Numbered from the stretch's first letter, positions 1 through 64,000 are shown. The stretch: DNA of 64,000 nucleotides from Promethearchaeota archaeon (GCA_030599585.1 JAUVNS010000010.1:144826-208825), one strand, 5' to 3'. Notes: generated from the letters alone by a model not told the origin. Numbers and translations are program-made.

Positions 1-212
1 AAGACTTTTACTTTGCTAAGGGAAGTAAGAATTTAGAAGAATGTAGTAGTTCGGAGAAATTTGTCATAATTTCTTTTCTTAGAGAAGAGTTAAACCTTAT
101 ATCTAAAATTAAATGGTTTAGAATTAATGCTTTTAGAAATAAGGCTCAAATTTTCTCATTAAAATTAAAAACTTATTTATTTGATAATCCTGGAGTTGTG
201 TATAATTGGTAA
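1..212 (+). CDS. 3' end of a hypothetical protein (truncated by window edge)
   Basis: Frame 3 is open from base 3 to TAA at 210-212 (...FDNPGVVYNW*). It overlaps the TTG start of the TFB gene, suggesting an operon. Confidence 0.55.
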   Translation, partial: DFYFAKGSKNLEECSSSEKFVIISFLREELNLISKIKWFRINAFRNKAQIFSLKLKTYLFDNPGVVYNW

Positions 213-1087
213 TAATAAATGAAATAGAAGAATATCAAAATCTTTGTCCAGAATGCAATGGGTATATAATCCTAATATCAGAAAAAGGAGAAACCGTTTG
301 TAATCAATGTGGTCTTATCATAAATGAAAAAGAAATAGATCTAAAAAACAGCGGGAGGAGGACATATACACAAAAGGAAAAAAATAAATTTGATAACTAT
401 GGTTGGCCTATATCTCCTTTGGTTGCAGATTTAGAAATTTGTACTAAAATTAATAAAAATGAAACAAATAATTTTAACTTAAAAAGAATTATTAAGAGAG
501 ATTCAATGTATTCCTGGAAGACAAAGAATATGTTAATCGCAATTGCTGAATTAAAGCGATTAAGCTTTAACCTAAAAATACCTTCTCATGTTAAAAATGA
601 AACATTATCCCTTTATAAGAAAAGTTTTAATGCTAATCTTTTAAAAGGGCGCTCCATATGTGGAATGATTGCTGCTTGTCTATATTTTGTTTCAAAGAAA
701 TTGAATACACCTGTTATGTTAAAAGATATTATCTATGAGTCTACTGCTGATGTTGAAATAATAAAGAAATGTTATATAGCTCTGACAAAGAAATTCAAAT
801 TACCACACTATAATCTTAATCCCCTTCTATTTATTCCAAGATATTCGTCTGAATTAGATTTAGATATTGAGACTCAACACTTGGTAGTAAAAATATTATC
901 ACATTTTTTAAAGAATAATGAATTTGATGGGAAAAATCCAATGGGATTATGCGGTGGAGCGATTTATTTTGCAGCTAAACTTAAAGGTAAAAAAATAACT
1001 CAAAAACAAGTTGCCAAAAAAGTTGGTATTACAGATTTAACTCTGAGATCACGATATAAGGAAATAATTGAAAAAATAGGGTTATAA
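206..1087 (+). CDS. tfb: Transcription initiation factor IIB (TFB) paralog
   Basis: N-terminal Zn ribbon CPEC...GETVCNQCGLII, two cyclin folds (LLKGRS..IAACLY; GKNPMGLCGGAIY), C-terminal HTH TQKQVA..GITDLTLRSRYKEI. Confidence 0.9.
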   Translation: MVIINEIEEYQNLCPECNGYIILISEKGETVCNQCGLIINEKEIDLKNSGRRTYTQKEKNKFDNYGWPISPLVADLEICTKINKNETNNFNLKRIIKRDSMYSWKTKNMLIAIAELKRLSFNLKIPSHVKNETLSLYKKSFNANLLKGRSICGMIAACLYFVSKKLNTPVMLKDIIYESTADVEIIKKCYIALTKKFKLPHYNLNPLLFIPRYSSELDLDIETQHLVVKILSHFLKNNEFDGKNPMGLCGGAIYFAAKLKGKKITQKQVAKKVGITDLTLRSRYKEIIEKIGL

Positions 1088-1090
1088 AAA

Positions 1091-1462
1091 ATGATGGCAT
1101 CCGTTTTTATTGTTGAAGATGACGTTTTCATATTAAGATTATATGAAATTTTTTTAAGATCGAGCAAATTTTCTGTAATTGGAAAGGCAAAAAATGGAGA
1201 TGAAGCTGTAGCTTCTTATAAATTAATGAGTACAAAACCTGATTTGATAATTATGGACAATCGTATGCCAGTTAAAAGTGGTATTGAAGCATTAAAAGAA
1301 ATTCTCGAAATTGATAGTCAGGCAAAAATTATGATAGTGAGTGCAGATCGTAGTATTGAAAAAATAGCGAAATCTGTTGGAGCTGTAGCGTTTATGGAAA
1401 AACCATTTTCGTTGAAAATATTAGTTGAGAATATTAATAATGTTATTACAAATTGTGTTTAA
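1091..1462 (+). CDS. CheY-like single-domain response regulator
   Basis: VEDD acidic pocket, DLIIMDNRMP phosphoacceptor Asp, SA and KPF motifs. Confidence 0.9.
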   Translation: MMASVFIVEDDVFILRLYEIFLRSSKFSVIGKAKNGDEAVASYKLMSTKPDLIIMDNRMPVKSGIEALKEILEIDSQAKIMIVSADRSIEKIAKSVGAVAFMEKPFSLKILVENINNVITNCV

Positions 1463-1505
1463 CTTTACATCATTAAATTTGAAAGTTTGAGATGATTTAA
1501 AAATA

Positions 1506-1700
1506 ATGAATATGGATATGAAAAAAAAGATTATTTATACTCCAAATATATGTCCCTATTGCCAATCAACAGAAATAATCCCGAAAAAGGAATTTATCAA
1601 AGATAATTACCTCAAGATCCCATACTATTGCAAAAAATGTGGAAAAGTTTCTAAAGCCATATATTTTATTGAATACCAAGAAACTGAGGGTTGGTATTAG
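1506..1700 (+). CDS. Small zinc-finger protein
   Basis: CPYC...CKKCG pairs in a 64-aa ORF, co-oriented with its neighbours. Confidence 0.6.
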   Translation: MNMDMKKKIIYTPNICPYCQSTEIIPKKEFIKDNYLKIPYYCKKCGKVSKAIYFIEYQETEGWY

Positions 1701-1770
1701 TTTGATTAGGTTTAAACTATATTATTTAATTTGGATTATGATATTTAGTTGAGGATTTAGGTTTGTTATT

Positions 1771-3699
1771 TTGGCATTATTAACATTACTACAAGCAGAT
1801 ATAGATGAAGTTATTAAGCAGTTACAAGTACTAACAGGCTTAAAATTTGATAATTATTTATATAATTTTATTGAAAAAAGAATAATTTATCGCATTCAAA
1901 ACTTAAAATTAAATTCCCACGTGGAATATTTAAAATATCTTAAGTCGAATCCGAAAGAAATTGAGGAATTTCTTGAACGATTTACCATTAATCACACTTA
2001 TTTTTTCAGAGATTTAGATGTTTTCAAAGCATTAGAAAATTATTTTAAGAATTATAAAACAAAATCGAAAATACGCGTATGGTCTGCCGCTTGTGCAACG
2101 GGAGATGAAGCCTATTCAGTTGCATTGATTTTAGATAAATTAAGCAAACGCGTTAAAAATTTTTCTGATTTTAAAGTAATAGCGTCTGATATTGATAAAA
2201 GGGCAATTGGAGTTGCCAAAAAAGGAAAATATTCTGAATTTTCTTTACATACCACTCCTGATGAATACATTCAAGAATACTTCAAACGAAAGGAAACACC
2301 TTACAGTCCAGAGTTTAAATTGGATGAAGTCTTAATGAAGAAGGTTGAATTCATCGAAGAGGATATAACTATAGGACATAAAAAGAAGATAAAATATGAC
2401 ATCGTTTTATGTAGAAATTTCATGATTTATCTTAATAAAAAAGCGCGTAATGAACTCTTAAGGATCATCGAATCCAAAATGATTAATGGGGGTTTGTTGA
2501 TTTTAGGGTTAAGCGAATCTTTATTAGGTGTAAAAAGTAGCTTTAAGCCAATTGATATTAAGCATCGTTTCTTTATTAAAAGAAGTTCCAATTTCATTGA
2601 ATCTAATAAGAAACAAATTGAAGAATTAATAAAAAAGACCAAGATACAAAAGCCAATTTTCATAGAGAATAATCTAACTAATTTTGATGAGCTTGAATTA
2701 AAAAATAATATTAATGAAACAACTCTAAAAATAGAAGAAGAAAAATTAAACAAACAGATTAAATACAAATCGATTGAAGATCAACGAAAGACCATTGAAA
2801 AAAGAGCACATGGATTAATTAAAAGAGAACTGATTATACAAGAACAAGAAAAGATTTTATTAAAGAATCTTTCATATTTAAAAAAAAGAGAGAAGGATAT
2901 ATTAAAAAAATCGAAATATATGGAAAAATTAATTCTATTTATTAAAGAACAAGAAAAGGAATTAAATCTCTTCATTAGGAATATGGAGTTCTTTTCCAAT
3001 CAATTAGAAGAAAAGGAAAATCACTTGAATTATAAAGAGAAGCAAATAAATCATCAATTCAATCAAATTGGTTATTATACAAATCAATTATTACAAAAAG
3101 AAAAAACACTTCCAAAAAAAGAACATAAACATATAGGTGACTATTCACTTGAGGTTGTGGATGAGAAACGAATTGATCACATAATTAATCCTAATAAAGA
3201 TCTAGAATTAACTATTCCAGTGGGATATTATGGAGTTTTGAACTTGCATATTCAAAATGAAACTGCTACTAAGTTCGGCGTTAATTCTTTAGGAGCAGGA
3301 ATAGCCTTGATATTAAAGGACGATTCTAATAAAATATATGCATTTTCTCATTCAAGATTTCCCAATTCTTCAGCTTCAAAGCAAGGATATCATCTCGTTT
3401 CTCCTCATTCTTTTATAAATACTTCTGTAATAAGTTTGTTAAATACAATGCTTTATCATGGTGCTGAAAAGAATGAAATTAAAGCAATTGTTATAGGAGG
3501 CGCACGATTGTTTAATGATTTTGATTTAACATTTCAAGAGAATATTGATTCTATCAAAAGAGAATTAAAGAAAAATAGTATTTTAACTGAAATCGAAGAT
3601 TTGGGAGGCTTAAGTGAAAAAGCAGTAAAGTACGATGTAATAAATAATTCTCTTTATGTAAAAAGAGCTTGGGAATTTGAATTTAGGAAAATTAATTAA
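1771..3699 (+). CDS. CheR methyltransferase - coiled coil - CheD-like fusion protein
   Basis: CheR motifs TINHTYFFRD, RVWSAACATGDEAYS, ASDID, DIVLCRNFMIY, GGLLILG. K/E-rich coiled linker. C-terminal CheD fold (LGAGIA, SH, IGGARLF, EDLGG). Confidence 0.88.
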   Translation: MALLTLLQADIDEVIKQLQVLTGLKFDNYLYNFIEKRIIYRIQNLKLNSHVEYLKYLKSNPKEIEEFLERFTINHTYFFRDLDVFKALENYFKNYKTKSKIRVWSAACATGDEAYSVALILDKLSKRVKNFSDFKVIASDIDKRAIGVAKKGKYSEFSLHTTPDEYIQEYFKRKETPYSPEFKLDEVLMKKVEFIEEDITIGHKKKIKYDIVLCRNFMIYLNKKARNELLRIIESKMINGGLLILGLSESLLGVKSSFKPIDIKHRFFIKRSSNFIESNKKQIEELIKKTKIQKPIFIENNLTNFDELELKNNINETTLKIEEEKLNKQIKYKSIEDQRKTIEKRAHGLIKRELIIQEQEKILLKNLSYLKKREKDILKKSKYMEKLILFIKEQEKELNLFIRNMEFFSNQLEEKENHLNYKEKQINHQFNQIGYYTNQLLQKEKTLPKKEHKHIGDYSLEVVDEKRIDHIINPNKDLELTIPVGYYGVLNLHIQNETATKFGVNSLGAGIALILKDDSNKIYAFSHSRFPNSSASKQGYHLVSPHSFINTSVISLLNTMLYHGAEKNEIKAIVIGGARLFNDFDLTFQENIDSIKRELKKNSILTEIEDLGGLSEKAVKYDVINNSLYVKRAWEFEFRKIN

Positions 3700-4037
3700 A
3701 TAATCACTAATAAATTCGGTTCCAAAATATTGCCGAACAATATTAAAAATCCAATTTTAGCGTCCTATAACAGACTTTATGATAAATTTTACAAAGCTCG
3801 ATATGTGCTAAATCATCTTAGCCGTAACGGAAGCATAAGTGTACTGATTAAAATAGTCAATGATTGCGTAAGAAATAGCTTGAGCGAGCGCCATTTTATT
3901 GTGTTCGTTAGTGTTTGAATCTTCCACCACAAGGTCAAATTTTACAGTAAATCTGTAATAAATGATCGAAGAAGAAGAACCTCAAGTATATTGTCATCTT
4001 AGCATGATGGGATAATTCCTGACTGATTTTCTAGGTT

Positions 4038-4337
4038 TCAAAATACCAGATTATAAAGACACTTAATTATGTCATACCTATTATTGCGAGCCAAAAATAT
4101 AACATTGGAAGGTATGGTGATAATTTGGAACCCATATTTCGCAATAATATGGTATACGCACTTGTAAAAGTTAGCAAAATCAGAAATATCAGTAATCTCG
4201 GTTAATGCTTTAAATTGCCAATAAGAAATATATCCTAAGAGAGTTATAAATTTTCGAGAAAGATCGAGAAAGAATGGGGATAAATGATTATATTTAAGGT
4301 AATAATTTAAGATCGGGAATGAGACTTTCACGAACAT
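4038..4337 (-). CDS. Hypothetical protein or gene remnant
   Basis: 99-aa ORF without recognisable motif, downstream of the MCP gene. Confidence 0.25.
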   Translation of the reverse strand: MFVKVSFPILNYYLKYNHLSPFFLDLSRKFITLLGYISYWQFKALTEITDISDFANFYKCVYHIIAKYGFQIITIPSNVIFLARNNRYDIIKCLYNLVF

Positions 4338-4357
4338 AATAATAATAAAAAATTCTA

Positions 4358-4400
4358 TAAAAAAGTGAAAAAAAAATGAAAAAAAAATGAAAAAAAAAAA
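4358..4400 (-). terminator. Oligo-T terminator of the MCP gene, built from about 11-bp tandem units
   Basis: The + strand reads AAAAAAGTG AAAAAAAAATG AAAAAAAAATG AAAAAAAAAAA directly after the MCP stop, giving repeated T-tracts on the minus strand. Confidence 0.5.
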
Positions 4401-4402
4401 CT

Positions 4403-5998
4403 TTATCGTTTTAATTTAGATTTTAATGAAAGTTTCTTCTTTTCTTTTTGTTCCTTGATTGGTTTTGACTCAGTTCCTTCTGAACCATCAGATTTGTATT
4501 GAGTTAAATTACTTTTTAAATCTTCTGCTAGAACACCTAATTTATCAGCTGTAGCAGCGATTTCTTCCATGGATGCTGTCTGTTCTTCTGCGGATGCGCT
4601 AATGCCTTCAATAGATCCCGTAGTAGATTCAAGTCTTTTAAGAATATCATTGATTTTTGAACCCGTAGTTCTAACAGAGTTTCTTGATTCTTCAGCAAGT
4701 TTTCTTACTTCATCAGCTACAACTGCAAATCCTCTACCATGTTCTCCAGCACGACCAGCTTCTATACTTGCGTTTAACGCTAGTAAGTTTGTTTGTTCAG
4801 AAATAGATACTATTATCTCCATAACTCTTTTAATCTCGGTCGAAGATAGCATTATAGTTTGACTATCATTTGCAACTTCTTGTGTTGTTGAGGCGATTTC
4901 TTCTGATGCAGCGTTAACTTCACTTGCACTAGCAGCTAATTCTGTAGCTATATTTGCTACAATAATACTTGCTTCAGATCCTGCTTTTAGCACATTTTCC
5001 ATATTGGAGGTAACTCTTGCAATACTTTTGGTAGTAGGTATCGCTATTATTAATCCAAGTACAACAACAGCTCCTAATGCTACGAAAGTGATAACATAGG
5101 CTATAAATACACCTAGTTGAGCACTAGCAATTTCTTCGTCTATTTCGGCTTCTGTTTCATGATGTATTTCAGTTAAGTCTGCGGATAAATGTTCATAATC
5201 TAATTCAACATCTTCTAATTTTGCATCAATGTGATCTTTCATGTCAAAGACTCCATCCGCTCCTACAACCATTTCAGTAAAAGCATGATGGACAGTTTCA
5301 ATCTCCGCGATCTTATCTGTAATTGTTGCGTTTCCAGCATAAAAAGTTTCAATAACTCCTATTACATTATCGAAAGTAACAACTGAAGTATTAAATTCTA
5401 AATCAGTATCTTCATGGATTCCTTCTAAGTACTCAAACGTTAAATATATCTGTTCGTTAACATAACTTCTCATCAAAGTTGCATTTAATTTCATCTGAAC
5501 ATCACTAATTAATGCAATCAACTCGTCAATTAAAATATCTATTTGCTCTCGCATATCAATACTCGAATTTAAAGCTGCGCTTATTTCTTGGATATGAACG
5601 ATAATTCCATGCTCGTCGCTAGTAATATCATCGATAATGCAATCAAAATCTGTCCCAATATCAACAAGTTCATCACCATGCTCTGGATGCAATGTTCTTA
5701 ATAAATCTAAAGATGAATTAAAAATTTCAGCATGCTCCAAAATATGGTCTATGATACTTTCCTCTTCGGCATGATGCGATTCTCCTCCGTTATAGAGGGT
5801 TTCAAAAGTTTCTCGAATAATCAACTCCGATTCATATTGCATTGTATCTACGGCTTCCATAATAACAAAATCCTTTTGGGTAAACTCTGTAAGATACCCA
5901 TCCAAAGAATTTATTTGAATGGTGCCAACGATTCCGATTGCAAAAGAAAAAGCAATAAGAACGGCAAATCCAATAGTCATTCTTCTTTTAATATTCAT
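4403..5998 (-). CDS. Methyl-accepting chemotaxis protein with two TM helices and an acidic, His-rich sensor domain
   Basis: Hairpin tip [40 protein letters not shown], methylation helices ([18 protein letters not shown]), two hydrophobic segments. Confidence 0.93.
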
Positions 5999-6424
5999 AA
6001 TTCTAGTCCTTTTTTTGTGTTTTTTTTTTTTAAAAAATATATTTTTTATAAAAATTAGGTAATTATACCAATTTAATTAAATTACTTATATATAAATACT
6101 AATATTTACATAAATTTAAAAAAGAAATGTAAATTCTTATCTAAAATCACAAATTTTATCTAAATCTAAAAACTAATTTTAAAGAATATTAGTAAATAAT
6201 TCTTAAATAGAAATAAAAACTCTAAAAAAATTAAGATACTTAAGAAGATTGTAAATAAAAAATAATTTAAATTTAGTCCTTTCTCATAATATTTTTGAAA
6301 ATAGAAGTTTTTTTTTAGTGCAATATTAGATTTTGAAGGAACCATCTTTCACAACCCTACCAATAATTTTAGCTTGAAGTCTTTTTCTCTTTTTATTTCG
6401 AGTTAACATTTCAAACTAATAATT

Positions 6425-6481
6425 CATTTCTTTGCAAAAGGAAAAACACCATCAGCTATTTCATGACTTCCTTTACCAGGA
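6425..6481 (-). pseudogene. 57-bp orphan fragment of a sulfatase gene
   Basis: 51/57 nt identical to 23890-23946 inside the sulfatase CDS. Translates PGKGSHEIADGVFPFAKK* versus PGKRGHELADDVFPFAKKW. Confidence 0.75.
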
Positions 6482-6571
6482 GCCTTTCTACAAAGGGAGA
6501 TAAAACGATACAACTTTTAATGCAGAATATCCAATTAAGTTAGAAGAAAAATTAATAAATAAGTAATTAAA

Positions 6572-6642
6572 TGCGCCTGCCGGGAATTGAACCCGGGACG
6601 CTGACTTGGGAAGCCAGCATATTACCACTATACTACAAGCGC
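6572..6642 (-). tRNA. tRNA-Gly(CCC), no intron, CCA not encoded
   Basis: Reverse complement GCGCTTGTAGTATAGTGGTAATATGCTGGCTTCCCAAGTCAGCGTCCCGGGTTCAATTCCCGGCAGGCGCA folds as a cloverleaf with anticodon CCC and T-loop GTTCAAT. Confidence 0.95.
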
Positions 6643-6911
6643 AAAAAAGAAAAAAGTAACAAATAATAATGAGCTCTCGCAAATAAATTTTTATTAATTA
6701 TTATTCGATTTCTCGAAAAAGAATTTCGTATCAGTTTAACGAACAAGCATCTTTTTTGAATAATGTTATAATCTGTTTTTTCTAGATTTACAATTAAGGA
6801 GAATTAATTAGATTTTCTAACGATTTTTTAGTTAATACTTCTTTGCATAGAATTCACGCTTAAAGATATAATTTTATATATTTTTAACTTAAAATAACAG
6901 GGTTTAAGAAA

Positions 6912-9554
6912 ATGATTTCAGATAAGAAAAGTGTGGTAGAAGATCTCAAGCTACCTGATGCAATATATCAAACATTAATAAATGACATTGTTGATACAAT
7001 TGTAGAAATTGATTTAAATGGTAATTTTATTTATGTAAGTCCTCAATGTTACAAGATGTTTGGATATCAACCCCACGAAGTCATTGGAAGAAAAGCTCTT
7101 CGCTTTATTCATTCAGATGATTTATTGAACGTAATGAATAAGATGAAAGAAGCGATAGAAGAACAAAAACATATTTCATATGAATATAGAGCAAAACATA
7201 AAAATGGCGGTTATGTAAATGTTTCAGCTAAAGGAGGAATAATCAACCGAGATGGGAAGGGATCTTTAGTTGGAGTATTAAGAGATGTTACAGACCAAAA
7301 AATCGCAATTAATAAGCTAAAAGATTCAGAGCATCAATATCGAACAATTATTGAATCCATGGGAGTCCCCATACATGTTATTGATAAGAATTATAAAATA
7401 ATTCTAGCTAACAATTCTTTAAACAACTGGTTAACCACATTAAATCTAACTGAAGAATTAGTTGGAAAAATTGTCTTTGAGGTATTTCCTTTTTTACCCG
7501 AAGAAGTAGGTAAAGAATATGATAAGGTCTTCAATACGGGTAAAACAGTAGTAACAAAAGGATTTACTAACCTCAATGATAAATTAATTTATACGGTAAC
7601 CAGAAAGATTCCAATTATCAATAATAATCAAGTCACCCAAATCGTTACTGTTGTAAAGGATATAACTGATAAAAAAGTAACAGAAGAAAAACTGAAGAAA
7701 TCTGAGAAGGAATTTCGAAATATTATTGAAAATACTAAGGATGCGATTGTCATAATAGATTTTGAGGGAAAATTATTATACATCTCACCTCAATTATCGA
7801 AGATGTTGAAAGGGAGAGAAATCACCAAAAACAGTAGATTCTTTCATTATGTCCACAAAGATGATGTCATGAAATTGATTTCTTTTTACAAAAACACGCT
7901 TAAAGAGAAGACTTTTCTCGAACAACCCGTTGAATTCAGAATTTTGCCTAAACACGGTGACTATAAGTGGTTTTCAAGTTCATCTAAAAATTATTATGAT
8001 GACGAAGGCAACATTATTGGTTTCATTTCAACTCTAAAAGACATAACAGATAAGAAGATAGCTGAACAAAAGTTAAAAGAATCGGAACAAAAATATCGTC
8101 TTATTACTGAACAATCTAACGATCTCATAAGAGTTTTAAACGAAAAGTTTGAACTCGAATATGTAAACGAACTTTCTCTTAAAAATCTATTAGGTTATAC
8201 TAAGCAAGAATTACTTGGTAAGAATTCAATTATTTTAAACCACCCTGACGATTATAAAAAAGTCCGCCGCTTTATGCTCAAAGTGTTCAAGTATGGAGAA
8301 AATATGCATGAAACAAGGATAAGACATAAAAATGGTAATTGGGTGTGGTTTGAGAATAAAGCAAAAATGTTTACTGATGAACAAGGTAATCAAAAATACT
8401 TATACATATCCCGGGACATCACTGAAAGGAAAAAAACTGAAAAAGCTCTTAAAGAATCAGAGGAAAAGTACCGAAGTTTATATAAAAACTCTCCTAATGC
8501 TGTTGTTTTAACAAATGAAAGAGGATTGATATTAGATATCAACTCATCAGCGGAAAGAATTCTAGGATATAAGCGAGAGGAGATAATTGGGAGAAATTAT
8601 CTGGAATTTAATATGGTTACTTATGAGCAGATCTCGACTATTAAAAGAATGTATAAGGATATTCTCAATGGCATTAAACCCAAGCCTATTGAGCTACAGA
8701 TAAAAAGAAAAAATAGTAAGATATCATGGATATCTTTTCAGAGTTCAATGATTAAAATGGATAAGGAAATTATAATTGAATCGATTTGTCAAGACATCAA
8801 TAGTAAAAAGAAAGCTGAAATTCTCATAATCGAGGAAAATAAAAGATTAATGGAACTTAACAAGATAAAGTCCGAATTTATCTCGAGAGCGTCTCACGAA
8901 CTAAAGACCCCCATTACTTCAATATATGGGGGATCTCAAATCTTAATGGAGTTATATAAAGATCAGACATGTTCTGATGCGATAGAATTTATAGAATTGA
9001 TTAATAGAGGAGGAAAGAGATTAAAACTTCTAGTTGATAATTTACTTGACGCTTCAAGAATTGATTCTGATAAATTAAGATTGAATCTTCAAAGTGAGAA
9101 CATATCACAAATTATAGGAGACAGCACGAATGAAATTCGATACTTAGCCTATAAACGAAATATTATCATAGAGCAACACTTACCTGAAATAACAAATATT
9201 GTAGTAGATAAAATTAGAATAGAACAGGTTATCACTAATCTAATCTCAAATGCGATTAAAAACACTCCAAGGAAGGGGATAATATCGCTAGTTTTAGAGG
9301 AAAAACCCGATAGCGTTATATTTAAGGTAAAGGATTCGGGTATAGGATTGACGGAAAAAGAAATGGATAAACTATTCAAGAAATTTGGAAAAATAGAACG
9401 AGTCGGCCCAAAAATGGATATTGACATCGAAGGTTCGGGTTTAGGTTTGTATATTTCAAAGGAAATAATAGATCTACACGGAGGAAATATTTGGGTCGAA
9501 TCTAAGGGCAGAAATAAAGGAGCGACCTTTTATTTCAAACTATTTAAAAAATAA
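6912..9554 (+). CDS. Cytoplasmic sensor histidine kinase with five PAS/PAC domains
   Basis: Five repeats ending DVT/DIT/DIN, H-box ASHELKTP, N-box NLISNAIK, DSGIG and GSGLGL, no TM segment. Confidence 0.93.
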   Translation: MISDKKSVVEDLKLPDAIYQTLINDIVDTIVEIDLNGNFIYVSPQCYKMFGYQPHEVIGRKALRFIHSDDLLNVMNKMKEAIEEQKHISYEYRAKHKNGGYVNVSAKGGIINRDGKGSLVGVLRDVTDQKIAINKLKDSEHQYRTIIESMGVPIHVIDKNYKIILANNSLNNWLTTLNLTEELVGKIVFEVFPFLPEEVGKEYDKVFNTGKTVVTKGFTNLNDKLIYTVTRKIPIINNNQVTQIVTVVKDITDKKVTEEKLKKSEKEFRNIIENTKDAIVIIDFEGKLLYISPQLSKMLKGREITKNSRFFHYVHKDDVMKLISFYKNTLKEKTFLEQPVEFRILPKHGDYKWFSSSSKNYYDDEGNIIGFISTLKDITDKKIAEQKLKESEQKYRLITEQSNDLIRVLNEKFELEYVNELSLKNLLGYTKQELLGKNSIILNHPDDYKKVRRFMLKVFKYGENMHETRIRHKNGNWVWFENKAKMFTDEQGNQKYLYISRDITERKKTEKALKESEEKYRSLYKNSPNAVVLTNERGLILDINSSAERILGYKREEIIGRNYLEFNMVTYEQISTIKRMYKDILNGIKPKPIELQIKRKNSKISWISFQSSMIKMDKEIIIESICQDINSKKKAEILIIEENKRLMELNKIKSEFISRASHELKTPITSIYGGSQILMELYKDQTCSDAIEFIELINRGGKRLKLLVDNLLDASRIDSDKLRLNLQSENISQIIGDSTNEIRYLAYKRNIIIEQHLPEITNIVVDKIRIEQVITNLISNAIKNTPRKGIISLVLEEKPDSVIFKVKDSGIGLTEKEMDKLFKKFGKIERVGPKMDIDIEGSGLGLYISKEIIDLHGGNIWVESKGRNKGATFYFKLFKK

Positions 9555-9648
9555 GCTATAGAAAATACTTAGTTTTATTGGGATTTTTATTCGCTTGCCT
9601 TTTTTTTTATGATAAAATTTTAATTTTCTTGCTTTTATCTAGAATGTT

Positions 9649-10323
9649 ATGAGTGTTGAGAAACGATATCATAAAAAAAATATACACATTGATAATACTA
9701 ATGCATTACTTATAGTTGATATGCAAAATGATTTTATGCCAGGTGGGGCTTTACCTGTCGAAGAGGGCGATCAAATAATTGATAATGTAAATCAAATTTC
9801 TGAAATTTTTAAAGTAAATAATAGTAAGATCATATTGACTCAGGATTGGCATCCAAAAAACCATAAATCTTTTGCTAGTAGCTACAATGATAAAAATCCA
9901 GGTGACGAATATCATTCTGATGGTATTGGCCCTGTATTATGGCCAGATCACTGTGTACAAGGAACAAAAGGAGCACAGTTTCATGATAAATTGAATGTTG
10001 AAAATGTTCACGCAATAATCCGAAAAGGTTATAATCTTGAGGTAGATAGTTATTCAGGCTTTATTGAAAATGATAAAAAATCAGAAACTGGACTTAAAGG
10101 TTACCTTAATTCCCTGAAAATTAAAAAAATTTTTATTTGTGGATTAGCTTTGGACTATTGTTGTTATTACACCGCTTTAGATGGAATAGATTTTGGTTTT
10201 GAAGTTTATTTTTTAGTAAATTTAACCAGAGGGATAGATCTACCTCCTGGAAACATATCAATAGCTCTCCAACACATGAGAGAGAAGGGAATTAAATTCG
10301 CTACTAAAGATAATTTAATCTAG
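9649..10323 (+). CDS. pncA: Nicotinamidase/pyrazinamidase
   Basis: IVDMQNDF, QDWHP, WPDHCVQ, KG...DSYSGF, GLALDYC. Confidence 0.92.
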   Translation: MSVEKRYHKKNIHIDNTNALLIVDMQNDFMPGGALPVEEGDQIIDNVNQISEIFKVNNSKIILTQDWHPKNHKSFASSYNDKNPGDEYHSDGIGPVLWPDHCVQGTKGAQFHDKLNVENVHAIIRKGYNLEVDSYSGFIENDKKSETGLKGYLNSLKIKKIFICGLALDYCCYYTALDGIDFGFEVYFLVNLTRGIDLPPGNISIALQHMREKGIKFATKDNLI

Positions 10324-10433
10324 AACAAGATTACTTAATTTTCTTCTAAATTTGCATGAAATTATTGAATTTTTTTCCTGTCCAAATCATTCCAAAAACT
10401 AATTATTAAGAAAAAGAATTTTCTAAAGTATCG

Positions 10434-10919
10434 ATGAATCAAAAATATAACCGCTTTCCATATAGGAAAATTCTAGTTGTCTGTAGCGTTAACACTGCTA
10501 GAAGTCCGATGTCTGAAGGAATTCTCAGAGATTTCTTTTCCCGTAATGCAATGGATGTTTCTGTATCTTCTGGTGGTATCGCTTCAAACGCTAGAGACGG
10601 GATGCTTATTTCTTTAGATGCGAAGTTAGTTATGGAAGAAATTGGTATTTATCTTTCAGATGATTCTGTTTCAGTTGACCTAAAAAAACACCCTGAATTA
10701 ATGCAAAAGGTGGACTTAATTCTCGCCTTAACAGAGAAGCACAAAAAAGAAATCTACAATCATTTTAAGTTAGAGAACAAGGCTGTTTTTACATTAAGAG
10801 AATTTGCAGGAGAAAATGGAGATATTGATGATCCTTCCATGAAAGGTCCTATAGGTTTTCGAAAGGCTCGTGATGAGATAGAACATTGTATAGTTGAAGG
10901 AATGAAAAGATTTGAGTGA
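10434..10919 (+). CDS. Low-molecular-weight protein-tyrosine phosphatase family protein
   Basis: P-loop VCSVNTARS (CX5RS) and general acid in DIDDP. Confidence 0.85.
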   Translation: MNQKYNRFPYRKILVVCSVNTARSPMSEGILRDFFSRNAMDVSVSSGGIASNARDGMLISLDAKLVMEEIGIYLSDDSVSVDLKKHPELMQKVDLILALTEKHKKEIYNHFKLENKAVFTLREFAGENGDIDDPSMKGPIGFRKARDEIEHCIVEGMKRFE

Positions 10920-11770
10920 TTTTTATGATTGAATACATAATATTAGCAATACTGCAAGGATTATTTGAGTGGTTGCCCATTTCTTCTTCTGGGCAAGTTA
11001 TGATAATTTCAATTAATTTTTTTGGTATTCCTCCTGAAAAAGCATTTAGTTTAAGCATTTGGATGCATTTAGGAACTGCAATCGCGGTTTTAATAAAACT
11101 AAGAAAAGATTACCTTCAAATAGTTAAATCCGTAATACCAAAGAGGTTTAAAGTTGATGAAGATGATATTAAGAAACGAAACTGGTTAATTTATGCCACG
11201 ATTGGAACAGCTATAACTGCCATCCCGTTATATCTACTGTTTAAATTTGTAATAATAGAAGGTTTTGACGCAACACAGGGTGATTTGTTAACTTTGGCGA
11301 TTTCTAGCCTACTAATTGTAACTGGAATTGTTTTATTGATTTTTAAAAGGAAATTTGGAAAAAAAACTATCGGGACAGTGTCAGATCGGGAACTCATCAA
11401 GGATTCGAGCATATCTGGGTTAATTCAAGGAATTGCAATACTTCCGGGAATATCCCGTTCAGGGTTCACTGTATCCACAATTCTATTCGAGAAATATGAC
11501 CAAGATCAAAGTTTAAAATTAAGTTTTCTAATGTCGGTCCCTGTAGTACTCGCTTCTATTGGAATGGATATAATCTTCGGAGAAGGATCGGTTTTTGGAA
11601 CAATTGATATCTTCACAATTTTGATTATAATAGCAGTTAGTTTCATTGTAGGTTACCTTTCAATGGAACTATTGTTAAAAATCGCACAAAAAATCAATTT
11701 TAGTTATTTCTGTATCCTATATGGAGTATTATCATTCTTGATAATTGTCCCTTTCACATTATTCGGATAG
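10916..11770 (+). CDS. uppP: Undecaprenyl/polyprenyl-diphosphate phosphatase (BacA/UppP)
   Basis: QGLFEWLPISSSG, HLGT, QGIAILPGISRSG, SFLMSVP, multiple TMs. Confidence 0.88.
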   Translation: MIFMIEYIILAILQGLFEWLPISSSGQVMIISINFFGIPPEKAFSLSIWMHLGTAIAVLIKLRKDYLQIVKSVIPKRFKVDEDDIKKRNWLIYATIGTAITAIPLYLLFKFVIIEGFDATQGDLLTLAISSLLIVTGIVLLIFKRKFGKKTIGTVSDRELIKDSSISGLIQGIAILPGISRSGFTVSTILFEKYDQDQSLKLSFLMSVPVVLASIGMDIIFGEGSVFGTIDIFTILIIIAVSFIVGYLSMELLLKIAQKINFSYFCILYGVLSFLIIVPFTLFG

Positions 11771-11773
11771 ATT

Positions 11774-12670
11774 CTATAAATTTCTAATATATTCCACCAA
11801 ATAACTGGATAAAGCGTTTTCTACGTTTTTTATCCCTCTAAATCCAGGAAAATCGTTTAAATCGATTAGATAAAAACGATCCTTATCTATTAGTTTTATT
11901 AAATCAAATCCAAAAATTTTAAGGTTAAGTTCTTTTGATAAGATTTCAGCGAGTTCTCTAATTTCTTCAGATATTTTAAATTCCTTCCTTTTAATCGTGT
12001 CAACATTGATATTATTTGGCTTATCTCTTAAAAAGATATAAATCGGATTTTCTCTTATAATACCAAAAGCTTTATCTCCTATTACATAAACCTTCCTTTC
12101 AAATCCATCACATTCAATAAATTTCTGAATATAAATGTCGTAATATAAAAGGTGTTTATACCGATTGCAAAAGGTATCTACTTCTTCAATCTTTCTAACT
12201 AAGAAGTTAAATCTATTATATTTGTCGTGCTGGTAATGACTTTTAATTACAATTGGAAGTTTATGTAAAGCCCATTTTTTAAACTTTGAGAGATCTGTAG
12301 CATTATTATTCCAAGAGTTAGGAATTGAAAACTTTTTACTAATTTGAGGATGGTCTTTAAATACCCTTCTTAGAGCGTAATCAAGCGATATCTTATTTTT
12401 GCACATTAGAACGGTATCGACACTATGTAGTGTTGGAATTTTATTTGTTTTAGCGTAATGAAGTAAATCAATGGAACAATCGTTTCTTACTTTGACTATA
12501 ATTAAATCTGCTTCTTTAATCGCTTTAGGCATTCTAGAAAGGTTAAAAAACTTTTTTGTAGGATCGTGAAAGTGTAAGTTAACATCGGGTAACTTTTTAA
12601 GCTTATTTATAACACCCTTAACTATTTCGTGATCTTCCCTTGCTGAAAAAACGACATTTCTTATCATCAA
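11774..12670 (-). CDS. ITPK1-like ATP-grasp inositol phosphate kinase (copy A)
   Basis: QKFI..KVYVIG, IFGFDLI, YLIDLNDFPGF, matching the ITPK1 consensus IDINxFPGY. Lies beside the inositol-P synthase. Confidence 0.8.
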   Translation of the reverse strand: MMIRNVVFSAREDHEIVKGVINKLKKLPDVNLHFHDPTKKFFNLSRMPKAIKEADLIIVKVRNDCSIDLLHYAKTNKIPTLHSVDTVLMCKNKISLDYALRRVFKDHPQISKKFSIPNSWNNNATDLSKFKKWALHKLPIVIKSHYQHDKYNRFNFLVRKIEEVDTFCNRYKHLLYYDIYIQKFIECDGFERKVYVIGDKAFGIIRENPIYIFLRDKPNNINVDTIKRKEFKISEEIRELAEILSKELNLKIFGFDLIKLIDKDRFYLIDLNDFPGFRGIKNVENALSSYLVEYIRNL

Positions 12671-12783
12671 TTAAAAATAAAGAAGCGCAGAAAATTCTTA
12701 AATTTTCCCTCAATGATTACTTTCTTTTTGTATTGTATATTTTAGAAAAATAATAATTTCTTTGAAAAAATGGAGATATTAAT

Positions 12784-14055
12784 TTGAAAGAAAAAGTGTT
12801 TAGTAAATTTCTCAGAAGACAAGTGTTATTAATTGGTCTGCTCTACATGGGAGATTACCTTTTCTTCTTTTTTGAGCAGAATTATTTCAATACTTACTTA
12901 GATCATGTCCTCTTTTTACCAAAAATATTCATATCAATTATGGTTTCTTTATCAGCTGCAATGGGTCTCATAATAATGCTAGTTTGGGGGATTTTAAGCG
13001 ATAATACTAGGACTAAATTTGGTCGAAGACGACCTTATTTATTATTAGGAGGAATCATAGCTGGTCTAGCTATGATGTTTTACGGATTGTCAGGGAATTA
13101 TTTTATATGTCTAATTATCGATGTGGTAATTATCGGACTCGCTTCAAATGCATTTTTAGTTGCTGAACGATCTCTTATCCCAGATACATTTGAAGTTGAG
13201 AAAAGGGGACGAGCAAATGGTATTATAAACTCAATTAGTTATATAGGCTTATTAATCGGTGTAGCATTCTTTCTACTTGTAAATGAATTATATGGAATTC
13301 CAGATCCTCGTCCAGATCCAATAGGTACAATTTTAACTCAACAAGGCCACTTTATCTTATTATCTGTTGGAGGAATTGTATTTGCTTCAGTTGGAATCAT
13401 AGGCTTCTTATTCATAAAAGAGGAACCAGTGTCAGAACTTCCGGAGAAAAAAAAGTTTTATGTTGAATTAAAGCAAATTTTTAATCTAGCAGAATTGAAA
13501 TCCCATAAAGAATTCTATAAAATTCTTCTAGCATTGGTCATATTCCAATCAGGGATTTCTTCGATAATGCCGTTTTTATTTATTTTCATCTTCAATCAAG
13601 GGCTCACAACTCTGCAACTCTTATTAGGGATCGCTATCGCATTACCAGGTGTATTAGTTGCAACCATTTATTTAGGAAGATTGTCGGATAAATTTGGAAG
13701 AAAAAGATTCGTACCAATATCTATGATTATAGTAAGCATAGGATATCTTATAATGCCATTTGCTTCAGGCAATTACATTCTATTTATAATTGGATTGCCA
13801 TTTGTGTTAGTAGGTGTATTATCATTAGTAACACCCCTAAATGCGTGGTCTCAAGATTTGTTACCAGTTGATAAACGGGGAAAATTTACAGGAATACTAA
13901 ATATTGTTAACACCTTATCTCAAATTATAGGTTCCTTCGCAGGTGGCATAGTTGCTGAATTATTTGGCCTTCCTTGGATATTCATACTCGGTCCTGTCTT
14001 TTTTCTAGCCTCGATTCCACTATTTTTGAAAGTAAAAGAAACTGTAAATTTATAA
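12784..14055 (+). CDS. MFS sugar-type transporter
   Basis: GILSDNTRTKFGRRRPY and GRLSDKFGRKR motif-A loops, about 12 TMs. Confidence 0.88.
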   Translation: MKEKVFSKFLRRQVLLIGLLYMGDYLFFFFEQNYFNTYLDHVLFLPKIFISIMVSLSAAMGLIIMLVWGILSDNTRTKFGRRRPYLLLGGIIAGLAMMFYGLSGNYFICLIIDVVIIGLASNAFLVAERSLIPDTFEVEKRGRANGIINSISYIGLLIGVAFFLLVNELYGIPDPRPDPIGTILTQQGHFILLSVGGIVFASVGIIGFLFIKEEPVSELPEKKKFYVELKQIFNLAELKSHKEFYKILLALVIFQSGISSIMPFLFIFIFNQGLTTLQLLLGIAIALPGVLVATIYLGRLSDKFGRKRFVPISMIIVSIGYLIMPFASGNYILFIIGLPFVLVGVLSLVTPLNAWSQDLLPVDKRGKFTGILNIVNTLSQIIGSFAGGIVAELFGLPWIFILGPVFFLASIPLFLKVKETVNL

Positions 14056-14276
14056 ATAAAATTTGACTCTTTTTTCTTATTTCTTTTTTTTACTTCTTTT
14101 AGGAGTTTATGATGATTTTCATCTACAAATATCTCCAATCAAATAATTTCAATAGTGTCAAAAATATCATAAATCTAATAAATAGAAACCATCTCTATAG
14201 TTTATTTCAAGATGATTTAAATAATACTTTTTAATATAGATACTATAACGGCGACCACTATAAATTTAGAAAAAAG

Positions 14277-15380
14277 TTGAATAAAATGACTGAAAAGGAT
14301 ATAAAAGTTGCAATTATCGGAGTAGGTGACGTTGCAAGCGCATTAGTTGCGGGAATCGAGAATTACAAAAAAAATCCAGATAAGATCATTGGTTTATTAC
14401 CAGAAATTACTCAATATGGAGTAGAAGACATAAAATTTGTCCTTGGTATTGATGTTAATGCTAATAAAATTGGTAAAGATCTAAGTGAAGCTATTTTTGT
14501 TGAACCAAATTGCAATAGGAAAACATTTGAGCCTGGAATTTTAGATGCTCCTGTCCTTAAAGGTCCAATATTAGATGGTCTAAAAAGTAATATAAAAAAC
14601 ATTATACCTGTTATTGATACTCAAAAACCCGTAGACCTTGTGGAAGAGTTAAAAAAACGGAATGTTGATGTTGTTGTTATTTTGCTCCCAACAGGTTGCC
14701 ATGAAGCGGTTAAATTCTATGCTATGGCAAGCCTTGATGCTGGAGCTTGTGTAATTAACGGTATGCCTTCACATGTAGTTAAAGATTCAGAAATTGTTGA
14801 AAAAGCTATAAAATTAGAACTTCCATTGATCGGTGACGATGTCAAGTCTCAAATAGGAGCTACTATAATACATCGATCGTTAGCAAATCTTTTTCCAATG
14901 CGGGGAGCAATTCTTGACAGAACTATACAGCTTGATTGGGGAGGATCATCGGATTTCTGCAATTTATTAACCCCTCAATCTAATGGTGAATTAATATATG
15001 AGGAAGGAAAACGCCAATCTAAAACTGAATCGGTAATAGCAAATCTACAGAATAAGGATGATGTGGATTGTCGAATATCTGCTGTAGATTATATCCCCTT
15101 CTTAAAGAATCAAAAAGAGGCTTATATGAGATTAGAAGGGAGAATTTTTGGTGGTGCCTCTGTGCGAGTTGATGTTACCATGTTTGTAGAAGATGGTAAT
15201 AATTCCGCAGGAATTATAGCTGACTGTATAAGGGTTATAAAAATTGCTAAAGATCGTAAAATTGGGGGTGTTTTACAATCAGCTTGCTCGTTTTTTAATA
15301 AGCACCCTCCAGAACAATTAGATGATTATGTCGCAAAAAAACAACTTGTCGAATTTTTAGAAAATAGAAGAGAACGATAG
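14277..15380 (+). CDS. ino1: myo-Inositol-1-phosphate synthase
   Basis: IIGVGDVASALV Rossmann fold, GDDVKSQIGATIIHR, SKT, NSAG, SFFNKHPP. Confidence 0.92.
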   Translation: MNKMTEKDIKVAIIGVGDVASALVAGIENYKKNPDKIIGLLPEITQYGVEDIKFVLGIDVNANKIGKDLSEAIFVEPNCNRKTFEPGILDAPVLKGPILDGLKSNIKNIIPVIDTQKPVDLVEELKKRNVDVVVILLPTGCHEAVKFYAMASLDAGACVINGMPSHVVKDSEIVEKAIKLELPLIGDDVKSQIGATIIHRSLANLFPMRGAILDRTIQLDWGGSSDFCNLLTPQSNGELIYEEGKRQSKTESVIANLQNKDDVDCRISAVDYIPFLKNQKEAYMRLEGRIFGGASVRVDVTMFVEDGNNSAGIIADCIRVIKIAKDRKIGGVLQSACSFFNKHPPEQLDDYVAKKQLVEFLENRRER

Positions 15381-15412
15381 TAAGATACTCGAAACTTGAT
15401 ACTTTTGGAAAT

Positions 15413-16324
15413 TTAACTCTTAGCTTTAACAAATGCGTTTCGATATATTTCTCTTGTATTAATTAAATTGTAAATATGATCTGAAATTAAACTTATTCCT
15501 TCTGGCACGCTCCTAAAGCTAGGAAAATCATTAATATCTACAATATAAGGTCCATCTTCAGTTAATATGTAATCTAGGCCGAAAACTGACATGCCAAACT
15601 TTCGACCTAATCGAATTATCCTTTTTTTCAATGGATCCTCAACTGGAATCCTAATATGGACGAGTTCCAGAGGAGATAATTTATCCAATCGTTGTAAACG
15701 ATTATGGGAGGTTATTGAAACAACCCAATTACCTATCGCATAAATTTTATAGAGAATATCATGTTCACCTAAATATTCTTGGAAAAATAAATCGTTTTCA
15801 TTATAGTTTTTTATCAATTCAAGTAATTCTCTATGATTTTTAGCGATACCGATTATTCTATCGTTCTTAGGTAAATCTGGAATGTTATGAGAATTTAATT
15901 TTACAATAATTGGTATTCCTTTTTGAGAAACATGAGTTGCTTCTAATTTAGTGGAAAAAGAGGGTGGTGTTAAGATTTTTTTGTAATTTTTTTGTATAAA
16001 ATTAAAAGTGTTTTGCCTACTCTCACATAACTGAACGGATTCTAGCGTGTTCAGAAGAGGAATTTCAGGACATGTTTTTTTAACGATTCTATAGATTTTT
16101 TCATTTAACTCTTGAGTTGTCAGTTTTACAATCAAAAACGAAATCGGATATTTCCTTAATCGCTTTTCTAGATACTTAGCGTTAAACGATTCTAATCCGT
16201 TTTTCATTAAATTAACTATTGTTATGTTGTAATTTTTAATTAAAAACGTCTTGATTGTCTCTAAAACTTCAAGATCTCTATTACAAATGGCTCCAATATA
16301 TTTTTTCTTTAAATTATTCGCCAT
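15413..16324 (-). CDS. ITPK1-like ATP-grasp inositol phosphate kinase (copy B)
   Basis: QEYL..YKIYAIG, VFGLDYI, YIVDINDFPSF. Confidence 0.78.
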   Translation of the reverse strand: MANNLKKKYIGAICNRDLEVLETIKTFLIKNYNITIVNLMKNGLESFNAKYLEKRLRKYPISFLIVKLTTQELNEKIYRIVKKTCPEIPLLNTLESVQLCESRQNTFNFIQKNYKKILTPPSFSTKLEATHVSQKGIPIIVKLNSHNIPDLPKNDRIIGIAKNHRELLELIKNYNENDLFFQEYLGEHDILYKIYAIGNWVVSITSHNRLQRLDKLSPLELVHIRIPVEDPLKKRIIRLGRKFGMSVFGLDYILTEDGPYIVDINDFPSFRSVPEGISLISDHIYNLINTREIYRNAFVKAKS

Positions 16325-16515
16325 TTAAAAAACCCTTTCAATTTGATTTCTAAAAAACAAATTAAAATATATAAATGTATTGATAAATAAGTCCGAGTAA
16401 TATTTCTATTTAGTTTATTATTTTTTCGTTATTATATATACTTTAAAATAATTTAGTTTTATAATATTCATAAAGGAAAGATTTTTTCATCGACGCGTTT
16501 AGTTGGGGTGGTGAT

Positions 16516-17334
16516 TTGATAAAAATAGGATTATTGACGGACAGTTACCATTTAGAGAAAAAATCGATTCAATTCTTAAAATATATTAAACCATTAGCTG
16601 AAATATCAATTTATCTCGAAGAAGACTATCTAATTGATTTCTCTAATTACTTTTTCGATGAAGACATTTTTTTTGTGAAAGCGAAAGGAGACTTAATATT
16701 AAATTTAGTGAAATTAATAGAGAAAGAAACCAGTATTCCAGTGATTAATTCATCAAGAGGTATCTCTCTTGCTTTCAATAGATTTTTAAATAGCGTTGTC
16801 TTAAGAAGAGCCGGGATTCAAGTTCCCGATTTTTCATTAAATCCAGTAGATCACCCACCCCCCTTTAATGAATACATAATCAAGAATATTAGGGATCAAA
16901 AAAATTATGCATTTAATCCTCAAGTTCAGAAAAAAGAGGGATATTTAAGGGTAGTTGATGTTCGCGCTATTGATGAATCAAGTGGAAATTACCCAAAATA
17001 CACACATCTTTATTATCAAGATTTTATAAAGAGTAAATGGGAATATAAAGTGTATCTTGTAGGTGAAAACCTTTTTTACTTCAAGCAATTACCAGTTTTA
17101 ATAAATCCAGATAAAATGAAATCTAGAACAAAAATAGAGAAAATTCCGGAATTAACAGAAATGGCTTATACTGCTACTGAAGCATTGGGATTAAAAGTAA
17201 GTTCTATGGATTTCTTAAAATCAAAAGACGGAAATTATTTCTTAACAGATATAAATGCATCCCCAAATTTTAATTACATCAAGAATGGCCCTAAAATTAT
17301 AGGAGATTATCTAATAAAACAAGCTAAAATTTAG
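16516..17334 (+). CDS. ITPK1-like ATP-grasp kinase (copy C)
   Basis: PVINS, YQDFI..EYKVYLVG, MDFL, LTDINASPNF. Confidence 0.72.
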   Translation: MIKIGLLTDSYHLEKKSIQFLKYIKPLAEISIYLEEDYLIDFSNYFFDEDIFFVKAKGDLILNLVKLIEKETSIPVINSSRGISLAFNRFLNSVVLRRAGIQVPDFSLNPVDHPPPFNEYIIKNIRDQKNYAFNPQVQKKEGYLRVVDVRAIDESSGNYPKYTHLYYQDFIKSKWEYKVYLVGENLFYFKQLPVLINPDKMKSRTKIEKIPELTEMAYTATEALGLKVSSMDFLKSKDGNYFLTDINASPNFNYIKNGPKIIGDYLIKQAKI

Positions 17335-17348
17335 GAAGAAGTGCAATT

Positions 17349-18131
17349 ATGAAAATAGGAATTTTATCAAAAAGGAAGGGGCATTTCGCAGGGGAAATTC
17401 AAAAATATCTTGAAATTAAAGGGCATGAAGTAAAAATATTAACGGCAGATGATTTAAATGTCAATGAGATGCTTCTTAAAAGAGATTTCTATATATTAAA
17501 ATCTAAACACTTACTTTATCTTTATGCAGGTTATTTTTTAGAGGCTAATATGATTCCAGTCATTCCAAACACTAATATTAGCTATATTCATAAAAATCGT
17601 GTTGAATCGTATTTCTCTATGAAAAAGCTTGGTTTATTATGTCCAAAAATTTATATGGGTACCTTTAAAACTCTGAAAAATCAACTTCAAGAGTCAAATT
17701 TTCCCCTCATTTCTAAACCTATGTATGGGTCTGGAAGTAAAGGCGTCAAAGTGTATAATTCTCTTCAAGATTTTAATGTTCGCACTAATAAATATCTCTA
17801 TCTCGAAAATTACATCAAAGGAACACATTATTTAGCTTATTTTATAGAAAATGAAATCTGTATATGTAAAAAAAGACCTCTCTCAAATGAACATCAAGAA
17901 ACGGAAGTAATCGAATCTGATAAAGAAATAGAAAAATATCTTATTAAGTGGAAGGAAAAATATAATCTGTTATTTGGACATCTTGATCTAGTTAGAGAAA
18001 CGAATACTAATAAGTTATACGTGGTAGATGCGGGTACTTTTCCTGAATTCTCTAATTGGAAACATGATACGGATCCAATTTCGAAAGTATGTGATTTAAT
18101 TTTAAAGGAATATAGGGTTGTAAAGAATTAA
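17349..18131 (+). CDS. Divergent ATP-grasp protein (copy D; RimK/ITPK1-like)
   Basis: FPLISKPMYGSGSKGV, LENYI, GHLDLV, VVDAGTFPEF. Confidence 0.68.
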   Translation: MKIGILSKRKGHFAGEIQKYLEIKGHEVKILTADDLNVNEMLLKRDFYILKSKHLLYLYAGYFLEANMIPVIPNTNISYIHKNRVESYFSMKKLGLLCPKIYMGTFKTLKNQLQESNFPLISKPMYGSGSKGVKVYNSLQDFNVRTNKYLYLENYIKGTHYLAYFIENEICICKKRPLSNEHQETEVIESDKEIEKYLIKWKEKYNLLFGHLDLVRETNTNKLYVVDAGTFPEFSNWKHDTDPISKVCDLILKEYRVVKN

Positions 18132-18177
18132 ATAGATGTAAATAATAATTGAAAGAATTAGGAATTAATTTCAATTC

Positions 18178-19299
18178 CTATTTGGATTCTTTTTCTTCTG
18201 AGTCTTGCTCTTGTTCTTTATTATACTCTTCTATTTTTTGCATGACAGATTCTGACGCTGTTGGAGGTGCTGGCATCTTCTCATATACTTCAATGAACTT
18301 GACATCTTCGATTTCATCCCCCATATGAGTCTGTAAATCCATAGCTAACCCGAATTTAAGATATGTTAAGTTTTGAAATAGGAGCATTTTAGGAACGGTA
18401 ATTTCTAGAGTTTTGTCCTTCAAAAGATTTACGATAAATTCAGATGCGGTTTCCTTAGGAATTCCCTTTGAAATCAAAAAGTAATCGATTTTTTCATTAA
18501 ATGATTCGATCTTATCTACTATTTCAAGGTTGTAATCTATTGACTGTCCTGCTAGAGGATGATTGTAATCAATAATTACTTTGCCTTGAAGAATATTTGT
18601 AATAACTCCTCTCTGTCCCTTTTTATTTGTAAAGTCGGAACCGTATTCAGGATTCTTACCGTCGTTCAATTTTCTAAATTTAGCTATGCCAATTCTTTCG
18701 ATTTTTTGAGGTTCTCTTTTACCAAAGGCTTTAGTAGGGGGAATTTTTACCGATTTCTTTTGAAAATAATTCATATCTTTAATAGTTTCAGTTAAACCTT
18801 CATTTATAAATCCCGGTTTTCCAATAATTACAAATTCCGGAGTGTAATATCCTTGTTGAGCTTTTTCTTCTTCGTACATTCCTGCTTTTTTAGCATCTTC
18901 TTCAGAAGATACTCTAAAAATCTTTCCTTTTTGCGTCCTCGCTGTCATCTTAAGTAAAACGAAATCACCTTCTTCTACCTTTTTCCCTTCTAACTTCGTT
19001 TTCTTCTCTTCTAGTTTTTTAGCTTCTTCTTCTTCCTTTTTTGCTTTCTCTACGTCTTCTGAAGGTTGATCAGGAACTGCATCATCACTTTCTTTAGTAG
19101 CCTTTTTTGGTTCGTTTAATAATTCTTTAGCGTTACTCACGAATTTTTCAGCTGTAGCTTTTCCAATTCCTTTCAATTGCGTTAAATCTTCCACACTTGA
19201 GTTTGCTAACTTCTCAACGGAATCAATACCCGCTTCAATTAGCACATCTTTTTTTTTGCCTAAGCCTTTCACATCTTCTAAACTCATAGAAAGTACCAT
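18178..19299 (-). CDS. Long-type FKBP peptidyl-prolyl isomerase with N-terminal helix-hairpin-helix domain
   Basis: N-terminal HhH (EAGIDSVEKLA..LKGIGKATAEK). FKBP/SlyD motifs IPPTKAFG and IDYNHPLAGQ. Archaeal C-terminal domain. Confidence 0.88.
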   Translation of the reverse strand: MVLSMSLEDVKGLGKKKDVLIEAGIDSVEKLANSSVEDLTQLKGIGKATAEKFVSNAKELLNEPKKATKESDDAVPDQPSEDVEKAKKEEEEAKKLEEKKTKLEGKKVEEGDFVLLKMTARTQKGKIFRVSSEEDAKKAGMYEEEKAQQGYYTPEFVIIGKPGFINEGLTETIKDMNYFQKKSVKIPPTKAFGKREPQKIERIGIAKFRKLNDGKNPEYGSDFTNKKGQRGVITNILQGKVIIDYNHPLAGQSIDYNLEIVDKIESFNEKIDYFLISKGIPKETASEFIVNLLKDKTLEITVPKMLLFQNLTYLKFGLAMDLQTHMGDEIEDVKFIEVYEKMPAPPTASESVMQKIEEYNKEQEQDSEEKESK

Positions 19300-19369
19300 T
19301 AAGTATAAGTAGTTAAATTGTTGCTAGTAGGATTTAAGAATTAATCATTCCTTATTATTTTTTCTAAAA

Positions 19370-20482
19370 CTAAGAGACTGGCTCGTACAAGATTCCTAGC
19401 TCGTCAGCATATTTTCTAACTTTTTGAATTTCCTCTAAATTAGGTTTACGATTTATTTCAGGATATTGAGACGCTTTGTACTCTGGATGAAACTGCGCCA
19501 TGAGGTTCATAACCGCTTTTGGAAGTTCTTTCGCGACAAAATCTAATATGGGTTTAGAACAACATTCAATGTGATTAGGCATAATTAAGTGTCGGATTAT
19601 CATTTCTCCGCTTCCCTCATCGTGGATTCTTTTATGATTTCTGACAATGACATCGAAGTAATTTTCAATACCAGAGTATTTCATGCCGCATTCATTATTT
19701 CCAAATTTCCAGTCTGGCAACCAAAAATCGATTAGATCAATCATTAAAGATAGGGATTTTTCTGTTAAGTAAAAGTTTGAATTCCATAATTGAGTTATGT
19801 TTGATGTTTGATATTGTAAGCTACCAACAATAGTGTGGATATTTGGAATTGGATCTCCTCCTACATAATTAATATTAATAGCGCCTTTCTCAACTAATCT
19901 GTCTGCAAGAGCTGCTAATTGCTTTACATCAACTTTTTGAGCAACATCCTCGATTTTTCTTCGCTCTTTCCACTTTTGAGAAATATCGTAGTTTTGGCAG
20001 AAAACACACCCAAAATTGCATCCTTGGAAAAAGATAGTGCCACTCGGGATTAATGGTGCTTCCTCTCCCATATGAAGAAAAGCAGAAGAAACATACGAGT
20101 CTTTTGATATAAGGCAAAAACCCTTTTCACCGCCAGCTCGATTAACTTGACATCGTCTTTCGCAAAAACAGCAATTTTCAAGATATTTATTTGCTAGATT
20201 TTCAACCAAACTAATATAATTCTTCTTGTATACTTGGCGGTTTTCAATATTTTCAGGGGATTTATTCAATAAGAGATTAAACGCCTTAGATTTTTCTAAC
20301 AACAAATTCTCTAAGTTTTTAATTGAATCGTTTATATCAAAGTCACATTCTATACTTTTTGCGATTATATACCGTGCAAATTCTTTATCATCAATGATAC
20401 CACGATACCTTGGAAATCGTGTGCGAAGCTCTTCATTGTTCCAAACCGAAGCTGAGTCTGGCCGAAGAATTCTAAAAACCAT
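19370..20482 (-). CDS. Radical SAM protein, PflX family
   Basis: CCFCERRCQVNR, HMGEEAPL, CNFGCVFCQN (CX3CX2C), VGGDP, IIRHLIMP. Confidence 0.87.
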   Translation of the reverse strand: MVFRILRPDSASVWNNEELRTRFPRYRGIIDDKEFARYIIAKSIECDFDINDSIKNLENLLLEKSKAFNLLLNKSPENIENRQVYKKNYISLVENLANKYLENCCFCERRCQVNRAGGEKGFCLISKDSYVSSAFLHMGEEAPLIPSGTIFFQGCNFGCVFCQNYDISQKWKERRKIEDVAQKVDVKQLAALADRLVEKGAININYVGGDPIPNIHTIVGSLQYQTSNITQLWNSNFYLTEKSLSLMIDLIDFWLPDWKFGNNECGMKYSGIENYFDVIVRNHKRIHDEGSGEMIIRHLIMPNHIECCSKPILDFVAKELPKAVMNLMAQFHPEYKASQYPEINRKPNLEEIQKVRKYADELGILYEPVS

Positions 20483-20543
20483 TTGGTTTTAACTCTTTTT
20501 TGTCTTGATTACGGTTAATTGCATAAAAATAGGGAGAATAACA

Positions 20544-21272
20544 TTATATATCAAAACTAAGCCATTTAATAATGTTAGATAGAAATGGTATGTTATCTCC
20601 TGCATCTAATCCAAACTCATCTTCAATAAGCCAATCAGATGAGCCAATAGTTACACATCTCCCACTGAAAAAATTACTAACGGCACAGATAGGGACAATA
20701 CCGATACTTCCCTGGTCATTATCAGCGAGATATTTGAATTCTGCTTTTTCTGAAGTCACTATTATATCTTCAACATCTTCTTCAGTTATTGTAAAAAATG
20801 TACAGTTAGGGAGTACAATTTCAGTTATACCCTGTGTGATCGGATGTACGAACAAATCATTTATCAACACATTTTGTTTATTTACTAAAAAATGTGATGA
20901 TGCTTCCTGTATCGTTCCATTCCAATATCTTCGTACCCCAGTCATTTTATATAACACTCTGATAGAACCCAACTTCATTGGAACATCGCGATCTCCGCCG
21001 GCGCCAGTAGTTAAAAAAAGTCCGCCGCCCTCTCCGACATATTGCTTAATTGCTAATAATTCGTCTTTGGTGAATTTATCGTCTTTACTATCCATGGTTT
21101 GTTGAATATTTCCCATAAATAAAACGTCAAAGCCTTCAAGTAAATCGTGGTCAATAGGACCTTCATTCTTGTCTATGTATTCGACCTCAAACTCATCCTC
21201 ACCCATTGAAAATTCTGGAAATTCTTCTATTTTTTCTCGATGAGATAAATCAACTATGATACTGTAAGGCAT
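20544..21272 (-). CDS. GIFT/DUF4350 (GldG/IFT52-like) domain protein
   Basis: DLSH, FTKDELLAIKQYVGEGGGLFL, GRCVTIGSSDW, DNIPFLSNIIKWL. No signal peptide. Confidence 0.62.
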   Translation of the reverse strand: MPYSIIVDLSHREKIEEFPEFSMGEDEFEVEYIDKNEGPIDHDLLEGFDVLFMGNIQQTMDSKDDKFTKDELLAIKQYVGEGGGLFLTTGAGGDRDVPMKLGSIRVLYKMTGVRRYWNGTIQEASSHFLVNKQNVLINDLFVHPITQGITEIVLPNCTFFTITEEDVEDIIVTSEKAEFKYLADNDQGSIGIVPICAVSNFFSGRCVTIGSSDWLIEDEFGLDAGDNIPFLSNIIKWLSFDI

Positions 21273-21710
21273 TTTAACGCTACTCCAAGGCTACTTTGTA
21301 GTTATATTAATTATGTAGAAAAGTAAATTCAAATTTGTTCTAAGTGTATATTCTATTATCTAAAATAATATAATTTTTATTTTTAAAGATATGGTATTAT
21401 TATTAAAGGTTTCTAAATCGGAATACTGCTAGCGCAAAGTTTAAATATTTAGAGGAGAAAATATAAAGGATCAAAAAAATAAAGCACATTTATTTTCACA
21501 GACCTCTTCTCTATGTAAATTTTCTGCAGATAAAATTTAAAGGAATTTAAATGATTTTAACCTCATCAAATACCAAGAATTACATCATATAAGGTCTAAC
21601 TCTAAGGCTGTGTGTAGATGTACCTATTTAGTAATAGAGTCAGTTTAATGTATATTTATCAATTTTAAAGAGTATAGGACAAATAGAATTAAAAATATAT
21701 TACAAAGTGA

Positions 21711-22403
21711 TTATATAGAAATAAAATCTCGTTCTGCAGGACCTTTTTCCTTAATAATAGCGAGATCTATCCCATTTCCTGACGCCATATCTCTTATGAT
21801 ACTTGAGGTGACTGCTTTTATAATTATTTCTTTTCCAGCACTAATCGATAAATTATCTTTATACTTTGCTTCGAGCACACCGTAAGAGAAATTTTGACCA
21901 CTACCTACAGCACAGAATTTTTCAGGTAAAATTGAACCATATGCTCCAAGATTTAGAAGTACTGGCCCTTCTTCTTCAGATGCACCACCTAAAATAAGCC
22001 CTACTTGAAACGGATACATTTTATTTTGATAGAGGATATTAGATAACATTTTTCCAGCACTTTTTACTTTAATTGGTGCTTCTTCCTTTAGTTGATACAA
22101 TGCAGTTTCAGCCCGGAGAACATCGACCAGATACATTGCGTCAGCTACACCCCCAGCAATAGTCATGTATAGATGTTCTTGGATTTTGTGTAATTTTTCA
22201 GCTGTTTTACTCGCTACAAAGTAACTCATTGTAGCTCGCCTATCCGTACCTAAGATTACCGCATCTTTACATACTAAACCTACCGTAGTTGTCCCCGTTT
22301 TTAAAGTTTGACTATTTCTTTGCATAGATGGGTTGTTATCGCTGATTATAGAATCTCGTAAAAAAATAGATTCAGATGGTTTAACTAAATCTTCTTTTCT
22401 CAT
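21711..22403 (-). CDS. psmB: Proteasome beta subunit
   Basis: Propeptide then G/TTTVGLV catalytic Thr, DRRAT, GSG, RDMASG. Confidence 0.95.
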   Translation of the reverse strand: MRKEDLVKPSESIFLRDSIISDNNPSMQRNSQTLKTGTTTVGLVCKDAVILGTDRRATMSYFVASKTAEKLHKIQEHLYMTIAGGVADAMYLVDVLRAETALYQLKEEAPIKVKSAGKMLSNILYQNKMYPFQVGLILGGASEEEGPVLLNLGAYGSILPEKFCAVGSGQNFSYGVLEAKYKDNLSISAGKEIIIKAVTSSIIRDMASGNGIDLAIIKEKGPAERDFISI

Positions 22404-22529
22404 AAAGAATTAAAAGACTCTTGTCTTAATAATTTTTTTTTAATTTTTTATAAATATATTGTGTTTTTAGGAGAAGAATCAAAGAATAAGCAAGGAATTA
22501 ACAGGCTAGATTTTTAGATTTTCAAGGGA

Positions 22530-22838
22530 TTATATTTCCCAGAGGTATTTTTTGAGGTCAATTTTGTTAGTAGAACCTATTTCAACACCCTCTTTTTCAA
22601 GCAGGATTTTTTGATAATCTTGACCATCTTGTGTTTTCAAAGCAATTTTACCCTGAGAATTTATAACTCGGTGCCATGGTAAATCGTATTTTTTTGAAGA
22701 TGAATGTAACAACCATGAAACTTGCCTCGCTCCATTGGGATTGCCAGCCAATTTTGCAATCCTACCATAAGTGAATACTTTACCAACGGGGATATTTTTT
22801 ATAATTTTAATTACATCTTGAGTAAAATCGCTCGGCAT
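22530..22838 (-). CDS. Alkyltransferase-like protein (ATL/YbaZ)
   Basis: IPVGKVFTYGRIA, ARQV, PWHRVIN (Trp in place of the catalytic Cys). Confidence 0.88.
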   Translation of the reverse strand: MPSDFTQDVIKIIKNIPVGKVFTYGRIAKLAGNPNGARQVSWLLHSSSKKYDLPWHRVINSQGKIALKTQDGQDYQKILLEKEGVEIGSTNKIDLKKYLWEI

Positions 22839-22871
22839 AACTAGTCACCTTTCTATTTATGATGATGCTAA

Positions 22872-24335
22872 TCAATCAGATTCCTTCCTATCTTGAATAA
22901 TTTTTATAAGTTCTCCCCTTCCAGATCGCCTTAATCTTCTAATATAAGTATTCAACATTTTTTTTGTGTGATGAGGTCCACCTTCTTCTATTACGGTCCA
23001 CAAAGGATCTTTTGGTGATGGAGATGTTTTCATCATATGCTTATACCATTCGTCAAGAAGTTGTAACCCTTTTCCAACAATGTCTGGTCTCTCTTCAGCA
23101 AGATTTTTGGTCATGTGAAAATCATTTTCGAAATTGTATAGCATAATCTCAGGATAGTCTCTTAATCCGGTATGATAAGTCCGAATTAAAGTCCAATTTC
23201 CAAACCGTACTGTACGCTGACATGTCCAGGCATTCTGACTTAACACTAGATACTTTCTCCCAAATTCTTCTCCATTTTCAATTTCTTTGTATATACTTTT
23301 CCCATCCCAAAAGTGGGGTACTTTTTTTCCAACCCCTTCTATTATGGTAGCAGCTATGTCAGTAGTATAAAGGAACGAATCATATTGTTTTTTCCATGAT
23401 TTCTTTGGCCATTTAATGATCATAGGAACTCTATTGACTATATGGCAAGCAGTGGCATGATCCCCATATACATTAAGTTCTCCTTGGCTTTCACCGTGAT
23501 CAGAACTAATTATTATAAGTGTATCTTCATAAATTCCTAAATTTTTAATTAATTCAATGATATTACCCACAAAATCATCAGCATATCTTATTCCAACATC
23601 GTAGGCATTAATCCATTTAGTAAAATCATCAAGATTTTCTATTTCCCGTATATTTTGTATTCTTTTATAGAACTGGGTGAGTTTTAACCTGTCAAAGCCT
23701 CCTATATCGCGTGCTGAGCGAGGACCGTAGCTATTTCGATGTTTCTTAATTAATTTTTCTGTTAACCAAGAAGGAGGTGGATCATTTTCAAAGGAAGGTT
23801 CAAACGATATAGGGGTTCGGTAGGGGGTATGAGGGTCCCACAAGTTTAGATGTAGAAACCAATTATCTTTCTTTCCGTTATCTTCCAGCCATTTCTTTGC
23901 AAAAGGAAAAACATCATCAGCTAATTCATGACCCCTTTTGCCAGGATTGTACATTTCATTCCAACCAGAACAAAACCAAAACGCAGAATGTCTTTCTGCA
24001 AAAGGAGATATTGATACAGTGTAATATTTCGCGCTTCTAAGTGTTCCAATCCAATTATTCCTTAAATAATTATCATCAAATCCTCGTTCTTTTCCGGTTA
24101 ATCGCATGTCTGCTGCGGTACCACCGTGACCAACTATGCCCGTGTGAATTCCAAATCTTCCAGTAAAAAGCGAAGCTCTAGAAGGTAAACAAGGTGCATC
24201 TGAAGTGTAACAATTTGTAAATATTGAACCTTCTTCTGCAATTTTATCTATGTTAGGTGAAGTGTTGCGATGATATCCGTAACATCCTAGATGGTCAGGT
24301 CTAAGAGTATCAATATCAAAATATATTATTCTCAT
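22872..24335 (-). CDS. Formylglycine-dependent sulfatase
   Basis: DIDTLRPDH, CLPSR (CxPxR), WDPH, SDHGE. Confidence 0.9.
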   Translation of the reverse strand: MRIIYFDIDTLRPDHLGCYGYHRNTSPNIDKIAEEGSIFTNCYTSDAPCLPSRASLFTGRFGIHTGIVGHGGTAADMRLTGKERGFDDNYLRNNWIGTLRSAKYYTVSISPFAERHSAFWFCSGWNEMYNPGKRGHELADDVFPFAKKWLEDNGKKDNWFLHLNLWDPHTPYRTPISFEPSFENDPPPSWLTEKLIKKHRNSYGPRSARDIGGFDRLKLTQFYKRIQNIREIENLDDFTKWINAYDVGIRYADDFVGNIIELIKNLGIYEDTLIIISSDHGESQGELNVYGDHATACHIVNRVPMIIKWPKKSWKKQYDSFLYTTDIAATIIEGVGKKVPHFWDGKSIYKEIENGEEFGRKYLVLSQNAWTCQRTVRFGNWTLIRTYHTGLRDYPEIMLYNFENDFHMTKNLAEERPDIVGKGLQLLDEWYKHMMKTSPSPKDPLWTVIEEGGPHHTKKMLNTYIRRLRRSGRGELIKIIQDRKESD

Positions 24336-24442
24336 AATTGATATTATTTTCTCTTCATTAAATAATCTTAATTAAAAAATTGTAAAATATTAATTTTCTC
24401 ACATATCCTCACTTAGAATTAATAGAAGATAATTTTAACTAG

Positions 24443-27622
<3,180 letters not shown>

Positions 27623-27634
27623 AAAGATCGCTTA

Positions 27635-28771
27635 TTAATAGTTATAAATTTTTATTTCCTTTGGTTTTCCTCCATCACGAGCGGATCGAGAAGCTTGAAT
27701 TCCGGACATGCAGAAATTGGCCGCTACTTTAGCGTCTATTAAGGCTTTATCTTCATTTTCTATTGCGTTTAACCAATTGTTTAAAATTCGAGCATTAGCA
27801 CCGAAATGAAATCCTTTGACGCGGGGAATTACGTTAGATAATGATTCTTTATCAATTATTCTAGTTTTTCCCTTTCTATGTCGAGCCTTATTAATTTTAT
27901 GTCCATCGGCTATAAATAATCGCCCAGGTTTATCAACTTGAGAGCATTCATAAGTGCCAGTCCGACCTACCACTTGAATCGAAATTCTAGCGGGTTTTCG
28001 AGCAAAGACATAAGCATTAGCACACTTAGCTATAGCTGTAGTTTCTGTTCTAAATAACGCAACTTGGAAAGCTTTAGCAGGTTTGCATATTGGATTTCCC
28101 TGATACCCACCAATATCATTAGCAAAGCTTGTAACTTCGATAAAAGGCATTGGATTTTTTATTCCTCCTAATACAACTTGAGCGGGACCAATGGAATGGG
28201 CATACATCATTGGGTCAAACAATTGGTACCATGAATCGATACGTGAAGTATCAACATCTCCAAAACCTTGATCTCTCCATCTATAGGTAACATCATGCAA
28301 ATATTCTGACTCAGCATAAACTGGCTCACCTATTTTCCCTGTTGATGTAAGTTGGGCGGCATATAAAACTTCAGGGTAGAAGCAATAGTTCTCTCCAAGT
28401 TGATAAGTTTTTCCAGACGCATCCTCAGCATCTATGATACGATTTAAATCGTCCTCTTTAATGGCCATTGGAACTTCAGAAAAAACATGTAAGTTTGATT
28501 CTAGTGCAGCAATTGATTGATCCGCATGATATTGAGGGGGGCTTGCTATAATAATTCCATCAAGTTCATTAGTATTTAATAAGTCCTCAAAAGTTGCCGC
28601 AATTTTAAATCCTTCAATCTTTTTAAACATTTCAATAGCGTTTGGATTTGGATCATAACCAGCAACCAATTTAGATTGTCCTTTCAGTAATGGATGATTG
28701 TCTAATTCGGCTTTGATGCTAATTGAGTGAAGACCAAAACCAACTATCCCAAGTTTTATTAGCTTTCCCAT
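27635..28771 (-). CDS. Gfo/Idh/MocA family NAD(P)-dependent oxidoreductase
   Basis: GIVGFG, HVFSEVPMA, GENYCF, ESEYLH. Confidence 0.85.
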   Translation of the reverse strand: MGKLIKLGIVGFGLHSISIKAELDNHPLLKGQSKLVAGYDPNPNAIEMFKKIEGFKIAATFEDLLNTNELDGIIIASPPQYHADQSIAALESNLHVFSEVPMAIKEDDLNRIIDAEDASGKTYQLGENYCFYPEVLYAAQLTSTGKIGEPVYAESEYLHDVTYRWRDQGFGDVDTSRIDSWYQLFDPMMYAHSIGPAQVVLGGIKNPMPFIEVTSFANDIGGYQGNPICKPAKAFQVALFRTETTAIAKCANAYVFARKPARISIQVVGRTGTYECSQVDKPGRLFIADGHKINKARHRKGKTRIIDKESLSNVIPRVKGFHFGANARILNNWLNAIENEDKALIDAKVAANFCMSGIQASRSARDGGKPKEIKIYNY

Positions 28772-28873
28772 AATCTGAGATAATTCACGAAAATATTAAT
28801 AGTTAAGGATAGCTGACATATTTGTAGATTTTACATTCAATGAGTTTAATTTTTGTGAGGACTTAAACAATTT

Positions 28874-30199
28874 ATGGATAAAAAAATTGTCTTGATAGGA
28901 GCGGGCTCTGCTGCATTTGGACCTCCAACTTTTGTCGATTTAAACTTAAGTAATGTGTTAGCAGGTTCTACTATTACGCTTGTTGACATAGATACAGAAA
29001 AATTACAAATGGTTTATGAAGTATTATCAGAAGATAATAAAAAAATTGGGAATAAATTCAATATAGAATGTACATCACATAGGGAAAAAGCTCTAAAAGG
29101 AGCAGATTTTGTTATTAATTCTACTGAACATGGAGATAGATTTGAGCTACGTTGGCAAGATAATACGATCCCTAGAAGACACGGTTCAACAGAAAGAATG
29201 GCTGAAAACGGTGGTCCTGGAGGGTTTTTCCATAGCGCCCGCCAAATTCCTGAGATTATTAAGATTGCTAAGGATGTTGCGAGAATAAGTCCTGACGCAT
29301 TTTTTATTAATTATAGTAATCCTATGTCGCGTATATGCTTAGCTTTAAAACGAGTAGTGCCCAATCTTAAAATGTTTGGATTGTGTCATCAAATTGGACT
29401 TCTTACACCTCCTCATTTATCAAGGATAATAGAGAAAAAAAGAAGTGACTTTCAAATAATTACTGGAGGTCTTAACCACTTTGCGTTTTTAATGGGTTTA
29501 AAAGATTTAAATACTGGAGATGACTTAATCCCTGTTTTTAATGCAAACTGTCAAAATTACTTTCAAGACAAGTGGAATCGATTCCACTATGCAGATTTAA
29601 CCTTCGAGATTTACAAAAGATTTGGTTGGTTCCCGTATGTAGGTGATAACCATATATGTGAATATCTACAAATTGGTTCTCAATATACAACAGCTGAAGA
29701 TTTAACAGAATGGATAACTAGAATGGAACAAGCGAATAAAGGCGGTAACGCTAAACTAAAAAGATACTATAAACGATTAAAAAAAGGAAAATATCCTAAA
29801 AAGGGCATGCTCATGAAAGGGCCTTCTGGTGAGAGAGCAATTCCGATTATCGAAGCAATAATTAGAGATAGTAATTCCTACGAAATTGCTGTTAATATAC
29901 CTAATGATGGAATTATCGGAAATTTACCTCAAGATTTAGTTATTGAATGCTCTGGAACTGTTGATAAAGATGGTATTCAAGGAGTTAAATTAGGAAACAT
30001 TCCTAAGAACATTGCGGCAATCTTGCGGATAGAAGCCTCTATTCAAGATTTATGCGTTGAAGCCATATTGCAGGAATCAAAACAACTAGCTATTGACTGT
30101 TTAGCAATGGATGTGAATTGTGGAAGTTTTGATATGGCTGAAGCGATTTTCGCTGAAATGTTTGAACTTCAAAAAGATTATTTACCTAATTTTAGATAA
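28874..30199 (+). CDS. GH4 glycoside hydrolase (alpha-galactosidase/MelA-like)
   Basis: IGAGSAAF, GADFVI, GPGG, NYSNP, GLCH, GLNH. Confidence 0.88.
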   Translation: MDKKIVLIGAGSAAFGPPTFVDLNLSNVLAGSTITLVDIDTEKLQMVYEVLSEDNKKIGNKFNIECTSHREKALKGADFVINSTEHGDRFELRWQDNTIPRRHGSTERMAENGGPGGFFHSARQIPEIIKIAKDVARISPDAFFINYSNPMSRICLALKRVVPNLKMFGLCHQIGLLTPPHLSRIIEKKRSDFQIITGGLNHFAFLMGLKDLNTGDDLIPVFNANCQNYFQDKWNRFHYADLTFEIYKRFGWFPYVGDNHICEYLQIGSQYTTAEDLTEWITRMEQANKGGNAKLKRYYKRLKKGKYPKKGMLMKGPSGERAIPIIEAIIRDSNSYEIAVNIPNDGIIGNLPQDLVIECSGTVDKDGIQGVKLGNIPKNIAAILRIEASIQDLCVEAILQESKQLAIDCLAMDVNCGSFDMAEAIFAEMFELQKDYLPNFR

Positions 30200-30252
30200 A
30201 ACATTAGTCTTGACACAAATTTTAAATCAAAATAAAACCAACTAAAAATATC

Positions 30253-31149
30253 ATGAGTAAATTAACTTTAATAGAAAAACTTGGATTTGAGACTTCAGAT
30301 AAAGTCGTAATTTTCCACATTGACGATGTTGGTTTTTCCCACGCTTCAAACCTAGCTTCATTTGAATGTTTGGACTTCGGAGTTGCTAGTTGTGGCTCAG
30401 TTATTGTTCCTGCTCCATGGTTTCTAGAAGCTGCTTCCATATGTAAGAATAAGTCTCAGTATGATATTGGTGTGCATCTCACTCTTACTTGTGAATATGA
30501 TCTATACCGATGGCGCGCATTGAGTAGCGTGAACCCGGACTCTGGTCTACTTGACTCAGAAAAATCTTTATGGCGAACTACAGAGGAAGCAGTTGCAAAT
30601 GTAAATCCTAAAGCGGCAGAAATTGAAATGCGTACTCAAGTTCAAACAGCGCTTGATAGTGGCATTGACATCACACATATAGACACTCATATGGGAACTG
30701 TTATGAGTCCTAAATTTCTTCCCTCCTATTTGAAGATAGCTCGCGAATTTAAAGTCGTCGCGTTTATACCTCGAGTCTCTCGAAAACAACTTGAAACCGA
30801 AGGTTTAGGATCCGTTGCTGATGTCTACTTAAAGATGTTTGATAAATTAGAAGAAAGTGGTATTCCAATTCTCGATCATATGATTATCGATACGATGGGA
30901 GATAGTCCAAATAAAACAGATTACTATTGTAAAAGATTTGCCGAAATTAAACCGGGGATAACACATTTTTTGTTTCATGCTGCGAAAATGAGCCCAGAAT
31001 TGAAAGCAATTACTCCTGATTCTGCAAGTAAGCGAGATCTCGATTATCAAGCATTTACAGATCCTAAAATTAAAGAATGCGTTGAAAAGTACAACTTAAA
31101 GATAATTGGATATAGAGAAATCCGTGATCTAGTTAAAAAAGAATCGTAA
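30253..31149 (+). CDS. YdjC/ChbG-family carbohydrate deacetylase
   Basis: HIDDVG, GVHLTL, THIDTHM. Confidence 0.85.
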   Translation: MSKLTLIEKLGFETSDKVVIFHIDDVGFSHASNLASFECLDFGVASCGSVIVPAPWFLEAASICKNKSQYDIGVHLTLTCEYDLYRWRALSSVNPDSGLLDSEKSLWRTTEEAVANVNPKAAEIEMRTQVQTALDSGIDITHIDTHMGTVMSPKFLPSYLKIAREFKVVAFIPRVSRKQLETEGLGSVADVYLKMFDKLEESGIPILDHMIIDTMGDSPNKTDYYCKRFAEIKPGITHFLFHAAKMSPELKAITPDSASKRDLDYQAFTDPKIKECVEKYNLKIIGYREIRDLVKKES

Positions 31150-31195
31150 AGAATATTGAAATAATTCCATGAGTTCTCTCTAAACTAAATATTTT

Positions 31196-33166
31196 TTAAT
31201 TACAAGTTACCCAAATAGGAGAAGTCCAACCTCTTTCCCCATCAAACTGAGTAGCCCGAGCATAAAAATAAGCAATATCACTTTTTTTTAGATCGGTATC
31301 TTCAAAAGCAAACTTAACTCGATCTTTTGTTGGTACTCGAATTGCTACAACATTTCCATTTTTTAGTAATTCTACACTTTCAAGTTTATTGGTACCGCAA
31401 ACCGTAACAATTATCACTGGAGATTTATGCACTTCAATAGTTTGACCCATTAAAGCAGAGTCAATTTTTATTTTCAACCACATCCTCTCTCCAGTAGTCG
31501 CATAACACTTCCTTTGGTTTAAACTCTGAATCAAATTTTTAGAGTCTAACTGATCAGAAAATATAGCAGCAATCCCAGGTTTGTATCTTAGAATTGGGAC
31601 CAAATTTTTCATCTTATATTGCCTTACTGGGCAACCAGGGTGCGAGTAATGATCGTCCCCACCACCTATGAATCCTAACCTAAATCCATTGTTTAGTGCC
31701 CAGATCACGCTTCCCTTTTCCTTGTTGTTAACTAATGGTCTATAATTTCCTTTCATTGATTCACTTGAGCCATGCGAAGAATAAATTTCTACTACATTTT
31801 CCATATTATCATTAACTTCTGTCCAGGATGTACCCATTACATAACTTATTGGAGTATGAGAAATAATGGCACAGACTTCATCCTTTAGTGCATCATAGAG
31901 CTGGTGCTGAAAACATCCCTCTTTAGACGAATAATCAACTAAGGGAGCATCTTTAGCTGACTCTAATGGAAATAGCATTACTTTGTCTGAGATTGATTCG
32001 TAAGGACTCTTTGTTTTTGTAGCATTAGTAACATAATAATTACGTCCTGACCATTCGTACGCCGGAATTGCTGTAAACTTTTTATCAGTCCATTCATGAC
32101 ACAAATCTATTAGAGATTCCCAAATAGTTTTGTTATATGGATACGAGATTTCTTTTCGACCTTCCATAAAAGTGTTACTTCTTTGGTTTAGATGATCTCC
32201 TAAAGCAGCAAAATCATGAAGTACTACATTTTTTGCGTAATTAAATGCGTCAGCGCCCGTCCCCATACCATCAGAAAATTCTCTGGTATGTATATGAATA
32301 TCCCCCCAGTAAACTTGACTAGAGATATCCTCGTCCCAAACAATTGGATTTGAAGTTCCAGTAAGTTTTCTATTACTAACATATAACTTCCCAATATTTG
32401 ATAATATTTCAGAAGATACGGGATACAGCGTGAACCCCATATTATATCTTAGCAATCTACTGATTTTTGAATTTGGTTGGATTTCTTCCTTAAATTTCAA
32501 TGCTTGTTCAATTAAAACATATCCATTTCTCAAAGTTGCTTTATTTGGGAATTCTAGGCAACTATCACCTTGAATTTCAACTTCTCCATTGAAGTGATAA
32601 TCTCGATTTCCAAATTTATCTAAAGCAACGATTTCAACATCCGTTGGTTTTCCAAGGTAAATTGTAGGGATTTTAATAAGAAAAAAAGAAGTTTTTTCTG
32701 AGATCATAGAAATTCTTTTTAATCCTATTCTATTGAACACTTTTTCTTTGGGAAGTTTAACATCTAATGCGAAGTAAACTTTATCAAAGTAGGCAACGTC
32801 TCCAGCAGTATTTACTTTCTTCAATTTATTATAATTAAACTCAATTGTATCTCCAATGCTCATTGGTTCGTGCAATATATAGACTACCATTAATAGAAAT
32901 TTAGTCGCTTTAATCTTCCCTTTCACAGAAGAATCGATAGAACAAAATTCATTCTTTAAATTGATTGGTTCCCATCCGTAAGGGATCACGAATCTAAATA
33001 AAGTACGGCTAGGATATTCTTTCTCTGCTTTAAATATTATTTTAATTGGGGTTTTGCTGTTAACAACTATTTTTTCATCTATATCAAATGTAATACCGTT
33101 TACATCGTCTAATCTCATTCTATAATCGAGATACTCTATATTATCTTTAGTTTGATCCATTTTCAT
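31196..33166 (-). CDS. DUF3604 / PHP-like metallohydrolase
   Basis: WGDIHIHT, DFAALGDH, YEWS, SH, EIYSSHG, GFIGGGDDH, YATTG, WTSPIWV. Confidence 0.78.
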   Translation of the reverse strand: MKMDQTKDNIEYLDYRMRLDDVNGITFDIDEKIVVNSKTPIKIIFKAEKEYPSRTLFRFVIPYGWEPINLKNEFCSIDSSVKGKIKATKFLLMVVYILHEPMSIGDTIEFNYNKLKKVNTAGDVAYFDKVYFALDVKLPKEKVFNRIGLKRISMISEKTSFFLIKIPTIYLGKPTDVEIVALDKFGNRDYHFNGEVEIQGDSCLEFPNKATLRNGYVLIEQALKFKEEIQPNSKISRLLRYNMGFTLYPVSSEILSNIGKLYVSNRKLTGTSNPIVWDEDISSQVYWGDIHIHTREFSDGMGTGADAFNYAKNVVLHDFAALGDHLNQRSNTFMEGRKEISYPYNKTIWESLIDLCHEWTDKKFTAIPAYEWSGRNYYVTNATKTKSPYESISDKVMLFPLESAKDAPLVDYSSKEGCFQHQLYDALKDEVCAIISHTPISYVMGTSWTEVNDNMENVVEIYSSHGSSESMKGNYRPLVNNKEKGSVIWALNNGFRLGFIGGGDDHYSHPGCPVRQYKMKNLVPILRYKPGIAAIFSDQLDSKNLIQSLNQRKCYATTGERMWLKIKIDSALMGQTIEVHKSPVIIVTVCGTNKLESVELLKNGNVVAIRVPTKDRVKFAFEDTDLKKSDIAYFYARATQFDGERGWTSPIWVTCN

Positions 33167-33224
33167 CTGTTCTTTCGATAAACAAGTTTAATTTCAAATC
33201 AATTTTAAGGAAAATGAGCGGATT

Positions 33225-34439
33225 CTATGCCTGACTTAAGAGATTAGATATATATTCCCATTTCTTGTTGATTTTTTCGGCAGTTCGCAACCGATTAAAT
33301 ATTTTATATTCGAAAGCTCCTATTAAATTGTATAAACCTTTTACTTCAGTGTATACATCGTAATTTTCGAAGGCAGTTTTAAATTCTTCAATGTTCTCCG
33401 TACTCCATATATCTTCCTTCTCTTTCATTTTCTTTGCTATATTTTTAACCCAGAATTGACTCATTTCCATTGAATAGTATAATCCTGAAGAACCAAATGG
33501 ATTAACAAATCCTGCACTATCTCCAATAAGAACAATACCAGGACGTGGTACGAAATTTTTTACCATTCGTGCATTCGGAAGTACTGTTACTTCTTCGTAA
33601 TCAATTTTTGCCGCTTTAAAAAATTCACTAAAGCCGGGGTAATTTTTCTTCAAATTATCCCAGACTCTTAAGATTTCCTTATCATCCGGAACGATTACGG
33701 TTTTCATTTGAGGAACTTGTGCCATTCGCAACATTAGACCCACTTCTAATCTTTTATTCTCTAGAGGAAAAATATATGCCACACTCGGAGGAAAATTAGG
33801 TGAATAGTCTAAATCCCCATTTCCAATGAAAAAGAACTGTAAACCAGGAGTCTTCTCAATCTCTATGTTAGCTTCACTAACTAAACATTTAATTATTGGA
33901 CAATTAATTTCTTCGTCGTAGGGGACACCATAATATCTACCAATTACACCTGCATATCCACTACAATCCAAAACGGCTTTTCCATAAATTTCATTGATGT
34001 TACTGGACTCATCTTTATATTTTAATCCAATACAGATCCCATTTTTCTCAATCGGTTCTATTACTTCACTCTTAAGTAAGATTTCAACTCCTACTTCTTT
34101 TGTTTTTTCTACAAATCTATCGATAAATTCCCTCCATTCGAAAAAATAATGAGGATATTCGCGGAAGGTAGTTGTTATCTGTAGATTTCCTGGAGAATGC
34201 CAAACTCTATCTCCATTGGATTTAAATCCTATAGATGATAAAAAATCTTTACCTAGAATATCATCTACAATAGCATAATGACCCATTCCCTCGCCACGAG
34301 GTTTTGGTCCAGCTTGCTCTCCTTTCTCTATGACAACTACTTTAAAACCCTCTCTAGCAGCTACTATGCTGGCAGTTAACCCAGCAGGACCTGCTCCGAC
34401 GATTACAAAATCATAAATGCTTGAATTATTTAATGCCAT
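33225..34439 (-). CDS. Geranylgeranyl reductase family FAD oxidoreductase (divergent)
   Basis: VGAGPAG, AYIFP, LIGDSAGFVNPFGSSG. Confidence 0.8.
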   Translation of the reverse strand: MALNNSSIYDFVIVGAGPAGLTASIVAAREGFKVVVIEKGEQAGPKPRGEGMGHYAIVDDILGKDFLSSIGFKSNGDRVWHSPGNLQITTTFREYPHYFFEWREFIDRFVEKTKEVGVEILLKSEVIEPIEKNGICIGLKYKDESSNINEIYGKAVLDCSGYAGVIGRYYGVPYDEEINCPIIKCLVSEANIEIEKTPGLQFFFIGNGDLDYSPNFPPSVAYIFPLENKRLEVGLMLRMAQVPQMKTVIVPDDKEILRVWDNLKKNYPGFSEFFKAAKIDYEEVTVLPNARMVKNFVPRPGIVLIGDSAGFVNPFGSSGLYYSMEMSQFWVKNIAKKMKEKEDIWSTENIEEFKTAFENYDVYTEVKGLYNLIGAFEYKIFNRLRTAEKINKKWEYISNLLSQA

Positions 34440-34579
34440 AAATTGAAATAAGAATAAAGAAAATTAATTACTTTTGGTGATTGCACATCAAATGCGATAG
34501 TGTCCATGATTACTAATAAGCCCATAGGAATCATTTTTAACGCTTTAGCCATTAAGAATTATAATTGATCTAAAAAAAT

Positions 34580-35764
34580 GTGATAATTCTAATGTTTGAT
34601 GTCGTTATATCTGGAGCAGGTCCAGCAGGCTCAAGATGTGCTCAAATTCTTGCCGAAAACGGATTTGATGTCGCTTTACTTGAAAAAGATGTAAACTGGA
34701 GAAAACCGTGTGGAGGCGCTGTCAGCTCGAGAATCTTCAAGTATTATCCCCAACTGCGAAAATTAAAGTATACTCCAATCACGGGAATGACCATATATTC
34801 TGGTGATTACCATGAAATATCTTATTCTTGGAAAGATGTTAGAGATTATTCGATAAATGTCGATCGCTTGGAATTTGATAACTTCATAAGAACAACTGCT
34901 ATAGACGCTGGAGCTCAACTTTTCGATAAAAACCTTTCCGTTGACTTTGTTACAAAAAACAAAAAAAAGATTGGAATTATTGCAAAAAGTTCTGGGGGTA
35001 CAAAAGAGTATTTAGGAAAAATCTTAATCATCGCCGATGGTATGAGCTCGAAATTAGCCCCTAAATCTGGTTTGAAAGGAAAATGGAAAATTAACGAATT
35101 AGGATTATGTAAATGTGCTATAATGGAAGGAGAAAATTCTCTAGATAAGCATTCTATGTCTATGTTTTTTCGAGCATATAAGGGGTATGGTTGGATATTT
35201 CCTATTGATGAAAAGAGGTTTAACATAGGGTGCGGCACTTGGTTAGAAGAAAATTTAACCACTAACTTAAATCAGGCTTATGAAGAGTTTTTAAATGATC
35301 CTCATATAAAGAAATTCTTTCCTAAAGTACAATATAAAGAAATCTGGAAAGGTGCATACCCTATTCCAGCGTTAGGTGTGAAAGAAAAATGTTTGTATGG
35401 AGAAAACATCATGATCATAGGAGATGCTGCTGGGTTCGTGTCTCCAATTAGTGGGGAGGGCATACATCCTAGCGTAGTATCTGGGCAGGCTTCTGCTGAA
35501 GTCGCTATTAACGCTTTGGAAAATGATGATGTATCCAAGCAGAGCTTAAAAAAATATAAGCAATATCCTAACATTAAGAAAATCATCAGAAATTTTAAGA
35601 TGAAAGTATCTATGGTTGAATTTCTTTTTGATAATAATGGTCAGAATCTTTCAAAAATGTTTGAGCTAGCAGGTACAGACGATAAAATAAGAGAAGAAGT
35701 CATTAACATGTTCTTATTTTCCATACCACCCTCGAAAGAATTACTTTTAAAAATTAAATTTTAA
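34580..35764 (+). CDS. Geranylgeranyl reductase family protein
   Basis: GAGPAG, KPCGG, ADG, GYGWIFP, GDAAGFVSPISGEGI. Confidence 0.88.
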   Translation: MIILMFDVVISGAGPAGSRCAQILAENGFDVALLEKDVNWRKPCGGAVSSRIFKYYPQLRKLKYTPITGMTIYSGDYHEISYSWKDVRDYSINVDRLEFDNFIRTTAIDAGAQLFDKNLSVDFVTKNKKKIGIIAKSSGGTKEYLGKILIIADGMSSKLAPKSGLKGKWKINELGLCKCAIMEGENSLDKHSMSMFFRAYKGYGWIFPIDEKRFNIGCGTWLEENLTTNLNQAYEEFLNDPHIKKFFPKVQYKEIWKGAYPIPALGVKEKCLYGENIMIIGDAAGFVSPISGEGIHPSVVSGQASAEVAINALENDDVSKQSLKKYKQYPNIKKIIRNFKMKVSMVEFLFDNNGQNLSKMFELAGTDDKIREEVINMFLFSIPPSKELLLKIKF

Positions 35765-35890
35765 TTTTAATACATTTTCTATTTCACAATTCTTTCTTAG
35801 ATATTTTTTAAAATATAATTTATAAACGATCGTGAATAGTCATATATACATTTTTAGCAATGATACAAAAATGTTAAGAGGTGAAATTAA

Positions 35891-36211
35891 ATGGTAATAG
35901 TTATTATGAGATTAATTCAAAGAATAGCAAATGGTAAATGGGATGATTTAGAAGAGTTTGATAAAAAATGCACTGAAATCGAGGATAAATTAGGTTATCC
36001 TCCAAAAAAACGATACCGTAGTCTATCGGGGGGTTACGAGAATAATGTAATTATCGTTGAAAGAGAGTGGCAAAGCTTATCAAAAATGGAAAAAATTATG
36101 ACAAAAGGTTTCTTAGACCCTGAATTAACAAAATTAAATAAAAAATTAGACTCAATTATCGAATGGCAAAAAACAGAATTGTATGTTCCTCATCCACCTT
36201 TTCCTGTATAA
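35891..36211 (+). CDS. Small hypothetical protein (NIPSNAP/dimeric alpha-beta barrel-like)
   Basis: GAGGTGA RBS. Pattern GKWDDL...IVEREWQSL resembles Dabb-fold proteins. Confidence 0.55.
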   Translation: MVIVIMRLIQRIANGKWDDLEEFDKKCTEIEDKLGYPPKKRYRSLSGGYENNVIIVEREWQSLSKMEKIMTKGFLDPELTKLNKKLDSIIEWQKTELYVPHPPFPV

Positions 36212-36309
36212 AGAATACTTTTAGAACTTCAATTCTCCTTCTTTCTTTTTTTTATATTGCGGTGAAATAATGTTTAAAGGGCTTCTTATATTTTTCAAAA
36301 TAAGCTACA

Positions 36310-36924
36310 ATGGAAAAACTAAAGACAAATATTCTTAAAATATTAAATTTTATACCACGACCATATTACGGGTTGTTATCAGCATTAGCGGGTATTGGTG
36401 GAGATATTATGGCTATCTCACTCTTTCCTGGTTTTGATTTGAACTACATGATAAGCGATTTAGGAACGGGTCCTGGTGCAATATTCTTCAATATCGGGAC
36501 GTTTTTATCTGGTGTTTTTGCATTATTGACATATTTACACATAGTAGAAATTCTTGAGAACGAAAATATCAATCGTCCAAAAGTGCTCAAAATAGGAAAA
36601 GTGTTTGCGATTAATTCGTGCGTGTTTTTTGCTTTGATTGGTGTTATTCCTTCGGTTAGAAGTAATATAATACTTTTTGCTGTTCACGGAGCAATTGCGT
36701 TAATTAGTTTAATAAGTGGTATTATTTATTTAAGCTGTTTTAGCTATCTTTTCTTTAAAAGTGAAGAATTTTCAGGGCTTGTGGGGTATTTACCATTAAT
36801 CGCAGTAATTTGTATAGCCCCTTTTTTGTTCTCATGGCACCCAGTAACAGAATGGATTATGACGGTTGGCATTACATTTTGGGTTGTTGCAATTTCAATT
36901 TACATGCTTCATCATAAAATATAG
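36310..36924 (+). CDS. DUF998 family membrane protein
   Basis: ISDLG..FN, GVIP..HG, five TMs, EW near the last TM. Confidence 0.7.
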   Translation: MEKLKTNILKILNFIPRPYYGLLSALAGIGGDIMAISLFPGFDLNYMISDLGTGPGAIFFNIGTFLSGVFALLTYLHIVEILENENINRPKVLKIGKVFAINSCVFFALIGVIPSVRSNIILFAVHGAIALISLISGIIYLSCFSYLFFKSEEFSGLVGYLPLIAVICIAPFLFSWHPVTEWIMTVGITFWVVAISIYMLHHKI

Positions 36925-37001
36925 TTCTTTTTCTCAAGGCAACTTTTTCTCGTTTTACTTTTTAAAATAGTATTAAAACGATATTTAATAAGTTTAAGAT
37001 A

Positions 37002-37943
37002 ATGTCCGATTTAATTGGATACATTTTAACACTTGACGCTTTATTCACGTGGGGCATGGCCTCATTAGTTTACAAATTCAGTTTGAGAAAAATTGAATCA
37101 AAACCAGGAGTTCTTTTTAGGTTAATATTTGTATCGTGCTCAACTTTTATTTTTGCCCTTATCTTCGGTACTTTCTCGTTCCTTCCCTTATTGAGTTCGC
37201 AAAATTTAGTAAGCTATATATTTGCATGTGTAATTTCAGGGTTATCTGTCACAATAGGAGATTTGCTTTATTTCGCTTCTTTAAAAAAAATTGACGCCTC
37301 TCGAGCTTTTCCGCTAACGCAGTTAAGTTTAATCTTTGTCTATCCTTTTGCGTTTATAATTTTTGGTGAAGAATTGAAACTTTCTATATTACTTGGCGGT
37401 GCACTGATCATTTTGAGTGCTTTTGTTTTAAGCACTAAAGATAAAGATAAAAAAAAGATTAATGAAAATGGTTCAGAAAAGAAAAGCCAATCTTCAGAGA
37501 AAATGATTATTGGGGTTCTATTAGCCATTGGTTCCGCAATCCTCTGGGGTCTTTCTATAGTTGCATTTAATCAAGCAAGAATTATTTCCAACGATGTGTT
37601 CGTTACAAATTTTATCAGGATATTTTTTGGTGCGATATTTTTTATCGTACTTGGTATTTTTCAGAAAGATTATTATGCGGGTTTTTATAAGAAAAACCGT
37701 AAGGTTATAAAATATTTCATTTATATTGGAATAGCAGGTTCTCTTTCTTTAGGATTAGCAGATACCCTTTTTTATAAAGCAGTAGAAATAAATGGGCTAA
37801 TTCTGACGTCAACATTTACAGCTAATACGCCAATGGTACAACAAGTTCTATCTATCTTGATTTTAAAGGAGAAATTTCGCAAACGATTTATTTTTGCAGT
37901 TGGATTAATCATCGTAGGCAATTACATTATATTATTCTTATAA
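37002..37943 (+). CDS. DMT/EamA family transporter
   Basis: Two EamA repeats, 10 TMs, GEEL and LKEK loop motifs. Confidence 0.88.
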   Translation: MSDLIGYILTLDALFTWGMASLVYKFSLRKIESKPGVLFRLIFVSCSTFIFALIFGTFSFLPLLSSQNLVSYIFACVISGLSVTIGDLLYFASLKKIDASRAFPLTQLSLIFVYPFAFIIFGEELKLSILLGGALIILSAFVLSTKDKDKKKINENGSEKKSQSSEKMIIGVLLAIGSAILWGLSIVAFNQARIISNDVFVTNFIRIFFGAIFFIVLGIFQKDYYAGFYKKNRKVIKYFIYIGIAGSLSLGLADTLFYKAVEINGLILTSTFTANTPMVQQVLSILILKEKFRKRFIFAVGLIIVGNYIILFL

Positions 37944-38189
37944 CGCATTATTCTCTCCTTTACAATAATAATATACTTAACGAAATGACTAAATCAATAA
38001 ATAAAAAAATCACGCTTTAATGGGCTATAAGTGGGAACAATTTTCCACTTTCAAAAATTAAGTAAATTAATTAATTTACATACATTTCTACAAAAATATT
38101 TCAGTAATTACAGAATTAGTAAGGACTCGAAAAATTAAAATGCTAATTAACATTACCTTGAAACAATCAGATTCAAAACTTGTTTTACT

Positions 38190-38723
38190 ATGAGAAATAT
38201 CAAAATAGCCTTAAGAATTAAGCCTCAGCTAATTACTTTTGGTATAATAACTGTAATTTACGCCATATTATCTTTTTTTAGTCCATTTGATGCATTTACG
38301 ACGCTAATCATTTTTGTATTAATAGCTTTAATGAGTTATTCGTTAGCTAATATAATTTTTAGTCTCGCACCGGGATTTATGAGTGCTTCAGAAAGGATCA
38401 TGAATATCTTGCATTCAACTGTTATCTTTTTACTTACATCAATATCATTAATACTTTCCATGGAAAAATCCATGTTTAGCATAGAAGTAGTTATGAGCTT
38501 CTTAATAATAAGTTTTTTCGTAATTGGGGGGGTGTATATTGTGTTTGGATTAATAAACACAGGATTCCCTAAACGGTTTCGCCTTGTTAATTTTTTTCTC
38601 GGCTTTATTACCATAATATTATCACTAATTGCTCTCATATTCCCTCTTTTAGGATACTTATTACTAACTATAGTCATGACTTCTCTTACGGTTATTAAGA
38701 AGGCTTTCGAAGTAGATTCTTAG
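38190..38723 (+). CDS. Multi-pass membrane protein (HdeD/DUF308-like)
   Basis: About six hydrophobic helices. Shares an R..N..G..TI pattern with the next gene. Confidence 0.55.
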   Translation: MRNIKIALRIKPQLITFGIITVIYAILSFFSPFDAFTTLIIFVLIALMSYSLANIIFSLAPGFMSASERIMNILHSTVIFLLTSISLILSMEKSMFSIEVVMSFLIISFFVIGGVYIVFGLINTGFPKRFRLVNFFLGFITIILSLIALIFPLLGYLLLTIVMTSLTVIKKAFEVDS

Positions 38724-39448
38724 TGCGAAAGAAAAATATTACAACAAAAGTTATAAGTATACTTACTCATATATTTCATAAATATCAAAGTGATTCTATT
38801 ATGGATTATCATTCTTTTATGAACAAACGGAAGTTATTAGTTAACAATATTGTTGGCGGGGCTATAATTAGTGTGATTTTCGCACAATTAATGTTTTTTA
38901 GATTAATTGCTATTTTATCAATAGTGGTTTATCCTATGTCAATAGCATTACCTTATGGGATTTACAGAGTCTACAAAACGATTACTGATCACGAAGTAGC
39001 TCTTCGAGCAAAGATCATAAGAGTAGCCTTTCAAATAGCATATATCATTTTTTCAATGCTCTTCTTAAACATGATTTTTTCATATCCTCATATAACTTTG
39101 AGTTATATTATTTATTTTTTAGCTATACCAACTTTACTTATAGGACTGGCTGGATTTTTAAAAGGGTCGATGATCGGAGTATATTCTCCATCCCTCCGAT
39201 TCTTAAATACGATGGTTGGCTTGTTTACAATTTTCTATACTTTTATTGCGATTGTGTTTGCCGATTTCAATTTTATACTCCATTTTATCGTTTTGCTAGG
39301 AGCATTGAGTGTTAATGGTATTCTAAGAGCGGCTCTGTATCTAAGTGAATATGGGTTATCGCTAAACGAGTTGAAAAGTTTTAAAATTGTTTTCTACATA
39401 ATGGATACTAATCTGACTATAAGGAACATAGAAGAAAGCCAATTTTAA
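38723..39448 (+). CDS. Multi-pass membrane protein, possible paralog of the upstream gene; true start may be ATG at 38799 or later
   Basis: About six TMs. LRFLNTMVGLFTI resembles FRLVNFFLGFITI of the upstream gene. Confidence 0.55.
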   Translation: MRKKNITTKVISILTHIFHKYQSDSIMDYHSFMNKRKLLVNNIVGGAIISVIFAQLMFFRLIAILSIVVYPMSIALPYGIYRVYKTITDHEVALRAKIIRVAFQIAYIIFSMLFLNMIFSYPHITLSYIIYFLAIPTLLIGLAGFLKGSMIGVYSPSLRFLNTMVGLFTIFYTFIAIVFADFNFILHFIVLLGALSVNGILRAALYLSEYGLSLNELKSFKIVFYIMDTNLTIRNIEESQF

Positions 39449-39576
39449 TTTTTTTACTTCTTTTTATTACTTTTAATGAAATAAATTAGCAAAATAAAAC
39501 ATTATAACTTAAAGTTTCATTAATAATAATTATAAAAATCATTATAACTCTATATATCAATTCTGTTGATTAAATA

Positions 39577-40689
39577 ATGACTGAATTACACTTTAATAAA
39601 GAAAAAGGTTCTCAAATAAAACTATTCACCCCCGGACCAATTAATATTCCTGAAAGGATATTAAAAGAAATGGCAAAACCAAACGATACCCATAGGTCAA
39701 AACCATACACAGAGATGCATCAACTTGTAGAAGAAGGACTAAAGAAAATTATGTATACTTCTAACACTTGCTTAATTTCTACATCGAGTGCTACAGGATT
39801 AATGGAAGCTTGTGTAAGAAATTTAGTCAAAAGCGACGAAAAGGCTCTATTTCTTTCAATTGGCGCGTTTGGAGATCGCTGGTATAAAATAGGTGTTGCA
39901 AATGGGAAAACTTCCGTAAAGGAAGGCGTCGAATGGGGAAAAGCAATAACTCCAGAAGTTGCCCAAGAGGTTCTAAGCAAAGATAAATATGCAGTAGTTT
40001 TTATTCAATCTAATGAGACATCCACAGGAGTTTATAATCCAATCGATGAAGTTATTCCCATCATTAAAGATTCTGGGGCTCTTGTATGCGTTGATGCGAC
40101 TTCCTCCTTGGCAGGTATTAAAATAGAGGTTGAAAAATTAGGAATAGATGTTTGCTTAGCTTCGGTTCAAAAAGCTTTCACAATTCCACCCGGATTAGCA
40201 GTGTGTTCCATATCTCAAGCAGCTATTGAAAAGTTTCCACAAGTTAAGAATAGAGGATTTTACTTTGATTTCAATGATCTACTAAAACGAGCTGAGAAGC
40301 ATCAAACACCATCTACACCTCCTATCCCACAAATTAGGGCTTTAGCTGCTCAAATTGATCATATCTTGAATCAAGAAGGCTTAGAAAATAGATTTGAAAG
40401 ACATGCAAGACTTGGTAAAAGAACTAGGGAATGGGCAAAGGATACTCATTTTGAAATGTTTCCAGAAAAAGGATACGAATCAAATACCGTCTCTACTATG
40501 AAAAATTCTTTAAATATCGATATTGCAAAGATGGTTTCAACGCTTTTAGAAAACGGGTATAGAATAGTAAACGGGTATGGTGACTTGAAAAACAAGACAT
40601 TCCGTATTGGCCATATGGGTGAAGTTACTATAAAAGATCTTGATGAGATGTTAAACGTTCTATCAGATATCGTATCTGATTTAAAATAA
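39577..40689 (+). CDS. Class V PLP aminotransferase (serine-pyruvate/phosphoserine aminotransferase-like)
   Basis: LFTPGP, HRS, NETSTGV, VDATSS, ASVQKA (PLP Lys), FRIGHMG. Confidence 0.9.
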   Translation: MTELHFNKEKGSQIKLFTPGPINIPERILKEMAKPNDTHRSKPYTEMHQLVEEGLKKIMYTSNTCLISTSSATGLMEACVRNLVKSDEKALFLSIGAFGDRWYKIGVANGKTSVKEGVEWGKAITPEVAQEVLSKDKYAVVFIQSNETSTGVYNPIDEVIPIIKDSGALVCVDATSSLAGIKIEVEKLGIDVCLASVQKAFTIPPGLAVCSISQAAIEKFPQVKNRGFYFDFNDLLKRAEKHQTPSTPPIPQIRALAAQIDHILNQEGLENRFERHARLGKRTREWAKDTHFEMFPEKGYESNTVSTMKNSLNIDIAKMVSTLLENGYRIVNGYGDLKNKTFRIGHMGEVTIKDLDEMLNVLSDIVSDLK

Positions 40690-40839
40690 ATCTACTTACA
40701 GTTAGAAAAGAAGTTAGTCTTTTCTTTTTTTTTTATTATTACTAGGTAACAATTGTAAAAATTATTTACTAGGACCACCAAAAATTCTTTTATATATTAG
40801 TTGATTAGACATATTATTCTATAATTAAAATCACAAGAA

Positions 40840-41781
40840 GTGAATTGTTTGAAAATTTTGATTAGTGACAAACTTCAAGAGGAAGGAGTGAAAATCTTTC
40901 AAGATTATGGGTTTGAGGTCGTTACGAATTTCGAGATAACCAACGACCAGCTAAAGAAAGAGATTGGTAACTACGATGGAATAGTAGTTCGTTCCCGAAC
41001 CAAATTGACTGCAGATGTTTTGGAAAACGCAAAAAATCTTAAAGCCATTGGTAGAGCTGGAGTAGGGTTAGACAATATAGATAGAAAGAAAGCCGCAGAA
41101 TTAAACATAGAAGTCTTAAACACACCGGATGCGCCTTCTGTTTCTGTCGCAGAGTTAGCGTTAGGTCTAATGTTCACTTTAGCTCGACACATCTCAAATG
41201 CTGATCGAACCATGCATCTTGAAGAGTGGAATAAAAAACAATACTTAGGGTATACATTAAAAGGGAAGAGACTTGGGCTGATCGGATTTGGAAACATAGC
41301 GAAGGAATTAGCCAAGAGGGCGGTAGCCCTAGGCATGGAAGTGGGTGTATTTTCAAGATTTAGTAAAGGCCCAGCGGCTGTAGAAGAAGCTAAAAACATC
41401 GGATGTAAAATTTATACTTCCATTGAGGAATTACTGCAAGACGCTCGAGTAATTTCATTACATTTACCTGCAACACCCCAAACAGAAAATATTATTAATG
41501 AGAATAATATTAAATTAATGAAAAAAGAAGCTATTCTAATTAATACTGCCAGAGGAAAACTCGTTGACGAAAAAGCTCTAATAAAAGCGTTAGAAAATAA
41601 AGACATAGCTGGTGCAGCCTTAGATGTTTATAGAGAAGAACCACTGAAAGATAAGGAATTATGTCAGTGTAAAGGAAATTTAATTCTTACGCCCCATATT
41701 GGAGCCCAAACTAAAGAAACTCAGGTAGATGCCGCCACCAAAATTGCTGAAAAAATGTCGAGCTTCTTAAAAAGTCTCTAG
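40840..41781 (+). CDS. serA: D-3-phosphoglycerate dehydrogenase (short form, no ACT domain)
   Basis: VRSRTK, RAGVGLDNID, GLIGFGNI, INTARG, ALDVY.EEP, TPHIGAQT. Confidence 0.85.
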   Translation: MNCLKILISDKLQEEGVKIFQDYGFEVVTNFEITNDQLKKEIGNYDGIVVRSRTKLTADVLENAKNLKAIGRAGVGLDNIDRKKAAELNIEVLNTPDAPSVSVAELALGLMFTLARHISNADRTMHLEEWNKKQYLGYTLKGKRLGLIGFGNIAKELAKRAVALGMEVGVFSRFSKGPAAVEEAKNIGCKIYTSIEELLQDARVISLHLPATPQTENIINENNIKLMKKEAILINTARGKLVDEKALIKALENKDIAGAALDVYREEPLKDKELCQCKGNLILTPHIGAQTKETQVDAATKIAEKMSSFLKSL

Positions 41782-41783
41782 AG

Positions 41784-43817
41784 TTAAATTTTGGTAATCT
41801 TGACGATAGTGGAGAAGTACGCTCCCGAACGTCTTGATTCCTCTGAAGTCTCAGGGGTGAAAATATTAACGTTCTTGTAATCTGAGTCAGTGAAAGGAAG
41901 TCCAGAATAAATCAAGGCTGTCCCGGGTTTTAAATCAGAATTCTCCTCCAAAATGTATTTCGCTTCACCAAATTTGTTAGAAACTAGCACCTTTTCGTGT
42001 GGTTTTAGCCCGATTGATTCAATATCATAGGGATTTAAAAAGATTTTACCGAAAACACTCTCGAATTCTCCATGTATTTCGCCCATTTGAGAGTGTATGA
42101 AATATTTATGTGATTGTGAAAGCAAATAGAATTCATCATCCTTTCTCTTAAGAACTAAATCTAAATTTTGGTCAAAAATTTCGATATCGGTTTGATGAAT
42201 TTGAATTTTACCATTTGAAGTTGGAAATATTAAGTCATTGTAAGGAACATAATTGATATCAAAAGGTATGTAATATCCTTTAGTTCTGAGAGGTTCCTGA
42301 ATGGATTTAGGCAATAATTCACAACAATTTTTAAAAATGTCTTTTTGAGTTTCTTGAAAAATAGAATCGTCTTGCCATCCTATTTTTTCTGCTAAGCGTT
42401 GAAAAAACTCATAATTGGAACTGCATTCCGGATATGGGCAAGGGCCTCCTTGATTTATGGATATGCCAGGGACAAAATATGGTGTCATTAAATCATCGGT
42501 TTCAAGATCGAATTTTACAGGTATGACAATATCTGCAAATTTAGTTGTCTCGTTCAAAAACATATCTAACACAACGGTATACAAATCTTCTCTCAGTAAA
42601 GATTTTTCAAGAATATTTTGATTTGGGAGAGAACTCATGGGATTAACATTATATACAAATAACATTTTATATTTGTTGGAACTTAAAGAAGACCCAAGAT
42701 TAATAAGGGGAATCCTCTTATTTTGTGAAGTGCTATCTGACATGGTTAAATAATCGATAAGGGGTCTCTTAAAATCTTGGTTAAAGCCACTTTGAGAAAA
42801 AAGGAATCCAGCTCCTTGATGTCCAAAATTTCCAAGGAATATTTGAATTAAAGCGATGGAATTTAGATTTCTTCCCCCATAAAAATATTTTTGGGGCCCA
42901 AATCCTACGATGAAAAGAGTTCTTTGTTTGTTATCTATAAGGAGATTTATAAATTCGGTCAAGTTTTTACGAATAAGACCAGTTTGATGGAAAATTTTAT
43001 CTTCATCGATTTTTTTAACTTCGTCGACTAGATTGGTGTAATTATCGACATACTGGCTTATAAATTGTTCATCATTTGCTCCTAAAGATACTATCTTATT
43101 TAAAACATATTTTGCAATCAGAAAATCAGTACCAGGGTATGGTTGTAGAAACATATCAGCGCTTTCTGCTAATTTAGTTCTTACTGGATTCACTACGATT
43201 AGTTTTGAACCATTCTTAATTGCTTTTTTAACTAGGAAGTGGGCGTGATTATTTCGATCCGCTAGATTACTCCCCCATACTACAATTAAACGATTATTGG
43301 GGTTAGCTATTTGAAATGGATTTGTGGTAGAATAGTTCCCGAACATTCTTCCTAGCGCGAAACATCCTGCTTCATTACAGGTACCTTCACTTGTTATGGT
43401 TGCTCCAAGTTTAAGAAAAAATCGAAATGGAGAATACATAGAAATCAAACCAGTATTTCCAGCATAGTAAGCTACCACAATAGAAGAAGATTTATATTTT
43501 TCCTTAACGGTGGTAAGCTGAGTAGAGATAAGATTTAACGCTTCTTCAATACTGACAGATGTAAAGGAATTTGAACCTTTAGAGCCTGACCGTATCAATG
43601 CTGTTTTTATTCGCTCAGGATGATAAAGCAGTTTTTCTCTGTTATTTAACTTCGGACAGAAAAAACCGTTAGTAAAAGGATGCTCCTTTAAAGGTTTAGC
43701 GGCTAAAAGTTTCTTCTCGGGAGCTTGATCGTTCCACTCTCCTATAAATACACATGACCCATAACAATCTTTGGAGCAAGTTCCATACCTTTTTTTTGTT
43801 TCAAAATTATTACTCAA
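41784..43817 (-). CDS. Molybdopterin (bis-MGD) oxidoreductase, stand-alone
   Basis: CSKDCYGSC...CPK 4Fe-4S motif, TC ligand, WGSN, ADIVIP, C-terminal molydop-binding domain. Confidence 0.85.
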   Translation of the reverse strand: MSNNFETKKRYGTCSKDCYGSCVFIGEWNDQAPEKKLLAAKPLKEHPFTNGFFCPKLNNREKLLYHPERIKTALIRSGSKGSNSFTSVSIEEALNLISTQLTTVKEKYKSSSIVVAYYAGNTGLISMYSPFRFFLKLGATITSEGTCNEAGCFALGRMFGNYSTTNPFQIANPNNRLIVVWGSNLADRNNHAHFLVKKAIKNGSKLIVVNPVRTKLAESADMFLQPYPGTDFLIAKYVLNKIVSLGANDEQFISQYVDNYTNLVDEVKKIDEDKIFHQTGLIRKNLTEFINLLIDNKQRTLFIVGFGPQKYFYGGRNLNSIALIQIFLGNFGHQGAGFLFSQSGFNQDFKRPLIDYLTMSDSTSQNKRIPLINLGSSLSSNKYKMLFVYNVNPMSSLPNQNILEKSLLREDLYTVVLDMFLNETTKFADIVIPVKFDLETDDLMTPYFVPGISINQGGPCPYPECSSNYEFFQRLAEKIGWQDDSIFQETQKDIFKNCCELLPKSIQEPLRTKGYYIPFDINYVPYNDLIFPTSNGKIQIHQTDIEIFDQNLDLVLKRKDDEFYLLSQSHKYFIHSQMGEIHGEFESVFGKIFLNPYDIESIGLKPHEKVLVSNKFGEAKYILEENSDLKPGTALIYSGLPFTDSDYKNVNIFTPETSEESRRSGAYFSTIVKITKI

Positions 43818-43848
43818 ACTTTTAAGCGCCTGACTTATAGATTTTTGG

Positions 43849-45051
43849 TCACTCTTCTCGTAAATCGTGTAGCACTAAACCAGATAAAAGCTTAGGATCA
43901 AACCAGGTTGATTTTGGAGGCATCACCCTTCCAGAATCAGCAATTGACTCCAAATCCTTTATATTAACAGGATAAAGATTGAAAAATACATCGTTACCTT
44001 TTTCAGTTGTATACTCTTCCATGGTATTTGGATCTTGTAATCCCCCAACAAAGAAGATGTTATCATCAGCACGAATGTTGATAATCCTTAATATTGGGCC
44101 CAAAACTTTATCTTGAAGAATAGCTACATCCAAGCTGTCCCGTTTTGAGTCAAAAGTTTTCTCTTTAGTTTCTAACTTATACCATTTTCCTTTTATGCAG
44201 AGTGCAGTTTGATTTTTTCTATTTGGATTAAAAGCTGTTTTAACCTTTTTAATGTAATAAATATCCTCCAACCTTCTTAAAAACTCTTCCTTACCATCTT
44301 TTAATCTTTTAATAACCCGGTTATAAGGAAGAATTCGAATCTGGTCGTCTGAGGCAACATAAGATAATAAAAATTGCCAAGGAGAATTAGAGTTTTCATT
44401 TTCATTGGAGTTTTCCATTTGAATTTTACGATACTCTGCTGCACTTGCTGCTCGGTGGTGCCCATCAGCGATATAGACTTTTTTATCTTTAAAGAGAACA
44501 GATAATCTGTCAATAATATTAAGTTCTGTTTCCTGCCAAAGTATGTGGCGATAACCATATTTATTGAAGTCAAATTTAGGTTTCTTTTGTTTAATCTGTT
44601 CGATTACATTATTAATTTCAATATCATGACGAAAAACTGACCATACGAGCCCCGCTGCTACATTAGAAGTTGTAATATGCTTAGTTCGATCTTTTAGTGG
44701 TTTCACTCGAGTATATTCGTGTTTAACTATGTTGTTTTCTTCATAATCTTGAAGTGCAATTCCCATAATTAACCCTTCTTGACTAAAATGAGGTGATTCT
44801 TGACGGTAAACAAAAATACTTGGTTTATCTTCTCGACTAATAAGATTTGATGCTTTAAAATTTATATACGCATTTAAGGCATTATTATAGATGTCCTCTC
44901 CTTCACCATCTGGTAAGATTAGGTGAATCAACGAATTCAAGTTTTGTTTTAATTCTTTTTCTTCTACTTTTCCAATGACATCATATGGATTTGTAGTGAA
45001 ATCACTTGGATTATTAGGGCAATAAGGACGGAGAGCTGATATTCTGACCAT
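43849..45051 (-). CDS. DUF1015 family protein
   Basis: PYDVI, KHE.T, YIADGHHR, PYNRV, MPPKSTWFDPKLLSGL. Confidence 0.88.
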   Translation of the reverse strand: MVRISALRPYCPNNPSDFTTNPYDVIGKVEEKELKQNLNSLIHLILPDGEGEDIYNNALNAYINFKASNLISREDKPSIFVYRQESPHFSQEGLIMGIALQDYEENNIVKHEYTRVKPLKDRTKHITTSNVAAGLVWSVFRHDIEINNVIEQIKQKKPKFDFNKYGYRHILWQETELNIIDRLSVLFKDKKVYIADGHHRAASAAEYRKIQMENSNENENSNSPWQFLLSYVASDDQIRILPYNRVIKRLKDGKEEFLRRLEDIYYIKKVKTAFNPNRKNQTALCIKGKWYKLETKEKTFDSKRDSLDVAILQDKVLGPILRIINIRADDNIFFVGGLQDPNTMEEYTTEKGNDVFFNLYPVNIKDLESIADSGRVMPPKSTWFDPKLLSGLVLHDLREE

Positions 45052-45176
45052 AATTTTTAATATTTTTTTTTATTTATATATTTATTTAATATTAACTTAA
45101 ATTAGTTTCTATTACCTTAGAACTCTAAGAATTACATTACTTATGTAAAAATAGAGATAAGAAATTAGAGCCGAAA

Positions 45177-45755
45177 TTAATCTGATATTACATTGCCTTC
45201 TATCTTTAATAGGCTTCTTTTTAGATTGGTTTGCCAATCCTCATCCATTTTTCCCATAAAACCGCCAAGCTTTCCATCGGTTTTAATCACGCGGTGACAA
45301 GGTACCACTAAGGGTAATGGATTATTCCTAAGAACACCCCCTACAGCACGATAAGCTTTTGAATTAATACTTTTTGCTAAATCTGAATAAGTAGTTATCT
45401 CACCCGGTTTTACCTTTAGAAGAGATTTTAAAATACTCTCAGAGAATGGAGTACTGAATTTTCCATCGAGATTATACAATATATCTATTTCTTTTAAGGC
45501 TTTGAATAAATTCGTTTTACCATCCTTTAAGTATGCGTTGATGATACTCTGCATTTCCGATAAAATGGAATATACTTTTTCATCATTTTTATTAACCAAT
45601 TTTAATTTATTATCCTTCACATGCTTTAAAATATCCGATTCCTCTTTGAAGAAATCGATCTCTCTCAGAGTTATAATATTTTGAGTTTTCTTATGGTTGT
45701 AAAGAATAAATATAAATGGATCAATATCATCTGGTTTAAAATAATATGCGGGAAT
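45177..45755 (-). CDS. ogt: O6-methylguanine-DNA methyltransferase; frame is open upstream of the annotated GTG (45620) to a TAG at 45768-45770, start uncertain
   Basis: PGEITTYSDLA, RAVG, PCHRV active site. An in-frame ATT at 45755 lies 8 nt after a GAGGT RBS. Confidence 0.85.
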   Translation of the reverse strand: MPAYYFKPDDIDPFIFILYNHKKTQNIITLREIDFFKEESDILKHVKDNKLKLVNKNDEKVYSILSEMQSIINAYLKDGKTNLFKALKEIDILYNLDGKFSTPFSESILKSLLKVKPGEITTYSDLAKSINSKAYRAVGGVLRNNPLPLVVPCHRVIKTDGKLGGFMGKMDEDWQTNLKRSLLKIEGNVISD

Positions 45756-45874
45756 ATCAACTGACCTCTAATTTTTTAAATATAACAATTTCATAGGTAG
45801 ATACAATATAGCTATCATTTCGATAAGTATATAAAATGAATCTATTATCTCAATAATAACAATAATTGGTTTTA
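45716..45874 (+). repeat. Direct repeat copy 1 (ogt 5' end plus divergent promoter region)
   Basis: 140/159 nt identical, ungapped, to 54116-54274 (offset exactly 8400). Confidence 0.92.
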
Positions 45875-45909
45875 ATGGTTATAACATAAAATGTTTTGAA
45901 CTAATAATC

Positions 45910-46944
45910 ATGCTACGTCAAGTATATATCTTAAAGGATGGTAATATAATTTACGAAAGAGACTTTGGAAAAGTATTAACTTTTGAAAGATTTCAAAGTA
46001 TTTATCAAGAAATACAAGGAGAACTCTCTCGTGGACTTTTAGATGATTTTGGAAGCACTCACTTTTTTAAATATAGAATTATATATACGATAGACAGCGA
46101 ATTAAATTTACTCTTCATATTCATAATCGGATTCAACGACGATATAGAAACTGTTAAACGATTATTAAAAAAATTAAAAACGGAATTTTTAGTAACTTTT
46201 GGTGATATTATCGATAATTTAGACCCATCCCTCCTTGAAATCTTTGATCCTTTGATAGAATCAATTCATAAAAAAATTAGAACTAAAATCTCGTTGGTAG
46301 GATTTTCAGGAGTCGGGAAAACAACCATTACAAGATTAATAAGCGCTGAAGAAATTCCCGAGACGCATATTCCTACAATAACGGGAAAAGTTTCTACGAT
46401 TAAAATTGGAAAATTAGTATTTCATTTATGGGATTTTGCTGGCCAAGAACAATTTAGTTATTTGTGGAGCGATTTTATCTATGGAAGCGATGCTGTTCTC
46501 TTAATTACTGATTCCACTTTAGAAAATGTAGAGAAAAGTAGATATTTTGTCGAATTAATAAAAGAACAAACTCCAAATGCACATTCTGCTGCTATTGCAA
46601 ATAAACAAGATCGAGAAAATGCCTTAAGTGTTGAAAAGATTGAAGAAATTCTCGGAATAAAAGCATATTCGATGATAGCAATTGAATCGAACAATCGAGA
46701 TAAAATGATTCAAATCGTTGCAGACATCTTGGAAATGAACACTGAAGCATCAGTTCTCTTAAAACCAATATTTGAAAGAGACAAATTAATCCAATTAGCA
46801 AGGAAAAGTTTAGAAAATGGAGATATTGCTGAAAGCGTAGAATATTTTGATAAAATCGCAGATATTTGTCTGAGTTTGGGAGATGATGCTCTCTATAAAG
46901 AATTTTACGAAAAAGCTGAAAAATTTAAGCGATATCTTATTTAA
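45910..46944 (+). CDS. Small Ras-superfamily (Arf/Rab-like) GTPase with N-terminal longin-like and C-terminal helical domains
   Basis: G1 GFSGVGKT, G2 PT, G3 WDFAGQ, G4 NKQD. N-terminus MLRQVYILKDGNIIYER.. is longin-like, C-terminus TPR/MIT-like. Confidence 0.88.
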   Translation: MLRQVYILKDGNIIYERDFGKVLTFERFQSIYQEIQGELSRGLLDDFGSTHFFKYRIIYTIDSELNLLFIFIIGFNDDIETVKRLLKKLKTEFLVTFGDIIDNLDPSLLEIFDPLIESIHKKIRTKISLVGFSGVGKTTITRLISAEEIPETHIPTITGKVSTIKIGKLVFHLWDFAGQEQFSYLWSDFIYGSDAVLLITDSTLENVEKSRYFVELIKEQTPNAHSAAIANKQDRENALSVEKIEEILGIKAYSMIAIESNNRDKMIQIVADILEMNTEASVLLKPIFERDKLIQLARKSLENGDIAESVEYFDKIADICLSLGDDALYKEFYEKAEKFKRYLI

Positions 46945-47036
46945 AATCTAATCTATAGTTATTGTACTGTTACAACAAATCTCTTCTTAAAAAGTAGAAT
47001 CTATTTTTCAAAAATAAAAAAATATTTAAATAAAAA

Positions 47037-48140
47037 TTATTTTTTAGAATTTGTTTTAGGTTTATAAGGTCGATATGTATCTTCAAGTACATTTAGATAC
47101 TCGATTAATACTCCATCGGATTTTGATTTTACATCATATTGGTGGAGGATAATATTTAAAATATATCTGGGGTACACAAGGGAAACCTGTAAATCAGAGA
47201 GTAATGCGTAATATTCCGTTCCTTGTCCATTTTGGAACATATACATAACTTTATTTTCCAATAATTTTTTGATTCCGCCATCGATATCATCAACCCCTTT
47301 TTTTCTAAGTTTTTCTATACTACTTCTAGTTACTATTGAAATTCTCAGTAATTTAAGTATTTCATATAATTGTGGATCAGTTAGAATTTTTATCAATTTT
47401 AAGTTATCTTCTTCCGAGGGACGATAATTTTGGAAATAAGTTCTAACTTCAGCATTATAAGTTGCGACTAAGGATTCAGGAAGACCTCGTTCTATAGGTT
47501 CCCTCAATATTTTGATAGGTGGGCGTCTAATTGTGAAAATATCGTTAATTAAAAAGATTAACTCAGAAGGCATTCCCTTTACAGAAGATTCTTTTATAAT
47601 CTCTTTTTTAATCAGTTCAATTAAAATCCCGTCAATATCAAAGAAGCCTCTATAATATTTTTCCTTCATCCATACCTTTAGTTCTGATTTCGAGACAACT
47701 CCTTCATCCCTTAGTCTATTTATGAGTAATCTATTTATCTCATCTTCATAAGTTAAAGCAAGAGCTTGTTCTTGATTCAGATGTGGGTAAGCAGAAAGGC
47801 GCTGAAATAAGAATGGAACCATTTCGAGATAAGCTTGATCTTCGTAATTTTGAATGATTATACGAGATACATCTGCTAATCCACCTTCGTACGCGTCAGG
47901 ATCGTCATCTAAATTCAAAAGTAATACGATGTATAATGGTTTATCTCCTCCGGTATAATAAGAGGCTATATTCAAATGCCCAACCATTAAACTAATCATT
48001 CCTGGTTCTGCTGTGTATTCATGAGCAGCATAGATTTGCATTAAAGTTTCATCAGTTATGATGAGTTCTTCGGGATACTTTGAAATAATATCAGTACTAA
48101 TCTTTGGGTCCCATCTCATTAGGATTAATCCAATTGGCAT
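47037..48140 (-). CDS. uDENN/longin-like domain plus winged-helix protein
   Basis: N-terminus MPIGLILMRWD...KYP is paralogous to 55417-55794. Two wHTH-like segments follow. The ATG overlaps the upstream TAA (TAATG). Confidence 0.6.
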   Translation of the reverse strand: MPIGLILMRWDPKISTDIISKYPEELIITDETLMQIYAAHEYTAEPGMISLMVGHLNIASYYTGGDKPLYIVLLLNLDDDPDAYEGGLADVSRIIIQNYEDQAYLEMVPFLFQRLSAYPHLNQEQALALTYEDEINRLLINRLRDEGVVSKSELKVWMKEKYYRGFFDIDGILIELIKKEIIKESSVKGMPSELIFLINDIFTIRRPPIKILREPIERGLPESLVATYNAEVRTYFQNYRPSEEDNLKLIKILTDPQLYEILKLLRISIVTRSSIEKLRKKGVDDIDGGIKKLLENKVMYMFQNGQGTEYYALLSDLQVSLVYPRYILNIILHQYDVKSKSDGVLIEYLNVLEDTYRPYKPKTNSKK

Positions 48141-51100
48141 TAGTCTCTGTCACCTCCTTTTTTACTCTTTTTCGCTTTTAATGGAGTAGGTTTTAATTTC
48201 AAATCAACGATACCTAAAGATTTTTCAAGTGAAAGTTCCAATTCTTTCCAATCATCTCCATACAATTTCACCATCATTTGATCTTTTGTTTTGGTAAGAT
48301 GGGATTCAGTTATAGCCTTTTTAGATTTGATAGAGCCCTTTACCTTTCTTATTTTTTTAACGAATTTTGGAATTCTAGCTTGTTGAATGACTCTATAAGT
48401 TATTAAACTTCCAGCAATACCAATTGTAGCGGCAAGAATTAAGATAAAGTAAAACATGGGCATACCAGAGAAGATTTCGGTCATCTGAACAACAACAGTA
48501 AAATCACTAGTTTCAGAAGTAAAATTTGCTTTTTCAATGATGAGTGTACCGATAAAAGTTTCAGGCGCTATAAATGGCTCAGCTATAGGTAGTGTGTTAA
48601 CTGTATAACTACCATCATTATTATCAAAAATTCCTCCCGTAACAGTACCATATTCAATTCCTTTTATTGTGAAAGTTAAATATGCCCCAATAACAGGAAC
48701 TGAGTTATTATTAGGATCAGTGAGTGTTATTTGGAATTGTACAGTCCCCCCAGAAACTAAATTTATTCTAGTATCAATGGAAAAATTTATAGAAAACACT
48801 CTCACATGAATAGTTAGAGATATTATTGCAATTCTAAAATCATGATTGTCCTTACTTAACGTAACTACAACAGAATACTCTCCTACTTGAAGGGTTTCTG
48901 TGTCAAGGTCTAGAATATATTGATGATCGGCAGTTTCATGTAAAAATCCTAAAATAGTACTACCAGGGATTATATCTCCATTGTTATCACGTTTGTTAAG
49001 AATAAAACTCTTCTCATCAGCATTCCATATCCTATTATTTGTTAGAACGTCAGTAAAATCAAATGTGAAGTTAAGAGAATCTAGTACATAAAATTCTCGA
49101 CGTAGATATAAAGCATCTTCATTAGTATTCAATAGTGTAGGCCTGTTAATGATAGTAATTATGAGATTAGGGTTAGGCACTCCGATGCTAAAGTTTTGTT
49201 TCACAGCTGATATACTAATAATATAAGAACCTATTTCAGTTACATTACCAGTATCAAAGAAAAATGAATAATATCCCGGACCTTTTACTCCATCTGGGTT
49301 TACTTGCCCTGATCCAAAAGCCCAACTATATGTGACAGTTGCGCCCGTAATTGGGGAACTAGAAATCAATTCTCCAAAATAAAATGTTATCCCAAAGGTT
49401 TGATTCCAATATTCTGTAAGTGAATAAGATGGAAATATAGTACCTGTGGTATAATTATGAATAGTCAGATCTGTTAACACCGATTGTACTTTAAACAAAA
49501 TTTGAAGTGGTTCTGGAGGAGTCCATACCGTTGGTGTAGTTTTACTAGCATAAATAGCTATATAATAAGATTCGCCTCCGATAAAAGACAATTGCGATGT
49601 ATTGAAAGTATAGCTGTAGATACCCATAGAAGTGTTATAGTTAATTAAATTGATCGATGGACCGTAAGAATTTAAAGATTCATCGAGGAATTGGAGAGTT
49701 ACCGTAGTAGGATGTGATGAATTTTGTGGATTTGATTGATACTGGGTTGTAAAGTTAAACGTGAAAGTGACATTATCTCTCCAATAGATATCTGTAAGAA
49801 AGTTTGATGGATTTTGGGATATTAAAGTTAAGAAGGATCGGTAATCTGTTTGTATAAAAGTGATAACAAGAGAGCTTGATACAACCTGAGAAGTATAGTT
49901 TTGTTTTTCAAAGGTAACTGTGATTGTATAAGTTCCATTTGGTAAACTTGCTGTATCAAAACCAATGAGATAGTATATTTCCTTATTTGTATCATATCCA
50001 AGAGAACCACTACCGGATGCTGTACCATTATATGTATATGATTGCGTATCTAAATTAGTTATAGACGTACTAGTTAAATTATCTGTGTAAAAATATGTAA
50101 AATTCTTAATTTCTCCTGTATTAATAAAAAACGCACCTGTGGATTCATTTACAGATGTAAGACGTTCTTCAATTGTCAAAGAAAGTACTGCATTTCTTAA
50201 TTCATAATTTATTTTACGGAAAGTTAGAAACACAAAATAATCTCCAAGTTCCATTAATTCAGTATCAAGGTCTAAAATATATCTATGATCAAAAGTTTCA
50301 TTTAATAGGCCAATTTTGTTTGCCCCTGGAATTGGATCTCCAAATTCATCAAGTTTCTGCCAATTATAACTCGCTTCATCTGGATTTGAAATTCGAGTTA
50401 AACTTAAAACATCTGTATAATTGAATTCAATAGTTTCCGTTTCTAATGCAAATACACTTTCACTAAGAAAAATCACAATATTGCTACCATTGAGAAACGT
50501 TTCTCTTTCTGTAATACTGATAGACGTTAAAATGCTCTGCGTAGTATAATTTTCCAGCGTTGCTGTTACTACAATTGATCTCACACCCCATACTGCTGCT
50601 ATTGATGTATCTATAGTTGTTGTAAAATATCCTATATTAATAGGATCTTCATAAAATTGAATAGGGTCAAGGCCAAGCCATTCGTAAGTCAATGTAGCAT
50701 CTGTGAGTGGAGAATTTGAGACATTATAATATTTAACTGTTAAATTAATAGATTCACCAAAAGTTTGTGAAATCTCACTTATTTCTACTGAAACATTATT
50801 ATAATCATGTAATGATAGAACTGTCCCTTTTCCTTCTACATAAAGCGTTGTAATTTCATCACCTTGAAGAGTATAAGGACTTTTAGTACCAGTAATTACA
50901 AGTTTATAAAAAACACCAGCTAATCCTGCAGATAATATAGATGAATTAAATTCTTTCATATAATATCCTGGTGACCCTATAGGGTCCATATTATAAGTAT
51001 ATAGTACCTCTGTTCCGAGCTGTACTTTTAGTTGTATCGAGTCCGGAACAGTTACCGCACTATCAGTTAACCAATTATCCTCTGTTTTATTAAAGAACAC

Positions 51101-53836
51101 TTGAACTGAAACATTATTCCCCCATATTACTTCCTCTGGAGATATTAGATTATCAAATTTTAGTTTGTATTCACTTGGATCTATAGCCCCCATGTCAATA
51201 TCGAATTCGAGAGTAAAATTATACTTTAACAAGGAATAATTGTACCATCCAACATAATTATTTGGTGCCCATTGATTGGGATCAGGCCCCGATACATTGA
51301 AAGTATCTTGAATAGTAGCACCTTCCCATCTAACTGAAAAATTATAATAGTATCCTCTTAAGAACATAAAAGGTAAGTCATTATTTGAGAAAGCATAACT
51401 ATCTCTACTCTTATCGGATGTTAAAGTAGTTGTTACAATATTTCCTAATATAGTTGAATTAGATTTTATTGTAACTATAGCATCTGAAATAGTAGCTCCA
51501 TCCCCAAGAACTCTTATATTTAGTTTTGAAATTGCTGTTTTGTTAAAAACATGCAAGGCTTCAGTCGTATTTATTTTTATTTCTCCCGTACATTGTGATG
51601 TATTTACACCCCAAACATCTATGAGTAAGCCATACGCTAAACGATTTTCGCTACTTAACATAGAATTAACGACAGTCATAAGATCAATATTTATATTATC
51701 ATCTGTAGCTCCACTATAACTTTCATCAAAGAAAATACGATGATTTATTGTATCTGTGTTATTAGAAGAATCTATGTAATAAACTGAAACATTTGTGAGG
51801 GGTTCATTATTTTGTATTGATATAGATACATTTATTAATTTTATATCCGATATCATTGTCATCGAATCATTCATATAGATTCGCTTTTTAACATTATATT
51901 GACTTGATGGTGGTTCTTGATTATTTTCATTGATATTAAGTGTATGAAATTGGTGTTTATCACCATCAGGATATTTTGCATAATTATCTCTCCATATATA
52001 GCTGGCATTTAATGGCGTTGGATTTAGAGAATAATCAGTATTGTTGAAATAGACTTGATAATAATAAAATGAGCGATTTAACCACCGAAACGTTGCTTTT
52101 CCATCATTACTGAGCTGAAGAATATCGAGTGCAGCACCTCCTTTACTATAACTAACATTGATGTATCCATACGTTAAAGGATAGCCGCCATAATCTACAA
52201 TTTCAAAGTCAATTGTAGACATATTTAGTATCAACTCATACACTTTACCTGAACCATCAATTAGAAATTCTGTCGAAATAATTTTGCTATCATACACGAC
52301 TTCTTCTAATCCAGAATACGGTATTGTGTAGTTTACAGAAACATTATAGCTTCCATAAGCCACATTGGAAAAGCTAACAGAACCATCTTCTTCAGAAGTC
52401 TCATATGGTCCTATTGTTGTTGGATCCCCATACTCTTCCATTATCGTCACTTCTGCGTTAGGAACAATTCTTCCATCAACATCCTTCGTTATAAATGTAG
52501 CACTCCCAGCAACCTCTTGAACATCATCATTCAATGCGGTATTTAGTTCATAGTTGAATGAAACATCGTCTACTTGTGTAAATGCTGTTTGAAAACCACT
52601 ATCATCTTTACCATAAGTTCCAATTTCTAAAAATAAAAGTCTTCCCATATCACTTGCATCCAATTCAATTTCAAATTTACCAGTTATTTCTCCATCATTA
52701 CTATAAGGTGTAGGACCTGGATCATTTCTTGTATCATAATAATCTGAGGGTGATAATGTATCAACAACAAAAGTATAACCTAAAGCATCTCTAGCCTCAT
52801 ACTGTTCTTTTGCTTCCAGATCAATATTACGATGCACATCTACATCTGAAGAGTAATCTTCACACAACCTAATATAAAATCCCAGTGGATGTGAGTCTTT
52901 TGTGTTATAAACTCTAAAGTTTCTATAAACTTCTAACTTAAGATCAACATCTCCTTCTAATGTTGGAACTATAAAAGGGTAAGTATAGAGCGTTCCTTCA
53001 AAATCATGACCCTCGGCAGGGGGGTCAGGGTCATCCGCAGTTTCTAACCAAGAGCCTAAATCCCCCCATTTAAAAGACCAATTACCAAAAGTTCTCTCTT
53101 GATTATTATTCGACTCAGTAAGTTCATGCATATAATTCAAATTATCCTCTCCTGCTCCATCAATATCATAGTCGATGGGTGCTGCATTAGTATAAGTCCA
53201 TCCAAATACTTCAGTTGTAAGTTTTTGTCCAGTTTCACCATCTAATTCAAAATCCCCATTTCTAATCCAGCCCATTGCATCTTTTGTATTATTTGATGCA
53301 GTATCCATATAATAGTCAGGATCCACTGTTTCTTGAGCACTGCCATTAAAATATAAAAAGACGTTATCAGTATCAATATTATCTGGAGATAAACCAATAT
53401 CTACATCAAACCAAACAGTTACAAAATCAGTGTTAGGATAATCTTTTTTATAATAATATTTTCTAAGTACACCATCTTGAACAATTCTAATATCTGATAG
53501 GTCCCCATTCATTGGATAATCTGGTGTACCCTCTGTATGTTCTGTATAATTAAATATTATTGAAGTGGTATAATTAGTAAAAGCAACATCTCCCAATGGA
53601 TAGGTAACATTTATTAGTCGTCTATATCTCCAAGAACCATCCCACCAGGATGCACTACTTATTTTACTGGGGCGAGGGCTCTCAATGGGTTCTGGGAGAA
53701 TATTATTAACTTCATTAAAATTAGTTTCTGAATCGCTGTTATTCATTGGAAAAACCATGAACATGCTTGAAACCAAAAATATTAAAAGGAAAGTTAAGGT
53801 CTCTATTTGCGTTTTTACTCTTCGATTTCTTGTCAT
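48140..53836 (-). CDS. 1898-aa cell-surface protein (DUF2341-like N-terminus, Ig-like repeats, C-terminal TM and basic cytoplasmic tail)
   Basis: Signal peptide/anchor, WWDGSWRYRR..DIRIV DUF2341-like start, many NxS/T sequons, duplicated about 110-aa beta domains (H.YILDLDTE twice), TM FYFILILAATIGIAGSLI. Confidence 0.82.
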   Translation of the reverse strand: MTRNRRVKTQIETLTFLLIFLVSSMFMVFPMNNSDSETNFNEVNNILPEPIESPRPSKISSASWWDGSWRYRRLINVTYPLGDVAFTNYTTSIIFNYTEHTEGTPDYPMNGDLSDIRIVQDGVLRKYYYKKDYPNTDFVTVWFDVDIGLSPDNIDTDNVFLYFNGSAQETVDPDYYMDTASNNTKDAMGWIRNGDFELDGETGQKLTTEVFGWTYTNAAPIDYDIDGAGEDNLNYMHELTESNNNQERTFGNWSFKWGDLGSWLETADDPDPPAEGHDFEGTLYTYPFIVPTLEGDVDLKLEVYRNFRVYNTKDSHPLGFYIRLCEDYSSDVDVHRNIDLEAKEQYEARDALGYTFVVDTLSPSDYYDTRNDPGPTPYSNDGEITGKFEIELDASDMGRLLFLEIGTYGKDDSGFQTAFTQVDDVSFNYELNTALNDDVQEVAGSATFITKDVDGRIVPNAEVTIMEEYGDPTTIGPYETSEEDGSVSFSNVAYGSYNVSVNYTIPYSGLEEVVYDSKIISTEFLIDGSGKVYELILNMSTIDFEIVDYGGYPLTYGYINVSYSKGGAALDILQLSNDGKATFRWLNRSFYYYQVYFNNTDYSLNPTPLNASYIWRDNYAKYPDGDKHQFHTLNINENNQEPPSSQYNVKKRIYMNDSMTMISDIKLINVSISIQNNEPLTNVSVYYIDSSNNTDTINHRIFFDESYSGATDDNINIDLMTVVNSMLSSENRLAYGLLIDVWGVNTSQCTGEIKINTTEALHVFNKTAISKLNIRVLGDGATISDAIVTIKSNSTILGNIVTTTLTSDKSRDSYAFSNNDLPFMFLRGYYYNFSVRWEGATIQDTFNVSGPDPNQWAPNNYVGWYNYSLLKYNFTLEFDIDMGAIDPSEYKLKFDNLISPEEVIWGNNVSVQVFFNKTEDNWLTDSAVTVPDSIQLKVQLGTEVLYTYNMDPIGSPGYYMKEFNSSILSAGLAGVFYKLVITGTKSPYTLQGDEITTLYVEGKGTVLSLHDYNNVSVEISEISQTFGESINLTVKYYNVSNSPLTDATLTYEWLGLDPIQFYEDPINIGYFTTTIDTSIAAVWGVRSIVVTATLENYTTQSILTSISITERETFLNGSNIVIFLSESVFALETETIEFNYTDVLSLTRISNPDEASYNWQKLDEFGDPIPGANKIGLLNETFDHRYILDLDTELMELGDYFVFLTFRKINYELRNAVLSLTIEERLTSVNESTGAFFINTGEIKNFTYFYTDNLTSTSITNLDTQSYTYNGTASGSGSLGYDTNKEIYYLIGFDTASLPNGTYTITVTFEKQNYTSQVVSSSLVITFIQTDYRSFLTLISQNPSNFLTDIYWRDNVTFTFNFTTQYQSNPQNSSHPTTVTLQFLDESLNSYGPSINLINYNTSMGIYSYTFNTSQLSFIGGESYYIAIYASKTTPTVWTPPEPLQILFKVQSVLTDLTIHNYTTGTIFPSYSLTEYWNQTFGITFYFGELISSSPITGATVTYSWAFGSGQVNPDGVKGPGYYSFFFDTGNVTEIGSYIISISAVKQNFSIGVPNPNLIITIINRPTLLNTNEDALYLRREFYVLDSLNFTFDFTDVLTNNRIWNADEKSFILNKRDNNGDIIPGSTILGFLHETADHQYILDLDTETLQVGEYSVVVTLSKDNHDFRIAIISLTIHVRVFSINFSIDTRINLVSGGTVQFQITLTDPNNNSVPVIGAYLTFTIKGIEYGTVTGGIFDNNDGSYTVNTLPIAEPFIAPETFIGTLIIEKANFTSETSDFTVVVQMTEIFSGMPMFYFILILAATIGIAGSLITYRVIQQARIPKFVKKIRKVKGSIKSKKAITESHLTKTKDQMMVKLYGDDWKELELSLEKSLGIVDLKLKPTPLKAKKSKKGGDRD

Positions 53837-54101
53837 TTATTCAAACCTCAGTTTAAAATTTATTTTATTTTTTATACTATAAACTAACAATTAAAAATAA
53901 ATTATTAAAAATAATATGTCAAAAGTTTATTAAAACATTATGCTTCTCATTAAATTCTTAATTATACTAAATGAGTCAGAAACGCGAATAATCTGATTCT
54001 TATTCACCTTATCAAGCTTGTTTGTCTAATAAAAGAAACATTTTTCTTTTTTTATGGTTTTTTAGATTATCTATTATTAAATTTCTTAAAAATTCAGTTT
54101 T

Positions 54102-54194
54102 TTAAATGCTAACATATGGATCAATAACTTCTAATTTAAAATAATAAACGGGAATTTCAACTAACCTCTCCTTCTTTAAATATAACAATTTCAT
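54102..54194 (-). pseudogene. Truncated duplicate of the ogt 5' end
   Basis: MKLLYLKKERLVEIPVYYFKLEVIDPYVSI* versus MKLLYLKN*RSVDIPAYYFKPDDIDPFIF in the ogt frame. Confidence 0.7.
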
Positions 54195-54274
54195 AGGTAG
54201 ATATAATGTACTTATCATTTCGATAAGTATATAAATTGAATCTATTATCTCAATAATAGCAAAAAATGGTTTTA
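54116..54274 (+). repeat. Direct repeat copy 2
   Basis: 140/159 nt identical to 45716-45874. Confidence 0.92.
54209..54229. promoter_or_regulatory. Palindromic candidate operator next to a TATA-like box
   Basis: TACTTATC-ATTTC-GATAAGTA perfect 8-bp inverted repeat running into TATATAAA. An imperfect version is present at 45809-45829. Confidence 0.4.
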
Positions 54275-54339
54275 CTTATTATAAAATAAAACTCTATTTT
54301 TAAAAAAAAAAAAAATTTAGAATAGTTTTAATTAAAGAA

Positions 54340-55359
54340 TTGAGGAAATTAACCATGCCTAAAAACCTTCTAGATGCTATAGATGGAATCGAATCAACCG
54401 AAAAAGAGTCTGCTGTTCTCCAATCTAAGATTGACAGATTGATAGAAACGCTCGAGAAACAAAAAGGAGTTATAAGTAGCCTTGAGGTTGTTATTGAAAA
54501 ACAAAAAATAAAAGTTAAAAGAATGTATGATGTTCCTGAAGATGTTTTAGAATTGAAAGAACTAGCTGTAACTCAGAGATCAACACTTAACAAAAGAGAA
54601 ACAGATTTAGAGCTTGCTAAAGGTGAACTTCTTGCTATTAAAAAAGAAATGGATTTCATGAAGAGACAAAGTATCCCGACTCAACGAAAACTTGATGAGG
54701 GTTTTGAAACAATTGGAACCCTCAAAACTGAACTTGCAGAGAAAACTTCTGAATTGTTATTGAAAGATGAGAAATTACAGGAAATTCAAGCCTTTGCCGA
54801 TAAAGTTCAAAACGAACAAATAGGTTTATTATCAGACATGGATCAAAAATGGAAAAAAGAACTCGAACAATTAAGATTAGACCATTTAGAAGAAAAGAAA
54901 GAAATGGCTTCTAAAATAGTTGATCTAGATACATTTCTACTAGACAGTAAACTGACATCTACAGAGGCTACCTCTGAAGCTAAAGACTTAAAGTCAAGGT
55001 TTGCCGACATTCGAACACAACAGGAAAATATGATCAATAAATTAGAAGACGCTCTGGATAAAAAACGCAAAGCAGAAGAAACTCTAAGAAAAAAGAATCA
55101 TGAGATGGAAGATCTCTTGGAGTTTAAGAAAAAAAACCAGAAAAAGATTAATTACTACGATAAATTAACAGCCTTAATGGAACGGGAAGCGCAGTTCAAA
55201 GCCTTCCTAATAGTAGAACAAGTAGGATCAATATCTATGGAAGATTTACGAAATGCTCTTGGTTCTCCCATTGTACTTGTTAGAACATTTGTTCAGAATT
55301 TACAAGATGTTGATTTGGTTGAAATCAACGAAGCAGGAAAAATTGTTGTAAAAAACTAA
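54340..55359 (+). CDS. Long coiled-coil protein with C-terminal winged helix (start probably ATG 54355)
   Basis: About 280 aa heptad-rich E/K/L region, then AFLIVEQVGSISMEDLRNALG...LQDVDLVEI wHTH. GAGG RBS before ATG 54355. Confidence 0.72.
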   Translation: MRKLTMPKNLLDAIDGIESTEKESAVLQSKIDRLIETLEKQKGVISSLEVVIEKQKIKVKRMYDVPEDVLELKELAVTQRSTLNKRETDLELAKGELLAIKKEMDFMKRQSIPTQRKLDEGFETIGTLKTELAEKTSELLLKDEKLQEIQAFADKVQNEQIGLLSDMDQKWKKELEQLRLDHLEEKKEMASKIVDLDTFLLDSKLTSTEATSEAKDLKSRFADIRTQQENMINKLEDALDKKRKAEETLRKKNHEMEDLLEFKKKNQKKINYYDKLTALMEREAQFKAFLIVEQVGSISMEDLRNALGSPIVLVRTFVQNLQDVDLVEINEAGKIVVKN

Positions 55360-55416
55360 GAAGAAGCTTAATTTGAAATAAATTTTATCTTATTCTTAAA
55401 AAATACACTTATAGTA

Positions 55417-55794
55417 TTAGATTTTAGCTAAATCTTTATAAAGATGAGGGAGAAGCTTTATAAATTTACTATCTTGAGTTTGGTCGAGTATTTCAGCTGC
55501 TATAGTTTTTAAAATTTCTCGATACTTACTGGGTTTTTCATCTCTACGTAACAACAGCGCAACGACATAATTTTCCACGCTAATATGGTCGTCACCTACA
55601 CCTGAAAAGAAAGAAACAACCTTATTGTTCTTTAAGCTTATCGATGCGAACCCAGGCTTTAAGCTTTGGTACCGATGTGACGAATACACTTGCGTGAGCA
55701 AGTTATTTGTGATTTTAAGGTTTTCGGGATAAAATCCTTCGTTTATTGGACCAATTTCGTTATCCCACCGAATTATAAGAATTCCGACCGGCAA
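55417..55794 (-). CDS. Stand-alone uDENN/longin-like domain protein
   Basis: GILIIRWDNEIGP...YP, KVVSFF, YVVALLL pattern. GAGGT RBS before TTG. Paralog of the 47037-48140 N-terminus. Confidence 0.65.
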   Translation of the reverse strand: MPVGILIIRWDNEIGPINEGFYPENLKITNNLLTQVYSSHRYQSLKPGFASISLKNNKVVSFFSGVGDDHISVENYVVALLLRRDEKPSKYREILKTIAAEILDQTQDSKFIKLLPHLYKDLAKI

Positions 55795-56102
55795 AATATT
55801 AACCTCGAAGATGTCTATTAATTTACTTATTTTGTTTTGTTATAAATTTAATATCTTGTTATTATTTATTTATTTTTATTTTTAGAGTGTAACTTGTTCA
55901 TTCATTAATAGTTTCTTACTAATTATAAAATTGATTTAATACATAGATATTAAACGGTAAGCAAAGGATACTTAGAAACCTACAGCTAAGGTAAAAATTT
56001 AAATTAAAACTAAAATTTCTCAATAGTACACTTAAAACCTATTAGATTTAATAAAAAACACCTTATTTATCTAATTCAAATAATATCAATGTATAAAAAT
56101 TT

Positions 56103-56222
56103 GGCGGGATTACCGAGTCTGGTCAAAGGTCTTATGGTTTAGAAGGGTCAAGACCGATTATAGGTGCTGGACTTAAGATCCAGTGGCAAAGGCCTTCGGG
56201 AGTTCGAATCTCCCTCCCGCCA
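56103..56222 (+). tRNA. tRNA-Leu(TAA) with a 35-nt intron in the D-loop (56127-56161, position 21/22)
   Basis: Acceptor stem GGCGGGA/TCCCGCC, anticodon arm CTGGA-CTTAAGA-TCCAG, long variable arm, TTCGAAT T-loop. BHB motif: helix GGTC/GATT with bulges AAA and ATA. Confidence 0.92.
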
Positions 56223-56336
56223 CATTCTTTTCTTTTATAACTTTCCTCAAAGAAGATAGATCTCTAAAAAGAATAAAATTCATATTTTCATTATTTCTTA
56301 TTTAATATTAATTTAATATATTTAATCGGGATTAAA

Positions 56337-57638
56337 ATGAAATTAGTTGAAATTATTGGTTTAGAAGCAAAACACGCTAAACTTTTAGAGAAAGCGGGCA
56401 TAAAGGAGGTTGAAGATCTTCTCTCTCTTAGTTACTATCAAATCAAACAAATGGCGAGAAGCATAGGAGTTGCGGTGAAAACTCTAGATACGTGGCAAGA
56501 ACACGCAGATCTAATGAGAATTGATGGAGTAACACCAAAAATCGCGAATGCCTTAAATCTAATAGGGATGGATTCCGTCAAGGAATTTGCATATAGAAAT
56601 GCTAAAAATGCGGTCGAAAAATTAAAACTACTTAAAAAAGACAATCCGACCGTTCTAACAAAAGTACCCACATTAAAAGCTATAGAGAATTGGATTGTAG
56701 AAGCAAAAAAATTCTCAGATGTGCCTAAAGGAGGGGAAAAAGTTAAAAAGAAGCCAGTTCCTAAGGAAAAACAACCACCTAAAGAGACTCCAGATTCAAC
56801 TATACCAATCATACCAAACTACAAACCTTTTGAACAATTTGAAAAAGATTACGGGAAATATGGACCTGATTATTGGAATGATAAATGGGATACTGCCCCC
56901 ATCATCTATACAGGACGAGCGTTAAGGGGTGCATCTTATAATAAACAAATTGATGTAGATGTAAAAGCGTTCATTAAGAAAAACGATGCTATTCTGTGGC
57001 ACGTCTTAACTCAACTCAATTTAAGAAAAGACACTCCTAACGACACAGCGTTATCAATCCAAAATTTTGTATGCAATTTTCTTAAGTATAAGTACGATGA
57101 TATCGCATCAGAATGCCCTGAATTTTGGTTATTTCCCTTTGAAGCGATTCAATCCGAGATTGGTGATTGTGAAGACGGAGCGATCTTAATTGCAAGCTTA
57201 TTAATTAATGCAGGGATTCCTTCGTGGAGAGTAAAAGTATGTGCTGCCCAAGTTATGGCGGACCCAATCTTTGCACCATCAGACACAGAATTAGGAGGCC
57301 ATGCGTATTGTATTTATTTAGCGGATCGACCAGATTCAGAACGAAAATTAGAGTGGGTAATATTAGATTGGTGCTATCTACAGGATCCAGAAATTCCAAT
57401 AAAAGAGAAGCCTTTAGCGCGAAATGGAGGTTCCGGGGGTGCATATCGTGATATCTGGTTTACGTTTAATGATCTTCAATCGTGGGCTCAAAGTAGTTTT
57501 GAAGTCGGGTCACGGATTAGTAAGAATCGAACAACACAGAAAGACGAAGTTTTAGCTCCCTTAGAAGAGATTTTGAAAAGTTTGGCAAGTGATACAATTG
57601 AAAAAATCTTTGAGAAACTAAATATAGACATAGAATAA
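56337..57638 (+). CDS. DUF4332 (tandem HhH) plus transglutaminase-like cysteine-protease domain protein
   Basis: Two HhH units (LEKAGIKEVEDLL; ADLMRIDGV), P/K-rich linker, triad GDCEDGA / GHAY / ILD. Confidence 0.8.
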   Translation: MKLVEIIGLEAKHAKLLEKAGIKEVEDLLSLSYYQIKQMARSIGVAVKTLDTWQEHADLMRIDGVTPKIANALNLIGMDSVKEFAYRNAKNAVEKLKLLKKDNPTVLTKVPTLKAIENWIVEAKKFSDVPKGGEKVKKKPVPKEKQPPKETPDSTIPIIPNYKPFEQFEKDYGKYGPDYWNDKWDTAPIIYTGRALRGASYNKQIDVDVKAFIKKNDAILWHVLTQLNLRKDTPNDTALSIQNFVCNFLKYKYDDIASECPEFWLFPFEAIQSEIGDCEDGAILIASLLINAGIPSWRVKVCAAQVMADPIFAPSDTELGGHAYCIYLADRPDSERKLEWVILDWCYLQDPEIPIKEKPLARNGGSGGAYRDIWFTFNDLQSWAQSSFEVGSRISKNRTTQKDEVLAPLEEILKSLASDTIEKIFEKLNIDIE

Positions 57639-57723
57639 TTGTAATAGCCAGAATAGTATTATTCTATTCCCTTTTTTTTGTAATTAAAAAAAAAGTATAA
57701 AAAAAGAAATTTCAATAAAAGAG

Positions 57724-58356
57724 TTATTTCTTCTTTTCTTCTGTTTCTTTAAGCATAGTAGCTCCACAGAATGAACAAAAAGACGCAATTCGTTCTATTT
57801 CAGAACCACATTTTTCACATTTCCTCTTATATCTTAGAGTTGAAGGAATTGAGTCTACTACGGTTTCTAAAATTTTTTTTATTGATTTTTGGACTTCTAT
57901 AATTGTCGCTTCCTTTTGCTCTGTTGGATAAGATTGAATATAGATTGAAGCAAGCTCAATCAAAAAATTTCCCATGAATTTAAGCTGGTCTTCAAAATTT
58001 TTGTTAACTTTTGTTTTTAATATATGTTCTCCTGCTTCTGTTAATGAATATACTTTGCGAATTGGCCCTATAGGACTTTTTACGGGTCGAGAATTAAGAA
58101 AACCGTCTCTTTTCAGCTTAGAAAGGATAGGATAGACTGTTCCTGACTGGGCTTCCCATGTTCCAGCAAAATGTTTGTTCAAATTTAAGATTAAATCATA
58201 ACCAGCTAATTCTCTACAATTAAATACAGTTTCTAATATCGTAAATTCTAGGGGCGTCAATTTATATTTCTTAATGCCTTGAAATAGGTCTTTTTGTATT
58301 TTAACTCTTAACTCTTTTATGTCTTCTTCCAGATCCAAGAATTTTCCTAACCACAT
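57724..58356 (-). CDS. PadR family transcriptional regulator with C-terminal zinc ribbon
   Basis: GYDL, SGTVYPILSKL, RKVYSLTEAG, CEKCG..FCSFCG. Confidence 0.88.
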   Translation of the reverse strand: MWLGKFLDLEEDIKELRVKIQKDLFQGIKKYKLTPLEFTILETVFNCRELAGYDLILNLNKHFAGTWEAQSGTVYPILSKLKRDGFLNSRPVKSPIGPIRKVYSLTEAGEHILKTKVNKNFEDQLKFMGNFLIELASIYIQSYPTEQKEATIIEVQKSIKKILETVVDSIPSTLRYKRKCEKCGSEIERIASFCSFCGATMLKETEEKKK

Positions 58357-58378
58357 TCGATTTTAAGCCTCAAAGAAC

Positions 58379-58921
58379 CTATTTTTTAAATTTAGATTTC
58401 ATTTTTTCTATTTCTCTTTCAATCGCTTTATCTCGTTTCGATTTATTTAATCCTTCTTTGTCAACTTTACTTCTAAAGAAAATCAGATGAACTGCGATAT
58501 GTATTAACAAACCGGCGCCCCAAAATACTAACGGAAATAGGAACCATGTGAACGGAGTGTGTTCTATAAGTAATTCAAAATTAGGGTAGTAAACCTCATT
58601 ATAATAAAAAATAACGAATAAAAGCAAATTCACAAAAATGTACGCAACAATATGAAAGATCACGCCTCTTTTAGTGTTCGGGTAAACTCCCTTTGCATAG
58701 ATTATATAAGCAGTCATATGTTCCGCTACACCTATTAACCAGCCAAAGAATGGATAGATTATCCAATAATAATTTGGTGTTGTCAACATATTTATAAAAA
58801 AGAGTAACACATTTACAATCAGAAAGATGCTAACGTGTAATCTAACAGCAAATCTATACACAACTTTTTTTTTAGCAATTTCTCTTAAATTTTCTTCTGA
58901 AAATCCATCATAATTTTCCAT
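58379..58921 (-). CDS. Tandem 2TM-domain membrane protein
   Basis: Two units of H..(Y/F)..VN.LL...W..(Y/F)P...W..G...H, ending IEREIEK. Confidence 0.75.
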   Translation of the reverse strand: MENYDGFSEENLREIAKKKVVYRFAVRLHVSIFLIVNVLLFFINMLTTPNYYWIIYPFFGWLIGVAEHMTAYIIYAKGVYPNTKRGVIFHIVAYIFVNLLLFVIFYYNEVYYPNFELLIEHTPFTWFLFPLVFWGAGLLIHIAVHLIFFRSKVDKEGLNKSKRDKAIEREIEKMKSKFKK

Positions 58922-59143
58922 TGGATTACTTCTCCAGGTATTTTAAACTTTAAGTTAGATAATTTTAGATATTTATATAATTAATAACTACTATTTTATT
59001 TAAACTTGTTGATTCTACATAGTAAATGTTAATTCTACCTACTGACTAAACATAGTATTAAACATATTAAACTGGTTTTTAGTGGGAAAATCTTTTAATA
59101 CTCAAAAAAACCCTATATCTCAATTCAGTATCTAATAACGAAA

Positions 59144-59791
59144 ATGTCGATATTATCTGATTACTTAGATAAGCTACTTGAGTGGGATGACCGAGCGTTC
59201 CTTAGCTTATATAAGAGCGATTTTTCTAAAAGAACAACGCAATATGCGAAAATATTTAGCTTTTTAGGATCGTTATATTTCTGGAGTATTATCATTGTTG
59301 GATGGTTCTTCTATGGATTTGTGACAAAAGATTATGATCTTCTTGTGCTGTTTGTTTCAGGGTTTGAGCAGTCTTTAATCATTCATGTAATTATTCGATA
59401 TGGAGTTATTAGAAGGAATCGACCTTACATCAAACTTAAAAAGGAAGGAGTTAAGAGGCATGATCTCTTCTTACGAATTCCATATTTAATGTCAGATTCA
59501 GAGGAAAATTCATTTCCTTCTGGGCACGTGACTTTTTTTTTCCTGTTTGGAATTATCCTGGCTTACTATTTTAATAGCTGGCCAATTTTTGTCATATTCT
59601 TCAGTTTAGATATTATCATGGGTGTCTCGCGAGTTATCCTTGGGGTGCATTTCCCTACGGATGTCATCTTTGGATTCATTTTTGGATTTCTCTACGCCTT
59701 ATTATTTCTTGGATGGACTTATATCTATTGGGTTGAGTTTTACTATTGGATCGGACCAATCTTTTCAGATATTTTTGTTTTCTGGGTATAA
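59144..59791 (+). CDS. PAP2 family membrane phosphatase
   Basis: RNRP, SFPSGH, SRVILGVHFPTDV. Confidence 0.9.
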   Translation: MSILSDYLDKLLEWDDRAFLSLYKSDFSKRTTQYAKIFSFLGSLYFWSIIIVGWFFYGFVTKDYDLLVLFVSGFEQSLIIHVIIRYGVIRRNRPYIKLKKEGVKRHDLFLRIPYLMSDSEENSFPSGHVTFFFLFGIILAYYFNSWPIFVIFFSLDIIMGVSRVILGVHFPTDVIFGFIFGFLYALLFLGWTYIYWVEFYYWIGPIFSDIFVFWV

Positions 59792-59882
59792 TTCGTTAAA
59801 ATAGCCCTCATACCAATTATTTTGGATCAAATTAAGTATTGAATATGGATAAGAGTTTAACTTAGAATAATAAAAATGAAAT

Positions 59883-60410
59883 TTAAAACCAATCTATAAA
59901 TTCATCGAGGGCTCTTCTTTCCCTTTCTTCTTTCTTTACAAGAGCTTCGTCGATTAACCCAATTGTAAGTACTCCCATTAATTCAAATTTTTCAGGAGAA
60001 AGCTTAAAAATTTCGCTTACTTTTTCTTTATTTTTAAGAATTTCGCCAATCCACACTGCTCCTAATCCTTTTGCATGAACGGCTAAAAGCATATTTTGAA
60101 TAAAGGCTCCCATAGATAATACATCTTTAGTTCGATCGTATCCCCTTTCGAGATCTAAGAAAACTACGAAATTTAAATAAGCACTTTCGATAATCCCGCC
60201 ATATTTTGAATTTTCTGCTATTAATCTCTTGACAGTCGGATGAGAAACAATACAAACTTTCCATGGTTGGCTATTTCGCCCCGATGGAGCCCACCGACCA
60301 CATTCTAGTATTGCCCCTATAGTATCGTTGTCAATTTTCTTATATACGAAATTTCTCACAGATTTTCGAGATTTAATTAAATCTATTAAGTTGTTTGTTT
60401 TTGATTCCAT
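59883..60410 (-). CDS. Nitroreductase family protein
   Basis: RKSVRNF, APSGRNSQPW, QNMLLAVHAKGLGAVW. Confidence 0.9.
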   Translation of the reverse strand: MESKTNNLIDLIKSRKSVRNFVYKKIDNDTIGAILECGRWAPSGRNSQPWKVCIVSHPTVKRLIAENSKYGGIIESAYLNFVVFLDLERGYDRTKDVLSMGAFIQNMLLAVHAKGLGAVWIGEILKNKEKVSEIFKLSPEKFELMGVLTIGLIDEALVKKEERERRALDEFIDWF

Positions 60411-60508
60411 AGTTTAAGAATTGTGTAAGAATTGAATTTATACTTTTGCATAAATAATATAGATAAAAAAATAAATAAAAAAGATGTTTAAGTGTGTTGT
60501 ATTAGTGC

Positions 60509-61039
60509 TTATTCTTTCGCTTGTCTTAAATCCTTAGCGTCATCTTCTATAACATCGTAGTATTCAATATCCATTAATCCTCCAGTTGTGGGTTCAGCCC
60601 AATGAACTTTTACTGGCATTCCTACATAAGCGTCTTTAAAATCTACTTCAGGATTTAATTGGGCCATAATGACTGTGTCAGCTCCATCTTGTTGCACTAA
60701 TGTCATTGGCTTTTCTTGAATTTCTCCAGTTTCAGGATCTTTAAGGTAAACGATAGCATAAGTTGCAACTCTTCCAGTTTCTCGTAAATCAACCCATTGA
60801 TCTGGTTTTACTAAACATTTTCCACAAACTAATCTCGGAGGGAAGAAAATTCGGTTACAGCTTGAACATTGATTTCCTACTAACTTCTTATCTTTCAATT
60901 TTTTTAAAAAATGACTGTTATGAGTGATGTTGAATTTATATTTATAACTCGCCAAATACCAATTAGCTGGCATCGTTCGCGTCCTCACGTAGTCTTTCTT
61001 AATGTAATCGAGAGATTTTCTTTGCGTTAATTTTGACAT
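60509..61039 (-). CDS. DUF35 Zn-ribbon/OB-fold protein
   Basis: CSSC..FFPPR..CGKC, VGMPVKV. Confidence 0.88.
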   Translation of the reverse strand: MSKLTQRKSLDYIKKDYVRTRTMPANWYLASYKYKFNITHNSHFLKKLKDKKLVGNQCSSCNRIFFPPRLVCGKCLVKPDQWVDLRETGRVATYAIVYLKDPETGEIQEKPMTLVQQDGADTVIMAQLNPEVDFKDAYVGMPVKVHWAEPTTGGLMDIEYYDVIEDDAKDLRQAKE

Positions 61040-61044
61040 TCAAT

Positions 61045-62295
61045 TCATCTCCTCCATTTTCTTTTTGGTTCGTCTGACATTACCATCAAAGTACATAAGT
61101 TTAGTGAACCACCCCAACCATGTCCTATTGAAGTATGCACCGTCTTTGGAACTTGATTATCCGCTTTGCCCATTATTTGGAGAGCCGCTTCTGCAGGTCT
61201 TTCCATTGCTGATGCTCCAATTGCGTTTGTCGAATTAACTCCTCCTGAACAATTTATTGGGAGTTCCCCCTTTAAAGAAGTTACTCCAGTTTCATACATT
61301 TTAGGAGCAGTAGTTTCTTCAAATAAGCCCAGTTTTTCAACCCACATAAGTTCTTGATTAGGGAATGGAGAATATACTTCAGCGTAATCAATTTCTTTTC
61401 TTGGGAAAGAAATGCCTGCTTGATAGTAAGCTAGGTCAGATGATTTCATAGCACCTATTTGAGCTGATGGATCAATCTGCCCCGAACCACTTCCGTCATA
61501 TCCAAGAACTGCAGTTTCGTTAGCTACGCTAGCTACTCCATTAACATAAACAGGAATTTCGCACATATCTTTCGCTTTTTCTTCAGTAGTAAAAAGCATA
61601 GCACATGCTCCATCTGAAGCAGGACAAACCATACCATACCTCAATGGATAAGAAATATAAGGAGTGTCGAGTACTTCTTCTACGGTAAGGTTAGGCATTT
61701 TTAAATGCGTCCACCATGTTTTTGCTGCGTTATGTCTATTCTGTACGACTACTCTCGCTAAATCCTCTTCTGTAATGTGGGTTTTAGCCATGTAATTTGT
61801 AGCTTGGTACGCTGCTACCCCTATTGCTGCTCCTGCAGATAATAGACGCGATAATTGATCATATGGGATACCCAATGTGTTTAATACAGATATTTCACCA
61901 TACGCAACGCTTGCAAGACCAACACTTGTATCTCCTTGAGACTGTTGTTCAAACGCTATTGCTAAAACTGTATCAATTTTTGGTAAACCTGCTGCAACCG
62001 TGTAATACCCTGCTATTGCTACAGTCCCTCCCGTAGTTCCACCAGTTGTTACTCTTAACAATGGTTTATTTCTTGCGCCCATCCAATCGGTCATCCATAA
62101 TTCTGGCATATTTGCACCCTCAAATGCAGGCATATTGCCGTTTACAAACGCATCAATGTCATCAAATTCTACACCAGGTGCATTCTTCAAACAATCTTCA
62201 ACTGCTTCGCTTACTAATTCTGCCATATTAACATCAGATCTTTTTGAAGCGTGTTCGCTAAAACCAGCTGATGCTATAGCTACTTGTCTCCCCAT
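61045..62295 (-). CDS. SCP2-type thiolase-fold protein, Ltp3-like (no catalytic Cys)
   Basis: LLRVTTGGTTGG where thiolases have the catalytic Cys, CPASDGA, AEVYSPF, INCSGG, HGWGG. Confidence 0.8.
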   Translation of the reverse strand: MGRQVAIASAGFSEHASKRSDVNMAELVSEAVEDCLKNAPGVEFDDIDAFVNGNMPAFEGANMPELWMTDWMGARNKPLLRVTTGGTTGGTVAIAGYYTVAAGLPKIDTVLAIAFEQQSQGDTSVGLASVAYGEISVLNTLGIPYDQLSRLLSAGAAIGVAAYQATNYMAKTHITEEDLARVVVQNRHNAAKTWWTHLKMPNLTVEEVLDTPYISYPLRYGMVCPASDGACAMLFTTEEKAKDMCEIPVYVNGVASVANETAVLGYDGSGSGQIDPSAQIGAMKSSDLAYYQAGISFPRKEIDYAEVYSPFPNQELMWVEKLGLFEETTAPKMYETGVTSLKGELPINCSGGVNSTNAIGASAMERPAEAALQIMGKADNQVPKTVHTSIGHGWGGSLNLCTLMVMSDEPKRKWRR

Positions 62296-62297
62296 CT

Positions 62298-63440
62298 TTA
62301 ATCACTTCCCTCCAATACAAATAAAATATTATTTTGAGCACACATACCTACTTGGCCTGAAGCAATAGCTTTTTTAGCATTGTTTACTTGATAGCCATTA
62401 GCTTCTCCCCTCAACTGTTTGGCAGCTTCAATTACTCTAATCAAACCAGTTGCACAAGGGGGATTACCGCCAATAGCCCCACCAGAAGGATTTATTGAGA
62501 TATCTCCATTAATTTCAGAATTGATACTTGCTCCTTTCCCCTTTTCTGCTAACCCTAATGCTTCCGATAATATTAATTCCTCGTGCGCATAAGCCTCGAA
62601 TAGTTCTGCTACATCAATTTCGCTTTTTGGATCTTTAATTCCAGCGCTCTCAAATGCCGTTTTTCCTGCCAATTCCATAGATTTACTTTCATATAAATTA
62701 CGGTCTCCAAGATAATATGCTTCTTGAGAATATCCAACTCCGGTTATCCAAACAGGATTATCAGTTATCTTTAAAGCCTGTCGTTCAGGTGCTAATAATA
62801 TAGCTGCCACGCCATCACAAGGTTGCGCAACCATTAATTCAGTAACTGGGTCTGCGTATATATCCGAAGCCAATACCTCTTTAACATCAATATTTGAATT
62901 TTGAACTTCTGCTAAAGCTAAGGGATTCTTGGCAGCATTCTTTCGATTTTTTACTGCAACACTAGCTATTTCTTCAGCACTAACTCCATATTTTTCCATG
63001 TAAGATCTCATCTGAAATCCCGCTGAAGTGATATCATTCACATAAGCTAATGGCCTTTCCCATGTCGGATCAGTCTCAAATAATCGAGTTGAATGATAAG
63101 GAAAACATGAGGGCATACTTCCACCCCATACTACGGCTAATTTGTGATTACCTGATAAAATTCTCATTAATCCATATAAAACAGCATGCGCTCCATCCAT
63201 CTCTACTTTACTCTCGTCTGCCATATATCCTCCGCCTACTTCGACAGTAAAACAATTTGAAATAGTACGCCCGTCATAATAGTCGTTTGTGCATGAAATT
63301 ACTGTAGAAATATCTTTTTTCTTTAAACCTGCCATGTCTACAGCGCCTCTTACAGCTTCAAATATCATCTCATAACGTCCATAATTCGCATCTGAATGTA
63401 ATTTTACTTGATAGTACCCTACAATTCCAACTTTTTCCAT
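62298..63440 (-). CDS. SCP2-type thiolase-fold protein, Ltp4-like
   Basis: DYYDGR, ESKVEMDGAHA, DVAELFEAYAHEE, INPSGG. Confidence 0.8.
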   Translation of the reverse strand: MEKVGIVGYYQVKLHSDANYGRYEMIFEAVRGAVDMAGLKKKDISTVISCTNDYYDGRTISNCFTVEVGGGYMADESKVEMDGAHAVLYGLMRILSGNHKLAVVWGGSMPSCFPYHSTRLFETDPTWERPLAYVNDITSAGFQMRSYMEKYGVSAEEIASVAVKNRKNAAKNPLALAEVQNSNIDVKEVLASDIYADPVTELMVAQPCDGVAAILLAPERQALKITDNPVWITGVGYSQEAYYLGDRNLYESKSMELAGKTAFESAGIKDPKSEIDVAELFEAYAHEELILSEALGLAEKGKGASINSEINGDISINPSGGAIGGNPPCATGLIRVIEAAKQLRGEANGYQVNNAKKAIASGQVGMCAQNNILFVLEGSD

Positions 63441-63455
63441 TTAATCCATCACACC

Positions 63456-63917
63456 TCACATTTTTACGAAACCCTTAATATCTGAAGGGTTTCCTTTTGT
63501 TTTTTCTGCCCATTCTATCTTTACCTTCATTCCAATTTTTACTTCACTAGGTTCTAGATTCAAAAGCCTATAGACTATAGATGTATTGCTTCCATCAATA
63601 TGTATCATTCCAAGTAATAGATCTTTAGCTTTTCTATCGGTTCTATCGTTAACTCTATAGGGTGTTATAGTATAATTTACTAACGTACCTGTATCTGGTA
63701 ATTCTACCCAATTTTGATCTAGTGGGATTACTACATTACATTTTCCACAGATTTTCCTTGGAGGTACAAAGACATCATCACACTTAGGACATTTATTACC
63801 AACTATTTTCTTATTTTCTAAATTATCGAAAAATTTATCTAAGTACTGGCCGACCCAGAAGTTAAAGTCTGCTCTTACCATACCTTTATTAGCCACAATT
63901 ACTTTATTTTCACTCAT
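63456..63917 (-). CDS. DUF35 Zn-ribbon/OB-fold protein
   Basis: CPKC..FVPPR..CGKC, VKIGMKVK. Confidence 0.88.
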   Translation of the reverse strand: MSENKVIVANKGMVRADFNFWVGQYLDKFFDNLENKKIVGNKCPKCDDVFVPPRKICGKCNVVIPLDQNWVELPDTGTLVNYTITPYRVNDRTDRKAKDLLLGMIHIDGSNTSIVYRLLNLEPSEVKIGMKVKIEWAEKTKGNPSDIKGFVKM

Positions 63918-64000
63918 TTTAGTCCCGATTTTATTTTAATTTTTATGAGAATTAAGTTCCTAATTCTTTAAATACTTATATTAAGAGTTCGGTTTTAAAA

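Follow-up and report, generated by a model that had tools for sequence, protein, structure and literature searches.

A conserved Asgard trio: a giant surface protein, a longin/winged-helix adaptor and a longin-fused Arf-like GTPase

The window analysed here is a 64,000-nt stretch of a Promethearchaeota archaeon genome (GCA_030599585.1, JAUVNS010000010.1:144826-208825). Within it, neighbouring genes encode a giant glycosylated surface protein, a cytoplasmic adaptor and a longin-fused Arf-like small GTPase (Table 1), and the three open reading frames match exactly those proposed by an earlier reading of the sequence alone (the sequence-only reading). The TAATG overlap that this reading had placed at 48140, and interpreted as translational coupling, is present: the stop codon of the giant gene (TAA, 48142-48140) overlaps the start codon of the adaptor gene (ATG, 48140-48138), with a Shine-Dalgarno-like GGAGGTGA box before the adaptor start (48150-48157). 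The junction coincides with the fusion/fission point of fused homologues. The GTPase gene is convergent with the other two at this locus and is thus not co-transcribed with them, which counts against a single module.

Table 1. Features at the locus (positions in the window)
Feature	Position	Strand	Basis or content
Direct repeat copy 1: covers the 5' end of ogt (MGMT-like, minus strand) and the region upstream of it	45716..45891	.	
Longin-fused Arf-like small GTPase, 344 aa	45910..46944	+	ORF; Pfam Arf; AF2; Foldseek
Cytoplasmic adaptor, 367 aa	47037..48140	-	ORF; AF2; Foldseek; profile searches
Coupling junction: GGAGGTGA box and TAATG stop/start overlap	48138..48157	-	sequence
Cytoplasmic tail of the giant protein, aa 1815-1898 (84 aa)	48143..48394	-	juxtamembrane motif Y-R-V-I-Q-Q-A-R-I-P-K-F-V-K-K-I-R
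C-terminal transmembrane helix of the giant protein, about aa 1792-1814	48395..48463	-	hydropathy scan
Giant surface protein, 1898 aa	48140..53836	-	ORF; hydropathy scan; Pfam weak
Direct repeat copy 2: fragment duplicated from the 5' part of ogt, next to the 339-aa gene; far edge of the three-gene block	54116..54291	.	

The two copies of a direct repeat reported to flank the genes were confirmed: they are 176 nt long, 87% identical and the only ones in the genome, and they bracket exactly the three genes. The repeat is a duplicated 5' segment of ogt. Ten congeneric genomes have ogt immediately beside the 339-aa gene, with the site empty of the block, while the giant gene occupies the ogt/339-aa site in this genome and its closest relative; in another genome (G113) the three genes lie on a different contig. 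We rejected a mobile element as the source of the repeat, given only two genomic copies, no tRNA nearby and a 339-aa gene without any Pfam match. A stand-alone 125-aa longin (55417-55794) was also rejected as a fourth component, since in the genus relatives it adjoins the 339-aa gene with or without the block.

The giant protein begins with a hydrophobic segment (signal or anchor), followed by an ectodomain that is acidic, rich in beta structure and dotted with 55 N-x-S/T sequons. As previously proposed, it is a single-pass surface protein with a basic cytoplasmic tail: there is one C-terminal transmembrane helix, and the 91-aa stretch starting at residue 1808 has a pI of 10.2. Pfam returned only weak matches (CarboxypepD_reg/SpaA), and relatives carry the source names carboxypeptidase-like regulatory domain or DUF2341 proteins. 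A search with the tail yielded 119 clusters, and a core motif, [RK]-x-x-[RK]-[IV]-P-x-x-[IV]-[KR]-[KQ]-I or a variant (in short, the basic R-I-P-x-x-[IV]-K-[KQ]-I), follows the transmembrane helix in nearly all giant proteins that adjoin an adaptor of this family, across the sampled Asgard families. The ectodomains diverge while this short juxtamembrane motif stays conserved.

The AF2 model of the adaptor (pLDDT 92.3, pTM 0.84) comprises a longin domain (aa 1-121), two winged helices (123-206 and 222-322) and two C-terminal helices; the predicted fold is a longin plus two winged helices in an NPRL2/NPRL3-like architecture. The six best Foldseek matches of the full-length model are all NPRL2/NPRL3 chains of GATOR1, over 300-400 columns at E about 1e-4 and with TM-scores of only about 0.2. 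The longin on its own is also closest to NPRL2 (Z 12.0-12.3, rmsd 2.6, 119-120 residues aligned; 8fw5_B, Z 12.3, 120 aligned; 7t3b_B, Z 12.0), but other longins score within 1-2 Z units, so the longin subtype is not decisive. Profile searches matched winged-helix structures of the ArsR/TrmB/TFIIE type. At the family level, the longin conserves W10, D11, G15, P23, H40, S60, G64 and L75 (65-sequence alignment), and R205 and R266 in the winged-helix domains are nearly invariant. The protein is acidic (pI 5.2, family median 5.19), its longin strongly so (pI 4.2). The model and fold matches bear out the longin and winged-helix parts of the earlier assignment. Its uDENN/DENN identity had to be abandoned, because the model continues after residue 121 into winged helices and contains no DENN core; matches to DENND1A/B and DENND10 either are confined to the longin or align loosely beyond it (rmsd 11), and none of the 65 family members matches Pfam DENN, uDENN, Avl9 or Folliculin. 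Pfam NPR2 (PF06218) and NPR3 (PF03666) likewise match 0 of the 65 at E <= 1, with only weak winged-helix families found. Searches of Pfam and NCBIfam with the 367-aa protein itself found no match, and ESM Atlas returned only unnamed Asgard clusters. No conserved arginine finger was found in the longin (columns 1-125 of the alignment); hence a GAP mechanism of the GATOR1/FLCN type is not indicated.

The GTPase consists of a sigma-adaptin-like longin (aa 1-122), a G domain (126-273) and a three-helix C-terminal tail (285-340). In its AF2 model (pLDDT 85.7) a GTPase fold comes after a segment of bbabbbaa topology, and Pfam Arf matches at 3.2e-20 (72.8 bits, cut-off 22.3). The proposed longin-GTPase fusion with intact G1-G4 motifs is upheld by model, profile and alignment: G1 GFSGVGKT, G2 T156, G3 DFAGQ and G4 NKQD are invariant among 28 sequences (G131, K137, T156, D175, G178, Q179, N231, K232, D234), and the G1-G5 features of the Arf family (WD-x-x-GQ, NKxD) are found. 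Foldseek placed Arl1/Arf1 first (27-28% identity; Arl1 1r4a_A, TM-score 0.76 on the target), with the Asgard ArfR structures 8oum and 8ouk among the matches. The family profile of the N-terminal domain recovers AP-2 sigma (2.3e-5), AP-3 sigma and delta-COP; Pfam Clat_adaptor_s (PF01217) matches 7 of 23 family members (best 1.4e-5), the copy at this locus not being one of them. The 122-aa longin stands in the place of the Arf-type N-terminal amphipathic helix, which is absent.

We surveyed the neighbourhoods of 60 adaptor loci from many Asgard families, a sample in which related genomes are not independent. The synteny is conserved: the surface protein, the adaptor and the GTPase form a real trio of neighbouring genes and a phylum-wide module. 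Immediately beside the adaptor lies a GTPase of this type in 20/60 loci and a giant membrane protein in 28/60. By distance, GTPases make up 20/127 genes at distance 1 versus 15/499 at distance 4 or more, and giant transmembrane proteins 31/127 versus 1/499, which corresponds to 5-fold and more than 100-fold enrichment, respectively. All three genes occur together in 12 loci, in convergent, co-directional and permuted orders. Moreover, proteins of 1330-2548 aa carry the adaptor domain fused at their C-terminus, immediately behind the same transmembrane helix and tail; on one contig (G132:C61) a 2661-aa fusion of giant protein and adaptor and a second fusion, of tail and adaptor, precede the GTPase, and mini-genes that encode only the transmembrane helix and tail precede paralogous adaptors (L032, L035). 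The adaptor family is present in 114/151 Asgard genomes (up to 9 matches per genome), many paralogous giant-protein/adaptor cassettes coexist in a genome, and the two cytoplasmic families are both present or both absent in 23 of 27 Asgard families. Two observations count against the module: neither partner is nearby in 10/60 loci, and an adaptor paralogue group at 61% identity has the giant protein and no adjacent GTPase. In several Asgard families the adaptor, the GTPase and a gene of 102-138 aa follow one another on one strand (L044-L046, L059, L076, L080-L082); the small gene has no Roadblock match. We set aside the RagA-like GTPase, S25e, methyltransferase and RuBisCO genes found close to paralogous cassettes, whose proximity looks like no more than local synteny. 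Taken together, synteny, fusions, phyletic profiles and the empty ogt/339-aa site strongly support a functional linkage of the three genes.

We somewhat favour the view that the trio works as one membrane-anchored small-GTPase module, with the adaptor docked on the surface-protein tail and joined to the GTPase by longin-longin pairing. The acidic adaptor would dock on the basic juxtamembrane segment, and the charge complementarity of the two (pI 10.2 for the tail versus 4.2 for the adaptor longin) speaks for such docking. The adaptor longin may then pair with the GTPase longin in the way of NPRL2-NPRL3, FLCN-FNIP, Mon1-Ccz1 or SRX-SRbeta. Comparison of the two longin profiles by hhalign counts against pairing, although at 5% probability it is weak and uninformative. 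Pairing would keep the GTPase switch at the cytoplasmic face of the surface protein and would control the switch's nucleotide state; the adaptor could be a GAP, a GEF or a plain tether, and information could flow outside-in or inside-out.

The same components could also serve no signalling role and instead sort, cluster, position or turn over the giant surface proteins, with the tail motif as a sorting signal that the adaptor and the longin-GTPase would read jointly, in the way that Arf1 brings AP complexes or COPI to cargo tails. We consider this a credible though rather less probable explanation. The sigma-adaptin and Clat_adaptor_s matches of the GTPase longin, the proximity of its G domain to Arl1/Arf1, the retention of the juxtamembrane motif on divergent ectodomains and the multiplicity of cassettes per genome all fit it, as do the numerous complex surface proteins described on lokiarchaeal cells (PMC9834061). 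However, cultured Lokiarchaeia show no internal vesicle system (PMC9834061, PMC12290439), and the best full-length folds for the adaptor are NPRL2/3, not mu or sigma adaptins.

The near-invariant arginines and the ArsR/TrmB/TFIIE-type profiles of the winged helices would be expected if these domains were DNA-binding and the protein a membrane-tethered transcription regulator, retained or let go by the surface protein on an outside cue. This is improbable: the family is acidic, the fused forms tie the domain covalently to the membrane, winged helices of NPRL2/3 and ESCRT-II make protein contacts (PMC3521125), and the conserved partner is a GTPase rather than a promoter-proximal target. We give still less credence to a biogenesis role, in which the longin and the Arf-like GTPase act like SRX-SRbeta of the SRP receptor and aid insertion or export of a very large protein. 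SRX longins are among the adaptor fold matches (2go5, Z 9.2; 5ck3, Z 8.6), the partner is Arf-like, and the clients, 1400-2400 aa long, have both a signal peptide and an anchor at the C-terminus. Yet the SRX scores do not exceed those of many other longins, coupling involves the C-terminal tail, the last part made, and C-terminal fusion fixes a 1:1 ratio ill-suited to a catalytic targeting factor. Finally, small GTPases and longin proteins are plentiful in Asgard genomes (tblastn of this GTPase against genome G000 gave about 19 segments at E <= 1e-5) and in MK-D1 GTPase genes do not as a rule share operons with longin or roadblock genes (PMC10933270), but the least likely reading, meaningless adjacency of chance neighbours, is already contradicted by the enrichment, the fusions, the matching phyletic profiles and the empty site in genus relatives.

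The favoured module, a GTPase switch docked on a surface protein, resembles eukaryotic membrane-GTPase machinery. Like NPRL2/NPRL3 (yeast Npr2/Npr3; the GATOR1 regulators of Rag), the adaptor is a putative partner of a membrane small GTPase on the Arf/Rag side of the superfamily. It differs in having two winged helices instead of the Npr2/3 triad (PMC3521125), and in its lack of an NPR2/NPR3 profile match and of the arginine finger, the latter being absent also from non-catalytic subunits of the NPRL3 type. Unlike in GATOR1, the neighbouring GTPase is a longin-Arf-like fusion rather than a Rag, and attachment would be to a surface protein rather than the lysosome. With the small and medium chains of clathrin adaptors and COPI the module has in common a sigma-adaptin-like longin, an Arf-like G domain and a short cytoplasmic motif on a membrane protein; unlike in those systems, longin and GTPase are one polypeptide, the longin replacing the Arf helix. 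In MglA/MglB and SRX/SRbeta, too, the minimal regulatory unit is a small GTPase bound to a roadblock or longin platform, with neither giant surface protein coupling nor a winged-helix extension.

The sequence-only reading had considered this system undescribed at the operon level, which holds in part. Longin-GTPase fusions of the same domain architecture are reported as Asgard ArfR/AArf proteins (PMC10933270, PMC11914678, 10.1101/2024.02.28.582541); operon or neighbourhood terms are absent from the text of the latter two. Liu et al. (2020 preprint, bioRxiv 10.1101/2020.10.19.343400) predicted that genes for a DENN-like protein, a small GTPase and a small protein resembling LAMTOR1 make up a conserved operon in Asgard archaea, with paralogues expanded in Loki. 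Judged by the description in its text, this operon is a candidate counterpart of the adaptor-GTPase-small-gene order, and the adaptor family is likewise expanded in Loki-type genomes; unlike the proteins described there, our adaptor has no DENN core and the small third gene no Roadblock match. The text does not mention giant surface proteins or transmembrane partners. In the literature we came across no account of a link to giant surface proteins, though part of the module had been predicted there.

Genome layout rarely helps to match Asgard GTPases to their regulators (PMC10933270), and which GTPase pairs with which regulator is an open problem. The trio offers a concrete candidate set that comprises a membrane anchor, naturally occurring fusion proteins and a short motif as candidate docking site, with relatives bearing the names of Lokiarchaeia and Promethearchaeota, groups that contain cultured Asgard strains. 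More tentatively, we suggest that a phylum-wide tail motif on giant glycoproteins, possibly read by an NPRL2/3-like adaptor and a sigma-adaptin-like longin/Arf-like GTPase, might represent a prokaryotic forerunner of cargo-tail/adaptor/Arf recruitment or of GATOR/Ragulator-type platforms, at the plasma membrane before endomembranes. If the interactions are true, longin platforms, Arf-like switches and membrane-protein tail recognition would already have come together in the archaeal lineage nearest to eukaryotes, which would bear on the origin of the adaptor/coat and GATOR/Ragulator systems.

The sequence-only reading had proposed that a surface receptor, a uDENN-longin regulator and a small GTPase form a signalling relay. 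The three reading frames were confirmed at their proposed extents: a 344-aa GTPase, a 367-aa protein (hereafter the adaptor) and a 1898-aa single-pass surface protein (the giant protein). Also confirmed was the TAATG overlap of the giant and adaptor genes, which has a GGAGGTGA box upstream. The GTPase gene is convergent with this pair across a 92-nt A+T-rich spacer. The direct repeat around the three genes was verified (176 nt, 87% identity), and its two copies are the only ones genome-wide. The source assembly, G000, comprises 4.85 Mb in 52 contigs at ~31% G+C; the window lies on its contig C8. Where relatives of the window's proteins carry names, their sources are Lokiarchaeia/Promethearchaeota and further Asgard MAGs.

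Features of the three-gene block, its surroundings and related loci (window positions unless a contig or locus is named)
Feature	Position	Strand	Description
MGMT/ogt-like gene	45177-45824	-	PCHR motif
In-frame TAG of ogt	45768-45770		N-terminal region
Next ogt start codon	45620		GTG
Repeat copies	45716-45891; 54116-54291
GTPase	45910-46944	+	longin-fused, Arf-like G domain
Adaptor, 367 aa	47037-48140	-	longin + two winged helices
TAATG overlap	48142-48138		giant stop / adaptor start
Giant surface protein, 1898 aa	48140-53836	-
339-aa gene	54340-55359		flanks three-gene block
Stand-alone longin, 125 aa	55417-55794	-	motif W-D-N-E-I-G-P
433-aa protein	56337-57638	+	N-terminal DUF4332/helix-hairpin-helix; weak transglutaminase-like core match
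Closest GTPase paralogue (L092)	G000:C34:264054-266105	-	open frame ~685 aa
Paralogous giant/adaptor cassette	G000:C24:282261-291552		also L033-L042
More distant cassette	G000:C8:1895-9730		also L065, L066, L068
Small third gene	L044:11488-11826; L046:8218-8550; L076:10482-10898		also L080-L082

The repeat corresponds to the 5' end and upstream region of the minus-strand ogt gene. Ten genomes of this genus have ogt immediately next to the homologue of the 339-aa gene, with nothing between. The giant gene directly adjoins the 339-aa gene in the source genome and in G154, its closest relative; in the source genome the duplicated segments flank the three-gene block on both sides. G113 has an empty ogt/339-aa site and carries the three genes on another contig. 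The block therefore appears to have arrived at this site as a unit. The duplicated segment looks like a trace of recombination, and a reading as transposon ends was set aside. The 13% divergence between its copies points either to an old event or to a diverged copy carried in on the incoming DNA. There is no tRNA near the block, and the 339-aa gene has no Pfam match. Genus relatives align in one piece across the in-frame TAG of the ogt-like gene, whose N-terminus may have been damaged on insertion of the block; alternatively, the TAG may be an assembly variant.

The adaptor has no match in Pfam or NCBIfam; its family is large and unannotated, with 685 clusters at E <= 0.001 and 315 representatives at 50% identity. 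Of the 151 genomes sampled from the phylum, 114 contain it, with as many as 9 matches in one genome and 8 in the source genome. Its AF2 model (pLDDT 92.3, pTM 0.84, 65-sequence alignment) bears out the longin-like/wHTH guess: a longin domain (residues 1-121) is followed by winged helices (123-206 and 222-322) and two terminal helices, and the family profile matched wHTH structures at residues 133-218 and 244-317. The top six Foldseek matches in the PDB are GATOR1 NPRL2/NPRL3 chains (E 1e-4 to 8e-4), with yeast Npr chains next. Npr2/Npr3 are reported to combine a longin domain with tandem wHTH domains (PMC3521125). For the adaptor's longin domain the best alignment is with NPRL2 (Z 12.0-12.3, rmsd 2.6, 119-120 residues); Lst4, FLCN, a Lokiarchaeal roadblock-longin protein and VAMP7 follow within 1-2 Z units. 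The DENN assignment did not hold: the model lacks a DENN core, and family members have no Pfam DENN, NPR2, NPR3 or Folliculin match. A W-D-x-x-x-G...Y-P motif is conserved between longin strands 1 and 2. Because the family alignment contains no conserved longin arginine, a GATOR1/FLCN-type arginine finger is not indicated. The stand-alone longin in the window is 31% identical to the adaptor N-domain and adjoins the 339-aa gene with or without the three-gene block. Its full-length matches are 90-98% identical genus-wide; the neighbouring 339-aa gene reaches only 54-92%.

GTPase residues 120-258 match Pfam Arf, Roc, Ras and Gtr1_RagA. The motifs are intact, as had been read from the sequence: the P-loop, T156, WD-x-x-GQ (here DFAGQ) and NKQD are invariant in a 28-sequence alignment. 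The AF2 model (pLDDT 85.7) shows an N-terminal longin fold (strand-strand-helix-strand-strand-strand-helix-helix), then a GTPase fold and a three-helix tail. Nearest to the G domain are Arl1/Arf1 (27-28% identity, TM-score 0.76 on target), and solved Asgard ArfRs are among its structural matches. A profile of the N-domains of 23 GTPases adjoining adaptor genes across the phylum matches AP-2 sigma (2.3e-5), AP-3 sigma (1e-3) and delta-COP (6e-3); 7 of the 23 match Pfam Clat_adaptor_s. The family begins M-I-R-x-[VI]-x-I, which we take to be much like the start of sigma-adaptins. The closest paralogue in the source genome (58% identity) has an additional ~340-aa C-terminal extension with no assigned fold. 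This long form is present in most sampled genomes of the taxonomic family, and in G132 it adjoins a giant-adaptor fusion.

The neighbourhood survey suggested by the sequence-only reading found both partners enriched beside the adaptor at 60 Asgard loci from 13 of the sampled families. GTPases of this type (P-loop near residue 130 plus N-terminal longin) account for 20 of 127 genes at distance 1 and 15 of 499 at distance >=4; for giant TM proteins the counts are 31/127 and 1/499. A distance-1 copy is found at 20/60 and 28/60 loci, respectively, and a GTPase lies within three genes at 31/60. All three genes occur together at twelve loci, in varied arrangements: giant, adaptor, convergent GTPase (this window, L031-L034, also L094); the same order co-directionally (L076); adaptor, giant, GTPase (L050, L052, L053, L070, L090); and a GTPase that diverges from an adaptor-giant pair (L073, L075). 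One more locus, not among the 60, has GTPase, giant, adaptor (L093). Other families have adaptor and GTPase only, often with a third gene of 102-138 aa (L044-L046, L059, L080-L082); the order GTPase, adaptor without a giant occurs at L049 and L083-L086. By family (adaptor E <= 1e-3, GTPase type E <= 1e-20), adaptor and GTPase are both found in 17, neither in 6 (including f5, with 0/13 genomes) and discordantly in 4. Since related genomes are not independent, separate events are fewer than these synteny and phyletic counts imply. The small third gene, which follows the GTPase, has no Roadblock or longin match in Pfam.

In the giant protein, an N-terminal hydrophobic segment precedes an acidic ectodomain (pI 4.2) with 55 N-x-S/T sequons (26 +/- 4 in shuffled sequence); the whole protein has two cysteines. 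Its single TM helix, near residue 1800, leads into a cytoplasmic tail of 84 aa; the 91-aa stretch from residue 1808 has a pI of 10.2. Its relatives bear the names carboxypeptidase-like regulatory domain protein or DUF2341 protein in their sources. The adaptor domain forms the C-terminus of a longer protein in nine 50%-identity representatives (1330-2548 aa in seven), preceded in all nine by the same TM helix and juxtamembrane sequence as the window's tail, which makes the TAATG junction a point of fusion/fission. On one G132 contig (C61), genes for a 2661-aa giant-adaptor fusion, a 482-aa tail-adaptor fusion and then a longin-GTPase share one strand. At L032 and L035 a 143-147-aa gene with TM and tail alone lies upstream of a paralogous adaptor. 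A core motif, [RK]-x-x-[RK]-[IV]-P-x-x-[IV]-[KR]-[KQ]-I or a variant, follows the last TM in nearly all adaptor-adjoining giants of the families sampled; the ectodomains cannot be aligned from one of these families to another. Six pairs of consecutive NCBI locus tags join tail-search and adaptor-search matches. The tail is basic (pI 10.2) and the adaptor longin acidic (pI 4.2).

The source genome carries further cassettes. One (adaptor identity 62%) lies in a conserved local gene order with a GTPase of Gtr1/RagA type (303-315 aa), an S25e-like gene, a methyltransferase and a form-III-like RuBisCO; the RagA-like gene may be linked to the cassette in function or may just be its neighbour. The more distant type has, on a single strand, a giant with tail F-K-Y-P-P-[LM]-V-R-K-I-R, a 375-aa adaptor paralogue and an uncharacterised 640-670-aa protein, with no adjacent GTPase.

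The three families are thus linked by fusion, synteny, phyletic pattern and an empty site in relatives; the folds of the cytoplasmic proteins and the conserved basic tail motif are likewise established. We suggest that the adaptor docks on the giant protein's tail and that its longin would pair with the longin or switch region of the GTPase; this would hold the switch on the inner side of a particular surface protein and regulate it there. It is unlikely that the module is instead a cargo adaptor, a reading that stays alive because of the GTPase's sigma-adaptin and Arf likeness. Less likely are a DNA-binding role for the adaptor with its winged helices, a biogenesis function of the module, or a chance neighbourhood of the genes.

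The claim that such a system was undescribed stands in part. Liu et al. (10.1101/2020.10.19.343400) predict that a DENN-domain protein, a small GTPase distinct from Rags and a LAMTOR1-like protein share an operon conserved in Asgard archaea, and describe DENN paralogues expanded in Loki, Hel and Heimdall as well as NPRL2-like longin families. The adaptor/GTPase/small-gene operons found here may be that operon, and the small third gene may be its LAMTOR1-like member. Longin-Arf/Rag fusions of Asgard archaea are already on record (PMC10933270, PMC11914678 and Liu et al.), Asgard FLCN/SMCR8-type longins have been tied to eukaryotic GAP longins (PMC12290439), and MK-D1 GTPase genes generally lie outside operons with longin or roadblock genes (PMC10933270). 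In the texts searched, neither giant surface proteins nor the tail motif nor the giant-adaptor fusions are mentioned. Overall, the three-gene module is real and conserved and involves a known kind of system, the Asgard longin/GTPase regulators; its new and testable element is the coupling to a surface protein.
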